Shown one piece after another: positions 1-63,607 of a stretch of 63,607 bases of DNA. This stretch comes from a bacterium (GTDB lineage: Bacteria > JAMCPX01): positions 1-63,607 of the forward strand of contig JBBIVV010000009.1 of the NCBI GenBank assembly GCA_037439545.1, in the 5' to 3' direction. The position numbers were made by a program, and so were the translations under genes. The notes under the pieces were generated by a model that saw only the letters and a program-made list of their open reading frames with translations, made no database searches and was not told the DNA's origin. Each line of letters starts with the position of its first letter. Positions within the stretch are counted from its first letter, which is position 1.

Positions 1-327
1 GCCGAGGTCTACGGCAACAGCAAGCCCCTCATCCGCATATGTGATCTGTCCTTCGTGTATGATAAGACCAGCATCCTCTTCCTGCGCCTTGACTGCGGGC
101 ATGATCCTGTCAAAGGGTATGACCTTGTACCGTAAGTCTTTGAGGTCCATTTTCAGTGCAAGGAATGTGGACGTGTACTCTTCGGGTATTGCAATGATGA
201 TATTTTTTAGATCCTGTTTTCCCCTGCTCACGACTATGTGCCCGTATCCCTTGCCCATGCTTGCACCGCAGGAGAGTATCTGATAGCGGCCTGCTATGTA
301 CGGGTATGCATGCAATGATGCTGCTGT
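1..327 (-). pseudogene. mqnD: 5'-truncated 1,4-dihydroxy-6-naphthoate synthase (MqnD, futalosine pathway); runs off the left window edge
   Basis: Minus-strand frame reads TAASLHAYPYIAGRYQILSCGASMGKGYGHIVV...FDRIMPAV...DAGLIIHEGQITY...VDLG, matching MqnD motifs. Upstream sequence is unrelated, with an in-frame stop at 418-420; the usual N-terminal HSPDPDD segment is absent. Confidence 0.7.
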
Positions 328-404
328 TGCCGTTTGTGTCGTGTCTAATTGTAAATCCTGTGGGAAATAAACCCCCAAGAGAATTAATGGGAGCAAATTA
401 TGTT

Positions 405-440
405 GGTCTGGTGACGACTATGTATATGCGATTCAGTGAG
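405..440 (+). repeat. 36-bp direct repeat, copy 1
   Basis: GGTCTGGTGACGACTATGTATATGCGATTCAGTGAG, identical to 1406-1441. Confidence 0.95.
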
Positions 441-517
441 GTGAGATAAGATGCAAGGGCGGGTAACCGCCATTTTTAATCCCTCGTTTCCCCGAGGCCT
501 GCCGGTGAATGCATGTG

Positions 518-796
518 CTATTTTGTGGTTTGCAGCTCTTCTTCAATTTTTTGTGCAAGAAACATTTTTAATAAAGATTGATAGGGCACATCTCTCTTAT
601 TCGCCAGAAGTTTAAGATGCTCAAAAAGCGAATCCGGCAGCCTGATTGATATTGTCCTCGTGGAAGGTTTGAGATTTGCAAACAGGACCTTCTTGGATTT
701 TGAGTAATCTATATATTCTGTAGAATCATGCTCGGACCAGAACTTAGTTTCCTCTTTTTCAGTTTTAAATTTTGGTATTTCCTTCAATTTGCTCAT
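518..796 (-). CDS. brnA: BrnA/CopG-family antitoxin
   Basis: IPKFKTEKEETKFWSEHDSTEY...TISIRLP...VPYQSLLK signature; overlaps the upstream BrnT gene. Confidence 0.85.
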   Translation of the reverse strand: MSKLKEIPKFKTEKEETKFWSEHDSTEYIDYSKSKKVLFANLKPSTRTISIRLPDSLFEHLKLLANKRDVPYQSLLKMFLAQKIEEELQTTK

Positions 797-1094
797 AAAC
801 TTTCCTTTCTTTTCTGCTCATATCCCGTGCAGATATAAGCCGTATTTTGTTTTTCCTTATGGTGAATACAATAAACAATAGCCTACCCGTGTCGGTCTTG
901 CCTAATATATAATAACGGGCTTCTATGAAAGAATGGGCTGCATCACTTTCTACAACTAACGGGGTATTGAAGAAAACTTCTTCGCACTCGATATGACCGA
1001 CTCTATGCTTCCCCCAATTCTTCGAGATATTTCCTTTATCCCATTCAAATCCTTCAATATTTAAAAATAAATCCTTTATATTCTGTTCTTTCAT
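765..1094 (-). CDS. brnT: BrnT-family (DUF497) ribonuclease toxin
   Basis: FEWDKGN..KN..KH.V...ECEEVF, LFIVFTIR..KIRLISARDMSRKER motifs. Confidence 0.9.
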   Translation of the reverse strand: MKEQNIKDLFLNIEGFEWDKGNISKNWGKHRVGHIECEEVFFNTPLVVESDAAHSFIEARYYILGKTDTGRLLFIVFTIRKNKIRLISARDMSRKERKVYEQIEGNTKI

Positions 1095-1230
1095 ATAAGA
1101 ATGTATATGCCTAATATATACATTTTACAGAATCTGTCAATCAATTTCGTCCGGACGGAACCGCCCGGGTCCCGATGGACCCGCTGGACATAGATAATGG
1201 GGGGGTATGATATATTAAGGCCCATCGAAA

Positions 1231-1440
1231 GTGCAGTGGTCATCAGCAGTGCAAGCCCATCCAAGGTTTCGCGGGGACATTCAGTCAACGGGCTTAAGCA
1301 CGATAAATACAAGTGCCATAACAGGGACGGTCAGATGGAAGTATCGAACCGGCAATGCAGTAAACTCCTCACCGGCGATCGGTGCGGATGGCACGGTCTA
1401 CATCGGGTCTGGTGACGACTATGTATATGCGATTCAGTGA
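1231..1440 (+). pseudogene. PQQ-like beta-propeller repeat protein fragment (single blade)
   Basis: FRGDIQSTGLS...RWKYRTGNAVNSSPAIGADGTVYIGSGDDYVYAIQ is one PQQ/BamB-type repeat; too short for a propeller. Confidence 0.65.
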
Positions 1441-1441
1441 G
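1406..1441 (+). repeat. 36-bp direct repeat, copy 2
   Basis: Identical to 405-440; encodes GSGDDYVYAIQ-stop. Confidence 0.95.
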
Positions 1442-1736
1442 ATGAACATTTTATAAAATAAGAGCAGCTTGCTTCCACGGGGGACGGGAACATAAGAAAA
1501 CAGGGAAAAACCTGACAAACGGCTTTTCCCTGCCGATAACATACAGATGAGAGATCGCAGAGATTTTCTTTAATACCCCATGTTCTTGAGATGCTGAGCC
1601 ATGGAAGGGTTATTATTTATTATAAACGTTGTCAGACCCGATAATCCCGAGCTGTTTTTCGCCCTGTACACGGCACCGATTTCAAGTATTCCGCCCGGCT
1701 CGATGATACAGCCAACCTCCGGGGCTGCACCTATGG

Positions 1737-2960
1737 TCAGGTCCCCGTTCTCTTGGGATTAAAGAATTTTCTTAAATAATAGAGAGAAGGCACAAGCCCC
1801 AGTACTCCTCCGATAAAGATAGATATTCTTACCCCGAAAATATCCGCGATGCCGCCGATAAACAGATTACCAATAGGAGTAACACCCATGAATACGAGAG
1901 AATACACGCTCATTGCCCTGCCTTTCAATGCATCGGGCGTATTGAGCTGTACTGTCGTGTTCGCAAGTGCAGTGAAAATGATTACCCCGAATCCTATGAA
2001 AAAGAGAACCAGCATGGCAGGATACATACCTGAAACAAACGCCAGAAGCATCTGGAATGCGGATAAAATGATTGCCCCCATTATGAGGACGAACGGATTT
2101 GGGCTTCGGCTGCTCCTCAATGCTACGAGTATGGCACCTATGATGGAACCTACACCGAGGGATGACATAAGAAAACCAAAGATTTCAGGGTCGTTATGAA
2201 AAATATATTTTGAGTATACCGGTATGACAACATTAAAGTTGATTGCAAATAACGATACAATAAACATCAGCATGATAACATTAAAAACTATCGTGGTATT
2301 CTTTATATAAATTAGGCCTTCTTTCACACCCTCGATTACATTTTTATTAATCGATCCTCCCGGCACGCCGTCGATATCTATCATAAACAGTCCTATAATA
2401 ACCGGAATAAAGCTGATACCGTTCAGTAAGAATGTCGTTGCAATACCGACCTTTGCTATGAGTAACCCTGCTATGGCCGGTCCTATGAGTCTTGCCAGAT
2501 TAAAGGTCGTGGAATTGAGTGCGATGGCGTTCATCAGCGAGTCCCTGCCTACGAGACTGATCATAAATGCCTGTCTGGCGGGGACATCGAGGCTTGTTGC
2601 CAGACCAAGTAACGATGCCAATATGAGAATATGCCAGTAATTTACAATACCTTGTGCTGTCAGGAGCCAGAGGATAATAGCGAGTACTGCCATGAGGGTC
2701 TGCGTCAATATAATGATGTGCCTTTTGGGAAACCGGTCAACGATGCTTCCTGCAAATATGGATAAGACAAGAATAGGCATGTATTGTGCTGCACCTATCA
2801 GACCGAGGAGAAAAGGAGAATCGGTAAGTTTTAATATGAGCCATGCCTGTCCTATGCTCTGCATCCACGTTCCTATGAGGGATATGGCCTGACCAATCCA
2901 GAATAATCTGAAGTTTCTATATCTTAAAGAAGAAAATATTTTTCTTACTGTATCTATCAT
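1737..2960 (-). CDS. MFS transporter (H+ antiporter/DUF894-like)
   Basis: RNFRLFWIGQAISLIGTWMQ, G.IVDRFPKR motif A, about 12 hydrophobic segments. Confidence 0.9.
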   Translation of the reverse strand: MIDTVRKIFSSLRYRNFRLFWIGQAISLIGTWMQSIGQAWLILKLTDSPFLLGLIGAAQYMPILVLSIFAGSIVDRFPKRHIIILTQTLMAVLAIILWLLTAQGIVNYWHILILASLLGLATSLDVPARQAFMISLVGRDSLMNAIALNSTTFNLARLIGPAIAGLLIAKVGIATTFLLNGISFIPVIIGLFMIDIDGVPGGSINKNVIEGVKEGLIYIKNTTIVFNVIMLMFIVSLFAINFNVVIPVYSKYIFHNDPEIFGFLMSSLGVGSIIGAILVALRSSRSPNPFVLIMGAIILSAFQMLLAFVSGMYPAMLVLFFIGFGVIIFTALANTTVQLNTPDALKGRAMSVYSLVFMGVTPIGNLFIGGIADIFGVRISIFIGGVLGLVPSLYYLRKFFNPKRTGT

Positions 2961-3142
2961 GGGTTTAAGTTATAAGACTCATATAGTAAAGCAACGCCGT
3001 TAACCAGTCAACTCATGGGTTCAAAAAACGTAAAAAAGATTGATTACGATGTATGCATGGAGTGAAGCGGCAGAGGGAGATGATTTTGTTGTTGTCCCAA
3101 AGAAAGGACGGGAATGAACGACTTTTCTATTGCATTTTCAGG

Positions 3143-4669
3143 TCAATATTTATTTTTTGATGCATACACTGCAAAGTTTGCCGCGGTGCCTGTATAGACG
3201 TGCGGCAGGGTTATCATAGGATTTGAGAGGGAGTTGAGCATGTCCGATCCCCTGAGTTTATTGTAATCGATGCTTCGATCCATCAGTACCTTGTTGAATT
3301 CCTCTTTTGCCTTCTTTCTTGCCTCGTAAAGCTTCATCTGTACCCTGCTTTTTACATTGACCTCAGCGTCTCCTGAGGTCTCTATCGAGACAAATATGCT
3401 TTCCGACAGATCATCGGTGACTTTCGACTGCACTCCGTCACTCAGTGTACTGGGCATGCATCCGAACGGCTTTACAGAAACGACCATGTGTGCTTTTTTT
3501 TCTTCAAAAGCCATCCTGTGCTTGCCGACCTCGAGGTGTCCCTCACCGCCGGTTATATGAATGTCGAAGTAGGGCGCGGCATACTGTGCAAGCCTGTTCT
3601 GTGACGGCAGTTTGTGTATCCATCCACCCAGTGCTCTTCTGTAGGTGTTGAAATAAAATTTAAAGAGATGTTTTAAAATAAATATGCCTATCAGTTTTCC
3701 TGCCGACTTCACAGGCTTGATTGTAAAACGTTCCCTTTCTTCAAGAGAGCTGTTCCATAATAGGTAATCTATCCATGTTGAAACCGGCTCTGCTTTTACC
3801 TCTGCACCTTCTGATTCAAGCCATCGCGCAAGCTTGTAGTTACCGTCGCCCTCTGTAGTTTGTGCCCAGAATTCTCCTATGATCTGGACAATAGGTTTGA
3901 CCCTGAGGTAATCGGCCTCGATCTTGCACAGTCTCTCATGGAGCCCGTGTAAGCACTTTCTTATTGAAGCCTTGTTTATCAAGGCACGGTAAAGCCTCTC
4001 TCTGTAGAGAGCTATGACACTGTCCGTCTCACCGGAATTTTTCTCATAAGGTCTTATCCTGTATCCTATCTCATTCAGCATATCCCCGAGGACCAGTGAT
4101 TTTATAAGTTCGGTGTAAAAAGTCCTGTTTGCCTGAATGCCTTTGTCGGATGCTTTATCGTATGAATTCGACTGTTCGAAGGTAAGGATCCTGAAATGTC
4201 CGAATCCGGCATCCTGCAGAGATTTTCTGTATTCCGATTCATACATCCCGAACCTGCACGGGCCGCATGCACCTGCTGTTAAAAATACATATTTATCTTC
4301 GACATCTTTTTTGCCGCTCGTTTTAAGGGCGTTCAGGTGTCTTATAAGATTACCGACAGTGTAGTAGGTGGGGTTACACTGACCGCGGTTGCCGTATTCC
4401 TTGCCTGTCTGGAGCGACTGATTGTCGGGTACCGGCAGGTAATCGGCATTATAACCAAGGCTCTCCAAGGCGCCTTTAATAAGGCGCTCATGATTCAGCG
4501 TAAGCCCGCCGAACAGTATTGTCGTTCTGTTTCTTTGTTCTCTCGTGAAAGGCAGTTCAGTATGCTTTTTATAATGTTTTATGTTTTTCCGGTCAATCAT
4601 AGGTTTCAACCTGTAGTGGGGAATATATTGCACTTGACGTATAATTTTCAGGGAGTGACTCAGGTTCAT
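3143..4669 (-). CDS. 2-hydroxyacyl-CoA dehydratase/reductase-like subunit (PlsR-like)
   Basis: GQCNPTY, GACGPCRFGMY and KPFGCMP cysteine motifs; downstream of the activase gene; start codon uncertain. Confidence 0.75.
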   Translation of the reverse strand: MNLSHSLKIIRQVQYIPHYRLKPMIDRKNIKHYKKHTELPFTREQRNRTTILFGGLTLNHERLIKGALESLGYNADYLPVPDNQSLQTGKEYGNRGQCNPTYYTVGNLIRHLNALKTSGKKDVEDKYVFLTAGACGPCRFGMYESEYRKSLQDAGFGHFRILTFEQSNSYDKASDKGIQANRTFYTELIKSLVLGDMLNEIGYRIRPYEKNSGETDSVIALYRERLYRALINKASIRKCLHGLHERLCKIEADYLRVKPIVQIIGEFWAQTTEGDGNYKLARWLESEGAEVKAEPVSTWIDYLLWNSSLEERERFTIKPVKSAGKLIGIFILKHLFKFYFNTYRRALGGWIHKLPSQNRLAQYAAPYFDIHITGGEGHLEVGKHRMAFEEKKAHMVVSVKPFGCMPSTLSDGVQSKVTDDLSESIFVSIETSGDAEVNVKSRVQMKLYEARKKAKEEFNKVLMDRSIDYNKLRGSDMLNSLSNPMITLPHVYTGTAANFAVYASKNKY

Positions 4670-7600
4670 TCCTTAAATGTTCCGTATACTGTTTGAGAAA
4701 ATAATCGATGGTCTCTATCCTTATCTTTATCGATCCTGCCGGCTTATTCTCGTCTATGTCATGGAACGTGAAATAAGGGGTATCGGACGCCTTAAGGATT
4801 GACTCGATGGTGCTGTAAATCGGGGCGTCGTTTCCGCACCGGAAGCTTGACAGGTCGACTGCGACGAGGTTTTTGTGCCGTGCAATATACTTTGCAGCCC
4901 AGAGTTTTTTGTTTGTGTTTTCACTGTAAGAGTTTTTCCACACATCGTCTATGCTCATGGGATGAGCGGGCTCTCCCGGCGACAGCTCGTCACCGAACAG
5001 TTTCAAAAGTGATTCATCATCGACAGGGAGTGATTCTATCGTAAATACAGGATAACCGCGTTTCTGGAGCTCCGAGAGAATATCGTGGTTGATCCCGGGA
5101 TCAGCATGGTAAGGCCTGCCCAGCACTGCGATCCCTATTCTCTTCTCTTTTTCCAGTCTTTCAATTACCGCTCTGGCCTGGTCCCGTAACCCGTGGTAAA
5201 ATTGTTTCAGCACAAGCTCGCCGGATTCGATTGCCCTCATATTTTCCTGTCCGCTTATGCCGAACAGCTCTTTGAAGAATTCGTGCATCTGGGACCTGAA
5301 GAGTTCAGGCTCCGACATGTTGAGTACCGGGGTCAGATATTTTATTCCACGCTGCTTGAATACGTCGTCCTGTTTCGTGAATGCAGCCTTGATTACTTCC
5401 GGCGTTATTGTGGCAGAAGGACATGCATGACTGTTCACCGTATGAACAAGCTCTGTCTTGAGTGTAAGCATGATGGGGTAGAATATTACATCGACGTCCT
5501 TTTTGTATATCAGATTGTGGACATGGGCAAGTGCAGCCTTGCTCGGGAAACATTGATCGATCGAGCCCCTCCTTGTGCCGTGCTTGTACATGAGCTCGTC
5601 TGTCACGTCCGAAAAGACGATATTTTTCCCTGGTATGCCGATGGCTTTCAGATATCCTGTAAAGAACGGCGCCGTGCCGTACATGTTCAATGCCCTCGGT
5701 ATGCCTATGCGCGTGGTTTTGCGGAGGTGTAAATGTTTTTTGTCCGTCATCTTTCTCAAAACTACGTGTGATACGGATTTATAGAGAGCAGGGTGTTGCA
5801 GCGTATCACGGTGCGGCTCAATATCCGTTGAAAATGCCTGATTGACCATAAGAGCGGAAAAATCAGGGTTATCTTTCTTTATCCTGTCGAGCTGTGCTTT
5901 TGCAGTCCGCACTGCATCGATGTTGTCAGCCATGCCCTTTTCGCACGTGGCTACTATAAACCTGCTGTCTTTCCCTCCGGATTTGTGCATATCAATAAAG
6001 ATCCTGAGGCATTTGTTTTTGCAGAAATTACAGCGGGTCGTCTGGTCCTGTGTTATTGTATAGCTAAGGTCACGGATCGCATCCATGCCTATGAATCCCG
6101 ATGTCCTGTTGCCGAGTACGCTCATCGTTTCTATCGCAGCACCTATTGCACCGCTTTCGCCTGTGTACCGGTGAACGGTAATAGTGGCATCCGGAACCCT
6201 CAATTTGATGAAATCATGCTGTGCCTTTACGACTGCGAGGTTGTTATGCGTACCTCCCTGAAGGACAAAATTTTTACCGAACTTCCCGAGGTTTGATTCC
6301 TGAACGACATACAGCCAGATGTTTTTGGGCAGCACGTCCGCGAGTCCTGCCATGATCTCTTCTCTTGTAAATCCCTGCTGCTGGAAATTTACAATATCCG
6401 CCTCAAGAAAAACCGCGCACCCGTAGTTGAACGACGGTGCACGCGCTGCTTTCAAAGCCACCTCGGCATATTCATTAATTTCATAGCCGAACCTGTTTGC
6501 GGTATTCTGCAGGAAATATCCGTTGCCCGCAGAGCACTGCGTGTTCAGTCTGAAGTCTTTTACCCTGCCGTTATCGAGGAATATGATCTTGATATCCTGA
6601 CCGCCCACATCGCAGATCACATCTACGTCTTTATAAAAATGGAGTGCTGATTTTGTGTGTGCCACAGTCTCGACAATAGCAACGTCAGCACCTATCGCCT
6701 CTTTTATAATGTCCTTCGCATATCCTGTTGTGCCCGCCCCGAGTATTTCAAGTTTTTTGCCGCTCATGGTTACGGCATGGTTCAGGCTCATGATGATCTG
6801 TTTTGTGTCGTCGATAGGATTACCGCGTGACAGTATGTAAGCCCGTTCAATGACCTCGCCGTTCCCCGTAATCAGTACTCCTTTTGTCGAGGTAGAACCA
6901 CCGTCTATGCCGAGATACGCTTTTATTACTTTGTCCCCGTGAGACGTGGAGGCTGCTTGAGGAACCGGAGCTGCATTTTTCAGAAAAGACAGGGATTCAT
7001 TACGTGTGCCGGAAGCCCCCTGCAATCCGGCAGCAGATGTGTTTCTTATTTGATGAAGATGCTGTGCAAGTATGTCCGCTCCACGGAATTTACTCTCCTT
7101 TTCATCCGATATGCCGTAAAATATACTCCCTATTGCGGCAAAGAACTGAGCATTGTCCGGTACGCTGATATGCGATGCGGGATCACCTGTTACTTTCACA
7201 CCTCTCTGTTCCCAGAGTAGCGGTATATTATGCTGCCATGCCTGTTTCAACGCAGGAATAAAGGTGTTCGGACCGCCGAGCAGCAGCACATCCGGATTCA
7301 TGGTATTGCCGCGTGTGAGTACGCTCAGATTCTGCTGCACTATTGCCTCAAACAATGATGCCATGAGCTCTTCCGGAGCTACTCCCTGTTTCTGGAGGCT
7401 GTTTATGTCCATCTCGGCAAATACGCCGCACCTGCCTGCGATGGTATGCAGCTTGACGCCGGTGTATTCAAGGTGAGACAGGTACTGCTGTGTAATGTTG
7501 AGTTTTCCCGCGATCCTGTCAATAACAGTTCCCGTGCCGCCGGCACACTTATCGTTCATGGTCGTAAATATGCGTTTTCTGCCGGTTGACGGATCGACAG

Positions 7601-7979
7601 ACCATAGAATGGCTTTTGCATCCTGCCCGCCTATTTCTACTACGCTGTTTATATCCGGATAAAGCTTTTCTATAACAAGGGTTACTGCATTGACCTCCTG
7701 CACATACCTGCATCCCAGTATGGACGCAATCGTTGCCCCGCCGCTGCCCGTAACAAAAAGGCTGAGTTCCTTGTCGCTGAACCGTTCCTGCACTGCCGAC
7801 AGGAATTCTATGACTGTTTCAATCTGTCGTGCCTCATGCCTCTGGTAAGAACTATAAAGAATGTTTTGTGCATCATCAAATACCACGCCTTTTACAGTCG
7901 TTGAACCTACATCGAGACCAATATAATATTGTTTCATATTCTGTTGCATGTTATTTGACGGACAATCCATAAAGAACAA
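4593..7979 (-). CDS. CoA-substrate-specific enzyme activase with two BadF/BadG/BcrA/BcrD ATPase domains plus DUF2229-like domain (PlsA-like)
   Basis: GLDVGSTTVK and GIDGGSTSTK ASKHA motifs; GGQD twice; KCAGGTG/RCGVF and QCSAGNG/GCAVF Fe-S ligands; C-terminal GIPRAL, CFPSK, GRPYH; true start may be a downstream Met. Confidence 0.85.
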   Translation of the reverse strand: MFFMDCPSNNMQQNMKQYYIGLDVGSTTVKGVVFDDAQNILYSSYQRHEARQIETVIEFLSAVQERFSDKELSLFVTGSGGATIASILGCRYVQEVNAVTLVIEKLYPDINSVVEIGGQDAKAILWSVDPSTGRKRIFTTMNDKCAGGTGTVIDRIAGKLNITQQYLSHLEYTGVKLHTIAGRCGVFAEMDINSLQKQGVAPEELMASLFEAIVQQNLSVLTRGNTMNPDVLLLGGPNTFIPALKQAWQHNIPLLWEQRGVKVTGDPASHISVPDNAQFFAAIGSIFYGISDEKESKFRGADILAQHLHQIRNTSAAGLQGASGTRNESLSFLKNAAPVPQAASTSHGDKVIKAYLGIDGGSTSTKGVLITGNGEVIERAYILSRGNPIDDTKQIIMSLNHAVTMSGKKLEILGAGTTGYAKDIIKEAIGADVAIVETVAHTKSALHFYKDVDVICDVGGQDIKIIFLDNGRVKDFRLNTQCSAGNGYFLQNTANRFGYEINEYAEVALKAARAPSFNYGCAVFLEADIVNFQQQGFTREEIMAGLADVLPKNIWLYVVQESNLGKFGKNFVLQGGTHNNLAVVKAQHDFIKLRVPDATITVHRYTGESGAIGAAIETMSVLGNRTSGFIGMDAIRDLSYTITQDQTTRCNFCKNKCLRIFIDMHKSGGKDSRFIVATCEKGMADNIDAVRTAKAQLDRIKKDNPDFSALMVNQAFSTDIEPHRDTLQHPALYKSVSHVVLRKMTDKKHLHLRKTTRIGIPRALNMYGTAPFFTGYLKAIGIPGKNIVFSDVTDELMYKHGTRRGSIDQCFPSKAALAHVHNLIYKKDVDVIFYPIMLTLKTELVHTVNSHACPSATITPEVIKAAFTKQDDVFKQRGIKYLTPVLNMSEPELFRSQMHEFFKELFGISGQENMRAIESGELVLKQFYHGLRDQARAVIERLEKEKRIGIAVLGRPYHADPGINHDILSELQKRGYPVFTIESLPVDDESLLKLFGDELSPGEPAHPMSIDDVWKNSYSENTNKKLWAAKYIARHKNLVAVDLSSFRCGNDAPIYSTIESILKASDTPYFTFHDIDENKPAGSIKIRIETIDYFLKQYTEHLRNEPESLPENYTSSAIYSPLQVETYD

Positions 7980-8538
7980 AATCGATCAATTCTTTTATAA
8001 TAATTTCGAGCTGCGGAAGATTATTGTCAGGGCGTGTAATCTTGTCCATAATCTCTTTCGTCCCTCCCATGACAAAGGCAGCGATAAGTTTAAGGTTACA
8101 CTGCTTAATGAGATCCATCTGTGTGCCGAGTATTAATGCACTCTCGATAACCGAAGTAATCTTGTTATAGAAACCGTCAATCTTCTGGTCAGTAATACTA
8201 TCAAGTCCGGGGGCGTGTCTGAAGAGTATCCTTGCAAGCTCCGGGTCGTCGGTCGCGAATTGAAAAACCCTTTTCATATTATCCGCTATTTGCTCCAGAG
8301 GAGGCTTTTGATCATCGCCCACAGTAACCCTTCTTACAGAAGCATTGATTTGTTCAAGCAGTTGATCGAACAGGGCATCGAAGATTTCGCGCTTGTCCTT
8401 GAAATACAGGTAGAAAGTGCCCCGTGCTATATCAGCACGCTTTATTATATCACTGATGCTTGTTTCATGATAGCCTTTAATGGCAAACATCTCTTTTGCA
8501 GAACTCAAAATTAATAGCTTTCTTTGTTCAGGTAACAC
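7951..8538 (-). CDS. TetR/AcrR-family transcriptional regulator
   Basis: N-terminal HTH: FAIKGYHETSISDIIKRADIARGTFYLYFKDKREIF. Confidence 0.93.
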   Translation of the reverse strand: MLPEQRKLLILSSAKEMFAIKGYHETSISDIIKRADIARGTFYLYFKDKREIFDALFDQLLEQINASVRRVTVGDDQKPPLEQIADNMKRVFQFATDDPELARILFRHAPGLDSITDQKIDGFYNKITSVIESALILGTQMDLIKQCNLKLIAAFVMGGTKEIMDKITRPDNNLPQLEIIIKELIDFVLYGLSVK

Positions 8539-8555
8539 TACTTAATTCCCCTCTT

Positions 8556-8591
8556 TAATAATTTAGACTGACATGTCAGTCTAAATTATTA
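8556..8591. promoter_or_regulatory. Perfect 36-bp palindrome, probable TetR operator overlapping a sigma70 promoter
   Basis: TAATAATTTAGACTGACA|TGTCAGTCTAAATTATTA; on the minus strand TTGACA (8611-8606), 17 bp spacer, TAATTT (8588-8583). Confidence 0.8.
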
Positions 8592-8707
8592 GGCAAATTT
8601 TATTTTGTCAAGAAGTATTTTATAATTGATAAATATGCTTATTTATTAGAATGTTAAGGCTGATTGTATTTCCTTTAACATGATGCTTTAATTTGACCAT
8701 ATCTGTT

Positions 8708-8809
8708 ACCCCGTTAGAAATCCCCGCCATTTATGGTGGGGATAATTATGATAATTTTTAATTCCTTATAAAAAGGGTGGGTTTAAAGCCGCGTCCTTTC
8801 TCACGGGGT
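8708..8809 (+). mobile_element. 102-bp MITE/REP-like element, family A, copy 1
   Basis: Terminal inverted repeats ACCCCGTTAGAAA / TTTCTCACGGGGT; internal hairpin ATCCCCGCCATTTATGGTGGGGAT; inverted copy at 57933-58034. Confidence 0.8.
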
Positions 8810-8860
8810 TTGCTGTGTAATGTAAGGGGGTATGAGTTCAATCGCATTGTAAATGGCTTA

Positions 8861-9382
8861 TCATTTATCTCTTTTCAGCGTGATAATGGCCGCTGGATCT
8901 ATCGCAGTATAGCTGTCATTCCCGAGGTACAGAATAGGTTTTACTACGTGATAATCGAGTGGACCTGTCTCGTGAACACACACAATCTTACCTATAAATA
9001 GATCGTGATCGCCGGCTTGTAGTATGTCCTGAACAGAACATTCATAAGCTGCGTAGGCGAACTTGATGATAGGAACATCCAATTCCTTGAATGGTTTCAA
9101 TTCAACACCTGTTATTTTTATCTTATCGGTATCTCTGCCGCTGATACTGCCAAATCGCACAAGAAGTTTCACGTGTTTAAAATCAATAAAACTGACCGAG
9201 AACAAACCGGATGACTTGATTAATGTATGGGTAAACCGTTTCGGTGATATCGATACACAATAGGTCATCGGATCTTTTGATAATCCCGTTTGCCACGCAG
9301 CGGGCATAAAGTTAGATCTTCCCTCGTATCTCGAACCTATAAGGGGAACCACGCAAGGATAAAATTGATTGAAATCTACCAT
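8861..9382 (-). CDS. Flavin reductase family protein
   Basis: NFMPAAW, FGSISGRDTDK, ECSV...AGDHDLFIGKIV motifs. Confidence 0.9.
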   Translation of the reverse strand: MVDFNQFYPCVVPLIGSRYEGRSNFMPAAWQTGLSKDPMTYCVSISPKRFTHTLIKSSGLFSVSFIDFKHVKLLVRFGSISGRDTDKIKITGVELKPFKELDVPIIKFAYAAYECSVQDILQAGDHDLFIGKIVCVHETGPLDYHVVKPILYLGNDSYTAIDPAAIITLKRDK

Positions 9383-9493
9383 ACGGCCTCCTTTGTTTCA
9401 ACATAACATATATACATGAAAATTGCATATTGAAATGTACAAATTTATTTATTGCATTTTTATAAATAACAGTGCTAATTTATCCTTGTTTCT

Positions 9494-9580
9494 GGAGAGG
9501 TGTCCGAGTGGTTGAAGGAGCACGCCTGGAAAGCTTGTTGGCGCCAAAACGCCACGTGGGTTCGAATCCCACCCTCTCCG
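9494..9580 (+). tRNA. tRNA-Ser(GGA)
   Basis: GGAGAGG/CCTCTCC acceptor stem, CTGGAAA anticodon loop, long variable arm, GTTCGAATCC; CCA not encoded. Confidence 0.92.
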
Positions 9581-9626
9581 TATCATTTATCTCTTCTTTA
9601 CACTATGCAGCTATAAGTGAGATTAA

Positions 9627-9867
9627 CCCGAAAAATGCAATTGGGAAATTTGCTCATTCGCTCAATCCTGCGATCCACCTAAACTATAAAGTGGTTTTGT
9701 TATTTGTGATTTTCAAGTCCTCTGTAAGTTTATATGCACGCACCAGTAGCAGTTGTTCTATCGCTATTCGAAGAATACCTTTGTTTGACGCAGCGACCCT
9801 TCCCGTATCGGGTGGGTACCCCTCGCTCATAGCTCAAACATCCCTATTTACAAATGCATTTTTCAGG
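9627..9867. mobile_element. 241-bp MITE, family B, with TIRs and TTAA flanks
   Basis: Left TTAA|CCCGAAAAATGCAATTG, right CAAATGCATTTTTCAGG|TTAA; internal stem-loop at 9782-9840; the same end recurs at 60756-60771. Confidence 0.7.
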
Positions 9868-11358
9868 TTAAGGAGATGCCCTCATTATATTTATCTTGAG
9901 CCTGCCTACGACCCCGAGAATGTCCATCCAGTTGGTCAGGTCGCCGCTTGCAAGTATGATATGTGTGGCATCGGCAGGGAATTCACCAAATGTAGGGTCA
10001 ACAGGTACCCACCCGTCGAGATAAACAAGCGGCCATGCATGGTAGTAGAAATATCCATCACTCATCAATACAACGCCCATTGCCATCTTCGTCGGAATGC
10101 CGGCTGATCTTGCGAGTGCCGTAAACAGTATGGTATGTGCCTTGCAATCGCCCTCAGGGTTTTTGAGCAGGTCTATGGAACGCGGCAGTGCAACGGTAAA
10201 ACTGTCTCTGACATGTGAATACACCCACTGATTGATCAGCTCTACGGCCTTTTGAGCATCCGTCTCGCCGTGCAGTATGGATTTTGCAGTGTTGATAATA
10301 TCCTGATTGTCTGCATTGATCAGCGAAGAACTCTTAAGCTCCTCTTGCACAGTCAGTCCGTGTATATTTTTTGTGCCTTTATACGGCAGCCTGTAGGTGC
10401 CGATATCCTGTGGCTGCCGGATAGTGATGAGGCTGCCCTGCTGTGTCTGGAATTTAAATAAGGGCAATGTTTCCCTGTCCGATATACCTGCAAGGTAAGC
10501 TTCTAAATATCTTGTACCCGCCGGATGCGTTACCTGCAGCCCTGCCGCCCTGATTGCAGTCGATGAGATAAGATCGACCGGCTCGTTGCCCCATCCCTTT
10601 GTGAGTGCCACGGTCTTTGGTTCGAGTACAGCCCTGAAACCAAGAGGGCTTATTTCTTCCACGGTCTCCCCCTGTGGTGTGACCCACATAGTCTCTTTCA
10701 TGTCCTTTATATTGACCTCGAGCTTGAAGGTATCAACAGGACTGTTCATTATGTTTCTCGATTCCTTGCCAAGTACCTTCACATAAACGGGTAATTCCTT
10801 TTGTATGGTTGGATCAAATATGTGGAAGTTGTATTCAGCCCTGCCGAAGCCGTCTTTCACAATCCGCATGACAATGCCGTCCGGACTCATTACGGGTCCT
10901 TTTAAAGGGATCTGTTGTCCGGTTTCCCCTCCAGGACCTTTAAGATTGATAGAGAGTATGTTGTCCTTAACCTTACCGGCCGCAGCTATTTCTATTGACG
11001 ATGTTTTCAAAGAGAAATCTATGCTTTTTAAGAAGTAATCCCTGTCTGTCGTTGAATCTGCTATTGTCGTTATATCCTTTTGCTGTCCCATAAGCATGAT
11101 CCTCATGAACGTCCTTGTTTTAAAAGTAAACCCATTACCCGACGGCATTATCTCTTCATAATCGTAGCCTATCTTTTTGTTTCCCATGTAAAGTCCCATC
11201 CATTCCGATACAGTGGTTATTTCAGATTTCACTCCGGACGGAGCGGGTGCGAATGTTTCTTCATGCTTTGATCGCAACAGATACACTATACTGACTACCC
11301 ACATAACGCCTATGATTGAGTAGAGAATAATCTTGAACGGTTTTTTGTTCATCTCCAT
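9868..11358 (-). CDS. Membrane-anchored transglutaminase-like domain protein
   Basis: N-terminal TM helix; C-terminal GDCKAH, YHAW and VPVDPT catalytic triad pattern. Confidence 0.88.
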   Translation of the reverse strand: MEMNKKPFKIILYSIIGVMWVVSIVYLLRSKHEETFAPAPSGVKSEITTVSEWMGLYMGNKKIGYDYEEIMPSGNGFTFKTRTFMRIMLMGQQKDITTIADSTTDRDYFLKSIDFSLKTSSIEIAAAGKVKDNILSINLKGPGGETGQQIPLKGPVMSPDGIVMRIVKDGFGRAEYNFHIFDPTIQKELPVYVKVLGKESRNIMNSPVDTFKLEVNIKDMKETMWVTPQGETVEEISPLGFRAVLEPKTVALTKGWGNEPVDLISSTAIRAAGLQVTHPAGTRYLEAYLAGISDRETLPLFKFQTQQGSLITIRQPQDIGTYRLPYKGTKNIHGLTVQEELKSSSLINADNQDIINTAKSILHGETDAQKAVELINQWVYSHVRDSFTVALPRSIDLLKNPEGDCKAHTILFTALARSAGIPTKMAMGVVLMSDGYFYYHAWPLVYLDGWVPVDPTFGEFPADATHIILASGDLTNWMDILGVVGRLKINIMRASP

Positions 11359-11487
11359 ACGACAAAACTACACACTGACGGGTATACAGTCAACCCTGAT
11401 TGAAGCTTTTGACCAGGCGTGCGTGCTCACGGGGTAAAATCGATAAATAACATTGATCACTTCATTTCTGTGTGGGATACTGCATAT

Positions 11488-12624
11488 ATGGAAAGATCAA
11501 GTCCGACAATTATAAAACAACGTGTTGCTTTAAGCTCCGTGGTAGCGAGTGTATTCTTGATAGTCATAAAGCTGGCGGTAGGCCTCATGACAGGTAGTCT
11601 CGGCATTATTTCTGAGGCCATTCATTCGATGCTTGACCTCGGCGCAGCACTCCTTACCTATTTTGCCGTCCGTGTTTCCGACAAGCCCGCTGACGGAGAA
11701 TACAACTATGGGTACGGCAAGTATGAAAGCCTGTCAGCACTGATAGAAACAGGACTGCTCATTGTGACCAGCGTATTGATTATATACAAGGCTGTCGTAA
11801 GATTGTTTGTCGCCCCTGTCGATATAGAAGTAAATGTGATGTCATTCGGTGTTATGATTCTTGCCATCATAGTCGATGCATCAAGGTCAAAGCTTCTTTC
11901 AAAGACGGCAAAAAAATACAACAGCCAGGCACTTGAGGCAGATGCCCTGCATTTTTCAAGTGATATTTTGAGTTCCTCGGTTGTTATTATCGGCTTGATA
12001 AGCACGAGACTTGGTTTTCCGGAGGCTGATCCGGTTTCAGCTATGATTGTTGCAATGCTTGTTCTTATAGCGAGTTATAGACTGGGCAGGAAAACAGTCA
12101 TTATCCTGCTGGATAAAGCGCCTGAAGGGCTTGCAGAAAAGATAAAAGCAAATGCCATGAAGATCAGCGGTGTGACAGGGGTCCATAATATAAGGATTAG
12201 ACACAGCAGTACCAAAATGTTTATCGATATGCACGTTAATATACAGGAAAGTCTGCCGTTTAAGCAGGTTCATGACATTACAGAAAGGATTGAACATGAC
12301 CTTTCTGAACTTGGCTACGATGCAGATGTGGTAATTCATGCAGAGCCGGATGATGATGCTGAAGGATATAAAAGTATTGAAGGCATGATGCAATCGGTAC
12401 CCCGTGTATCCATCGCCGATATAATAAAATCACATGGTGTTAAATTTCACGATCTCATAATACGGCATGCTGCAAAGAGATACATGATAGATTTCCATCT
12501 TGAACTTCCGAAGAACCTTTCTGTCGAGCAGTCTCATAGGATCTGCGATGTATTGGAAGACGACATCAATCGTTCGGTTCCCCATTCGATAGTAAACATC
12601 CATGTAGAACCGCTGCATAAATGA
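11488..12624 (+). CDS. Cation diffusion facilitator (FieF-like) with tandem C-terminal dimerisation domains
   Basis: SEAIHSMLD and ADALHFSSD metal sites, YGYGKYE; two domains ending IHAEP and IHVEP; ATG 11488 preferred over GTG 11419. Confidence 0.9.
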   Translation: MERSSPTIIKQRVALSSVVASVFLIVIKLAVGLMTGSLGIISEAIHSMLDLGAALLTYFAVRVSDKPADGEYNYGYGKYESLSALIETGLLIVTSVLIIYKAVVRLFVAPVDIEVNVMSFGVMILAIIVDASRSKLLSKTAKKYNSQALEADALHFSSDILSSSVVIIGLISTRLGFPEADPVSAMIVAMLVLIASYRLGRKTVIILLDKAPEGLAEKIKANAMKISGVTGVHNIRIRHSSTKMFIDMHVNIQESLPFKQVHDITERIEHDLSELGYDADVVIHAEPDDDAEGYKSIEGMMQSVPRVSIADIIKSHGVKFHDLIIRHAAKRYMIDFHLELPKNLSVEQSHRICDVLEDDINRSVPHSIVNIHVEPLHK

Positions 12625-12697
12625 ACGAAATAATTATTACGATTTGTATATGATAACAGAAAGTGATAAATTATTGCCCGGACTTAAGGAGGTAGTT

Positions 12698-12976
12698 ATG
12701 ATTACGGCATTTGTTCATATATCATGTAAGCCGGAGAAACTCGAGGAACTTGCTGAAGGTATTTCACAGATAGACGGAGTCACTGAAGTTTACTCCATTA
12801 CCGGTGATTATGACCTGCTTGCTATCGTAAGAGTTGCAAATATAGATGAGCTTCCCGGCATAGTCACGAATAATATGCTCAAGAAAGACGGCATAACGAG
12901 GGCAAACACCTCGGTCGGTTTTAAGGTGTATTCGAAGCACAACCTTGACGCAATGTTTTCAATAGGTCTGGATTGA
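12698..12976 (+). CDS. Lrp/AsnC ligand-binding (RAM) domain protein without HTH
   Basis: MITAFV...EVYSITGDYDLLAIVRV; AAGGAGG SD before ATG 12698. Confidence 0.85.
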   Translation: MITAFVHISCKPEKLEELAEGISQIDGVTEVYSITGDYDLLAIVRVANIDELPGIVTNNMLKKDGITRANTSVGFKVYSKHNLDAMFSIGLD

Positions 12977-12980
12977 CGAC

Positions 12981-13733
12981 ATGAAGATAGGCAGATGTCT
13001 TGTGTCCGGGGAAGAACAGTATTGCGTAGTTGATGACCATGAAGTTCATGTACTGTCAGCACCTCCGTTTCAGGACATTGTGTATAGCGGGACAGTTATT
13101 GAGAAAAACGATGCTCGGCTCCTGCCGCCTGTTACACCATCGAAGATAGTTGCCATCGGGCTCAACTACAAGGCACATGCAAAAGAATTCGGCAAGCCAA
13201 TGCCCGATGAGCCGCTTATTTTTATAAAGCCGGCCACTGCAATTATCGGTGACGGGGATGATATCGTATATCCTGAAATGTCAAAGCGTGTCGATTATGA
13301 AGGCGAACTCGCCGTGGTCATAGGCAGGGAGGCAAAAAAGGTAAGCGTGGATCTCGCGGGCGAATATATATTTGGTTATACCATTATGAATGATGTAACC
13401 GCGAGAGATCTTCAGGCAAAGGACGTTCAGTACACGCGGGCAAAGGGATTTGATACATTTGCGCCGATAGGCCCGTGGATAGAAACGGAACTCAACCCCG
13501 GTAACCTCTCTATAAGGACGTATGTAAACGGCATCCTGAAGCAGGATGGAAATACCTCTGATATGCAATTCACAATTAATTCTATTATCCATTTTGTTTC
13601 TCAGATAATGACACTTTTACCGGGAGATGTTATTTCTACAGGTACTCCCCCGGGCATAGGTCCTGTAAATAGAGGAGATACTGTGGAAGTAGAGATTCAA
13701 AGTATAGGCAGACTGCGTAACAAAGTAGTATAA
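12981..13733 (+). CDS. Fumarylacetoacetate hydrolase family protein
   Basis: KIVAIGLNY, DYEGEL, NDVTARDLQ, AKGFDTF, PGDVISTGTP motifs. Confidence 0.93.
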   Translation: MKIGRCLVSGEEQYCVVDDHEVHVLSAPPFQDIVYSGTVIEKNDARLLPPVTPSKIVAIGLNYKAHAKEFGKPMPDEPLIFIKPATAIIGDGDDIVYPEMSKRVDYEGELAVVIGREAKKVSVDLAGEYIFGYTIMNDVTARDLQAKDVQYTRAKGFDTFAPIGPWIETELNPGNLSIRTYVNGILKQDGNTSDMQFTINSIIHFVSQIMTLLPGDVISTGTPPGIGPVNRGDTVEVEIQSIGRLRNKVV

Positions 13734-13869
13734 GAGATATTCTGCGTTAACCCAAAGAAAGACAATTGGGGATCCACATGATTGGCAAGTTCTCCAAACT
13801 GAGGTAAAAGTATTAAAGAAATCATTTGACATTTATTTTTCATATGTTAATAACAAAAATTTACAATGA

Positions 13870-13942
13870 GCTAGCGTAGCTCAATTGGTAGAGCAGCTGA
13901 TTTGTAATCAGCAGGTTAAGGGTTCGAGTCCCCTCGCTAGCT
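13870..13942 (+). tRNA. tRNA-Thr(TGT)
   Basis: Cloverleaf with anticodon arm GCTGA-TTTGTAA-TCAGC. Confidence 0.95.
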
Positions 13943-13979
13943 TTGTAAATTTATTGTAATTATAGTATGTTATACATGG

Positions 13980-14064
13980 GGAGAGGTGCCCGAGTGGCTA
14001 AAGGGAGCAGTCTGTAAAACTGCCGGCCATAGCGCCTACGAAGGTTCGAATCCTTCCCTCTCCA
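13980..14064 (+). tRNA. tRNA-Tyr(GTA)
   Basis: Anticodon arm GCAGT-CTGTAAA-ACTGC, long variable arm. Confidence 0.95.
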
Positions 14065-14107
14065 TTGATTTTAACATTGATTTTATTTGACTTTTATGTT
14101 TTTTTAA

Positions 14108-14180
<73 letters not shown>

Positions 14181-14183
14181 TAT

Positions 14184-14256
<73 letters not shown>

Positions 14257-14326
14257 AAAAAAAGTATGAACTATTGAACTATGTTAATAAATTGTGTGAA
14301 CCATTTTTAAGGAGGTAGAACTAAAG

Positions 14327-15517
<1,191 letters not shown>

Positions 15518-15547
15518 AAAAGCAGGACGTTAACTGGAGAAAGAAAC

Positions 15548-15697
15548 ATGAGAACAATGATAATACTGGCATGCACGGAATGTAAAAATAGAAATTATAC
15601 GAGCGAAAAGAACAAGAAAAATACACCTGATAGGATTGGGCTGAAGAAGTACTGTCCGCACTGCAGGAAACATACCTTGCATAAGGAGACGAAATAG
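15548..15697 (+). CDS. rpmG: 50S ribosomal protein L33 (zinc-ribbon type); absent from the ORF track
   Basis: [49 protein letters not shown]. Confidence 0.97.
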
Positions 15698-15768
15698 GTC
15701 AGTAGCTCAATTGGTAGAGTACCGGTCTCCAAAACCGGTTGTTGGGGGTTCGAGTCCCTCCTGACCTG
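15696..15768 (+). tRNA. tRNA-Trp(CCA)
   Basis: AGGTCAG/CTGACCT acceptor stem, CCGGT-CTCCAAA-ACCGG anticodon arm. Confidence 0.95.
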
Positions 15769-15789
15769 AATTTATAAGGGAACATAGTT

Positions 15790-15993
15790 ATGGAAAATAA
15801 AGTAAATTTTACAGAACGGGTGAAACTTTTTTATAATGAAGTGGTTACTGAGTTAAAAAAGGTTACGTGGCCCACGAGAAAACAGGTTTCAACATCAACG
15901 GTTGTCGTTATAGTCGTTGTGTTTTTGACAGCTCTATATCTTAATATTGCTGACCTGGGCTTTAGTTATATCATGAGTATAATATTCAGATGA
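15790..15993 (+). CDS. secE: Preprotein translocase subunit SecE
   Basis: ELKKVTWPTRK plus one TM helix. Confidence 0.96.
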   Translation: MENKVNFTERVKLFYNEVVTELKKVTWPTRKQVSTSTVVVIVVVFLTALYLNIADLGFSYIMSIIFR

Positions 15994-16523
15994 AGTGGTA
16001 CGTTGTTCATACATATTCGGGTTATGAGGAGAAGATAAAGGATGCCCTTCTTACAAAGATTAAGGGTATAGGGAAAGAACATTTGTTTGGCAACATACTT
16101 GTTCCGCAGGCTGATGTGATTGAAATAGTCAATGGTGTAAAGAAGAAATCAAAGCAAAAATTCTTTCCAGGGTATATACTAATACAGTTAGAACCAACTG
16201 AAGAAGCATTTCACATCGTTAAGTCAACACCAATGGTTACAGGTTTTGTAGGAGGAGGGAAAGATATCAAATCCATACCTTCTGTTCCCGATGAAGAGGT
16301 TAACAGGCTGATATCAGAGATTCAGGAGAGAACGGCAAAACCAAAGCCAAAGCTGTCCTTTGAAAGTGGTGAAAGTGTACGAGTTGTAGATGGGCCCTTT
16401 GCGAGCTTTAACGGAATAGTCGAGGAAGTAAAAGCAGATAAGGGAAGATTGAGAGTGCTTGTCAGTATATTCGGCAGATCAACGCCTGTTGAGGTTAACT
16501 TCAATCAGGTGGAGAAAAATTAA
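15990..16523 (+). CDS. nusG: Transcription termination/antitermination factor NusG
   Basis: WYVVHTYSGYE, FFPGY, KOW domain DGPFASFNG. Confidence 0.98.
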   Translation: MKWYVVHTYSGYEEKIKDALLTKIKGIGKEHLFGNILVPQADVIEIVNGVKKKSKQKFFPGYILIQLEPTEEAFHIVKSTPMVTGFVGGGKDIKSIPSVPDEEVNRLISEIQERTAKPKPKLSFESGESVRVVDGPFASFNGIVEEVKADKGRLRVLVSIFGRSTPVEVNFNQVEKN

Positions 16524-16535
16524 AGGAGTTACGAA

Positions 16536-16961
16536 ATGGCTAAAATCGGAATTGCGAAGGTTAAATTGCAGATACCGGCTGGTAAGGCTAATCCAGCCCC
16601 GCCTGTTGGACCTGCACTTGGCCAGCATGGTGTGAACATAATGGAGTTCTGCAAGGCATTCAATGCGAGAACGTCCAAGGTGCAGGAAGGCTTGATTATA
16701 CCTGCGTTAGTGACTATCTACTCAGACAGAACTTTTTCTTTTATTACGAAAACACCGCCCGCATCGGTATTGATAAAACTGGCTATAAAATTGGAGAAGG
16801 GATCAGGTGATCCTAAAAGAAATAAAGTGGGAAAGATCACAAAAGCTCAGGTTCTTGAAATCGCAAAACAAAAAATGGTGGATCTCAGTGCCTATGATGT
16901 TGACAGCGCTGCCAAGATAATAGAGGGCACCGCAAAAAGTATGGGTATAGAAATTATTTAA
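16536..16961 (+). CDS. rplK: 50S ribosomal protein L11
   Basis: [23 protein letters not shown]. Confidence 0.99.
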
Positions 16962-16972
16962 GGTAATGTATA

Positions 16973-17659
16973 ATGAAAAAACATGGTAAAAAATATAGTG
17001 AAGCAGTAAAACTCGTTGATCCGAACAAGGTCTATGAGTTTAAAGATGGTGTAGAACTGATAAAAAAGCTGCAGGGACCGAAATTTGACGAAACCGTAGA
17101 ACTGTCTGTCAATCTTGGCATAGATACAAAACAAACCGATCAAAACATAAGAGGCACCGTGGTTCTGCCGTACGGACTCGGAAAGCAGGTTAAAGTCCTT
17201 GTATTTACAAAGAATGAAAAGGAAGCATTAAGTGCTGGTGCTGATTATGCGGGTTCTGAAGATCTTGTCAGCAAGGTCCTTGGCGGATGGCTTGATTTTG
17301 ATACTGTTATCGCAACCCCTGATTTAATGGGTATCGTGAGTAAGCTCGGTAAAATCCTCGGCCCAAAGAAACTCATGCCGAACCCAAAGCTTGGTACGGT
17401 AACAATTGAGATTGCAAAGGCGGTAAAAGAGGCGAAGGCCGGCAAGATAGAAATAAAGAATGACAAGGGTGGAGTAGTTCACACTGTTCTGGGGAAGAAA
17501 TCATTTTCAGAGGACAAACTGACAGAGAATTTTGATGCGGTAATGGAAAAATTTAAATCTATGAAACCTGCTACAACCAAGGGGCAGTTTTTAAAGAGTG
17601 CGTATATATCCACGACCATGGGTCCAAGCGTGAAGCTTGAGATTTCCCGTTATCGATAA
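16973..17659 (+). CDS. rplA: 50S ribosomal protein L1
   Basis: KFDETVE, MPNPKLGTV, STTMGPSV. Confidence 0.99.
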   Translation: MKKHGKKYSEAVKLVDPNKVYEFKDGVELIKKLQGPKFDETVELSVNLGIDTKQTDQNIRGTVVLPYGLGKQVKVLVFTKNEKEALSAGADYAGSEDLVSKVLGGWLDFDTVIATPDLMGIVSKLGKILGPKKLMPNPKLGTVTIEIAKAVKEAKAGKIEIKNDKGGVVHTVLGKKSFSEDKLTENFDAVMEKFKSMKPATTKGQFLKSAYISTTMGPSVKLEISRYR

Positions 17660-17691
17660 TGAATAGATGAGAAATTGATGGAGGTTTCTTT

Positions 17692-18216
17692 ATGAATAAA
17701 CAATCAAAGAGTGAGATCGTTTCTGATATAAGGGAAAGAATATTAAAATCGAAGGCTATTTTTATAACGGAATATAAGGGCTTGAAGGTTGGCGACCTTA
17801 CCAACTTGAGAAGGGAACTGCGTGCAAAGAAAGGGGACCTTAAAATTATCAAGAATACTCTTTTCCTCCTCGCAGCTCAAGGTATCCTGCCTGAGACGGA
17901 CAAGGAGCTGCTCGTAGGTTCAACAGCGGTCATGTTTGCATACGATGATCCTTCCGTTATCGTAAAGCAGATAGTAGGATTTTCAAAAAATAATCCGTTT
18001 TTGGTCATTAAGGGCGGCATAATAGATAATAATATTGTACGGGCTGAAAAAGTCATTTTATTTTCAACTTTGCCTCATAAGAATGTGCTGGTGAGTATTC
18101 TTTTGAATACAATAAATGCACCGATGTCGAGGCTCGTATATGTAATCGCTTCACCCATATCGGGATTAATAACAGTACTGAATGGAATAATACAAAATAA
18201 ACAAACAAAAAATTAG
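17692..18216 (+). CDS. rplJ: 50S ribosomal protein L10
   Basis: EYKGLKV..LTNLRRELR, IKNTL; synteny. Confidence 0.96.
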   Translation: MNKQSKSEIVSDIRERILKSKAIFITEYKGLKVGDLTNLRRELRAKKGDLKIIKNTLFLLAAQGILPETDKELLVGSTAVMFAYDDPSVIVKQIVGFSKNNPFLVIKGGIIDNNIVRAEKVILFSTLPHKNVLVSILLNTINAPMSRLVYVIASPISGLITVLNGIIQNKQTKN

Positions 18217-18223
18217 GAGGTAG

Positions 18224-18655
18224 ATGATGACTACAAATGAAGGACTTGCTCAAAAAGAGGTAACACTCACCAAAGATGAAATCCTGTCTGCTATAGCCAA
18301 GATGAATGTCATGGAACTTGCAGAACTGGTAAAAGCATTGGAAGATAAATTTGGTGTTAAGGCTGCTGCAATGCCGGTAATGGGGGCAACGGCTCCTGCG
18401 GCTGCACAGGGCGATGCGAATGCACAGCCTGCTGCAGAGGAGAAGACAGAGTTTACGGTAACTTTAACAGCTGCCGGCGCTGAAAAGATCAAGGTTATTA
18501 AGGAAATCAGAGTAATAACAAATCTCGGATTAAAGGAAGCAAAGGAACTCGTCGAAGGTGCTCCAAAAGTAGTTAAAGAGGGTGTATCAAAGGATGATGC
18601 TGCTAAAATAAAACAACAGCTTGAAGCAGCAGGAGCAAAGGTAGAGGTTAAATAA
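18224..18655 (+). CDS. rplL: 50S ribosomal protein L7/L12
   Basis: [27 protein letters not shown]; short N-terminal extension. Confidence 0.98.
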
Positions 18656-18674
18656 ATAGTCAAAACATATCATT

Positions 18675-18789
18675 TGTTATTCTGAACGAAGTGAAGAATC
18701 TCATAGTCACGATGATACCTCTTCACCCCTCCCTCAATCAGGGGGAGGAAGGGTGAATGAGATTCTTTGGCTTCAGTTCTGCAATGATA
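18675..18789. repeat. REP-like nested stem-loop between rplL and rpoB
   Basis: Outer arms TGTTATTCTGAACGAAGTGAAGAATCTCAT / ATGAGATTCTTTGGCTTCAG enclose TTCACCCCTCCCTC...GGGGGAGGAAGGGTGAA; outer arms resemble the core of the 161-bp element. Confidence 0.6.
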
Positions 18790-18865
18790 ATAATACACTA
18801 TCTTCCAGAAATGGAGAGGTGTATTTTGATTTATTATTTTATTCCTGTGGGAGGTAAATAATACT

Positions 18866-21800
18866 ATGACCGTTAAAGAACCAAACGAATTTTCTATACC
18901 GAGAAAGGATTTCAGGAAATTCCATGCGCTCATGGATATTCCTGATCTCATTGAGGTTCAGCTCAATTCTTTTAATCAGTTTTTACAGGCCGATTCTAAG
19001 CCTGAGGAGCGTAAAAATGTCGGTCTTCAGGCAGCCTTCAATGTCGTTTTTCCGATAAAAGATTACAATGAAACAGCATCCCTGGAGTTTGTCAGATACA
19101 TACTGGATTCCCCGACCTACAATGTAGATGAATGTAAGGAGAAAAGCCTGACCTATACGATGCCTATGAAGATCATGGTAAGGTTGATACTGAAAGATGT
19201 CGATCCGGAAACAAAAACAAAAACTATCAGGGATATAAAAGAGCAGGAGGTATTTTTTGGCGAAATACCGGTCATGACGTCAAACGGTACATTTATAATA
19301 AATGGTATCGAAAGAGTCATTGTCAGCCAGTTGCACCGTTCACCCGGTGTATTCTTCGAGTATGATAAACTTAAAATTCAGAGTACTGGAAGACCTGTGT
19401 ATATGGCAAGGATAATACCTTATGAAGGTTCCTGGCTTGATTTTGAGTTTGATCAGAAAGACATAATGTATGTAAAAGTTGATAAGAAAAAAAAGTTTTA
19501 CGCGACGGTAGTTTTAAAAGCCCTCGGTTATTCAGACGAAGACATACTGCGCAGGTTTTACAAAACGGAATTCATAAAGATCAAGGGCAATGACCTGATA
19601 ATGGAGCTGGATTATGAACTGCTGCTGAATAGAAGGTTCACGCTCGATATCAAGGATCCTGCTTCTGGAGAAATAATCGTTCCTGCCGGAACAAAGATCA
19701 CGAGGAATCTGGCAAAAAAAATAATATCGCGCAAAGTCAAACACATCACGGTGAAATATGAAGACATAGACGGAAGGGTTTCTGTTCAGGATGTTCTGGA
19801 TAAAGAAGGTAATGTCATACTGAAGTGCAATGAAAGCATCACGAAAGAAATATTTGAGAAAGTCCAGAACAATAAAGCAGAAAAACTGGAATTTATATTT
19901 TTCGACAATATCTCCGTAAGCGGGAGCATAAGGGAGACATTGCTCCTTGACAAGATAATTACAAAGCAGGAAGCAATAGAAGAATTTTACTCCAAGTTAA
20001 AACCAAACGAATCTTATACTCCTGAAATGGTACAGTTCTTCTTTGAAGATATGTTCTTTTCAAAGGCAAGATATAATCTTACAAGAGTAGGCAGGTTAAA
20101 GTTGAACAGCCGCCTGGGGAAGAATATACCGCTTGATGTTACCACATTGGACAAAGAGGATATTATTGATACGGTTAAATATCTTTTTGATCTTAAGAAT
20201 GGTAAAGGTGAGGTTGACGATATAGATCATCTCAGCAACCGCCGTGTGAGGACGGTAGGAGAACTTCTGGAAAACCAGTTTAAACTCGGTCTTTTAAGAA
20301 TGGCAAAGACCGTAAAAGAGAAATTTACCCATGATCTGCAAACACTCATGCCGTCTGAGTTGATCAATCCGAAGCCTGTGACCGCTGCAATAAAAGAGTT
20401 CTTCGGCGGCAGCCAGCTTTCGCAGTTTATGGATCAGACCAATCCTCTTGCTGAGATTACACATAAGAGAAGGCTTTCTGCTCTTGGCCCGGGAGGTTTA
20501 ACGAGGGAAAGGGCCGGTTTTGAGGTGAGGGACGTACATACAACGCATTATGGGAGAATCTGTCCCATAGAAACCCCTGAAGGTCCCAATATAGGTCTTA
20601 TTGCATCGATGAGTACCTATGCAAGGGTGGATGAATTCGGATTTTTAAGAACACCCTATAGGGTCGTTAAGAATAACATTGCAACAGATGAGATCGTATA
20701 TATTTCGGCAATAGATGAAGAAAATAAGACGATAGCACAGGCAAATACGGCCCTGGATCATAAGAATAAAATAATCGAAGAATACGTCGCAGCACGGAGA
20801 AACGGGGAATTCCTCATGGTACATAAGGATGAAGTGGATTTCATGGATGTGTCTCCGGTACAGCTTGTATCGGCAGCAGCAGCACTGATACCGTTTCTTG
20901 AACATGACGATGCTAACAGGGCTTTGATGGGATCAAACATGCAGAGACAGGCAGTGCCTCTTGTAAAAACAGAAGCCCCGCTTGTTGCAACGGGAATAGA
21001 AGGATATATAGCAAGAAATTCAGGTGTTGTTATTGCAGCAGAGGACGATGGAGTTATCACTTCCGTCGATGCAAAAAAGATTGTCATACAATATATGAAT
21101 AGCAGCAAGGGGCCTACCATAAAGATATACAATCTTCACAAATTCCATAAATCAAACCAGGGTACCTGTTTGAACCAGGTCCCTGTAGTCAAGGTTGGTC
21201 AGCGTGTCAAAAAAGGCCAGATTATAGCCGATGGTGCTGCTGTTGCAAATGGTGAACTGGCACTGGGCAAGAATGTGGTCGTGGCCTTCATGCCATGGAA
21301 CGGCTATAATTATGAAGACTCGATTCTCGTGAGTGAAAGAATCAACAAAGAGGATATCTTTACCTCCATACATATTGAAGAGTATGAATGTTCGGCACGT
21401 GAGCTTAAGGTCGGAAGGGAAGAAATAACGAGGGATATACCGAACGTGAGCGATGAGAGCCTCAAAGATCTTGATGAAAGCGGTATAATTAGAATAGGTG
21501 CAGAAGTTAAACAAGGCGATATTCTGGTTGGTAAAGTTACACCGAAAGGCGAGTCCCAGCCGACACCGGAAGAGAGATTGCTGAAAGCTATTTTCGGTGA
21601 CAAAGCAGGCGACGTCAAGGACACGTCTTTAAGAGTAAAACCGGGCGTTCATGGTACCATAGTCGATGTCAGGATATTCTCGAGAAAAAGTGCTCCGGAC
21701 AAGGACAAGACAAAAGATCAAGAACTGGTCAGGATGCACTCTGATCAGGAGGAAGAATTAAGCATCATAGAAGATACTATGAAAGAACATCTGAGAAAAC

Positions 21801-22960
21801 TACTGCTTGGAGAAAAGATCGGAGAAAAATTTTCGGATGAGAGAAGAAAGATTCACCTCAAACATGGGGATGTTGTCACAGAAGAGCTGATCGTTCGGTT
21901 GCCGATAGAGAAATGGGCATCAATGACCTTCATGGCAGGAAGCAAATTGCAGGAGAAGGTTCATAAGGTTATCGATTCAACAATCGAACAGAAGGACATG
22001 ATAAAATCCATATTTGATCAGAAGATAAACAGACTAAAAAGAGGGGATGAACTCCCTGTCGGTGTATTCAAACTTGTCAAGGTTTTTATTGCAACGAAGC
22101 GGAAACTGTTTGCAGGTGACAAGATGGCAGGCAGACACGGAAACAAAGGCGTTGTATCGAGGATAGTGCCTGTTGAAGATATGCCGTTTCTGCCCGACGG
22201 AAGGCCGATTGATATAGTCCTTAACCCGCTTGGTGTTCCTTCAAGGCTGAATGTCGGACAAATACTGGAAACGCACCTTGGATGGGCTGCAAAGGGACTC
22301 GGCGAACAGATCCAGGAGTATCTGGAAGAAAATTACAGTGACGATAAATTGAGAGAATATCTGAAAGACATATATAAGAATACGGCGTTTGTTAAATCTA
22401 TAGACAATCTTGGGAATGAAGAGCTCAGAAATTTTGCAGGCAGGCTTATTGATGGTGTTAAGATAACGACAGAGGTCTTCAACGGTTCCACGGAGAACGA
22501 GATAAAAGAATTATTGAAGCTTGCGAGTCTGCCCGAAGACGGACAGATAACGCTTTTTGATGGGAAGACAGGCGAACCATTCAGGGCAAAGATAACTGTT
22601 GGCGTGATGTATATGATGAAGCTGCATCACCTTGTCGAAGAAAAGATCCATGCCCGGTCCGTTGGCCCGTATTCTCTCGTTACACAGCAGCCTCTGGGAG
22701 GAAAAGCCCAGTTTGGAGGACAGAGGCTCGGAGAAATGGAAGTATGGGCATTTGAAGCTTATGGTGCCTCAAATGCACTGCAGGAGATGATCACGGTTAA
22801 ATCGGATGATATCCTGGGCAGGACGAGGATCTTCGATTCTATAACAAAAGGTAAACATAACTTCGAACCGGGAGTGCCTGAGGCTTTCAATGTACTTATG
22901 AGAGAGCTGAAGAGTATGTCGCTGGATGTTGAATTGATAGAAAGAGACCAATTAGAATAA
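18866..22960 (+). CDS. rpoB: RNA polymerase beta subunit
   Basis: SQLSQFMDQTNPL, GDKMAGRHGNKG, GGQRLGEME. Confidence 0.99.
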   Translation: MTVKEPNEFSIPRKDFRKFHALMDIPDLIEVQLNSFNQFLQADSKPEERKNVGLQAAFNVVFPIKDYNETASLEFVRYILDSPTYNVDECKEKSLTYTMPMKIMVRLILKDVDPETKTKTIRDIKEQEVFFGEIPVMTSNGTFIINGIERVIVSQLHRSPGVFFEYDKLKIQSTGRPVYMARIIPYEGSWLDFEFDQKDIMYVKVDKKKKFYATVVLKALGYSDEDILRRFYKTEFIKIKGNDLIMELDYELLLNRRFTLDIKDPASGEIIVPAGTKITRNLAKKIISRKVKHITVKYEDIDGRVSVQDVLDKEGNVILKCNESITKEIFEKVQNNKAEKLEFIFFDNISVSGSIRETLLLDKIITKQEAIEEFYSKLKPNESYTPEMVQFFFEDMFFSKARYNLTRVGRLKLNSRLGKNIPLDVTTLDKEDIIDTVKYLFDLKNGKGEVDDIDHLSNRRVRTVGELLENQFKLGLLRMAKTVKEKFTHDLQTLMPSELINPKPVTAAIKEFFGGSQLSQFMDQTNPLAEITHKRRLSALGPGGLTRERAGFEVRDVHTTHYGRICPIETPEGPNIGLIASMSTYARVDEFGFLRTPYRVVKNNIATDEIVYISAIDEENKTIAQANTALDHKNKIIEEYVAARRNGEFLMVHKDEVDFMDVSPVQLVSAAAALIPFLEHDDANRALMGSNMQRQAVPLVKTEAPLVATGIEGYIARNSGVVIAAEDDGVITSVDAKKIVIQYMNSSKGPTIKIYNLHKFHKSNQGTCLNQVPVVKVGQRVKKGQIIADGAAVANGELALGKNVVVAFMPWNGYNYEDSILVSERINKEDIFTSIHIEEYECSARELKVGREEITRDIPNVSDESLKDLDESGIIRIGAEVKQGDILVGKVTPKGESQPTPEERLLKAIFGDKAGDVKDTSLRVKPGVHGTIVDVRIFSRKSAPDKDKTKDQELVRMHSDQEEELSIIEDTMKEHLRKLLLGEKIGEKFSDERRKIHLKHGDVVTEELIVRLPIEKWASMTFMAGSKLQEKVHKVIDSTIEQKDMIKSIFDQKINRLKRGDELPVGVFKLVKVFIATKRKLFAGDKMAGRHGNKGVVSRIVPVEDMPFLPDGRPIDIVLNPLGVPSRLNVGQILETHLGWAAKGLGEQIQEYLEENYSDDKLREYLKDIYKNTAFVKSIDNLGNEELRNFAGRLIDGVKITTEVFNGSTENEIKELLKLASLPEDGQITLFDGKTGEPFRAKITVGVMYMMKLHHLVEEKIHARSVGPYSLVTQQPLGGKAQFGGQRLGEMEVWAFEAYGASNALQEMITVKSDDILGRTRIFDSITKGKHNFEPGVPEAFNVLMRELKSMSLDVELIERDQLE

Positions 22961-22975
22961 TCGTAGGAGGTTAAA

Positions 22976-25900
22976 ATGGAAGAAGGTTTTTTTCAACATG
23001 AAAAGCCTAAAAATCCGAATGAAATAGCAGCGGTGAAAATTGGTATCGCTTCTCCGGAAAAGATAAGGAGTTGGTCGCACGGCGAGGTCAAGAAGCCGGA
23101 AACCATCAACTACAGAACTTTCAAACCGGAGAGGGATGGATTATTCTGCGCAAAAATATTCGGGCCGATAAAAGACTATGAATGCCTGTGCGGTAAGTAT
23201 AAGAGAATGAAGCACAGAGGTGTGGTGTGTGAGAAATGCGGTGTGGAGGTCATTCAATCAAAGGTAAGAAGAGAACGTATGGGACATATAGAGCTCGTTT
23301 GTCCTGTGGCTCACATCTGGTTTCTTAAGAATGTACCGAGTCCGATTGGAAACCTGCTCAATCTTACAGCGAGAGAACTGGAAAGAGTCGTGTATTTTGA
23401 ATCATACATAGTCATAGATCCGAAGAATTCGCCATTAAAAGAAAAAGAACTATTGAAAGAAGAGAAATATCTCGAACTTATAAAAGAGTATGGCCCTACG
23501 AGTTTTATTGCAAAGATGGGAGCAGAGGCCATCAGAGAGCTTCTGGGCAGAGTAAATCTTGAGAAATTGTCAAAAGAGCTAAACAAAGAAATCAAGAGTA
23601 CGAGCTCTGATCAGAAAAAGAAAAAACTCGGTAAGAGGCTGAAGATCGTAGAAGCTTTCAGGAATTCCGGCAACAGGCCGGAATGGATGGTCCTTGAAGT
23701 ACTGCCTGTCCTGCCCCCTGAGTTAAGACCGCTGGTCCACCTCGAGGGAGGGCGCTTTGCCTCGGCAGATCTCAATGATCTCTACCGGAGAATCATTAAC
23801 AGAAACAACAGATTGAAGAAGCTTCTCGAGATAGATGCGCCTGACATCATAATCCGTAATGAGAAGAGGATGCTGCAGGAATCTGTCGATGCCCTTATAG
23901 ATAACGGGAAGAGAGGAAAGACGGTAACATCGGCCAATAGGAGAGAATTGAAATCACTGAGTGAAACAATAAGAGGTAAGCACGGCAGATTCAGACAGAA
24001 CCTCCTCGGTAAGAGAGTGGATTATTCGGCAAGGTCCGTAATCGTGGTCGGACCGGAATTAAAATTGCATCAATGCGGTATACCGAAGCAGATAGCACTG
24101 GAACTTTTTAAGCCTTTTGTTTATAACAAACTTGAAGAGTACGGCTATGCAACTACGATAAAGACGGCAAAGAAGCTGGTTGAAAAAGAGAAACCGGAGG
24201 TCTGGGATGTCCTTGAAGAGGTCATTACGGAGCATCCGGTGTTTCTGAACAGAGCACCGACACTCCACAGGCTCGGTATTCAGGCTTTTGAGCCAGTACT
24301 TGTCGAAGGGAAAGCAATACACCTTCATCCGCTTGTGTGTCCTGCATTCAATGCCGACTTTGACGGTGACCAGATGGCGGTACACGTCCCCCTATCCATT
24401 GAGGCGCAGTCAGAGGCAAGAATATTGATGATGTCAACGAACAATATACTGTCGCCTGCAAACGGAAAACCGATTATAAACCCTACTCAGGACATCGTTC
24501 TTGGACTTTATTATATGACCAAGCCGAGCGCTTATGTAAAAGGCGAGGGCAAGTTTTTTTCAAGCCATGAGGAAGTGAGGATAGCCTATGAGCTTAAGGT
24601 CGTCGATATTCACGCAAAAATAAAATTAAGATTCAACAATAAGATTTATGAGACGACGGTCGGACGTGCGATGCTTATCGATATACTCCCCCATAGTATT
24701 CCTTTTGATAACATTAACAAGGTTCTGGGGAAAAAGGAGATCGCTAACCTCATAGACCTTTGTTATAAAGTTGCCGGTGAGAAAGAAACTGTCCTGCTCG
24801 CAGACAGGATAAAAGATATCGGGTTCAAGATGTCGACCGAGGCAGGCATTTCAATATGCATCAATGATATGAAGATACCGCCTAAAAAATCAGAAATCAT
24901 CAAGAAGGCGCTCGAGGAGGTCATGCAGGTCACAGAAAGGGCGAATGAAAGGCTGATTTCCGCAGGAGAGAAGCATAATCAGATCATAGATATATGGGCA
25001 AAGGCAAGCGAAGCTGTCGCCTTTGAAATGAAAAAAGAGATTTCAGGGGAAATTATTGTCAACAGAGATGGAGTAAACAGGAAGGTCCCCAGTTTCAATC
25101 CTATCTATATAATGGCTGACTCAGGAGCACGAGGCAGTGATGAACAGATAAAACAGCTTGCCGGTATGCGGGGATTGATGACGAAGCCGTCGGGTGATAT
25201 TATGGAAACACCTATTCTATCGAATTTCAGGGAAGGCCTGAATGTTCTCGAGTACTTTATATCGACACACGGTGCAAGAAAAGGTCTCGCCGACACAGCA
25301 TTGAAGACTTCAAATTCAGGATACCTCACCAGGAGGCTTGTCGATGTAGCCCAGGATGCCATAATTGAAGAGTCTGACTGCGGTACACTGGATGGTATTG
25401 TAATAACACCGCTGATTGTAGATGGCGAGGTAGTCCAGACACTGGGAGAAAGGATCATGGGCAGGGTTGTTCTTACAGACGTAGTGGATCCGTTTTCAGG
25501 GGAAGTCCTTGTAAAGGCAAACGAGCTGATTACCGATGAGCTGGTGAAGAAGATAGAGGATGCGGGAGTTGAAAGCGTTGTGATAAGGTCTGTGTTAACA
25601 TGCCGGTCAAGAGGCGGCAGAGTTTGTGCAAAATGTTATGGCCAGGATCTTGCCAGAGGAAAGCTCGTCGATATAGGTGAAGCAGTCGGTGTAATAGCGG
25701 CTCAGTCAATCGGGGAGCCCGGCACCCAGTTGACAATGAGAACATTCCACGTCGGTGGCACTGCAAGCAGAAAGGTCGAGCAGAATTCACTCGAGGCAAA
25801 GTATGATGGTATCGTTAAGTTCATAGGATTGAAAACGGTCAAGAAAGAAGACGGTACTATCATTGCTATGAACAGGCACGGAGAGTTTATCATAGCCGAG

Positions 25901-27106
25901 GAGAGCGGAAGAGAAAAAGAGAGATATAAGATCGTGTACGGCGCTACGCTGAATCTGGAGGACGGTTCAAAGGTAAAAGCCGGTACATCACTTGCTTCAT
26001 GGGATTCATATGCGAGTCCAATATTGACAGAAGCCGGAGGTATCGTTCGATACGGTGATATTGAAGAAGGCGTCACTGTCGAGGAAACATGGAATGAGCA
26101 AACAGGAAGATCCACGAAGATGATCATTGAATCGAAGGACCCGGACAAGAGGCCGCACATATCGATAGTTAATGAAAGCGGTGTTACCGTAAAAATACCG
26201 GGTACCAATACACCCGTGTTTATATCATTGCCTATCAAAGCGGAGCTTGTGGTAAAAGACGGCGAAAAAGTCAAAGCAGGTGATATGCTTGCAAAGATAC
26301 CGCGTGAGACTACAAAGACAAAAGATATTACCGGCGGTCTGCCAAGGGTTGTCGATCTATTCGAAGCCCGCAAGCCAAAAGAATCGGCAACAATTGCCGA
26401 AATTGACGGCACGGTACATTTCAGCGATGATATGAAAGGCAAGAAGACCATAATCGTCGCTCCATCAATCGGTGAATCGAAGACTTATAGCATAAGCAAG
26501 GGCAGGCATATAAGTGTGCAGGAGGGAGATCATGTCAAGGCAGGCGAGCCACTTACCGATGGTCTTATAAACCCTCATGACATACTCAGAGTACTTGGAG
26601 TAAAAGAGCTTGCAAAATTTCTGGTCAATGAGATCCAGGAAGTTTACCGGTATCAGGGTGTTAAAATTAATGATAAGCATATAGAGGTGATTGTCCGGCA
26701 GATGGTGAGAAGGATCAAGATCAATGATTCCGGAGATACATTGTTCCTGCCCGGAGAGCATGTAGAAAAGTATTCTTTTGAGGATGTGAATCAAAAGATG
26801 ATCAATAAAGGCGTAAAGCCTGCGGTTGCAGAACCGATGTTGATCGGTATCACAAAAGCATCTCTGAGTACGGACAGTTTTATTTCGGCAGCATCATTCC
26901 AGGATACGACAAAGGTACTGACAGAAGCTGCTATCACCGGCAAGATAGATTATCTGCGAGGGCTGAAGGAAAACATAATCATGGGAAGGCTTATACCTGC
27001 AGGAACAGGGCATGAAGATTACAGCAATGTTAAACTCGGTATAGAGCCGTCGTATGAAGAGACAAAAATAGAGACAAAAACAGAAGTAAAAAATACAACG
27101 GTCTGA
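22976..27106 (+). CDS. rpoC: RNA polymerase beta' subunit
   Basis: [12 protein letters not shown] catalytic motif; zinc finger CLCGK...CEKC. Confidence 0.99.
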
Positions 27107-27182
27107 CAAAAATAATCAAAAACTTATTGACATATGAAAACATGCATGTTAAATAAAAAAAATTTCTTTGTGGGAGTGAGAA

Positions 27183-27557
27183 TTGACAACAATTAATCAG
27201 CTTATTAAAAAAGCACGGAAGAGGACAAGGGCAAAGAGTAAGGCGGCAGCATTACAGAAGAACCCTCAGAAGCGAGGTGTGTGCATAAGGGTTTATACCA
27301 CAACACCCAAAAAGCCGAATTCAGCTTTAAGAAAAGTAGCGCGTGTAAGATTGACAAACGGGATGGAAATAACTGCTTATATCCCCGGTATTGGTCATGA
27401 GCTGCAGGAGCATGCTGTTGTACTTGTCAGAGGTGGTAGAGTCAGGGACCTGCCCGGTGTAAGATATCATATAATAAGAGGTTCTCTTGATACTACAGGA
27501 GTAAAAGAGAGAAAAAAAGGCCGTTCTAAATACGGCGCAAAGAAGCAGAAAGCATAA
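27183..27557 (+). CDS. rpsL: 30S ribosomal protein S12 (TTG start)
   Basis: [22 protein letters not shown]. Confidence 0.99.
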
Positions 27558-27575
27558 GTAACCCAGAGGTATTAA

Positions 27576-28046
27576 ATGTCAAGGAAGAAGAAAGTTATAC
27601 ATAATTATGTTTTACCGGATGTCAGATATAACGATGCATTGGTTGCAAAGTTCGTTAACTATATCATGAAGCAGGGACAGAAAATAACTGCAGAGAGGAT
27701 ATTGTATACCGTACTCGACGAGTTGAAATCAAAAAAACAGGATGACCCCTTAAAAATATTTACAAAAGCTGTTGAGAATGTCAAGCCCGTGCTTGAAACG
27801 AGATCAAGAAGGGTTGGCGGAGCTACTTATCAGGTCCCTGTTGAAGTACGTGATAACAGACAAGTAGCCCTTGCATTCAGGTGGATACTCATAGCAGCAA
27901 AATCAAGATCAGAGAAGACGATAGTAAACAAACTTGTTGGCGAACTGCTTGACGCATACGAGAATAAAGGAAATGCTATAAAGAAAAGAGAAGATACCCA
28001 TAAGATGGCGGAAGCAAACAGAGCTTTTGCGCATTATCGCTGGTAG
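27576..28046 (+). CDS. rpsG: 30S ribosomal protein S7
   Basis: RRVGGATYQVP, HKMAEANRAFAHYRW. Confidence 0.99.
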   Translation: MSRKKKVIHNYVLPDVRYNDALVAKFVNYIMKQGQKITAERILYTVLDELKSKKQDDPLKIFTKAVENVKPVLETRSRRVGGATYQVPVEVRDNRQVALAFRWILIAAKSRSEKTIVNKLVGELLDAYENKGNAIKKREDTHKMAEANRAFAHYRW

Positions 28047-28108
28047 TATTCTATAGTGCAGTCTTAATGATAACCGAGGAAAAAGATTCAGTCTTTTAAT
28101 AATTTAAT

Positions 28109-30175
28109 ATGGACAAAAAACTTATAAGAAATATTGGTATAATGGCACACATCGATGCCGGTAAGACTACTACTACCGAACGAATTCTTTATTATACGGG
28201 AGTAAACTATAAAATCGGTGAAATAGACGATGGTACCACAACGATGGACTGGATGGATCAGGAGAGGGAGAGAGGAATAACGATTACTTCAGCATCGACC
28301 ACAGCGGTATGGAAAAATTATCAGATAAATATAATCGATACCCCGGGGCACGTGGACTTTACCGTTGAAGTTGAAAGATCACTCCGTATACTTGATGGAG
28401 CGATTGCAATATTTGATGCTGCGAATGGCGTGGAACCGCAGTCGGAAACGGTGTGGAGACAGGCAAACAAATATAATGTCCCGAGAATTGCTTACATAAA
28501 TAAAATGGATCGTCTCGGTGCTGATTTTTATATGTCAGTCGATATGATAAAGAAGAGATTGAATGCCAACCCGGTAATTGTACAGATACCTCTCGGCAAA
28601 GAGAGTGATTTCAGAGGCGTAATAGATCTTATTACAATGAAGGCCATCATATACGACGAGGATACTCTCGGAGCTAAATACAGAGAGGAAGAAATTCCGA
28701 AAGAATACATAAAAGAAGCAGAGCTGAAGCGTGTCCATATGGTCGAGATAATAGCAGAGCTCGATGAAAAACTGACCGAGAAGTACCTGTCGGAAGAACC
28801 CATAACGGAAGATGAACTGAGACAGGCATTGAGAAAAGGTACAATAGAATTCAGGGCAGTTCCTGTACTGTGCGGATCTTCATTTAAGAATAAAGGAGTG
28901 CAGCCGCTCCTCGACTCAATCATTGACTACCTGCCGTCACCGATGGACCTGCGCCCCGTTGCGGGCAAAGATTCTGCCGGTAAGGACATAACGAGAAAGA
29001 TATCCGACGATGAGCCGTTTGCAGCTATTGCATTCAAAATAATGAATGACCCGTTTACAGGACAGTTGACATACCTGAGAATATACTCGGGTATTCTTAC
29101 GGCCGGCAGCTATGTGTACAACTCATCGAAGGACAAGATGGAGAGGATTGGAAGGATCGTCAGGATGCATGCGAATTCAAGGCAGGATGTTAAAACTGTT
29201 GATTCCGGCGATATAGTTGCTGTCATAGGACTGAAGTATACGATGACAGGAGACACCCTCTGTACAAAAGAACAGCCGATAACGCTTGAATCTATGGAGT
29301 TCCCGGAACCTGTTCTGTCAATCTCGATAGAGCCAAAGACCAAGGCTGATCAGGATAAACTGTCAGGTTCGCTCTATAAGCTCACTACTGAGGATCCTTC
29401 ATTTAAATTAAAGGTAGACCAGGAAACGGGACAAACCATTATCTCAGGTATGGGCGAGCTGCATCTGGAAATAATTATCGATAGATTAAAAAGAGAGTAC
29501 GGCGTGGAAGCCAATGTCGGAAAGCCCATGGTTGCGTACAAGGAAACAATAACAAAAGAGTCGCATGCAGAAGGTAAATACATAAAACAGACAGGCGGCA
29601 GAGGGCAATATGGTCATGTCCTTTTTAATGTAAGACCTCTATCACTTGACAACGGCGTAAAATTTGTAAACAAAATAGTCGGTGGTTCAATCCCCAGGGA
29701 ATATATACCTGCCATTGAGAAAGGTGTCCGGGAGGCTTCAGAAAGAGGAGTTCTCGGCGGTTATCCGGTACTCGGTGTTGAAGTAGAAGTCTATGATGGT
29801 TCATACCATGAAGTAGATTCATCGGAAATGGCTTTTAAGATCGCTGCATCTATGGCATTTAAAGATGCGATACACAGTGCACATCCTGTATTGCTCGAGC
29901 CGGTTATGAAGGTTGAAGTAACAGTGTCGGAAGAATTCATGGGTGAAGTAATAGGAGACCTGAGTTCAAGACGAGGAAAGATAATGGGAATGGAGATGCG
30001 TATTAACATGCATATTATCAAAGCCGAAGTCCCGCTTGCAGAGATGTTCGGCTATGCAACGGATCTGAGGTCCAACACGCAGGGACGAGGCGTTTTTACG
30101 ATGGAGTTTTCCCATTATGAATCTGTCCCTGCTGCCATTGCCGCGGGTATTTTAGAGAAATTGCAAGGTGTTTAA
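28109..30175 (+). CDS. fusA: Elongation factor G
   Basis: [24 protein letters not shown]. Confidence 0.99.
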
Positions 30176-30199
30176 TTATTTAAGGAGGTAGAACTAAAG

Positions 30200-31390
<1,191 letters not shown>

Positions 31391-31396
31391 AATATT

Positions 31397-31720
31397 ATGG
31401 TAGACACGCAAAATCTTAGGATAAAATTAAAAGCATATGATCACAGGTTGCTGGATCAGTCTGTGAAGGAAATAGTTGAAACAGCAAAAAGAACGGGTGC
31501 GCTTATCAAGGGGCCAGTGCCCCTGCCAACCATGATTCAGCGTTACACGGTTCTTCGATCGCCCCATGTAGATAAAAAATCAAGAGAGCAGTTCGAGATA
31601 AGGACAAGTATGAGAATGATAGACATACTTGAACCAACCCAGCAGACGGTGGATGCACTGATGAAGATAGACCTTTCAGCCGGGGTTGATGTAGAAATAA
31701 AGAGCTTCGGAGGTAAATAA
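31397..31720 (+). CDS. rpsJ: 30S ribosomal protein S10
   Basis: [23 protein letters not shown]. Confidence 0.99.
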
Positions 31721-31725
31721 AGTCG

Positions 31726-32352
31726 ATGTTTACCAATATAATGGGCAGGAAAATAGGGTGTACGCGCATATACAATGATAACGGTGAAATGGTCCCTGTT
31801 ACAGTCATAGAGGCAGGTCCATGCAAAGTTATGAATATAAGGACATCTGAAAAGGACGGGTACAAAGCTGTGCAACTGGCATATCATGCAGCGTCAGAGA
31901 AAGATTTAAGTAAGCCTGTCAATGGATACTATAAAAAAATCGGTACGGATTTCTATAAATATCTTAAAGAATTTAGAGTCAACGATCTTAAAGATATCAA
32001 AGTCAATGATATCGTTACGGTCGAAGCGTTTAAGGTTGGAGAGATAGTGGACGTAGTCGGTGTAAGCAAGGGTAAAGGTTTTCAGGGTGTCGTAAAGAGG
32101 CACGGTTTCAAAGGTGGTCCTGGGAGTCATGGTTCGATGTTTCACAGGGCGCCGGGTTCCATTGGTTCAAATACATTTCCCGGCAGGGTAATAAAAAATA
32201 AAAAATTGCCTGGCAGGATGGGTGGTGAACGGGTGACCGTGAAACACCTTGAGGTAGTAAAGCTTATACCGGAGAAAAATATCATCCTTATAAGGGGTGC
32301 TGTTCCCGGGAGTGTAAATACGATTGTAGATATAAAAAAGGTTTATGCATAG
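31726..32352 (+). CDS. rplC: 50S ribosomal protein L3
   Basis: [24 protein letters not shown]. Confidence 0.99.
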
Positions 32353-32359
32353 GTGAAAT

Positions 32360-32983
32360 ATGGCTATTGTTGATGTTATAGATCAAAACGGGAATAAATT
32401 AAAAGAACTCACGCTGAAAGATGAAGTCTTTAACACCACGGTGCATGAGCCTGCAATATACCTTGCAATAAAGCAGTATATGCATAATCAGAGGCAGTGG
32501 AATAGATCGACAAAGACAAAGGGCGAGGTCAGGGGCGGCGGCAAGAAACCATGGAAGCAGAAAGGTACAGGCAGGGCAAGGGTGGGCAGCATAAGATCTC
32601 CTCTATGGAAAGGGGGGGGGGCGACATTCGGTCCTCAGCCCGGTGAAAGGCTGCTCAAGATAAATAAAAAGATTATAAAACTTGCAGAGCGTTCTGCACT
32701 CAGCTCCAAGTATAAAGACAAATTGCTTATCGTGGTAGATGCTTTTAAAGTCGATCAGATAAAAACAAAGGTAGTTTATGATATGCTGAAAAAGTTAGCC
32801 ATCAATAACGCTTTGATTATTCTTGATGGCGGAGATAAGAATTTACAGTTTTCGGCAAGGAATATACCGAAGGTAAAAATCATAAGGAATAACACATTGA
32901 ATGTCTATGATATTATGAAGTATAGACAGCTTGTGCTCACGGAAAAGACAGCCATGATGCTGCAGGAGGTCTTGAGCAAATGA
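32360..32983 (+). CDS. rplD: 50S ribosomal protein L4
   Basis: KPWKQKGTGRARVGS. Confidence 0.99.
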   Translation: MAIVDVIDQNGNKLKELTLKDEVFNTTVHEPAIYLAIKQYMHNQRQWNRSTKTKGEVRGGGKKPWKQKGTGRARVGSIRSPLWKGGGATFGPQPGERLLKINKKIIKLAERSALSSKYKDKLLIVVDAFKVDQIKTKVVYDMLKKLAINNALIILDGGDKNLQFSARNIPKVKIIRNNTLNVYDIMKYRQLVLTEKTAMMLQEVLSK

Positions 32984-33273
32984 AATCCATATATGATGTT
33001 ATAATATCTCCAATCATTACAGAGAAGAATACCGCTGCAAAGGAACAGCTTAACGAAGTCGCCTGTGTCGTGAGTAAAACAGCGAACAAAAAAGAAATCA
33101 AAGAGGCAATGGAAAAGATATTCAAGGTCAAGGTCACGGATGTGAGGACCATGAATATGCCCGGCAAGGTAAAAGCCGTCAGGAGCGCGCACCGGGGTTT
33201 GAGAAGGGGATACAAAAAGGCTATAGTAAGACTGAAACAGGGCGATAAGATAGAGTTCTTTCAAGGAGTATAA
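32980..33273 (+). CDS. rplW: 50S ribosomal protein L23
   Basis: PIITEK, ANKKEIK, KKAIVRL. Confidence 0.97.
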   Translation: MKSIYDVIISPIITEKNTAAKEQLNEVACVVSKTANKKEIKEAMEKIFKVKVTDVRTMNMPGKVKAVRSAHRGLRRGYKKAIVRLKQGDKIEFFQGV

Positions 33274-33279
33274 AGATAG

Positions 33280-34116
33280 ATGGGCATAAAATATTATAAA
33301 CCTACTTCACCGGGAAGGCGGTTCTTTCAGGGTCTCACTTTTGAAGAGCTGACAACCGGTAAACCGGAAAGGTCCCTCCTGGCACCACTTAAAAAACATG
33401 GCGGCAGAAATAATGTCGGCAGGATCACGGCAAGGTTCAGGGGCGGCGGACATAAACAGATGTACAGGATTATAGATTTCAAGAGAGACAAGCACGATGT
33501 ACCGGGACAAGTGGCATCTATAGAATATGATCCTGTACGTACGGCATTTATAGCTCTGCTTAAATATGCTGACGGAGAGAAAAGATACATACTTGCACCG
33601 AACGGTTTGAAAGTGAATGATAAGGTTATGTCAAGCAGAACATCAGAACTTGATATATTAACAGGGTATGCGATGCCGCTTAAATTTATACCGGCTGGCA
33701 GCAATATACACAATATAGAGTTAAAGTCTGGCGAGGGTGGTAAAATTGTAAGGAGTGCAGGTGCAGTGGCGCAGCTTATGGCAAAGGAAGGCGACTACGG
33801 ACATGTCAAGCTCCCCTCCGGCGAAGTAAGGCTTATAAGACTCGAGTGTATGGCAACCATTGGTCAGTTAAGCAATATAGACAACATAAACATATCCATA
33901 GGTAAGGCCGGCAGGGTACGATGGAGAGGACGTAAACCCCATAACAGAGGCGTGTCCATGAACCCTGTAGATCATCCGCACGGAGGAGGAGAAGGTAAGG
34001 CAGGTCAGGGCAACCCGCACCCTGTTTCTCCAACAGGAGTGCCGGCAAAGGGCTTTAAGACAAGAAGACCTAAGTATTCAGATAAATTTATAGTGAAGTC
34101 AAGGCATAAAAAGTGA
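33280..34116 (+). CDS. rplB: 50S ribosomal protein L2
   Basis: [13 protein letters not shown]. Confidence 0.99.
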
Positions 34117-34141
34117 TAATCAAAAACAATAGGGGAATATA

Positions 34142-34438
34142 ATGGCACGATCATTAAAGAAGGGTCCGTTTATTGATGAATCATTGTCCAAGAAGATAGA
34201 GCAGATGAGCGGCAAGAAGGACAAAAGACTGATAAAGACATGGTCGCGGCGGTCCGTTATATCGCCGGAGATGGTAAGTCTGACAATTGCCGTACACAAT
34301 GGCAGGAAGTTTATTCCTGTCTATATTACAGAAAACATGGTTGGGCATAAACTCGGTGAGTTTTCTCCAACAAGAACATTTGTTATGCATTCTGGAGATA
34401 GAAAAGCAGGCAAAGAAGAAACCGCAAAGAAAGAATAG
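34142..34438 (+). CDS. rpsS: 30S ribosomal protein S19
   Basis: [21 protein letters not shown]. Confidence 0.99.
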
Positions 34439-34473
34439 TTAGAAAAAGGAATAGAAAAAGGAACGGATAAATT

Positions 34474-34806
34474 ATGGAGATAAAGGCTTCAATAAAATTT
34501 TTAAGATTAGCGCCGAGAAAGGCTCAAATTGTTGCAGCGCTTGTGAGAGGGCAGAATGTCAATGCAGCCCTTGCACTCTTAAAGTTCGTTAATAAGTCAG
34601 CTTCACTGTATATAATAAAACTGATAAAATCCGCCGTTGCAAATGCTGAGACAAAAGGAACAGTCGATATAGATAATCTTTATGTAAAATTTATAAATGT
34701 GACCGCGGGACCTACGATGAAACGTTTCAGGGCAGCACCGATGGGCAGGCCTGCAAAAATAAGAAAACGCATGTGCCATATTAATTTAATTCTTGATGAA
34801 AAATAA
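34474..34806 (+). CDS. rplV: 50S ribosomal protein L22
   Basis: APRKA, KSAVANA, GPTMKR. Confidence 0.97.
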   Translation: MEIKASIKFLRLAPRKAQIVAALVRGQNVNAALALLKFVNKSASLYIIKLIKSAVANAETKGTVDIDNLYVKFINVTAGPTMKRFRAAPMGRPAKIRKRMCHINLILDEK

Positions 34807-34818
34807 AGGAGAGTAATT

Positions 34819-35487
34819 TTGGGACAAAAAACAAATCCGATAGGATTTAGAATAGGAATAATAAAAAACTGGAACTCAAGATGGTTTGCAGAAAAAGATT
34901 ATGCAACTGCCCTTCATGAGGATTATAGAATAAGAACATTTCTGAAGAAAAAATTATACCACGCAGCAGTATCGAATATTATCATCGAACGCGCTGTTAA
35001 TAAGATTAAGGTAAACATTCACAGTGCAAGGGTTGGTTTGATAATAGGGAAAAAGGGCGTTGAGATAGAAGCACTGAAAACCGAATTATCAAAGATGCTG
35101 TCGGGAAGAGAAATTTCTATAAATATTTTTGAGATAAGAAAACCGGAACTCGATGCCCAGCTTGTCGCGGAAAATATAGCACTACAGCTCGTCAGACGGA
35201 TTTCCTACAGGCGTGCAATGAAAAAAGCTATTAGCTCGTCACAGAAATTCGGAGCAAAAGGCATAAAGGTTATGATAGCCGGCAGGCTTGCAGGAGCTGA
35301 AATTGCCCGGACAGAATGGTATAGAGAGGGCAGGGTACCACTTCAAATGCTCAGGGCCGATATAGATTACGGACTGGCGGAGGCTTTTACGACCTATGGC
35401 GTTATAGGTATAAAAGTGTGGATATTTAAGGGAGAGGTCCTTGATAAGACAGAAGAGCAGGATGCCCAAACCGGTGCCGTAGCTTAA
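34819..35487 (+). CDS. rpsC: 30S ribosomal protein S3 (TTG start)
   Basis: [26 protein letters not shown]. Confidence 0.99.
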
Positions 35488-35507
35488 TGAAATGAGGAGT
35501 ATGCGAT

Positions 35508-35924
35508 ATGTTGATGCCGAGTAAAGTTAAATACAGAAAGCAGCAGAGAGGAAGGATGAAGGGGTTGTCAAAAGCGGGCAACACCCTTGCATTCGGTGAT
35601 ATAGGGTTACAGGCTTTAGGCAGAGGATACATGAGTGCAAAACAGATCGAAGCAGCGAGAATAGCTATTGCAAGATTTATAAAAAAGACAGGCCGGGTGT
35701 GGATAAGGGTATTTCCTGACAAGCCTTATACAAAGAAACCGGCTGAAACAAGGATGGGTAAAGGTAAGGGAGATCCCATCGAATGGATAACAGTTGTGAA
35801 GCCGGGCAGGATACTTTATGAGATGGAAGGTATGGAGAAGGCGACGGCATATAAAGCTCTGAGAAGCGCAAGTTATAAACTGCCATTTGCAACAAGGATA
35901 GTAGAAAGGGAGGCAGTAAAATGA
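35508..35924 (+). CDS. rplP: 50S ribosomal protein L16
   Basis: [13 protein letters not shown]. Confidence 0.99.
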
Positions 35925-36124
35925 AGTCTTCAGAGATAAGGGGTTTTTTAGTTGATGAATTGAAAGACAGGATTAAAAATCTCAGGAAAGAATTGTTTAA
36001 TTTAAAGATGAAGGTGAAGACAGGACAACTGTCGGATTACAGAAGTTACAGATTTATAAAAAAAGATTTAGCAAAACATTTAACGATACTTGTAGAAAAG
36101 GAGAAGAGCATACATGCCAAATAA
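35921..36124 (+). CDS. rpmC: 50S ribosomal protein L29
   Basis: LRKELFNLK...TGQL; synteny. Confidence 0.95.
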
Positions 36125-36404
36125 GAACAATCAACGGTCCTTTTCCATGATTGGTGTTGTGGGCAGCGATAAGATGGATAAAACGAGGGTCATAATCGTA
36201 GAGAAAATATTCAAACATACAAAGTATAACAAACCGGTAAAGAGAAAAGTCAAATATAAAGCACATGATGAGCAAAATCAGTCGCACAGGGGAGATAAGG
36301 TTGAGATAGTGCTTACAAAACCGATGAGCAGGGAAAAAAGATGGAGGATTTCAAGGATCATCGAGAAAGCTCCCGTGAGTCTTGAAAAAGAGGAGGCTGC
36401 ATGA
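36114..36404 (+). CDS. rpsQ: 30S ribosomal protein S17
   Basis: SDKMDKT, KYKAHDE, GDKVEI. Confidence 0.98.
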
Positions 36405-36769
36405 TCCAGACAAGTACAAAACTTAATGTGGCCGACAACACCGGCGCGAGGATAGTCGCATGTATAAAAGTGCTGGGAGGCACGAGACGCAGATATGCAA
36501 GCATCGGAGATGTAATAGTTGTATCGGTAAAAGAAGCGACACCGACAGCGAAGGTAAAAAAAGGCGATGTGCTGAAAGCTGTTATCGTGAGAACAAAGAA
36601 AGAAGTGAGGCGTACCGATGGCAGTTATATACGGTTTGATACCAACTCGGTTGTTCTTCTCAACCCGCAGCTTGAGCCGATAGGAACCCGTATATTCGGG
36701 CCTGTTGCGAGAGAATTAAGGGCGAGAAAATTCATGAAGATTATTTCTTTAGCCCCAGAGGTATTATGA
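36401..36769 (+). CDS. rplN: 50S ribosomal protein L14
   Basis: [20 protein letters not shown]. Confidence 0.99.
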
Positions 36770-37095
36770 TGAAAAAAACGACACTCTACATAAAAAAAGG
36801 CGATATGGTCAAAGTAACGACAGGTAATGACCGCGGAAAGATCGGTAAGGTTATCGGTGTCAATGCCGGAGATGATACGGTAACGGTTGAAAAAGTCCAT
36901 GTTGCGAAGAAACATACAAGGCCGAGTAATACAAACCCCACCGGCGGGATAATTGAGAAAACGCTCCCTATATCTGTTTCAAATGTACTGCTGCTTTGCA
37001 AGAGCTGTAACAGGGGCGTAAGGATAGGGTTCAGATTTTTGGATGATGGAAGCAAAGTAAGATATTGCAAAAAATGTAATGAAGTTATTGGATAG
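36766..37095 (+). CDS. rplX: 50S ribosomal protein L24
   Basis: [23 protein letters not shown]; CxxC...CxxC. Confidence 0.97.
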
Positions 37096-37105
37096 CGGTG
37101 AAAGA

Positions 37106-37645
37106 ATGGCGAGATTAAAAGAACTTTATAAAAAAACTGTAGCAAATAAATTGATGGAGCAATTCGGGTATAAGAACCGGTATCAGGTCCCTTCTCTTGT
37201 AAAAGTTGTAATAAACATGGGTATTGGCGCAGCAAAAGAGAATCCAAAGTTCATTGATACTGCGGTGATTGAACTTGGACAGATAACGGGTCAGAAGCCT
37301 GTGATAAAGAAGGCAAAAAAGTCCATATCGACATTTAAATTGAGAGAAGGTACACCTATCGGTGTTATGGTTACCTTACGGGGTAACATTATGTATGAAT
37401 TTGTCGACAGGTTTATAAATATAGCACTGCCAAGGGTGAGAGACTTTAAAGGTATATCATCCACGGGATTTGATGGAACGGGTAACTACACGCTTGGCCT
37501 CACGGAACAGATTGTATTCCCTGAAATAAGCTACGATAAGATAGATAAGGTAAAGGGTATGAATATTACTTTTGTTACCACAGCAAAAAAAGATAAAGAA
37601 GCAAGGGCTTTATTGGAATGGCTTGGAATGCCGTTTAATAAGTAA
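37106..37645 (+). CDS. rplE: 50S ribosomal protein L5
   Basis: [16 protein letters not shown]; ATG 37106. Confidence 0.99.
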
Positions 37646-37659
37646 TTGGAGGAAAACGA

Positions 37660-37845
37660 GTGGCAAAGAAATCCTTAATCGTAAAAACGAGTAAGCCAAA
37701 GAAATTCAAAGTAAGAGCTTACAACAGATGTCCCATTTGCGGGAGATCAAGAGGTTATATGGGAAAGTTCAATATGTGCAGAATATGTTTTAGAAAATTG
37801 GCACTCAGGGGTGACATCCCCGGTGTTACGAAGGCAAGCTGGTGA
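37660..37845 (+). CDS. rpsN: 30S ribosomal protein S14 (type Z, zinc)
   Basis: RCPICGR...CRICFR; 61 aa. Confidence 0.98.
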
Positions 37846-37855
37846 GGAAGATACT

Positions 37856-38254
37856 ATGAAGACTACAGATTCAATATCAGATTTATTGGTCGCAATAAAG
37901 AATGCTCAGCTCAGAAAGAAGAAAGACCTGTTTGTGCCGTTTTCCAATATGAACAGCGATATTCTCAGGGTGTTAAAGCAGGAAGGATTTATAGCGAATT
38001 ATGATGAGGCTACGGTTGAAGGCAGAAAAAAGCTCATGATAACCCTTCTTTACAGAAAAGACGGCATGCCCCATATACATGACATAAGAAGGCTGAGTAA
38101 ACCTAGTTTAAGAAAGTACAATGGATATAAACAGATTACAAAACAGAAAAATGATTACGGTATTACAATACTGTCCACACCGAAAGGCGTGATGTCCAAC
38201 AAAGAGGCGAGAAACTCTAAGGTTGGCGGTGAGCTACTGTGTGTAATATGGTGA
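37856..38254 (+). CDS. rpsH: 30S ribosomal protein S8
   Basis: DSISDLL.AIKNA, LSTPKGVM, VGGELLC; ATG 37856. Confidence 0.98.
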   Translation: MKTTDSISDLLVAIKNAQLRKKKDLFVPFSNMNSDILRVLKQEGFIANYDEATVEGRKKLMITLLYRKDGMPHIHDIRRLSKPSLRKYNGYKQITKQKNDYGITILSTPKGVMSNKEARNSKVGGELLCVIW

Positions 38255-38263
38255 GGAGGTATA

Positions 38264-38842
38264 ATGTCTAAACTTGCGAGAAAACCAATAATTTTTCCGG
38301 CAGGTATAACGGTGAAAGTAGAATCCAATGTTCTTAAGATAAAAGGTCCAAAGGGTACGCTTGAGAAGCCAGTACCGGAGAATATAGGTCTTGTAATAGC
38401 GAACAACAGCATTTTAGTTTCGAGGAAGAATGATGAGCAGTCTGTAAGGATGCTTCATGGTATGTACGCATCACTTATCAATAATATGATCAAGGGTGTT
38501 ACTGAAGGATTTAAAAAAGAATTAGAGGTAGTTGGTGTTGGTTATAAAGCTGACGTAAAAGATAAATCCCTTATTTTGAATGTCGGATTTACAACACCGG
38601 TAATTATAGCTATACCGGCCAATATAAATATAAAAATAGAAGACAAACAGACGAAGGTCGTTATAACAGGGATCGAAAATGACCGTGTTGGTTTATTAGC
38701 GGCAAAGATACGGTCAATAAAGCCTCCCGATTCATACAAGGGGAAAGGCATTAAATATGCAAATGAGCAGCTGAAACTGAAGCCCGGTAAATCTGCGGCC
38801 GGTGCGACAGGGGCTGGGACAGCCGCCGGCGGCGCCAAATAA
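38264..38842 (+). CDS. rplF: 50S ribosomal protein L6
   Basis: KGPKGTL, PPDSYKGKGIKY. Confidence 0.99.
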   Translation: MSKLARKPIIFPAGITVKVESNVLKIKGPKGTLEKPVPENIGLVIANNSILVSRKNDEQSVRMLHGMYASLINNMIKGVTEGFKKELEVVGVGYKADVKDKSLILNVGFTTPVIIAIPANINIKIEDKQTKVVITGIENDRVGLLAAKIRSIKPPDSYKGKGIKYANEQLKLKPGKSAAGATGAGTAAGGAK

Positions 38843-38864
38843 TGACTGAAAGAAGGATTTTTTT

Positions 38865-39233
38865 ATGATAAAGATTATAAGCAAAAATAAAAACAGGATG
38901 TTAAGGAAGCAGCGTGTGAAAGAAAGGATGCATGGCACGGAAGCGAAGCCAAGGCTTGTTGTATTCAAAAGCCTGAAAAACATATATGTGCAGTTGATAG
39001 ATGATGACAAACAGCAGACTATACTTTCGATGTCCACGTTGAATAAAGAATACTTCGGGAAATTGAAGAGTAAAAAAAATAAAGATGCAGCACAGAAGAT
39101 AGGTGAGATTGTTGCAGAGAAATCAATTGAAAAAGGCATAAAACGGGTTGTTTTTGATAGAAACGGTTATAAATATCATGGTAAGATAAAGCTCTTTGCA
39201 GATACTGCAAGACAAAAAGGGCTTATATTTTAA
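38865..39233 (+). CDS. rplR: 50S ribosomal protein L18
   Basis: [20 protein letters not shown]. Confidence 0.98.
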
Positions 39234-39241
39234 ATGGAGGT

Positions 39242-39760
39242 ATGATTTTGGTAGATTCAAATGCCAACGTAGAGTTTAAAGAACACATAATAAAGATAAA
39301 CAGGGTTGCCAAGGTTGTCAAAGGCGGCAAACGTTTCAGCTTCAGTACCCTTGTGGTAGTCGGAAATCATAAAGGACTTGTCGGGTTTGGACTTGGCAAG
39401 GCAAATGAGGTCCCCGATTCAATAAGGAAAGGCGTAGAAAAAGCTAAGAAAAACCTCATTAATGTACCTATCAAAAGCGGTACACTCCCGTATCATGTTA
39501 CCGGAAAGTTTGGAGCCGGACTGGTTTATCTTAAGCCTGCTCCGACGGGTGCAGGTATTATCGCAGGAGGTGCGGTAAGGGCCGTGCTTGAACTTGCAGG
39601 ATACAAGGATGTGGTCGCAAAGATATTAGGCTCGCACAATCCGCATAATGTATTAAAAGCAACCATGGACGCACTTGCCAATCTGCCGGAATTAAATAAT
39701 ATAAATAATCTTGAAGCAGGGGTCATTACGCTCAAAGACAGCCCTGAAGCAGCTCAATAA
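39242..39760 (+). CDS. rpsE: 30S ribosomal protein S5
   Basis: [27 protein letters not shown]. Confidence 0.99.
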
Positions 39761-39780
39761 CAAAAGGGTGTGAGGAAGAG

Positions 39781-40227
39781 ATGAATCTATCTACATTAAA
39801 AAAGCCTAAAGGTATGACAACGGCAAGAAAAAGGATCGGCAGGGGGACTGGCTCCGGTCTCGGTAAAACGGCCGGCAAGGGTCATAAGGGACACAATGCA
39901 CGGTCAGGTGGCGGTGTATCGCCTGATTTTGAAGGTGGACAGATGCCTTTGACACGCCGTATGCCGAAGTATGGATTTGTAAATACAAAGCATGTCGAAT
40001 TTCAGGTCGTACATATTAAAACGCTGAACTCATTCTCTGAGAATGAAGAAATCACCATAGAGAAAATGGTGGAAAGGGGCATGATTAAGGGTAATAAGCC
40101 TGTGGTCGTTCTGAGTGACGGTGATATAAATAAGAAGCTGACAGTGTATGCAAATCGTTTTTCAAAAGAAGCGAAGCATAAGATCGAATCTGCAGGCGGT
40201 AAAGTAGAGGTAGTTTCAGTTGCTTGA
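39781..40227 (+). CDS. rplO: 50S ribosomal protein L15
   Basis: RIGRGTGSG, FEGGQMPL. Confidence 0.99.
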   Translation: MNLSTLKKPKGMTTARKRIGRGTGSGLGKTAGKGHKGHNARSGGGVSPDFEGGQMPLTRRMPKYGFVNTKHVEFQVVHIKTLNSFSENEEITIEKMVERGMIKGNKPVVVLSDGDINKKLTVYANRFSKEAKHKIESAGGKVEVVSVA

Positions 40228-41530
40228 TAATGTAGTAAATATACCCAAAATACCGGAACTCAGGAAGAGACTGCTGATCACTGTTCTTCTGCTCACCATA
40301 TATAGATTGGGAGTTGCTATTCCTACACCAGGTGTCAATGCCCATGCACTTACAGCATTTTTTTCACAGAACTCAGGAACATTGTTTGGGTTGTTCAATC
40401 TTTTTACCGGCGGTGCATTTGAGCATTTCTCAATAGTCACACTCGGCATAATGCCCTACATATCCGCAGCGATTATAATCGATCTTCTGACAGCTGTTTT
40501 TCCGTATCTTGAGAAGTTGAAGAAGGAAGGAGAACTCGGAAGGAAAAAGATCGTTCAATATACGAGGTATGGAACAGTCGTAATCAGTATTATACAGGGC
40601 TTTGTTATAAGTTATGGTCTTGAAAGCATGCATGCTCCGGGCGGTGCTTCCATAGTAATCAATCCAGGATTCTCGTTCAGGCTCCTGAGTGCCTTAACGC
40701 TGACAACAGGGACGATACTGCTTATGTGGCTTGGAGAAGAGATCACGGAAAGGGGCATAGGCAACGGCATATCGCTTATCATATACGCAGGTATAGTTGC
40801 AAGGATGCCGTCGGCAATATTCAATACCTTCAGGCTCGTAAAAAGCGGAGAAATGAATGTTTTAGTGCTCCTGTTCCTTGCAGTATTGATGGTGCTTGTC
40901 GTGGCTGTGATTATCTTTGTTGAGCTCGGCCAGAGAAAGATTCCTGTTCAGTATGCTCAGCGCATAGTGGGCAGGCGGATGTATGGCGGACAGGAAACTT
41001 TTCTTCCGCTCAAGGTCAATACATCGGGTGTTATACCGCCTATATTTGCGTCTTCACTCCTTATGGTCCCCGCCACAATAACAAGTATGTCAAATATACC
41101 ATGGCTTTCTTATATGCGCAGTTATCTGATGCCTGGTAATATGATCTATAATTTATTTTATGGCGTACTGATAATCTTTTTTACGTTCTTTTATACAGCA
41201 GTTACCTATAATCCCGTCGATGTTGCGGATAATCTGAAAAAATACGGCGGGTATGTTCCGGGCATAAGGCCGGGAAAGAGCACAGCGGATTACATAGACA
41301 GAATATTAACAAGAATTACCGTCGGGGGGGCACTCTATCTTACCGTGATATGCGTGTTGCCGACAATTCTTGTGAGCAAGTTCAATGTACCATTTTATTT
41401 TGGGGGGACTTCATTATTGATCGTCATAGGGGTTGCGCTTGATACAATAGCCCAGATCGAATCTCAGCTTATAATGAGAAATTATGATGGATTGATGAAA
41501 AACACTAAAATGAAAGGGAGAAGGTGGTAA
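40220..41530 (+). CDS. secY: Preprotein translocase subunit SecY
   Basis: LGIMPYISA, GIGNGISL, PGIRPG, FGGTSLLIV. Confidence 0.99.
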   Translation: MLDNVVNIPKIPELRKRLLITVLLLTIYRLGVAIPTPGVNAHALTAFFSQNSGTLFGLFNLFTGGAFEHFSIVTLGIMPYISAAIIIDLLTAVFPYLEKLKKEGELGRKKIVQYTRYGTVVISIIQGFVISYGLESMHAPGGASIVINPGFSFRLLSALTLTTGTILLMWLGEEITERGIGNGISLIIYAGIVARMPSAIFNTFRLVKSGEMNVLVLLFLAVLMVLVVAVIIFVELGQRKIPVQYAQRIVGRRMYGGQETFLPLKVNTSGVIPPIFASSLLMVPATITSMSNIPWLSYMRSYLMPGNMIYNLFYGVLIIFFTFFYTAVTYNPVDVADNLKKYGGYVPGIRPGKSTADYIDRILTRITVGGALYLTVICVLPTILVSKFNVPFYFGGTSLLIVIGVALDTIAQIESQLIMRNYDGLMKNTKMKGRRW

Positions 41531-41535
41531 TTACT

Positions 41536-42195
41536 ATGATAAGATTATTGTTGATTGGCCCCCCGGGGGCGGGTAAAGGTACACAGGCGACTATAATAAG
41601 CAAAAATTTAAGCATACCGCAGATAGCGACAGGTGATATGCTGAGGCAGGAAGTCAAGAATGCCACAGACCTGGGACTCCAGGCAAAAGGATTTATGGAT
41701 AAAGGAGAGCTCGTTCCAGATTCACTCGTTATAAACATGCTGGAAAAAAGGCTTAAAGAAAAGGATGCTCAAAAGGGATTTATTCTTGATGGATTTCCAA
41801 GGACAGTTGCACAGGCAGATGCTCTTGATAAGAAATTCAAAGAGCTTCATATAGACAAATTTGCAGTTATAGAGCTTAAAGTTGATGAAGACAGTCTGAT
41901 AAAGAGACTCTCCTCAAGACGTGTGTGCAGCAGTTGCGGTAAGATATACAACGTGATTACTGAGCCGCCGGTAAAGGATAATGTATGCAATGACTGCAAC
42001 AGCAGCCTTTACCAGAGGGACGATGACAAAGAAGCAACGATCAGGGAAAGATTCAGGGTATACAACAGCAAAACGGCTCCTTTGACAGAATATTACACAA
42101 AGAAAGGTATGCTGAAGACTGTCCATGCGGACGGCAGTATAGAAAGTATAAATAAGAATATTGTTTCCATTATCGACAAGGCGTTTAATGGTTAA
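41536..42195 (+). CDS. adk: Adenylate kinase (zinc-lid type)
   Basis: GPPGAGKGTQ, LDGFPRT, CSSC...CNDC, QRDDD. Confidence 0.98.
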   Translation: MIRLLLIGPPGAGKGTQATIISKNLSIPQIATGDMLRQEVKNATDLGLQAKGFMDKGELVPDSLVINMLEKRLKEKDAQKGFILDGFPRTVAQADALDKKFKELHIDKFAVIELKVDEDSLIKRLSSRRVCSSCGKIYNVITEPPVKDNVCNDCNSSLYQRDDDKEATIRERFRVYNSKTAPLTEYYTKKGMLKTVHADGSIESINKNIVSIIDKAFNG

Positions 42196-42940
42196 TGTAA
42201 AGACTACAGATGAGATAAAAAAGATTTCGGAAGCATCAAAGATTGTTGCAATTATACTTGATGAGCTTGCTGTAGATTTAAGACCGGGAATGAGTACGGG
42301 ACAGATCAATACAATGGCTGAAGAAAAACTGAAAAAATTTAATGCTAAACCGGCATTTAAGGGATACAGGGGGTATCCCGCAAGTATATGTGTATCAATT
42401 AACGATGAGATAGTTCATGGCATACCCTCATCAAACAGGTTTATAAAAGAAGGCGATATAGTGAGTCTTGATTTTGGAGCTCAACTGAATGGTTTTTTCG
42501 GAGATGCAGCCATCACGGTTCCTGTTCACAAGGTCAGTGAACTTGCCGGCAAACTTATGGAGATTACAAAAGAATCGCTTTATATCGGCGTCAAAGAAGC
42601 AAAAGCCGGCAACAGGCTGTATGATATATCAAATGCCATACAGAGCCATGTAGAGAACAACGGCTTTTCGGTCGTAAGGGATTTTGTCGGTCATGGTATC
42701 GGAAGGGCTCTTCATGAAGATCCACAGATACCGAATTTCGGACAGCGCGGCAAAGGTATAAAATTGGAAAGAGGCATGGTGTTTGCGTTAGAACCCATGG
42801 TAAACGCCGGTGATTACAGAATTAAAATGGATTCCGACGGCTGGACAGCAAGAACGTACGACGGTTCACTGTCAGCACACTTTGAACATACCGTTATGGT
42901 TGATTATGAACACGGTGTTGTGTTATCAGTGGTGAATTGA
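42188..42940 (+). CDS. map: Methionine aminopeptidase type I
   Basis: [28 protein letters not shown]. Confidence 0.98.
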
Positions 42941-42941
42941 T

Positions 42942-43157
42942 ATGCCTAAAGAAGACGCAATTCTGGTAGAAGGAACGGTCCTTGAAACTCTTCCAAATGC
43001 AATGTTCAGGGTCGAGCTGGCAAACGGACATAAGGTGCTTGCACACATTTCAGGGAAGATGCGCATGCATTATATAAAGATTCTGGTGGGAGATAAAGTT
43101 ACCGTTGAGTTGTCCCCTTATGATCTGACGAAGGGAAGAATAGTTTATAGAAGTTGA
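42942..43157 (+). CDS. infA: Translation initiation factor IF-1
   Basis: [25 protein letters not shown]. Confidence 0.99.
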
Positions 43158-43180
43158 TAATAGAATTTTGAGGAGGAGAT

Positions 43181-43294
43181 ATGAAGGTCCATGCATCGGT
43201 GAAAAAAAGATGTGTAAAATGCAAAATAATAAGAAGAAAAGGCGTAGTAAGGGTGATATGTGAGAACCCTAAACATAAACAAAGGCAGGGATAG
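43181..43294 (+). CDS. rpmJ: 50S ribosomal protein L36; absent from the ORF track
   Basis: [37 protein letters not shown]. Confidence 0.98.
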
Positions 43295-43303
43295 GAGGTA
43301 TTT

Positions 43304-43690
43304 ATGGCGCGTATATCGGGGTTAGACCTACCTAAGAATAAAAATATATGGGTTGCTCTTACCTATATCTATGGTATAGGCAGATCTTTATCTACAGAAA
43401 TTCTTATGGAAGCGGGTATAGAGTACAGCAGGAAAGTGGGAGAATTAAAAGAAGATGAGCTGGCAATTATAAGAAGGATTATTGAGAACAAACATAAGGT
43501 CGGTGGCGACTTAAAGAAAGAAGAAAAGACAAATATAAAGAGGCTCATGGATACAAACAGCTACCGCGGGCTCCGTCACAAGAAAGGCCTTCCTGCACGT
43601 GGGCAAAGGACGCATACCAACGCCAGAACACGGAAGGGACCAAGAAGACAGACGGTCGGCGGTCTTCATAAGAAAGACTTAAAGAAATAG
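43304..43690 (+). CDS. rpsM: 30S ribosomal protein S13
   Basis: [22 protein letters not shown]. Confidence 0.99.
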
Positions 43691-43700
43691 GAGGTAAGCT

Positions 43701-44087
43701 TTGGCTGCACCAAGAAAAACTAAAAAAAAGATAAAAAGAATTGTAAGTTCGGGGATTGTACATATTCAATCTACCTTCAACAATACCATAGTAACAATCA
43801 CTGATAATGAGGGTAATGTAATCATATGGTCAAGTGCAGGAATAAAAGGATTCAAGGGTTCCAAGAAAGGTACACCTTTTGCAGCACAGCTTGCTGCTGA
43901 AGATGCAGCGAGAAAAGTTATGGACCTCGGCATGAAGAGTATAATTATATATGTTAAGGGGCCTGGAGCTGGAAGAGAATCCGCAATAAGGGCGATCCAG
44001 GGCACAGGCATAAAGATACTTGCCATCAAAGATGTTACACCGATACCGCACAATGGGTGCAGGCCGCCCAAGAAAAGAAGAGTTTAA
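43701..44087 (+). CDS. rpsK: 30S ribosomal protein S11
   Basis: [20 protein letters not shown]. Confidence 0.99.
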
Positions 44088-44102
44088 GGATAGGAGGAAA
44101 TA

Positions 44103-44729
44103 GTGTCACGATATATTGAAGCATCATGTAAACTTTGCAGGAGAGAGGGAATTAAACTTTTCCTGAAGGGGGGCAGATGTTATGGTGAGAAATGTGCGAT
44201 AGAGCGGAGGAATTATCCACCGGGTTCGCACGGGCATAACAAAAATAAATTAACAGAATACGGCGTGCAGTTGAGAGAAAAACAAAAACTAAGACGCATA
44301 TACGGTTTAACGGAAAGACAGTTTGAACGGATATTTGTAGACGCAACAATTCATAAAGGCAGGACAGGTGATGCTTTACTCTCCATGCTTGAGAGAAGGC
44401 TTGACAATGTCGTTTATAACCTCGGTTTCGCTTCTTCGAGGTCCAGCGCAAGACAGCTTGTCAATCATGGCTCCGTGCTGGTTAACGGGAAGAAGGTCGA
44501 TATAGCTTCTTTCCTTGTAAAGATAGGTAATATTATTGAGCTCAAAGAGCGGACGAAGGCAAATGTGCATGTCCAGTCGTCATTCAGCACACGCACCAAG
44601 ACAGGTATACCGAAATGGCTTGAACTTGAGCAATCCACGATGAAGGCAACGGTAAAGGCACTGCCGGAAAAAGCAGATATCAATTTACCTGTTCAGGAAC
44701 AGCTTGTCGTTGAGTTATATTCTAAATAA
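44103..44729 (+). CDS. rpsD: 30S ribosomal protein S4
   Basis: CKLCRREG, QLREKQK, LERRLDNVV. Confidence 0.99.
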   Translation: MSRYIEASCKLCRREGIKLFLKGGRCYGEKCAIERRNYPPGSHGHNKNKLTEYGVQLREKQKLRRIYGLTERQFERIFVDATIHKGRTGDALLSMLERRLDNVVYNLGFASSRSSARQLVNHGSVLVNGKKVDIASFLVKIGNIIELKERTKANVHVQSSFSTRTKTGIPKWLELEQSTMKATVKALPEKADINLPVQEQLVVELYSK

Positions 44730-44754
44730 GAGCTTTTAAAATTTGGAGGGATAA

Positions 44755-45756
44755 ATGATTCATAGAAATTTGCAACCTATTGTAAAACCCAAGAGAGTGG
44801 TAATAGACAGTAATGCATTAACTGAAACTTACGGTAAATTCACGATAGAGCCGCTGGAAAGAGGGTACGGTACAACTATTGGCAATACCTTAAGAAGGAT
44901 ACTCCTGTCATCAATAGAAGGTTCTGCAATAACATCCATAAAGATTGAAGGCGTAACCAATGAATTTGCAACGATACCCGGTGTCGATGAAGATGTTATG
45001 GAGATCATTCTGAATCTTAAAACTATCAGGTTCAGACTCAGCGACGTCAGGGAGAGAGAAATAAAGATCAGGGCAAAGGGTGAGATGCTTATTACCGGTA
45101 AAGATATTATCGTTGATGATAAGGTCGCTGTACTTACACCCGACACGAAGATTGCAACACTTCATAAGGATGCAGTATTTAATGCAGATATGAGCGTGAA
45201 GGTAGGAAGAGGTTACATACCTTCGGAGGAAAACAAGGATGATGGCATGTCCATCGGCGTTATATCCATAGATTCGATATTTTCACCGGTCAAAAGGGTA
45301 AACTTTCAGGTGAGGAACTCACGTGTCGGCAGGATCATCGATTATGATAAACTAATCATCGAGATATGGACAGATGGAAGTATAGAGCCGAGAAAAGCAT
45401 TGATAACCGCTGCCGGTATCTTATCAGAACAGCTTTCATTATTCTCGGAAGAGGTTATCGAGCATAACAATCTTGAAATCATTCACAGCGAGATTGACCA
45501 TGAAGATAATAAGCTTGCAGAGTTAATGAATAAGAACATCGATGAGCTTGAGTTTTCCGTGAGAGCAACCAACTGTCTGAAGAATGCAAATATCAAAACA
45601 ATAGGAGAACTTGTGCTGAAGACAGAACAAGAAATCCTCCAGATGAAGAATTTTGGCAGGAAATCACTCAGCGAGATAAAAGATGTCCTTTCCGGTATGG
45701 GGTTAAAGCTCGGCATGAAGACTGCAGGTATGGATGCGGATGAGGAAAAAGAGTAA
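44755..45756 (+). CDS. rpoA: RNA polymerase alpha subunit
   Basis: [22 protein letters not shown]; [17 protein letters not shown]. Confidence 0.99.
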
Positions 45757-45773
45757 AAGGAGTAAGATGGATT

Positions 45774-46190
45774 ATGCGTCATAATGTTGATGGCAGAAAA
45801 TTAAGAAGAACAACATCTCATAGAAAAGCATTATTAAAGAACCTTGCAATAGCACTTATTGTAAATGAACGTATAGAGACCACGGTTGCGAAGGCAAAGG
45901 AACTGAGAAGGATAGTTGAAAGAATGATTACCCTCGGGAAAAAAGGCGATCTTGCTTCACGCAGGCGTGCATTTTCAATGCTCAGGCATGAACCTTCAGT
46001 TGCAAAATTGTTCAGTACATTTGCAGACCGGTATAAAACCCGCAATGGCGGATATACGAGGATTATAAAGTTCAGAAAAAGAATGGGTGACGGAGCCGAA
46101 CTCTCTTATATAGAGCTTGTGGACAGGGCCATAAAAGAGAAGAAGAAAAAGGACAAGAAGACAGCGGCTAAAGAAGAGAAAAAGGCATAG
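45774..46190 (+). CDS. rplQ: 50S ribosomal protein L17
   Basis: MRH...[16 protein letters not shown]. Confidence 0.99.
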
Positions 46191-46225
46191 TTTTGCCGGT
46201 ATGTGAGCCCAAAGGGCTTACTTGT

Positions 46226-46255
46226 GGGGAGAGGTTTTCTCACCCTGATTTTTTC
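46226..46255 (+). terminator. Possible intrinsic terminator after rplQ
   Basis: Imperfect hairpin GGGGAGAGGTTTTCTCACCC followed by TGATTTTTT. Confidence 0.4.
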
Positions 46256-46301
46256 AATGTTAAATTATGTGTCTTGGAGAGGTGAAGTGTTTTAGCCGGT
46301 A

Positions 46302-48002
46302 TTACAGAAGCCGGGTTAAATCCTTGATCTCTTCAAGGTACGAATTCAAAACCTTCAATTGCTCCAGTGCCTCGGGTTCATTAATAGTTTTGATGTGTTC
46401 TGCCTTTTCCACTGCTTTGAAGATACCGTCAATAACTGCGGCCTTCCTGGTATTCAGTTCGTCGAGAAACTTGTTTTTCGTCGTATCTATTCTTCTGAAA
46501 AGATCATAATGTGCCCTGCCTGTATTCCTGTCGATCTCTTCGTCAATCTTGCTTTCCGTTTGTTTGAGGATATATTTTTCGAAGAATAGTTTGGGCAGTA
46601 TGAACGGAATTGTATCGATGCCCCATGTGATTATGTCGTCGACCTTATACCACAGCCTGCTGTAAGGATCCAACTCTGTAATGTCGGATTGTCTCTGGGA
46701 CCCGATATTAAACAGGGTTGCGGCTGTCAGCTTTATGGAGTTTATCTCGCCATCGACAGACTGTGCATACTTCATGAGGATCTGCGAAAGTTTGTCCGCT
46801 ACGAGTTCTTCCTCATGCTTGAACCATGCTGAAAATACGTCTTCTATGCCCTTTTTTAGATACGAGGTGAATGACTCGAGCATTTTCTTTTTATTTGCTT
46901 TTTCCACCGAAAGGCTGTGCAGGCCGGTTTTAAGTTGTATAGATGCCTGCTTTTTTAATACCTCCATATCCTGCTCGACAATGTTCTTTAATGATCGAAT
47001 CTCACCCTCGAGCAAAAGCTCCATTTCTATGTGTCTTTTTTCGAGCATAGTTGTTTCGCTGTTAAGTACCGCGATCTTATTTTTCAGTTCATCGAGAGGG
47101 GAATGAACCGCATGAATGGTAAGCTGTATATTCAGTGTAAGCTCGTCGGATAGCATACGTGCTTTCATGCGTGTAGAGCCGGCAAGTGTATCGGCTTTGT
47201 CTTTTATGATAAAATGTGCAATCGCTTCCTCGAAGGCTTTAAATCCGCTCTCTTCATATAGCGCCGTATCATGGGCGAGTTTTGCCTCAAGTGCCTTTTT
47301 TGCAGACACGGGGAAGATATGCAGGTCTTTTACCGACAGTTTCTGCTCTATCAATGATCGTGTGAAGTTAAGAGATTCGTGCCATTCGTCGCTACTGACG
47401 GTATCTATTTTATTGAGAAGGAAGAATATCTTGTTTATGTAGGTCTTGATGGAATCAAGATAAGCATACTCAATCTCGCTGATAGGAGGATCAACGGATA
47501 GGACAAATATACCCGCATCCATCCTTGGCAGGGCATTGTAAGCAACGGCAGTATTGTGTTCGAACGTGGAACCGATACCCGGCGTATCTATTAAAACAAT
47601 ACCCTGTTTCAGATACGCTGAAGGATACATCGCCTCGACAAAATCAATGCCTTTGGCATTTCTGGGGTTGTGCCTTTCTGTTACATACTCGGTTATCCCG
47701 TCAAGCGGGACAGCCATTTTTGATCCACTTAAAAAATAAACCTTCGCACTTTTCTGATCGCTGTAGACAAGCTTTGTTATAATAGAGGTCAGCGGTATAA
47801 TTGCAGAGGGGAGGATTTTATCCCCAAGCAATGCGTTGATGGCCGTTGTCTTGCCCCTTTTGAATTGTCCGAGTATAACGAGATTCAAAGACTGAGCCTT
47901 GATCTTTTGCCGCAGCATATCAGCCGTGCTTTTTATATGACCGTTGTCAATAGCGCCTGCTATTTCCGATATCAACTGCAATTCTGTTAAAAGTTCTTCC
48001 AT
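46302..48002 (-). CDS. Bacterial dynamin-like GTPase
   Basis: G1 GQFKRGKTT, G2 PLTS, G3 DTPG, G4 NKID, FPVSA; long helical C-terminus; GGAGA SD 7 nt before ATG 48002 (GTG 48008 is an alternative). Confidence 0.9.
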   Translation of the reverse strand: MEELLTELQLISEIAGAIDNGHIKSTADMLRQKIKAQSLNLVILGQFKRGKTTAINALLGDKILPSAIIPLTSIITKLVYSDQKSAKVYFLSGSKMAVPLDGITEYVTERHNPRNAKGIDFVEAMYPSAYLKQGIVLIDTPGIGSTFEHNTAVAYNALPRMDAGIFVLSVDPPISEIEYAYLDSIKTYINKIFFLLNKIDTVSSDEWHESLNFTRSLIEQKLSVKDLHIFPVSAKKALEAKLAHDTALYEESGFKAFEEAIAHFIIKDKADTLAGSTRMKARMLSDELTLNIQLTIHAVHSPLDELKNKIAVLNSETTMLEKRHIEMELLLEGEIRSLKNIVEQDMEVLKKQASIQLKTGLHSLSVEKANKKKMLESFTSYLKKGIEDVFSAWFKHEEELVADKLSQILMKYAQSVDGEINSIKLTAATLFNIGSQRQSDITELDPYSRLWYKVDDIITWGIDTIPFILPKLFFEKYILKQTESKIDEEIDRNTGRAHYDLFRRIDTTKNKFLDELNTRKAAVIDGIFKAVEKAEHIKTINEPEALEQLKVLNSYLEEIKDLTRLL

Positions 48003-48014
48003 AGCCACATCTCC

Positions 48015-48054
48015 AAAAAAATAACTCCTACCAATGAATCCGGTAGGAGTTATT
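48015..48054 (-). terminator. Riboswitch expression-platform terminator upstream of the dynamin-like gene
   Basis: Minus strand AATAACTCCTACC-GGATTCATT-GGTAGGAGTTATT then a T run; the 5' arm is the aptamer 3' end. Confidence 0.9.
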
Positions 48055-48098
48055 AATCCTTATTGCTTTAAAACGGATGTTAAGCGAACTCCATCGCT
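48043..48098 (-). ncRNA. Fluoride riboswitch (crcB motif), variant, upstream of the dynamin-like gene
   Basis: AGCGATGGAGTTCGCT...ATCC...GGAT TAATAACTCCTAC: P1 AGCG/CGCT, pseudoknot GGAGTT/AACTCC, terminal CTAC. Confidence 0.85.
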
Positions 48099-48104
48099 GA
48101 AGTC

Positions 48105-48133
48105 ATGATATGATCAACGTATGTTCAAGTCAA
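48105..48133 (-). promoter_or_regulatory. sigma70-type promoter of the riboswitch-dynamin unit
   Basis: TTGACT (48133-48128), 17 bp spacer, TATCAT (48110-48105); predicted start lands at the first aptamer base, about 48098. Confidence 0.7.
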
Positions 48134-48400
48134 CCATTCTATGATTTTCTGTGATAGCCAAGTGAAAATGTCAGCAAAAGGTATGGGTGACCCAAAGGTA
48201 GCACCTATACTCGCGGTCAACTCCAAAACTGTTATGACAAAAGTTTTTGTGAAACGTATAAATGCGACCCCATTATTTCCCAGATGCTGTATCGATCTTG
48301 CTTGATCCACCGTGCCCGGTCATGATAATAATTCAGAAGATACAAGAATGCTTAAACACCGAGGCAGGGTTTTATTCCATCGTTGCAAGGAAGGTTCATA

Positions 48401-49096
48401 ATGGAATATAAAGATATAATAAAACGCTTCAGGTCTCTGTCTGATCCGGATGCAGTGGCTGGTATGGTACGGTTCGGGATTAATCCGAAAAATACCTATG
48501 GGGTATCGATACCGGAGCTGAGGAAAATAGCAAAGCAGACGGGGAAAAATCATGATCTAGCACAAAAGCTCTGGTCATCAGGTGTCCATGAGGCACGTAT
48601 ACTTGCAAGCATGGTCGATGCTCCTGCACTGGTCACGTCAAAACAGATGGATGCATGGGCAAAGGACTTCGATTCATGGGACATATGTGACCAGTGCTGC
48701 AGCAACCTTTTTGACAAAACAAAGTTTGCACATAAAAAGATACTGGTCTGGAGCAAGAAGAGAAAAGAATTTGTCAAAAGGGCAGGCTTTACGCTGATGG
48801 CTGTACTGGCAGTGCATGATAAAAAGACGAATGATAAAGAGTTTATCAAATTTCTGTCTGTGATCAAAAGAGAAGCTGTGGATGACAGAAACTTTGTCAA
48901 GAAGGCTGTTAATTGGGCATTAAGACAGATCGGCAAGCGGAATGTCAATCTTAGAAGACTTGCGATAAAAACGGCGGTAGGAATCCACAGGATTGATTCA
49001 AAAAGCGCCAAATGGATTGCTGCTGATGCACTCAGAGAATTGAAAAAAAATAATCCGATTAATGACCCATCGCAGGTAAATCAGTTTTTACTATGA
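48401..49096 (+). CDS. DNA alkylation repair protein (AlkD-like HEAT repeats)
   Basis: GVSIPELRKIAK, FDSWDICDQ, RNFVKKAVNWALRQIGKRN. Confidence 0.9.
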   Translation: MEYKDIIKRFRSLSDPDAVAGMVRFGINPKNTYGVSIPELRKIAKQTGKNHDLAQKLWSSGVHEARILASMVDAPALVTSKQMDAWAKDFDSWDICDQCCSNLFDKTKFAHKKILVWSKKRKEFVKRAGFTLMAVLAVHDKKTNDKEFIKFLSVIKREAVDDRNFVKKAVNWALRQIGKRNVNLRRLAIKTAVGIHRIDSKSAKWIAADALRELKKNNPINDPSQVNQFLL

Positions 49097-49249
49097 AATT
49101 CATATCTTATCTGGAAGATAAAATTTATTGTGTAACGGGGTAAATTTTAAATTCCTTACAAATATTGTGGCTCCAAATAGGGATAAAAATGCAAATCTGT
49201 GACATCTATGATAAGTAATTCCAAGGAGAAACGGAGATTTCCCTATTAA

Positions 49250-49410
49250 CAGGCTGTCCGGCTATTGTCATCCTGAGGCACATTCATTTTATTCAGTCTA
49301 AACTCCGCTATGAATCTGACACAGAAGTAGATTCTTCGCTGTTGGCTCAGAATGACAAAGTGGGTGTTTCAGAATGACAGCCATGCTGTTTTTTGAATTG
49401 TCGGACAACC
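49250..49410 (+). mobile_element. 161-bp MITE, family C, copy 1
   Basis: Near-identical to 56161-56321; ends GGCTGTCCG / CGGACAACC; internal TGTCATCCTGAG...CTCAGAATGACA palindrome. Confidence 0.82.
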
Positions 49411-49451
49411 ATTTAAGCGGTGGATTGTAGTAAATGAAAGGAGAATATGAA

Positions 49452-50369
49452 ATGAATTTTACAAGAACGGATATTGAATTTATCAGTTATGGTGAACGGT
49501 GTACGGCATGGATGTACCGTCCGGAAGCAGGAGATAATATCCCTCTGGTAATCATGGCCCATGGCTTTGGTGCACTCCGGACCTTCGGTCTTGAGCCGTT
49601 TGCCGAAAGATTTGTACGTCAGGGAATGGCGGTTTTAGTGTTTGATTACCGTGGGTTTGGTTCCAGCGAGGGTTATCCCCGCAGTTTGATTTCCCCAAAA
49701 AAACATATTCAGGACTGGCATTCTGCCATAGCCCACGCGAGGAGAATCAGGTGGATTGATCATAGCAAAATTGCTCTTTGGGGAACATCCTACAGCGGCG
49801 GCCATGTCCTGTATGCTGCGGCACAGGACCATGGCATCGCGGCGGTTGTGGCGCAGGTGCCATTCGTGAATGGCTTGTCGTCAAGCTGGAATATGAAAAA
49901 GATGCTCGGCTGGGGGTATGTGGGACGGTGTGCAGTGGCCGGCATGAAGGACCTTTTGCGGATGCTGACGTTCAGGTCACCCTATTATATGCCGACAGTC
50001 GGCAGACCAGGTGAGTTGGCCATACTCTCGACACCGGACTGCTATGATGGATATTTGTCCCTCGTGCCCCAGGCGTACCGCGATTGGGATATAACGACTC
50101 CTGCAAGATCTGTTCTGTATCTTTTGCCCTATTCCCCCAGCAGGATTGTGCGGAAGATTACCTGTCCGTCACTGGTTGTTGCAGGTGAGCTGGACACGTT
50201 AATTCCCTATGCGTTTGTGAAAAAAACCGTTTCGAAGATGCCGGCCGGCCGTTTGGTCGGTCTTCCCTGCGGGCACTTCGGACCCTACAGCGGTGATACC
50301 CTTGAAAAGGTGTCGGATATGGAAAGCGCATTTTTTCTCGAGCATCTTATGGGTTCTGTGAAAAAATAA
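49452..50369 (+). CDS. Alpha/beta fold hydrolase
   Basis: HGFG oxyanion motif, FDYRGFG, GTSYSG nucleophile elbow, C-terminal D and GHF; AGGAG before ATG 49452. Confidence 0.9.
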   Translation: MNFTRTDIEFISYGERCTAWMYRPEAGDNIPLVIMAHGFGALRTFGLEPFAERFVRQGMAVLVFDYRGFGSSEGYPRSLISPKKHIQDWHSAIAHARRIRWIDHSKIALWGTSYSGGHVLYAAAQDHGIAAVVAQVPFVNGLSSSWNMKKMLGWGYVGRCAVAGMKDLLRMLTFRSPYYMPTVGRPGELAILSTPDCYDGYLSLVPQAYRDWDITTPARSVLYLLPYSPSRIVRKITCPSLVVAGELDTLIPYAFVKKTVSKMPAGRLVGLPCGHFGPYSGDTLEKVSDMESAFFLEHLMGSVKK

Positions 50370-50457
50370 CCCGATCCGCATGTTCCTCATCTTTCATTTC
50401 ATGTAAGAGGAGGAATATCCATGATGGGTGTGGGGTGAGGAGAGAGGAGCTACAGCG

Positions 50458-50710
50458 TTCCTCATTGATAAATCCACATGGATATTTGCATTAAAATAAC
50501 AATTTCATCCTTTTTAATAAGGAAAGGATCGAAAAAATTCTCTCAGAAAGCGATGTCGCAATTAACTGCATCATAGAAGTGGAACTCCTTGGCAGAACAA
50601 ATACAGAAAAAGAGTATATCCGTCTTAAGAGCAGACTTGACGGGCTCTCCTATATCGATGCCGCCAGGTCCCTGTGGGACAGTACCTCAAAGCTTGCATT
50701 CGATTTAAGG
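50458..50710 (+). pseudogene. vapC: Degraded PIN-domain (VapC-like) toxin
   Basis: FLIDKSTWIFALK* then a frameshift to KERIEKILSESDVAINCIIEVELLG...KLAFDLR; C-terminal D.LIAA motif absent. Confidence 0.6.
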
Positions 50711-50787
50711 CTCATAATCCCGGGCACCCGGCGAAGCTCGGTCAGGCGTCCATTCGCCCTCTGATTTCATTATGCAGGCTGTGGATA

Positions 50788-51147
50788 TCAGGGCGTACCA
50801 AAATTACCCGGGGTATATCTGATTATTTTTGCTCGTTCCTCGGTAATTAGCCCGCCGCAGCCAGCTTTTTCAAATAGGCGATCGACCAGAGGGATAAAAC
50901 CGTTGATCTTTGCCTCAGTATCAACGAGCTCAATAATGACAGGGAGGTCCTCGCTTAGTTCGAGGATCCGGGCCTTATGAATGACGCTTTTTGCCCCATA
51001 ACTTTCAACGCCGCGAAGTACTGTTGCGCCTGCTATACCCGATTCTTTTGCAGTGAGAACGATAACTTCGTATAGGGGCTTTCTATCAACATGATCCGTC
51101 TCACCAATAAAAATCCTCAGAAGTTTACCTTCACCTTCTAATTTCAT
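50788..51147 (-). CDS. DUF190 (PII-like) protein
   Basis: LRIFIGETD, GIAGATVLRG, LSEDLPVIIELVD; typical crcB neighbour. Confidence 0.92.
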   Translation of the reverse strand: MKLEGEGKLLRIFIGETDHVDRKPLYEVIVLTAKESGIAGATVLRGVESYGAKSVIHKARILELSEDLPVIIELVDTEAKINGFIPLVDRLFEKAGCGGLITEERAKIIRYTPGNFGTP

Positions 51148-51157
51148 GAAGCACCTC

Positions 51158-51532
51158 CTAAATAAGTGTTGCTACTATACTGCCAACCCACACAACTATC
51201 AATGCGAGTGTTATTGAAACCATCATATTCAATGCGCCGATAAAAAAAGAACCGCTTCTGAGTAATTTAAATGTCTCATATGAAAATGTGGAAAATGTGG
51301 TAAACCCACCAACAATACCGATGGCGACAAAGGCCCTGATGTCAGGAGCTATCAGGAATTTATCCTCTGCCAGCGTTAAAAAAAATCCGATGATAAAGCT
51401 GCCTGTAATATTAACAAACAATGTACCATAGGGAAAACTGCTGCCCAAGAGTGAGTAGACCCAGCCAGCCATAAGATATCTAAAAACCGATCCTATACCT
51501 CCTCCAATAAAGACAAGCACTGTCTTTATCAT
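51158..51532 (-). CDS. crcB: Fluoride channel Fluc/CrcB
   Basis: GGGIGSVFRY, FPYGTLFVN, GGFTTFSTFSYE. Confidence 0.97.
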   Translation of the reverse strand: MIKTVLVFIGGGIGSVFRYLMAGWVYSLLGSSFPYGTLFVNITGSFIIGFFLTLAEDKFLIAPDIRAFVAIGIVGGFTTFSTFSYETFKLLRSGSFFIGALNMMVSITLALIVVWVGSIVATLI

Positions 51533-51607
51533 TTTAATGCCTCCTTCTGTTTATAAGTATAAACGCAATTGTATTGGTTGTCGCGGCTGGTAAGGATTTC
51601 AGACAAT

Positions 51608-51647
51608 AAAAAACCCCTGCCATAGCAGACCTCACCATGGTAGGGGT
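51608..51647 (-). terminator. Riboswitch terminator upstream of crcB
   Basis: ACCCCTACCATGG...CTATGGCAGGGGT followed by TTTTT. Confidence 0.85.
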
Positions 51648-51693
51648 CATCAGCTTCGTAGTTCGAAGTAGTTAAAGGCGAACCCCATCGCCT
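51640..51693 (-). ncRNA. Fluoride riboswitch (crcB motif), canonical
   Basis: AGGCGATGGGGTTCGCCTTTAACTACTTCGAACTACGAAGCTGATGACCCCTAC upstream of crcB. Confidence 0.95.
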
Positions 51694-51700
51694 GAAAGCA

Positions 51701-51728
51701 AGTATAGTAACTGTTATCGGACTGTCAA
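51701..51728 (-). promoter_or_regulatory. sigma70-type promoter of the riboswitch-crcB unit
   Basis: TTGACA (51728-51723), 16 bp spacer, TATACT (51706-51701). Confidence 0.8.
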
Positions 51729-51762
51729 GATATTTCAAGCTATGATAAGGAGAGTTAATCTC

Positions 51763-52821
51763 TCAGTAATTGCTTGGTATTCTGTCTATGGTTTCTGTCA
51801 ATATTTCAAGAGATGGGTCTGAATCATAGGACAGTGAAAGCAATTTTACTCTCCGGAGCAGGCGGGGGATGTAGTGCATGAACTTATCGTTGCCCTTGAC
51901 CAGTTTTATGTATCTGAATCTGCCCGCAGCTTTCAACATACGCTGAATACTCATCAGTTTAAATATGTCCTGAAACCCTGCACCTGCATAAGGGCTCTTT
52001 GAAAGATAATAATCGACCATCTGATCGACAAAATCATCCGTCAATTCAACATAAGCGTCCCTTAACAGGGATACGAGATCATAGTGCGGAGGACCTATGA
52101 GCGCATCCTGAAAATCTATTGTATAAAGTTGCTCTTTGAAATAGAGGATGTTCCTCGAGTGATAGTCCCTGTGAACAAATATACCCGAGTATCTTTCAAA
52201 TAAAACCGAGAGCCTGTGGAACAATCTTTGCAGCTTTGACAATAAAATATGCGGCAGTTCGACCCCGGCTTTTACAATACCGTACTCTATGAAATGATCG
52301 AACTCGAAATCATAAAGATTACTGTTAAACCTGTTCAGCCTTGCATAGCACCACGGGGGTATATGCTCTTCCTTGATCTGAAATTTTACCATCATATCTA
52401 TTGCCTGCTTATAAAGCTCCGGGGACTGCCCTGATTCATTGATGAGGTCACCGAGCAGACTGTCTCCGAGATCATCGAGTATCAATATTCCTTCTCCCTC
52501 ATCATGGTAATGAATTGCCGGCACCCGCACACCAAGGTGGACCAAATATCTCTGGATATTGACGAATGGAAGTTCCTTGAAATCCTTTGAATGCGATGCT
52601 ATCTCCTCTGAAACAATGGCCCTGTCGGATGATGCGTTTACCATAACGACGTAGCTTTTGTCGCTGTCAAGAAAACACCGGTAATAGCTCCTGTTCGAAG
52701 CATCGCCGGCAAGCTTCCTTATGGAGGTAACGTGGGTGAGCTTTGCCTTGTCGAAGACAGCTATTATTCTCTTTTCCGTAGCTTCAGAATTATTGTCCAT
52801 AGGTCGCGCGCTTCCCCTCAT
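51763..52821 (-). CDS. amgK: Phosphotransferase, AmgK-like anomeric MurNAc/GlcNAc kinase
   Basis: LAGDASNRSYYR, HRDYHSRN, IDFQDAL.GP..YDLVSLLRD. Confidence 0.8.
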   Translation of the reverse strand: MRGSARPMDNNSEATEKRIIAVFDKAKLTHVTSIRKLAGDASNRSYYRCFLDSDKSYVVMVNASSDRAIVSEEIASHSKDFKELPFVNIQRYLVHLGVRVPAIHYHDEGEGILILDDLGDSLLGDLINESGQSPELYKQAIDMMVKFQIKEEHIPPWCYARLNRFNSNLYDFEFDHFIEYGIVKAGVELPHILLSKLQRLFHRLSVLFERYSGIFVHRDYHSRNILYFKEQLYTIDFQDALIGPPHYDLVSLLRDAYVELTDDFVDQMVDYYLSKSPYAGAGFQDIFKLMSIQRMLKAAGRFRYIKLVKGNDKFMHYIPRLLRRVKLLSLSYDSDPSLEILTETIDRIPSNY

Positions 52822-54617
52822 TTCCTGTGAAAGAATTTTTCAATCTCTGCCTTGGGAAGGGTAAAGACGAACGGCCTGCCGTGCGGGCAGTTGAGAGGGA
52901 TGCCGAGATGATCAAGCTGTGAGAACAACGCCTTTATCTTCTCGACAGGCAAAAAGTCTCCGGCTTTAACCGCACTCTTGCAGGCAACATCGGCCATTAT
53001 TTTATACAAAGGATCGGTCTTCTGATCACCGCTCAGTTCCGTGTGGCTTGAATCATTGTCCCGATCGCGGTTGTCTATAAGCTCTATCAAGGACAATGGT
53101 GTGAATACGGTTCCTGCGGGTATCGCACCCACAAGGACCCTGTCATTCCCGAGCGTCAGTTCATACCCTATGGTACGCAGTGCGTCCTGCATTTCAATCA
53201 GCGTATTCATCCTGCTCTCATTCAGAAAGATCTCCTGCGAAGCTGTCAGAAATTGAGATTGTCTCTGTCTCACGCGTGAGTTCTTTAAAAGTTGTTCAAA
53301 GAGAATCCGTTCATGCATCGCATGCTGGTCTATCAATACGATACGTTCTGCGGAAGAGGCGATTATATACGTTGCATCGAACTGTGCATAAATAGTTAAA
53401 GAAGAGAACTCACCGTTCTGTTCCAGCGTAGTCTGGGAGGTCATTGCACGGTTTAAATTGTATGATGGTCCTTGTGCCTGCTGAAGTGGTTCTGAGAAAA
53501 TATGTCCTGAGCCATAGCCGGTATCTCTGCCCTGGCTCTGCCGGTGCTGCGTTGCGTATGCCGAGGCAGCTTCTTTTATTTCCTGGATGTAGCCCTCTTT
53601 ATTCAATTCCTGTCCGGTCGTATAAATTATCGACCTCTTGTTGATCGTGTCCCTGACCGACTTGCTGACCGCATCGTAAACCATCGACTTGTCGGAGAAT
53701 TTTACGGCAGTTTTTGTCGGGTTAACATTTACATCTACAAAATGGAGAGGCAAGAACATGTTAATGAGTGTGACGGGATATCGCCCTTTCTGAAGTGCCG
53801 TCGAATATGCGCTTGTAACCGTATAGATCAGCGACCGGTCGATTACATACCGTCCGTTCACAAAGAGAAACATGAATCTCGAGGAGCCGGTATTATAATC
53901 CGGATCAGACACAACCCCTTCAACCTTTATTATGCCATTGTCAAAAGCTATACTGTACAGCTTGTTTTTCAGTCCTTGATCTATCCTGAGTGTTGCTCTC
54001 ATTTCAGGCGATGCGGGCTGGATATTAAAGACCTCTTTCGAGTTGTTGATAAGCCGTATGCCGACATTGTTGCAGCCGAATACGAACCTATCGATAACAT
54101 CGAGGCATGCTCTGTACTCTGCTTGTGGTGAGCCGAGAAATTTTTTTCTTGCAGGCGTATTGAAGAAGAGGTTCGATACGCTCACCGAAGTGCCTTTGTC
54201 ATGAGCTACAGCAGTTTTGCCCGTTACCCCGCGGCCCTTAAACCCAAGGCGCGTCCCGATGGTCTCTGTCTTATGCCGTGTAATAATTTCCATTTCCGAG
54301 ATAACTCCGATGCTATAAAGCGCCTCACCCCTGAAGCCGAGCGTGTTTATTTCATAGAGGCCCTGTTCGTTGCGGAGCTTGCTCGTTGCATGCCGCTGCA
54401 CTGCAAGTTCCAAGTCTTCGGACAGAATACCGTCCCCATCGTCTTTTACCTTAATAAGGTCTATGCCGCCGTTTTTTAATTCGACCGAAATCGAACGCCC
54501 TCCTGCATCTATTGCATTCTCCATAAGCTCTTTTACGATTGACGCAGGCCTTTCTATTACCTCTCCTGCCGCTATCTTACTTGCCAGTTCGTCTGAGAGT
54601 CTGGTTATATTACCCAT
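52818..54617 (-). CDS. mutL: DNA mismatch repair protein MutL
   Basis: IAAGEVIERPAS, GFRGEAL, DQHAMHER, ACK, CPHGRP endonuclease motifs. Confidence 0.98.
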   Translation of the reverse strand: MGNITRLSDELASKIAAGEVIERPASIVKELMENAIDAGGRSISVELKNGGIDLIKVKDDGDGILSEDLELAVQRHATSKLRNEQGLYEINTLGFRGEALYSIGVISEMEIITRHKTETIGTRLGFKGRGVTGKTAVAHDKGTSVSVSNLFFNTPARKKFLGSPQAEYRACLDVIDRFVFGCNNVGIRLINNSKEVFNIQPASPEMRATLRIDQGLKNKLYSIAFDNGIIKVEGVVSDPDYNTGSSRFMFLFVNGRYVIDRSLIYTVTSAYSTALQKGRYPVTLINMFLPLHFVDVNVNPTKTAVKFSDKSMVYDAVSKSVRDTINKRSIIYTTGQELNKEGYIQEIKEAASAYATQHRQSQGRDTGYGSGHIFSEPLQQAQGPSYNLNRAMTSQTTLEQNGEFSSLTIYAQFDATYIIASSAERIVLIDQHAMHERILFEQLLKNSRVRQRQSQFLTASQEIFLNESRMNTLIEMQDALRTIGYELTLGNDRVLVGAIPAGTVFTPLSLIELIDNRDRDNDSSHTELSGDQKTDPLYKIMADVACKSAVKAGDFLPVEKIKALFSQLDHLGIPLNCPHGRPFVFTLPKAEIEKFFHRK

Positions 54618-54635
54618 CGCTAATCCGGTAGCCCC

Positions 54636-56045
54636 TTATTTTTTATCCAGTATACCAGTGATATTTTTCGCAGTAAGCAGATCCCTGAGCTGCTTCTCCG
54701 TCAGGAAGCCTCTTTCAAGTATTATGTCCGTTACGGGCCTGTCTTCCTTCATTGCCTGCTTCACGACCTCTGCTGCATTCAGATAGCCTATGACAGGGTT
54801 CAGAATCGTGGCAATTGCAGGCGTATGTTCGAAATAGTATTGCAGGTTTTTCCTATTTACCGTAATGCCGTCAATCGCCTTTTGCGTAAAGACCGGCAGA
54901 AAATTCTTAAGAATATCGATGGATTCGAGCAGGGTGTTTGCCATGAGAGGCATCATCACATTGAGTTCAAGCTGTCCTGCCTGCTCTGCCATGGATACGG
55001 TAGCTGTATTGCCGATGACCCTGAAACAGATCATATCGAGCGCCTCTGCCATTACGGGATTTGTCTTCCCAGGCATGATTGAAGAGCCCGGCTGGACAGC
55101 GGGGAGCACGATCTCTGCAAGGCCGGTGACAGGTCCTGAGGACAGGAGTCTTAAGTCATTCGCAATTCTTATAAGTTCAAGGGCTGTCGTGTTGAGTATA
55201 CTTGCCGTATGACTTATCGCGATCCTTGACTGCAGGCCTTCTCTCGGATCTTTCGAGGTAAACAACTTCAGTCCTGTCGAGGCACTCAGATGCTTTATGA
55301 CCACCTCTCTATACCATGCAAGGGTATTGATACCAGTCCCTGCGGCAGTACCTCCTATCGGTACTTCAAGTAATGTCGGGCTGTATTGATTGCCCGTGAC
55401 GGCATGAAACATGGATAGTGTCTTGTTTAAAGTTTCTGCATAGGCATGGAACTCCTGTCCCAGAGTCACAGGTACTGCATCCTGAAGGTGCGTCCTGCCT
55501 GATTTCAAAAGTCCTCTGAATGCCCGTGCCTTTTTCAGCAAAGATGTTTCAAGCAGCTTCAAAGCATCGAGGAGCAGTTTTATATCCCAGAGCAGTGCAA
55601 TGTGAGCGGCTGTCGGGAAAGTGTCGTTCGTTGACTGCGATCTATTGACGTGGTCGTTCGGACTGAGTTTACGGTAATCCCCTTTTTTATAGCCGAGTGA
55701 TTCGAGGGCGATGTTTGCTATGACCTCGTTTACATTCATGTTCAGCGATGTGCCGGCACCTGCCTGATATCTGTCAATCACGAACTGATCAGCGAATTCG
55801 CCTGCAAGGATACGGTCACAGACATTGATAATTGCCTTTGCCCTTTTTCTATCAAGTACGTCGAGCTCGGCATTCGTGAGGGCACAAGCTTTTTTCAGCG
55901 TTACATAAGCCTTTATAAGGAGAGGATGATTTTTCTCACCACTTACCGGAAAGTTATTCAATGCCCTTGATGTCTGGACTCCGTAGTAAACATGTGCCGG
56001 CAATTTAACCTCTCCAAGACTGTCCTTTTCCACCCTGTAATCCAT
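54636..56045 (-). CDS. Aspartate ammonia-lyase / class II fumarase family enzyme
   Basis: GAGTSLNMNVNE, GRTHLQDAVP, GSSIMPGKTNP; AspA versus FumC not resolved. Confidence 0.9.
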   Translation of the reverse strand: MDYRVEKDSLGEVKLPAHVYYGVQTSRALNNFPVSGEKNHPLLIKAYVTLKKACALTNAELDVLDRKRAKAIINVCDRILAGEFADQFVIDRYQAGAGTSLNMNVNEVIANIALESLGYKKGDYRKLSPNDHVNRSQSTNDTFPTAAHIALLWDIKLLLDALKLLETSLLKKARAFRGLLKSGRTHLQDAVPVTLGQEFHAYAETLNKTLSMFHAVTGNQYSPTLLEVPIGGTAAGTGINTLAWYREVVIKHLSASTGLKLFTSKDPREGLQSRIAISHTASILNTTALELIRIANDLRLLSSGPVTGLAEIVLPAVQPGSSIMPGKTNPVMAEALDMICFRVIGNTATVSMAEQAGQLELNVMMPLMANTLLESIDILKNFLPVFTQKAIDGITVNRKNLQYYFEHTPAIATILNPVIGYLNAAEVVKQAMKEDRPVTDIILERGFLTEKQLRDLLTAKNITGILDKK

Positions 56046-56137
56046 GGGATCATAGTAGGACGGCAGGCATAAAAGGTCAACCTTAAAAATCGAGTGGAGG
56101 TAAGAATGCAGACTTATATGATTAAAACGTCAAACAA

Positions 56138-56352
56138 AAATCCCCTCTCTTTCCCCTTTACAGGCTGTCCGGCTATTGTCATGCTGAGGCACATTCATTC
56201 CATTCAGTGTAAACTCCGCTATGAATCTGACACAGATGTAGATTCTTCGCCGTTGGCTCAGAATGACAAAGTGGGTGTTTCAGAATGACAGCCATGCTGT
56301 TCTTTGAATTGTCGGACAACTCCTTTAGTAAAGGTGGAAAGAGGGGGGATTT
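56138..56352. repeat. REP-like hairpin interrupted by the family C MITE
   Basis: AAATCCCCTCTCTTTCCCCTTTA [insert] GTAAAGGTGGAAAGAGGGGGATTT; the arms are complementary. Confidence 0.7.
56161..56321 (+). mobile_element. 161-bp MITE, family C, copy 2
   Basis: Near-identical to 49250-49410; flanked by CCTTTA on both sides (56155-56160, 56322-56327). Confidence 0.85.
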
Positions 56353-56417
56353 GTAAAGATTGACTGCATGTCAAATAACAGATAATCAGTAAGCAAGGGC
56401 GAGGGAGGTTTTATTAT

Positions 56418-57932
56418 ATGAATGAGGATAAGAAATCTATCATCATCATCGGCGGCGGTCTTGCCGGGCTTTCGGCAGGCTGTTACGCTCTTATGAATGG
56501 GTACGACGTGCAGGTTTTCGAGCACGCTGCGATCCCCGGCGGCGTATGCACGTCGTGGAAGATCGACAACTATCTCGTCGACGGCTGTATCCACTGGCTT
56601 ATGGGCCACAGGCCCGGCAGCTCTGTCTATAGAATATACAAAGAACTCGGTATTGCGGATGCAAACAGGTTTATGGATGCAACGTCTTACATAAACTTCG
56701 TCGATGCAAGGACCGGCAGCCGGTTCGAGCTTACTTCAGATTATGAAACGGTGAAAAATCAGTTGATAGCCATATCTCCGGAGGACAAAGGCATTATAGA
56801 AGAATTCCTTCAGTCATGCCTTGTCATGGCTGAACTGCAAATACCCACAGGCAGCCCATCCACGAAGAAAAGCACCCTCGAGAGGCTTGCAGATCTATGG
56901 CAGAAGGGAAAGATGATAAGATATTTCTTCAAGTACAATCAGTCACTGAAAGAATATGTTAAAAAGATAAGAAATAAATGGGTGCAGGACATCATCATTA
57001 ACCTGTTCCTGCAGGACATGACTACGTTGTTCTCCATGCTGATGCTCGGATACCTGTTCAAAAACCAGCTCGGCACGGTTGAAGGCGGTTCTCTCAGGTT
57101 TGTGCTTCCCATAGAGAAAAGGCTTAAAAAGCTCGGAGGCAGGATCACCTACAATGCCACCGTCGGGAAAATTATCGTTGAAGACAATACTGCTGTCGGC
57201 GTAAAGCTTGCCGATGGCTCTGTCCATAGGTCTGACATCGTGATATCTGCCGCTGACTTGCACGCAACGCTTTATGACATGCTTGACGGAAAATATGTCG
57301 GCAAAAGGTTCGGAAATATGTTTAAAAACTGGAAGATGTTCAGTCCGCTCATGCTGGTAAGCTTCGGTGTCAAAGGCGGTATAAAAAAGTACCCGCCGGT
57401 GAATGTCTTTTTCCTGAAAGAGCCGTTTAAAATCGGCAATACCGTCATAGACAGGCTCCTTGTCCGCGATTACAGCTATGACAAAGTAATGAACCCCGGG
57501 GACAGAACGGTTATCCAGGCTGAGATTGAGACGGAGTATGATTACTGGATGGATCTCAGAAAGAATGAGGATACGTATTACAAGGAGAAGGACAACGCCG
57601 CACACAGGGTATTGGATAAACTTGAAGAGTTCTATCCCGGCATCAAAGCAAAGGTTGAGATGATAGATGTAGCGACACCTTACACGTTCCTCAGATATAC
57701 GCGCAATTACAGGGGTGCATTCGAAGGCTGGCTAATGACAGGCGATACCATAAAAATGCCTGTCCCAAAGACGCTTGACGGATTGAAAAACTTTTATCTG
57801 GCAGGGCAGTGGGTGGAGCCCGGCGGAGGCGTGCCAACGGCAGTCGCATCAGGCAGGAGGATCATCAAAAAAATCTGCTACAACGACAGGAAAGAATTCG
57901 TAACAAAACTGCCGGAAAATGGTAGTGAGTAA
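56418..57932 (+). CDS. FAD-dependent oxidoreductase, phytoene desaturase-like family
   Basis: IIGGGLAGL Rossmann motif, PGGVCTSW, ATPYT..RYT.N..G, AGQWVEPGGGVP. Confidence 0.9.
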   Translation: MNEDKKSIIIIGGGLAGLSAGCYALMNGYDVQVFEHAAIPGGVCTSWKIDNYLVDGCIHWLMGHRPGSSVYRIYKELGIADANRFMDATSYINFVDARTGSRFELTSDYETVKNQLIAISPEDKGIIEEFLQSCLVMAELQIPTGSPSTKKSTLERLADLWQKGKMIRYFFKYNQSLKEYVKKIRNKWVQDIIINLFLQDMTTLFSMLMLGYLFKNQLGTVEGGSLRFVLPIEKRLKKLGGRITYNATVGKIIVEDNTAVGVKLADGSVHRSDIVISAADLHATLYDMLDGKYVGKRFGNMFKNWKMFSPLMLVSFGVKGGIKKYPPVNVFFLKEPFKIGNTVIDRLLVRDYSYDKVMNPGDRTVIQAEIETEYDYWMDLRKNEDTYYKEKDNAAHRVLDKLEEFYPGIKAKVEMIDVATPYTFLRYTRNYRGAFEGWLMTGDTIKMPVPKTLDGLKNFYLAGQWVEPGGGVPTAVASGRRIIKKICYNDRKEFVTKLPENGSE

Positions 57933-58034
57933 ACCCCGTGAGAAAGGATGTGGCTTTAAACCACGCCCTTTTTATAAGGAATTAATAATTATGATATTAT
58001 CCCCACCATAAATGGCGGGGCTTTCTAACGGGGT
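57933..58034 (-). mobile_element. 102-bp MITE/REP-like element, family A, copy 2
   Basis: Reverse-complement homolog of 8708-8809; ACCCCGTGAGAAA...TTTCTAACGGGGT. Confidence 0.8.
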
Positions 58035-58073
58035 AGAAAACACGGTGTCCTGTTCTCCTAAACCAGGGAGTAC

Positions 58074-59180
58074 TCAGGAATTATGCTGAATCATGGCACG
58101 GAAACGCTCAGCACTTGTCTTCAGTGCTTCCTCTATATTTTTCCTTCTTGCAATCTCTTTGCGCAGTTCTTCCTCAACCCGTTTTCTTCTTGTTATGTCC
58201 CTTGAATTGACCACAACCCCTTCGACCTCCGGCACATTAAGAAGATTCTTTATCCGGGCCTCGAGAATATGCCATGAGCCGTCTTTGAACAGGTAGCGGA
58301 ACTCACTGACGGTCATTTTACCCGGTGTCTTTATACCGTTTGTGAAGTCACGGATGACCCTTTCCCTATCGTCCGGGTGTATGAGCTTTACCGCAGTCTT
58401 GCCGATCAAATCTTCGGGCCTGTAGCCGCTTGAGTCTTCGAATCCGTAATTCCGGTACCGTATTGTGCCGTCGCGGTCAAAAACCGTAACGCTGTCATCC
58501 AGGCTCTCTATGATTGAACGGAAATACGCTTCGCTTTCTTTAAGCTCTTTCTCCGCTTTCTCTTTTTCAGTTCTGAGCCGTATTGCTTCGATCCTGAACG
58601 CAAGATCGTTTGCAAGCTTATCGAGCAGTTCGCTTACATCACTGTCGAATGCATCGGATTCGCCCGCATAAATAGTAAGTGCTCCGAAGATTACATTATT
58701 CACGATCAACGGCAGGGCAATTGACGAGGCATATCTCCGCTTGGATGCTTCGCTGCACCACGGGTCGAAAGAATGGTCGGTAATGGAATCCTTCACTATA
58801 CACGGCCTGCCTGTCCTGATGGCTGTGCCTGCAGGACTCTGACCATATTCATCGTTACCCCATGTTATGTTTGCTTTCCCAAGATACCCTTCCTCAGACC
58901 CGGTATATGCCACGGGTCTCACGGTCTTTCTCTCATCATGTTCTGCAAAGCCTATCCATGCAAGCCTGTATCCGCCTGTATTGACAATACTTCTGCAGAT
59001 TACATCCAGAAGCTCTGTCTCATCGTTCATAGAGACCAGTGCATGGTTGCATTCGCTCAGCGACTTGATAGCCATCATTATCCTTCGAAGCTTTTCTTCC
59101 GATCGCATACGTTTTTTTGCCTCAAGCTTAAGCTGTTCGTCAAACTGCATTTGATCATCATGCGGTTCATACATGTTCAT
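58074..59180 (-). CDS. GAF-PAS sensor protein without output domain, probably truncated
   Basis: GAF (GYRLAWIG...SSIALPL..GALTIY) and PAS (IHPDD...SRDIT); stops at AERFRAMIQHNS, which looks like the start of another PAS. Confidence 0.75.
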   Translation of the reverse strand: MNMYEPHDDQMQFDEQLKLEAKKRMRSEEKLRRIMMAIKSLSECNHALVSMNDETELLDVICRSIVNTGGYRLAWIGFAEHDERKTVRPVAYTGSEEGYLGKANITWGNDEYGQSPAGTAIRTGRPCIVKDSITDHSFDPWCSEASKRRYASSIALPLIVNNVIFGALTIYAGESDAFDSDVSELLDKLANDLAFRIEAIRLRTEKEKAEKELKESEAYFRSIIESLDDSVTVFDRDGTIRYRNYGFEDSSGYRPEDLIGKTAVKLIHPDDRERVIRDFTNGIKTPGKMTVSEFRYLFKDGSWHILEARIKNLLNVPEVEGVVVNSRDITRRKRVEEELRKEIARRKNIEEALKTSAERFRAMIQHNS

Positions 59181-59543
59181 TAACTCCTTAGGGCAGGTAA
59201 AATATCAATAATTTATCAGCATTATTCATACCAGGAGAGTTTTATATTAACTATATATAATTTAAGAAATATAAATAATGATGGCAAGTCAGTATTGTTA
59301 AATAATAATCACATGTGTTTAAAAATAGTCAATTATAGTTGCTATTTGTTTCGATATCGCGGTGAACTGTAAAATCAATGCACTTCTTGCCGTGAACGAT
59401 AATATTGTATTCAGAATGATTATTTATAACTTCAAAAGCCTTGATTATAATGTAATTTATAGTAAAGTTTTATAAAACGCGTCAGGCAGTCTCTGGAAAA
59501 TTATCTGGTTTGCCAGACGCGGTTAAATAATAAGGAGAAAAAT

Positions 59544-60755
59544 ATGTCTTTTGTGTGGCCGTTCCTGATAGGTGTTTTTGCCGGTGCTTTTATTGTAATC
59601 CTGATAAATTGGCTTCGAAGGAAAGAGGCGAAAGAACTTGCAAAGGCACTTGTAGAACAAACGCAGACAGAGAAGATACAGGATTTGGAGGCTGTAATCC
59701 AGAGGCTTAAAGAGTCGTTTGAATCGCTTGCCTCGAACGCATTGTCAAACAGCACGAATGAATTGTTAAAATTAGCGGATCAAACACTCAAAGGTAATTT
59801 ACAATCAGGTGAAAAAGACCTTGAAGGTAAGAAGAAGCTTATCGATCAAACGCTTGAAGTACTATCAAAGGAAATGCAGAAGGTGCAGGAAACCGTTGTA
59901 AGCCTCGAGAAAAATTCTGGACAGAAGTTCGGAGAGCTTACCTCACAGTTAAAGAACGCTGCCGAAAGCACCAATAGCCTGCATGAGACCACAAACCAGT
60001 TAAAAGCAGCATTGGCAAATACAAAGGTCAGAGGGCAATGGGGCGAAAGGATGGCAGAGGACGTGCTGCGTCTTGCGGGTTTTATCGAAGGTGTGAACTA
60101 CCAGAAACAGAAAGCTATCGAGGCATCCGTAAGAAGGCCTGATTTTACTTTCTTTCTGCCGCAGGGGCTGAAGATCAACATGGACGTAAAATTTCCTCTC
60201 AACAACTACCTTTCTTATCTGGAAGCCCAGACTGATATGGAAAAGGACAAGTATAAGGCACAGTTCCTCAGGGACGTGAGGGCAAGGGTCAAAGAGGTCA
60301 CGACGCGCGACTATATTGACCCTGCATCGCATACCGTGGACTATGTGCTTGTGTTTATACCGAATGAGCAGGTATACGGCTTTATCAACGAGTATGACAG
60401 GACAGTACTCGACGAAGCACTCAAAAACAAGGTTGTGCTGTGTTCTCCGCTTACGCTGTACGCAATACTTGCGGTCATTCGGCAGGCAATAGACAACTTT
60501 AGCCTCGAGCAGAGTGCTGCAAAAATACTTGCCGTCATGGGGACATTCAAAGATCAGTGGACTAAATTTGTCGAATCCATGGAAAAGGTCGGTAAGAGGA
60601 TAGATGATGCAAAGACCGAGTTTAATACTCTGACTACCACAAGACGCAATCAGCTCGAACGTCCGCTCAAACAAATAGATGATTTACGGTCTGCAAAGGG
60701 CATTTCCATGGACCTCCTGCCGCCTGCAAATAATGAAAGGAACGAAAATCACTGA
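59544..60755 (+). CDS. rmuC: DNA recombination protein RmuC
   Basis: N-terminal TM, coiled coil, RGQWGE, RPD, DVKFPL, VFIPNE, SPLTL. Confidence 0.93.
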   Translation: MSFVWPFLIGVFAGAFIVILINWLRRKEAKELAKALVEQTQTEKIQDLEAVIQRLKESFESLASNALSNSTNELLKLADQTLKGNLQSGEKDLEGKKKLIDQTLEVLSKEMQKVQETVVSLEKNSGQKFGELTSQLKNAAESTNSLHETTNQLKAALANTKVRGQWGERMAEDVLRLAGFIEGVNYQKQKAIEASVRRPDFTFFLPQGLKINMDVKFPLNNYLSYLEAQTDMEKDKYKAQFLRDVRARVKEVTTRDYIDPASHTVDYVLVFIPNEQVYGFINEYDRTVLDEALKNKVVLCSPLTLYAILAVIRQAIDNFSLEQSAAKILAVMGTFKDQWTKFVESMEKVGKRIDDAKTEFNTLTTTRRNQLERPLKQIDDLRSAKGISMDLLPPANNERNENH

Positions 60756-60771
60756 CCCGAAAAATGCAATT
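60756..60771 (+). repeat. Solo end of the family B MITE
   Basis: CCCGAAAAATGCAATT identical to 9627-9642; directly follows the rmuC stop codon. Confidence 0.6.
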
Positions 60772-60796
60772 AGGGGAACAGCTCTCGTGTAGGTCC

Positions 60797-61801
60797 TTAC
60801 ATCTTCTCGTCGGATTGCTCGAATCCAATCAGTTCGTGGGCTATGTATAAAGGTCTTTTCTTTACCTCGCTGTATATCCTTCCTATATATTCGCCCAGGA
60901 TCCCTATGGTAAAAAGCTGGACTCCGCCCAAAAATAAAATGACTGCAAGCAAAGAAGCATAACCTGAAGCAGGATCCATGTAGAACAGGGTGTTTATCAA
61001 AAGAAACACTGCATAAACAAGTGATAAAATTACAGTCAAGAGTCCGAAATAAGTGGCAAACTGGAGAGGTATTTGACTGAATGATGTTATGCCGCCGAGG
61101 GCGACGTTCCAGAGCTCCCAATAGCTCTGCTTCGGTTTTCCTGCATTTCTCTTTTGCCGCGTATAGAATATAGCAGTCTGTTTATAGCCGACCCATTGGA
61201 ATAATACCTGCATTAACCGGTTCCTTTCCGTGAGCTTTTTTAGAGATTCTACCACAGGCCTGCTTATCAGGCGGAAATCTCCGGTATCTTTTGGAATTTT
61301 TATTTTGATAAGACTGTTTATGACCCTGTAGAAAATAAACGAGATCCCGCGCTTGAACCATCCTTCACCGCTTCTGCGTTTCCTCGTTGCGTAAACGACA
61401 TCATAGCCCTCTCTCCATTTTGCGACAAGCTCCGGTATTATTTCCGGAGGGTCTTGCAGGTCTGCGTCTATAGGAATTACCGCTTCTCCCGCAGAGAAAT
61501 CGATACCCGCAGTCAAAGCCGCCTGTTTGCCGAAATTCCTCGAGAAATTTATAATCTTGACCTGCGGATCTCTTTTATTAAGCTTCAATAATTCATCTAA
61601 GGTGTTGTCTGTCGAACCGTCATTTACACAAATGATTTCATACCTCACCCTCATGCCATCGAACACCTTTTTAGCTCTTGAATAAAGCTCAGGGATGTTC
61701 TCCACTTCATTGTACATAGGTGCTATGAGTGATATGGTTACCTGCCGTTCCTTGCTTGTGTCCAACAAATTTATCCGGCCTCCTTGATCAATAAATATCA
61801 C
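60797..61801 (-). CDS. GT2 polyprenol-phosphate glycosyltransferase (GtrB/YkcC-like)
   Basis: PMYNE, NDGSTD, FSRNFGK, IDADLQDPPE, TGDFRL, two C-terminal TMs, GEYIGRIY.EVK.RPLY. Confidence 0.92.
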   Translation of the reverse strand: MIFIDQGGRINLLDTSKERQVTISLIAPMYNEVENIPELYSRAKKVFDGMRVRYEIICVNDGSTDNTLDELLKLNKRDPQVKIINFSRNFGKQAALTAGIDFSAGEAVIPIDADLQDPPEIIPELVAKWREGYDVVYATRKRRSGEGWFKRGISFIFYRVINSLIKIKIPKDTGDFRLISRPVVESLKKLTERNRLMQVLFQWVGYKQTAIFYTRQKRNAGKPKQSYWELWNVALGGITSFSQIPLQFATYFGLLTVILSLVYAVFLLINTLFYMDPASGYASLLAVILFLGGVQLFTIGILGEYIGRIYSEVKKRPLYIAHELIGFEQSDEKM

Positions 61802-61854
61802 TATTTATCTCTTTAATCAATTGTCCTCTGAACGTTCCTATCGTAATGTTTAGG

Positions 61855-62031
61855 TTAAGAGGGTATCCCTTTATCTGCCCGCTTTCTCAGACAATTGAAC
61901 GCGAAGAAAGTAAGAATAAAAACGGCCGTTGCTATGCTTATAAAAAAACCAATTACGAACGCTTCCGGCATATATTCGAATCTTACCGTGTAATTACCCT
62001 GCGGCAGATTGATACCCTGAAACAGGTAGTT
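61855..62031 (-). pseudogene. C-terminal remnant of a YfhO-like membrane protein
   Basis: Frame NYLFQGINLPQGNYTVRFEYMPEAFVIGFFISIATAVFIL...stop, with no N-terminus; resembles YfhO C-termini. Confidence 0.6.
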
Positions 62032-62033
62032 TC

Positions 62034-63383
62034 TTATTCATACTCATAAGGCTTCTTGACCATCCTCAAATTCAACAACAATAAAAGGATCATTCCGTAG
62101 AACGGGGCGGAATAAAATGTCATGCGGTAAAAGAAGCTCTCAGGGGCGCCTGCGACAATGAGATGGACGATATTTATGATTTTCTGAAAGTAAATGGAAT
62201 GAGTATCGATCGATACAAGCAAAAGCGATGTTAAGAAGATTACTATCTCGCCTGTGTTCTTTCTCTTTACGAGTTCTTTAATTAATACAACGAATGGCAA
62301 TAACAAAAGCGTCAGATAGTGGTTCCAGCAAATAGGGGATAAGAGCAAGGATAGAATAATAAAAAAAGAAAAGCCTAATTCGTCGGTATATGTTTTGATA
62401 CGCAAAGACAAATACGACAAAAGCACGAGGATTGCAGCAGAAAGCACAATATCTTTAAGCATATAATTCTCAGATGCAGCAAAGACCCCGGTGCTGCCAT
62501 ATGCCTTTACCGACAGAAAAAGTTTCGCAAAAAAACCATTTATGGAAAGGTTCCCTATGTCGGCTCCGGAATATCGTGAGTCCTCAGGTAGTATATGAAA
62601 CAGAAAATGAAAGAAGTCATATTTCGTTACGATCACGGTAAGAACAAGAATGGCGGTGATACTGAGAACGGAGTATAAGAATGCCTTATACCTTTTATTG
62701 ATAAGAAAATAGAGCATTAAAAGACCGGGATAGAACTTGAGCATTGTTGCGAGTGCAATAAAAATACCTGATATTTCTTCTCTGTCTTTTTTTAAAAAAT
62801 ACCATCCTGCTATGACAAACAGCGTGGCAAGGATGGATATTTGCCCCACAGATAGGTTTGCCTGAAACGGCAGCCATGCAAAAGAAAAAAGAGAGATTAA
62901 TGGAAAATAGACCCATGAAATATCTTCTGCCTTAATCAACAGAAAAATGGTCAAAAACATGCACGCTATCGTCATTAATCCGTACAGAAAAATAGCTTCA
63001 TGGAAATTAAAAAACCATAGAGGAAACAAGAGCAGGGCAGCAAACGGCGGATGAGCGTTGAGGTGCATAATGCGTATGTCTACGTTTACCCCATTGCTTG
63101 AAAGGAGGCTTGTGTAAAGGTCCATATAATGAGAAGGGTACACGGATTTACCGGCAAGGAGCTGCCTGCCGGCAATATAATCCTGCGGAAAATCATAAGG
63201 CGCAGTTGTACCTATGAAGAAAGAGTATCTGAGCGCGGGAAGCCTGATAGAGAAATAGGTAAGAAGGGCAACAGAAAGAAGGAAATATAATATGATCTTT
63301 TTTACCTTTTCAGAATTCTTTCCGGTTTGTGGCTTATCTAAATCCACGGCTTGTCCAACGGGGGTTATTGGTGCGATATTCAT
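62034..63383 (-). CDS. GT-C fold glycosyltransferase, family 87 (DUF2029)
   Basis: DFPQDY, HPPF, GQIS, LKFYPG, GNLS, SPICWNHY; multi-TM. Confidence 0.85.
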   Translation of the reverse strand: MNIAPITPVGQAVDLDKPQTGKNSEKVKKIILYFLLSVALLTYFSIRLPALRYSFFIGTTAPYDFPQDYIAGRQLLAGKSVYPSHYMDLYTSLLSSNGVNVDIRIMHLNAHPPFAALLLFPLWFFNFHEAIFLYGLMTIACMFLTIFLLIKAEDISWVYFPLISLFSFAWLPFQANLSVGQISILATLFVIAGWYFLKKDREEISGIFIALATMLKFYPGLLMLYFLINKRYKAFLYSVLSITAILVLTVIVTKYDFFHFLFHILPEDSRYSGADIGNLSINGFFAKLFLSVKAYGSTGVFAASENYMLKDIVLSAAILVLLSYLSLRIKTYTDELGFSFFIILSLLLSPICWNHYLTLLLLPFVVLIKELVKRKNTGEIVIFLTSLLLVSIDTHSIYFQKIINIVHLIVAGAPESFFYRMTFYSAPFYGMILLLLLNLRMVKKPYEYE

Positions 63384-63607
63384 CCTATCTCTCGTCCTTA
63401 CCGCTCAATAAGCCATAAGTAGATTAATATCAAGCCATCTCTTAATCTAATAGGGGGCAAAACTGGCTTCCCGCAGGAGTTTAATCCCGCAAAATGCCGG
63501 GTGGGATTGACAGACCGATAAATTGATTCTCTCTCCTGTTAAAGGCAGATATGGAAGAATATGATTGATTGTTATTCCCTCTGTTTTTCCTATTTTTATC
63601 ATCTTTT

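Follow-up and report, generated by a model that had tools for sequence, protein, structure and literature searches.

Why should a gene for a dynamin-like GTPase stand behind a fluoride riboswitch? The known defences against fluoride are exporters, proteins of pH and ion homeostasis, and extra copies of fluoride-sensitive enzymes. The riboswitch class itself, which binds fluoride as a Mg2+-fluoride complex, is known from RF01734 units in front of crcB/Fluc, eriC-F, Na+/H+ antiporters, enolase, pyrophosphatase, formate hydrogenlyase and mutS-like genes. The stretch of bacterial DNA analysed here (63,607 nt, hereafter the window) appears to hold a unit that departs from these canonical ones in two ways: it encodes a large GTPase of membrane type rather than an exporter or a fluoride-sensitive enzyme, and its aptamer scores below the Rfam threshold. 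A first-pass annotation of the window had read this unit as a fluoride riboswitch acting as an ON switch over a stand-alone dynamin-like GTPase, and the core of that reading is supported by the aptamer, by the overlapping terminator and by the enrichment of riboswitches upstream of homologous genes.

Among the papers searched we found none that links a fluoride riboswitch with a dynamin-like GTPase, although a dynamin or GTPase gene may be tabulated in Weinberg 2010 or in Baker 2012. The passages on dynamins or GTPases in fluoride-riboswitch texts, PMC11139923 and PMC2864571 among them, name no such cargo gene.

Organization of the locus

Read along the minus strand, the unit in the window consists of a promoter-like site, a putative crcB-motif aptamer, an overlapping terminator, a Shine-Dalgarno sequence and the gene for the dynamin-like GTPase (Table 1). 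Each of these elements, together with the G1 to G4 motifs of the reading frame, was located where the first-pass annotation had placed it, and its description of the gene as standing alone was borne out as well. The gene is monocistronic: rplQ and rpoA, downstream, lie on the plus strand and converge on it, and its upstream neighbour is a plus-strand DNA_alkylation gene. A canonical fluoride riboswitch, that of a crcB-DUF190 operon, is found 3.6 kb upstream of the unit. We also considered phage defence or a mobile element as the context of the gene, and dropped this reading, since the neighbours are housekeeping and fluoride-response genes.

Table 1. Features of the dynamin-like unit and of the nearby crcB-DUF190 operon (positions in the window)
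Feature	Position	Strand	Basis and remarks
Sigma-70-like promoter, TTGACT-17-TATCAT	48105-48133	-	10/12 consensus matches
Fluoride (crcB-motif) aptamer, putative lineage variant	48037-48107	-	RF01734, 30.5 bits
Intrinsic terminator: 15-bp stem (48054-48020), 5-nt loop, U-run	48015-48054	-	MFE fold, z -4.45
Shine-Dalgarno GGAG	48011-48014	-	8 nt 5' of the ATG at 48002; sequence reading
Dynamin-like GTPase gene, 566 aa	46302-48002 (stop codon included)	-	Dynamin_N match (Pfam)
Canonical fluoride riboswitch of the crcB-DUF190 operon	51634-51701	-	RF01734, 49.7 bits
crcB	51158-51532	-	Pfam CRCB, 3.2e-28
DUF190	50788-51147	-	Pfam DUF190, 2e-34

Transcription from the promoter-like site would be expected to start about 7 nt 3' of the -10 element, which puts it on the first pair of P1. 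The number of sites returned by a promoter scan does not by itself exceed chance (4 sites, against 5.3 expected in shuffled sequences); the TTGAC of the -35 element is invariant across all five orthologous leaders.

The aptamer and the terminator

Only two RF01734 matches occur in the 2.32-Mb genome, one in the dynamin leader and one in the crcB leader. The first-pass annotation had proposed a covariance-model match as a check on the aptamer, and the outcome is for the most part in its favour: the match is significant (E = 8.2e-7 in 301 nt, 1.5e-6 over the whole genome), but its score lies under Rfam's gathering score of 34 bits, which is an operational threshold rather than a structural feature. 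A default Rfam scan accordingly left the aptamer unlisted, and it was found in permissive mode. Our own covariance model, R1, scores it at 61.6 bits, although R1 was built partly from the same sequence.

The aptamer has the architecture of canonical crcB-motif units, a group that includes the crcB copy in the window, with P1, P3, a pseudoknot and the conserved core. P1 is formed by 4 bp, AGCG (48098-48095) with CGCU (48086-48083), and encloses the conserved GAUGG.GUU segment. The pseudoknot joins the P1 loop to the 3' tail through six Watson-Crick pairs, GGAGUU (48092-48087) with AACUCC (48051-48046), and the P3 hairpin pairs AUCC (48078-48075) with GGAU (48059-48056) around a loop of 15 nt. 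The unpaired core (GAUGG; U.AU.AC..CCUAC) is present with two G-to-A changes, both of which recur among 83 confident matches: A replaces G in UGAU in 15 of them, and before CUCC in 29, where it pairs with U. The J1/3 linker between P1 and P3 is UAAC, shorter than the consensus uuuAACC and between 4 and 9 nt long among the orthologs, a difference that may bear on the fluoride pocket. Read from the sequence, the crcB motif is present here in a form particular to the lineage: P1 closes with an A-U pair, P3 is AUCC/GGAU around a long loop, the linker is shortened, and all helices and the conserved core are kept.

Covariation between the two aptamers of the window had been pointed out beforehand and taken as a sign of selection on the fold. 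The first point is confirmed, as the crcB copy has GGCG/CGCC in P1 and GGGGUU/GACCCC in the pseudoknot where the dynamin copy has AGCG/CGCU and GGAGUU/AACUCC, and the second is supported by the covariation of the helices across the 83 matches. Paired cells make up 97.7% in these matches, and changes on both sides are seen at 12 of the 14 pairs, a result reached by none of 500 shuffles. All four P1 pairs covary (99.7% of cells paired), and the pseudoknot, a helix absent from the search model, is paired in 99.6% of cells, with four of its six pairs changed on both sides.

Four orthologs of the same family carry the same aptamer core and score 29.6-33.5 bits with RF01734, also under 34. Across the five orthologous leaders the aptamer core (5' core and 3' strand) and the terminator arms are identical, while loops and spacers differ; the P3 stem, for instance, is conserved and its loop variable. 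The proteins behind these leaders are only 57-59% identical. The same terminator stem, with different loops, recurs in all five family orthologs.

The 5' arm of the terminator includes the 3' strand of the pseudoknot, and thus the folding of the aptamer and that of the terminator are mutually exclusive. Without fluoride, the nascent leader would fold into the 15-bp terminator and transcription would end before the dynamin-like gene. With fluoride on the aptamer, the GGAGUU/AACUCC pseudoknot would sequester the 5' arm of the terminator, allowing RNA polymerase to read through and the GTPase to be made. The same terminator-overlap ON logic is described for the crcB motif in Weinberg 2010 (PMC2864571). 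We consider it highly probable that the RNA functions as an ON switch through which fluoride controls the dynamin-like gene.

Occurrence of the riboswitch among homologs

The 80 best homolog loci were collected with an alignment as the query, a single-protein query having given no loci. A same-strand fluoride riboswitch lies directly upstream in 62 of the 80, 60 of these by a same-strand match within 400 nt and the other 2 by confirmation with Rfam (43.2 and 36.7 bits). Eight further loci have a same-strand riboswitch farther upstream, and in seven of the eight only same-strand genes intervene, with the riboswitch at the head of the operon. Two loci have no upstream DNA, and eight have no riboswitch in the DNA examined; one of the latter, L093, is a clear negative. 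The enrichment upstream of homologs for which the first-pass annotation had suggested looking is thus present, and it is strong.

Nineteen of 20 sampled homolog loci are confirmed at the Rfam gathering score, and no riboswitch match occurs at the 10 control loci, of which 8 are those of other dynamin paralogs. Among the loci of relatives, Rfam matches lie directly upstream in 6 of 12, two of them above threshold, one in the same genus (50.6 bits) and one in another family (50.3 bits). One homolog, 39% identical (in G093), has a tRNA and no riboswitch directly upstream. Riboswitch-linked members are found in every deep branch of the homolog tree, a FastTree reconstruction with SH-like support only and with long-branch warnings for L008, L033, L084 and others. 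In bacteria and archaea, the family sits behind fluoride riboswitches or in fluoride-response operons far oftener than not.

The neighbouring genes at the homolog loci are typical of the fluoride response and include those for Usp (12 loci), MFS (11), Na+/H+ exchangers (Na_H_Exchanger, 10 plus 4), enolase (5) and, in tandem, DUF190 (4).

The dynamin-like protein

The 566-aa protein matches Dynamin_N at 3.1e-22 (79.8 bits, against a Pfam cut-off of 27) and contains the four G motifs: G1 (GQFKRGKT, 45-52), G2 (T72), G3 (DTPG, 139-142) and G4 (NKID, 197-200). Their residues are invariant in the 80 homologs, except for Q46 and F47 of G1, which are nearly so. Its family, of the BDLP/IniA/mitofusin class, is a large one whose members measure about 570-620 aa; 1,759 representatives are counted when E is allowed up to 1e-30.

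In the AF2 model (overall pLDDT 83.8), a G domain at about 39-243 is followed by four long helices and a short C-terminal one (254-299, 303-362, 371-430, 471-539 and 542-565) that form a neck and trunk bundle. The loop at the tip of the trunk, 431-470, hydrophobic over about 437-470, is a candidate lipid-interacting loop of low model confidence, with pLDDT below 50 at 437-463. Within the 450-473 stretch, conservation is seen at the hydrophobic positions 450-452, 454, 458, 460 and 469 and also at P470. No transmembrane segment was found in the 566-aa protein.

The best match in a profile search is BDLP of Nostoc punctiforme (PDB 2j68/2j69/2w6d; 2j68 at 2.5e-46 over profile positions 16-434), and the search also returned the Campylobacter DLP 5owv and IniA 6j72. 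BDLP shares with our protein the G domain and the helical neck and trunk layout, but it is about 130 residues longer (695 aa) and has a defined paddle where the protein here has the 40-residue loop of low model confidence. A Foldseek search with the AF2 model gave as its top match IniA of Mycobacterium smegmatis (PDB 6j72/6j73; E 9e-22, TM 0.54), and also BDLP, SynDLP and mitofusins. IniA is a stress-induced dynamin-like protein, induced by cell-wall drugs and having fission activity. It is the best structural match, with a profile E-value of 5.9e-31 and a length of 606 aa against 566, but the two are only 15% identical in the structural alignment, the present gene has no iniB or iniC partners, and its inducer would be the ligand of the riboswitch rather than a cell-wall stress regulon. 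The low identity, the monocistronic context without iniB/iniC and the lack of a second full Dynamin_N match rule out orthology with IniA.

The Campylobacter jejuni DLP1/DLP2 pair (PDB 5owv/5oxf) and DynA of Bacillus subtilis, which is linked to membrane protection under stress, are of the same superfamily. These are hetero-pairs or a fused double dynamin, whereas the gene here is single: a search of its genome, which is 98.3% complete, gave no other full-length Dynamin_N match. Most characterised bacterial dynamins act in pairs, and in this respect the protein, which has no partner, is unlike them.

Possible roles of the GTPase

Taking the leader and the protein together, we lean, by a modest degree, toward reading the locus as a monocistronic fluoride-response unit, induced through the riboswitch and making a dedicated membrane-acting GTPase. 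The protein would then be a dedicated stress effector and not a housekeeping enzyme, acting at the cytoplasmic membrane, where GTP-driven binding, sealing or remodelling may keep the membrane intact under fluoride or HF stress. A membrane-remodelling component was also what the first-pass annotation had suggested first, and it fits the fold. For the role in membrane maintenance we would put the chances at about even; what points to it is the resemblance in fold and the low-confidence loop, and these only.

One might instead suppose that the GTPase serves transport, by aiding the assembly, clustering or turnover of Fluc/CrcB, Na+/H+ exchangers or MFS proteins, or the shedding of vesicles, rather than by repairing the bilayer. 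The frequency of Na_H_Exchanger and MFS genes among its same-strand neighbours is consistent with such a role, as is a locus (G008) in which one riboswitch heads DLP-crcB-DUF190 with 31 nt between the first two genes. Such linkage to the channel is the exception, however, since just 3 of the 96 loci have a CrcB gene; no partner family is shared by every homolog locus, and the gene lies apart from any transporter both here and in three of four full-length family orthologs. We regard a role in transport as unlikely, though it is the most credible of the alternatives to membrane maintenance.

Compensation, which the first-pass annotation had offered as a second explanation, is less probable still. 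GTPases can be trapped by AlF4- and MgF3-, and the riboswitch might merely raise the dose of an enzyme that metal-fluoride complexes inhibit, as has been proposed for enolase and pyrophosphatase. An enolase gene adjoins the homolog in 5 of the 80 loci, and for riboswitch-linked enolase and pyrophosphatase a review (PMC11139923) explains overexpression as counteracting inhibition. Here, however, the gene is a single one, behind a terminator and by default OFF, and the genome yielded no second full-length Dynamin_N match; there is therefore no known constitutive pool to top up. Moreover, linkage to the riboswitch is a feature of the whole family rather than of one added copy of some housekeeping gene.

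We think it improbable to a greater degree that the aptamer has decayed or been re-tuned, so that the leader no longer senses fluoride and is a plain attenuator or a sensor of something else. The score of 30.5 bits against the required 34, and the departures of the linker and of P3 from the consensus, would fit such a history. Against it, all three helices are intact and departures from the consensus are common among above-threshold matches, the 5' core and 3' strand have stayed identical in five genomes whose proteins have diverged to the extent given above, and homologous genes elsewhere follow riboswitches that do pass the Rfam threshold. That a weak covariance-model match below the curated threshold has simply fallen beside an unrelated gene is hardly conceivable, given two matches in 2.32 Mb and a pairing found in 62 of 80 homolog loci and in none of the 10 controls.

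Fluoride might also act twice, and we raise this as a long shot. After induction through the riboswitch, a Mg- or Al-fluoride mimic of the transition state would lock the G-domain dimer into a long-lived membrane scaffold or seal, which would last only while fluoride is present. If this were true, the family would amount to a membrane device gated by fluoride and conserved in both bacteria and archaea, and prokaryotic dynamins would have in fluoride their first defined natural trigger.

Implications

Automatic annotation misses the link between riboswitch and dynamin, because the riboswitches of a whole lineage fall just under the Rfam threshold. If a large and widespread dynamin-like family is indeed controlled by fluoride riboswitches, the response to fluoride would have a further branch at the level of the membrane. 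The bacterial dynamins, whose physiological roles have so far been mostly unclear, would in turn gain a defined and titratable natural inducer, and with it a stress phenotype.

The leader RNA

The first-pass annotation had listed a promoter, an aptamer, a terminator, an SD and a dynamin-like gene on the minus strand from 48133 to 46302, and all of these were found as described (see table). The promoter scan alone is weak evidence, since it returned four sigma-70-like sites in the region against 5.3 in shuffles. The -35 TTGAC is invariant in an alignment of five orthologous leaders, and P1 of the aptamer begins 7 bases past the -10 box. The terminator stem is the minimum-energy fold (z -4.45; 0/200 shuffles equally stable), and its 5' arm contains the 3' strand of the pseudoknot.

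Features of the DLP leader and gene, of other genes in the window, and of the DLP-crcB locus L006 (contig C164 of relative G008)
Feature	Position	Strand	Basis or remark
Sigma-70-like promoter site, TTGACT-17-TATCAT	48133-48105	-	10/12 matches, pattern scan
crcB-motif aptamer, variant	48037-48107	-	RF01734, 30.5 bits
Intrinsic terminator	48054-48015	-	15-bp stem and U-run; pattern scan and minimum-energy fold
SD GGAG	8 nt 5' of ATG 48002	-	read from sequence
DLP ORF, 566 aa	46302-48002	-	ATG at 48002; Dynamin_N 3.1e-22
DNA_alkylation repair protein	48383-49096	+	between riboswitch units
Alpha/beta hydrolase	49434-50369	+	between riboswitch units
APH-family kinase	51763-52821	-	upstream of crcB riboswitch
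Six tRNA genes	9494-15768	+	four cluster at 13870-14256
L006 unit	718-3291	-	single variant fluoride riboswitch, 3217-3291, heading operon
L006 DLP	1489-3183	-	
L006 crcB	1083-1457	-	
L006 DUF190	718-1116	-	

A default Rfam scan of the window misses this aptamer and reports only the copy in front of crcB (51634-51701, 49.7 bits). With the Fluoride model RF01734, a permissive scan of 301 nt gave it E 8.2e-7, and in the whole 2.32-Mb genome it is one of only two Fluoride matches, with E 1.5e-6; the covariance-model match that the first-pass annotation set as a check therefore exists, although at 30.5 bits it falls below the gathering score of 34. The helices read from the sequence are AGCG/CGCU (P1), GGAGUU/AACUCC (pseudoknot) and AUCC/GGAU (P3). 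In the copy at crcB, P1 and the pseudoknot read GGCG/CGCC and GGGGUU/GACCCC, so the covariation claimed between the two copies is correct. No helix is broken in the variant, and its low score is attributable to the A-U closing pair, an AU-rich P3 with a long loop, and a short linker.

Conservation of the variant aptamer

Four full-length orthologs from the same taxonomic family (protein identity 57-59%) all have a Fluoride match directly 5', at 29.6, 32.6, 32.9 and 33.5 bits. Aligning the five leaders shows no differences in the 5' core AGCGAUGGAGUUCGCU, in the stem of P3, in the 3' strand or in either arm of the terminator; the P3 loop, terminator loop, linker and promoter spacer vary. Constant helices with variable loops are the pattern that would be expected under selection on the fold, as had been argued earlier.

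In 83 riboswitch matches, of which 81 rows are distinct, 97.7% of the alignment cells are paired and both partners vary in 12 of the 14 pairs, in an alignment that the model fitted to P1 and P3 and among sequences related by descent. The covariation score of 0.509 was reached by 0/500 shuffles, which gave 0.252, and compares with 0.09-0.13 for slid partners; the pseudoknot helix, which is absent from the search model, is 99.6% paired. Of the 83 confident matches, 15 have A for G in UGAU and 29 have A for G before CUCC, this second A being paired with the U of GUU. Both departures from the Rfam consensus are ordinary within the class. We regard the RNA as a variant member of a known riboswitch class.

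Other variants occur at DLP loci. A second sub-threshold group (L052, L071 at 2284-2364; 27.2 and 27.3 bits) is GC-rich with a long P3 insertion, in records labelled Binatia and delta proteobacterium, and a 104-nt match (L089, L091 at 123-226) has an insertion of about 40 nt replacing the short P3 hairpin.

Association of the riboswitch with DLP genes

Among 100 relatives, the protein has a match in 13 genomes beyond the window's own. An Rfam Fluoride match lies directly upstream at 6 of 12 relatives' loci. Four of the six belong to the orthologs; the other two belong to a remnant from the same genus (match of 50.6 bits) and to a homolog with 33% identity from a different family (50.3 bits). 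The six loci with no Rfam Fluoride match are that of G093, where a tRNA lies directly 5' of the homolog, that of a fragment in G003, and four that carry other dynamin paralogs.

Searching with an alignment as query, in a set limited to one genome per species, yielded at least 576 relatives; a covariance model built from eight aptamers was run on the best 80 loci. The riboswitch is direct at 62 of these 80: 60 have a same-strand match of at least 20 bits no more than 400 nt from the expected start, and L033 and L079 have Rfam matches of 43.2 and 36.7 bits. At eight more it lies farther upstream; in seven of these the intervening genes are all on the same strand, typically in the order Na+/H+ exchanger, Usp, DLP, with L074 ambiguous. 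Two loci lack upstream DNA. No riboswitch was found at the other eight, but in seven of them a string of same-strand genes extends up to, or in the direction of, the end of the sequence covered, leaving L093 as the sole clear negative. When 20 of the 60 loci were sampled, Rfam at its gathering score upheld the DLP-adjacent match in 19 and missed it in L052 (27.2 bits). The enrichment upstream of homologs that the first-pass annotation looked for is borne out. Ten control loci, eight of them holding other dynamin paralogs, gave no match to our model at E <=1e-4.

In a FastTree phylogeny of 80 rows, with SH-like support only and long-branch warnings raised, riboswitch-linked DLPs are present in every deep branch: methanogen-type archaea, Bacillota, Campylobacterota, Thermodesulfobacteriota, Nitrospirota, Acidobacteriota, Binatota, Atribacterota and Aquificota. 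Loci with no riboswitch are scattered within positive clades. The tree omits L057, L060 and L070 (ORF calls outside 520-640 aa) and L091, a near-copy of L089; L004/L005 are the same loci as L020/L021.

The GTPase

The G1-G4 motifs, earlier called intact, are conserved across 80 homologs and, apart from the nearly invariant Q46 and F47 in G1, do not vary at all. The family (1,759 representatives at E <=1e-30) has profile matches to Nostoc BDLP (2.5e-46), IniA (5.9e-31), the Campylobacter DLP pair, SynDLP and mitofusins. An AlphaFold model (pLDDT 83.8, pTM 0.71) predicts a G domain, then four long helices and a short C-terminal helix, for which Foldseek placed IniA first (E 9e-22, TM 0.54) and BDLP second. 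The protein belongs to the BDLP/IniA class without being the ortholog of any characterised member. Its sequence contains no transmembrane segment. In a 40-residue low-confidence loop of the model, hydrophobic and aromatic positions are conserved and a Leu-Pro is nearly invariant, which would fit, rather than demonstrate, a peripheral membrane-binding tip. Dynamin_N has one full match in the genome, which is 98.3% complete; its other matches there are short stretches of P-loop type within ORFs of 297-466 aa.

Gene neighbourhoods

The window's DLP gene stands alone, with rplQ and rpoA converging on it downstream from the plus strand and the plus-strand DNA_alkylation gene upstream. Neither that gene, the alpha/beta hydrolase gene nor the APH-family kinase gene is preceded by a riboswitch.

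Neighbours at the 80 best loci were clustered, and cluster representatives were named by Pfam. The most frequent are Usp (12 loci), MFS_1 (11) and Na_H_Exchanger (10 plus 4), followed by prenyltransferase-like (6), enolase (5), tandem DUF190 (4) and HEAT/zinc-ribbon (4) genes; a 2024 review (PMC11139923) gives Na+/H+ antiporters and enolase as common fluoride riboswitch cargoes. At six loci (L053, L055, L059, L062, L070, L096), fluoride riboswitches stand back to back on opposite strands, about 100-400 nt apart, one towards the DLP and the other towards a divergent gene, which suggests divergent fluoride-controlled operons. In G008 the DLP-crcB gap is 31 nt, and the GTPase is predicted to be co-transcribed with the fluoride channel.

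The window's taxonomic family has 11 Fluoride matches across 7 of 12 genomes. The five sub-threshold ones are all the DLP-linked variant, and the six above threshold precede crcB (G000, G009), a NADHdh-type subunit and MutS_V (G007), and two decayed genes (G001). From the matches in the window genome, the fluoride regulon found there consists of crcB-DUF190 and the GTPase.

On C18 of G007, canonical riboswitches (L109, L114) precede a formate hydrogenlyase-like NADHdh-type membrane subunit and MutS_V. These are classical cargoes named in 2010: Weinberg 2010 (PMC2864571) gives formate hydrogenlyase alongside mutS and the transport of K+ and Cl-. On C89 of G001, from the window's genus, two canonical riboswitches (L113/L011), scoring 43.6 and 50.6 bits, are separated by 1.4 kb with two small ORFs between them, and each is followed by a short ORF, of which one is hydrophobic, 54 aa long and without a Pfam match and the other is a 129-aa DLP N-terminal remnant; this looks like a decaying fluoride locus.

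The new element is the linkage of riboswitch and dynamin. A full-text search, whose scope did not extend to Baker 2012 or to any supplements, found no paper joining a fluoride riboswitch to a dynamin-like GTPase, and the words dynamin and GTPase were not found in two reviews searched for them.

Proposed mechanism and role

Anatomy and comparison support the leader being a transcription-termination ON switch. Fluoride would favour aptamer folding, which would tie up the 5' arm of the terminator and therefore give readthrough into the DLP gene, whose default state would be OFF. A simple heuristic finds an overlapping terminator in 49 of the 83 riboswitch matches, including all five of the window lineage.

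The first-pass annotation had also suggested compensatory overexpression, in which the riboswitch simply raises the amount of DLP. Because the default state would be OFF and a second dynamin was not found in the genome, the need for the DLP seems limited to fluoride stress, in which it would be an effector; this argues against such dose compensation. We infer that the DLP probably has a dedicated function in fluoride stress, which, given the predicted fold, would most plausibly be exerted at the membrane.
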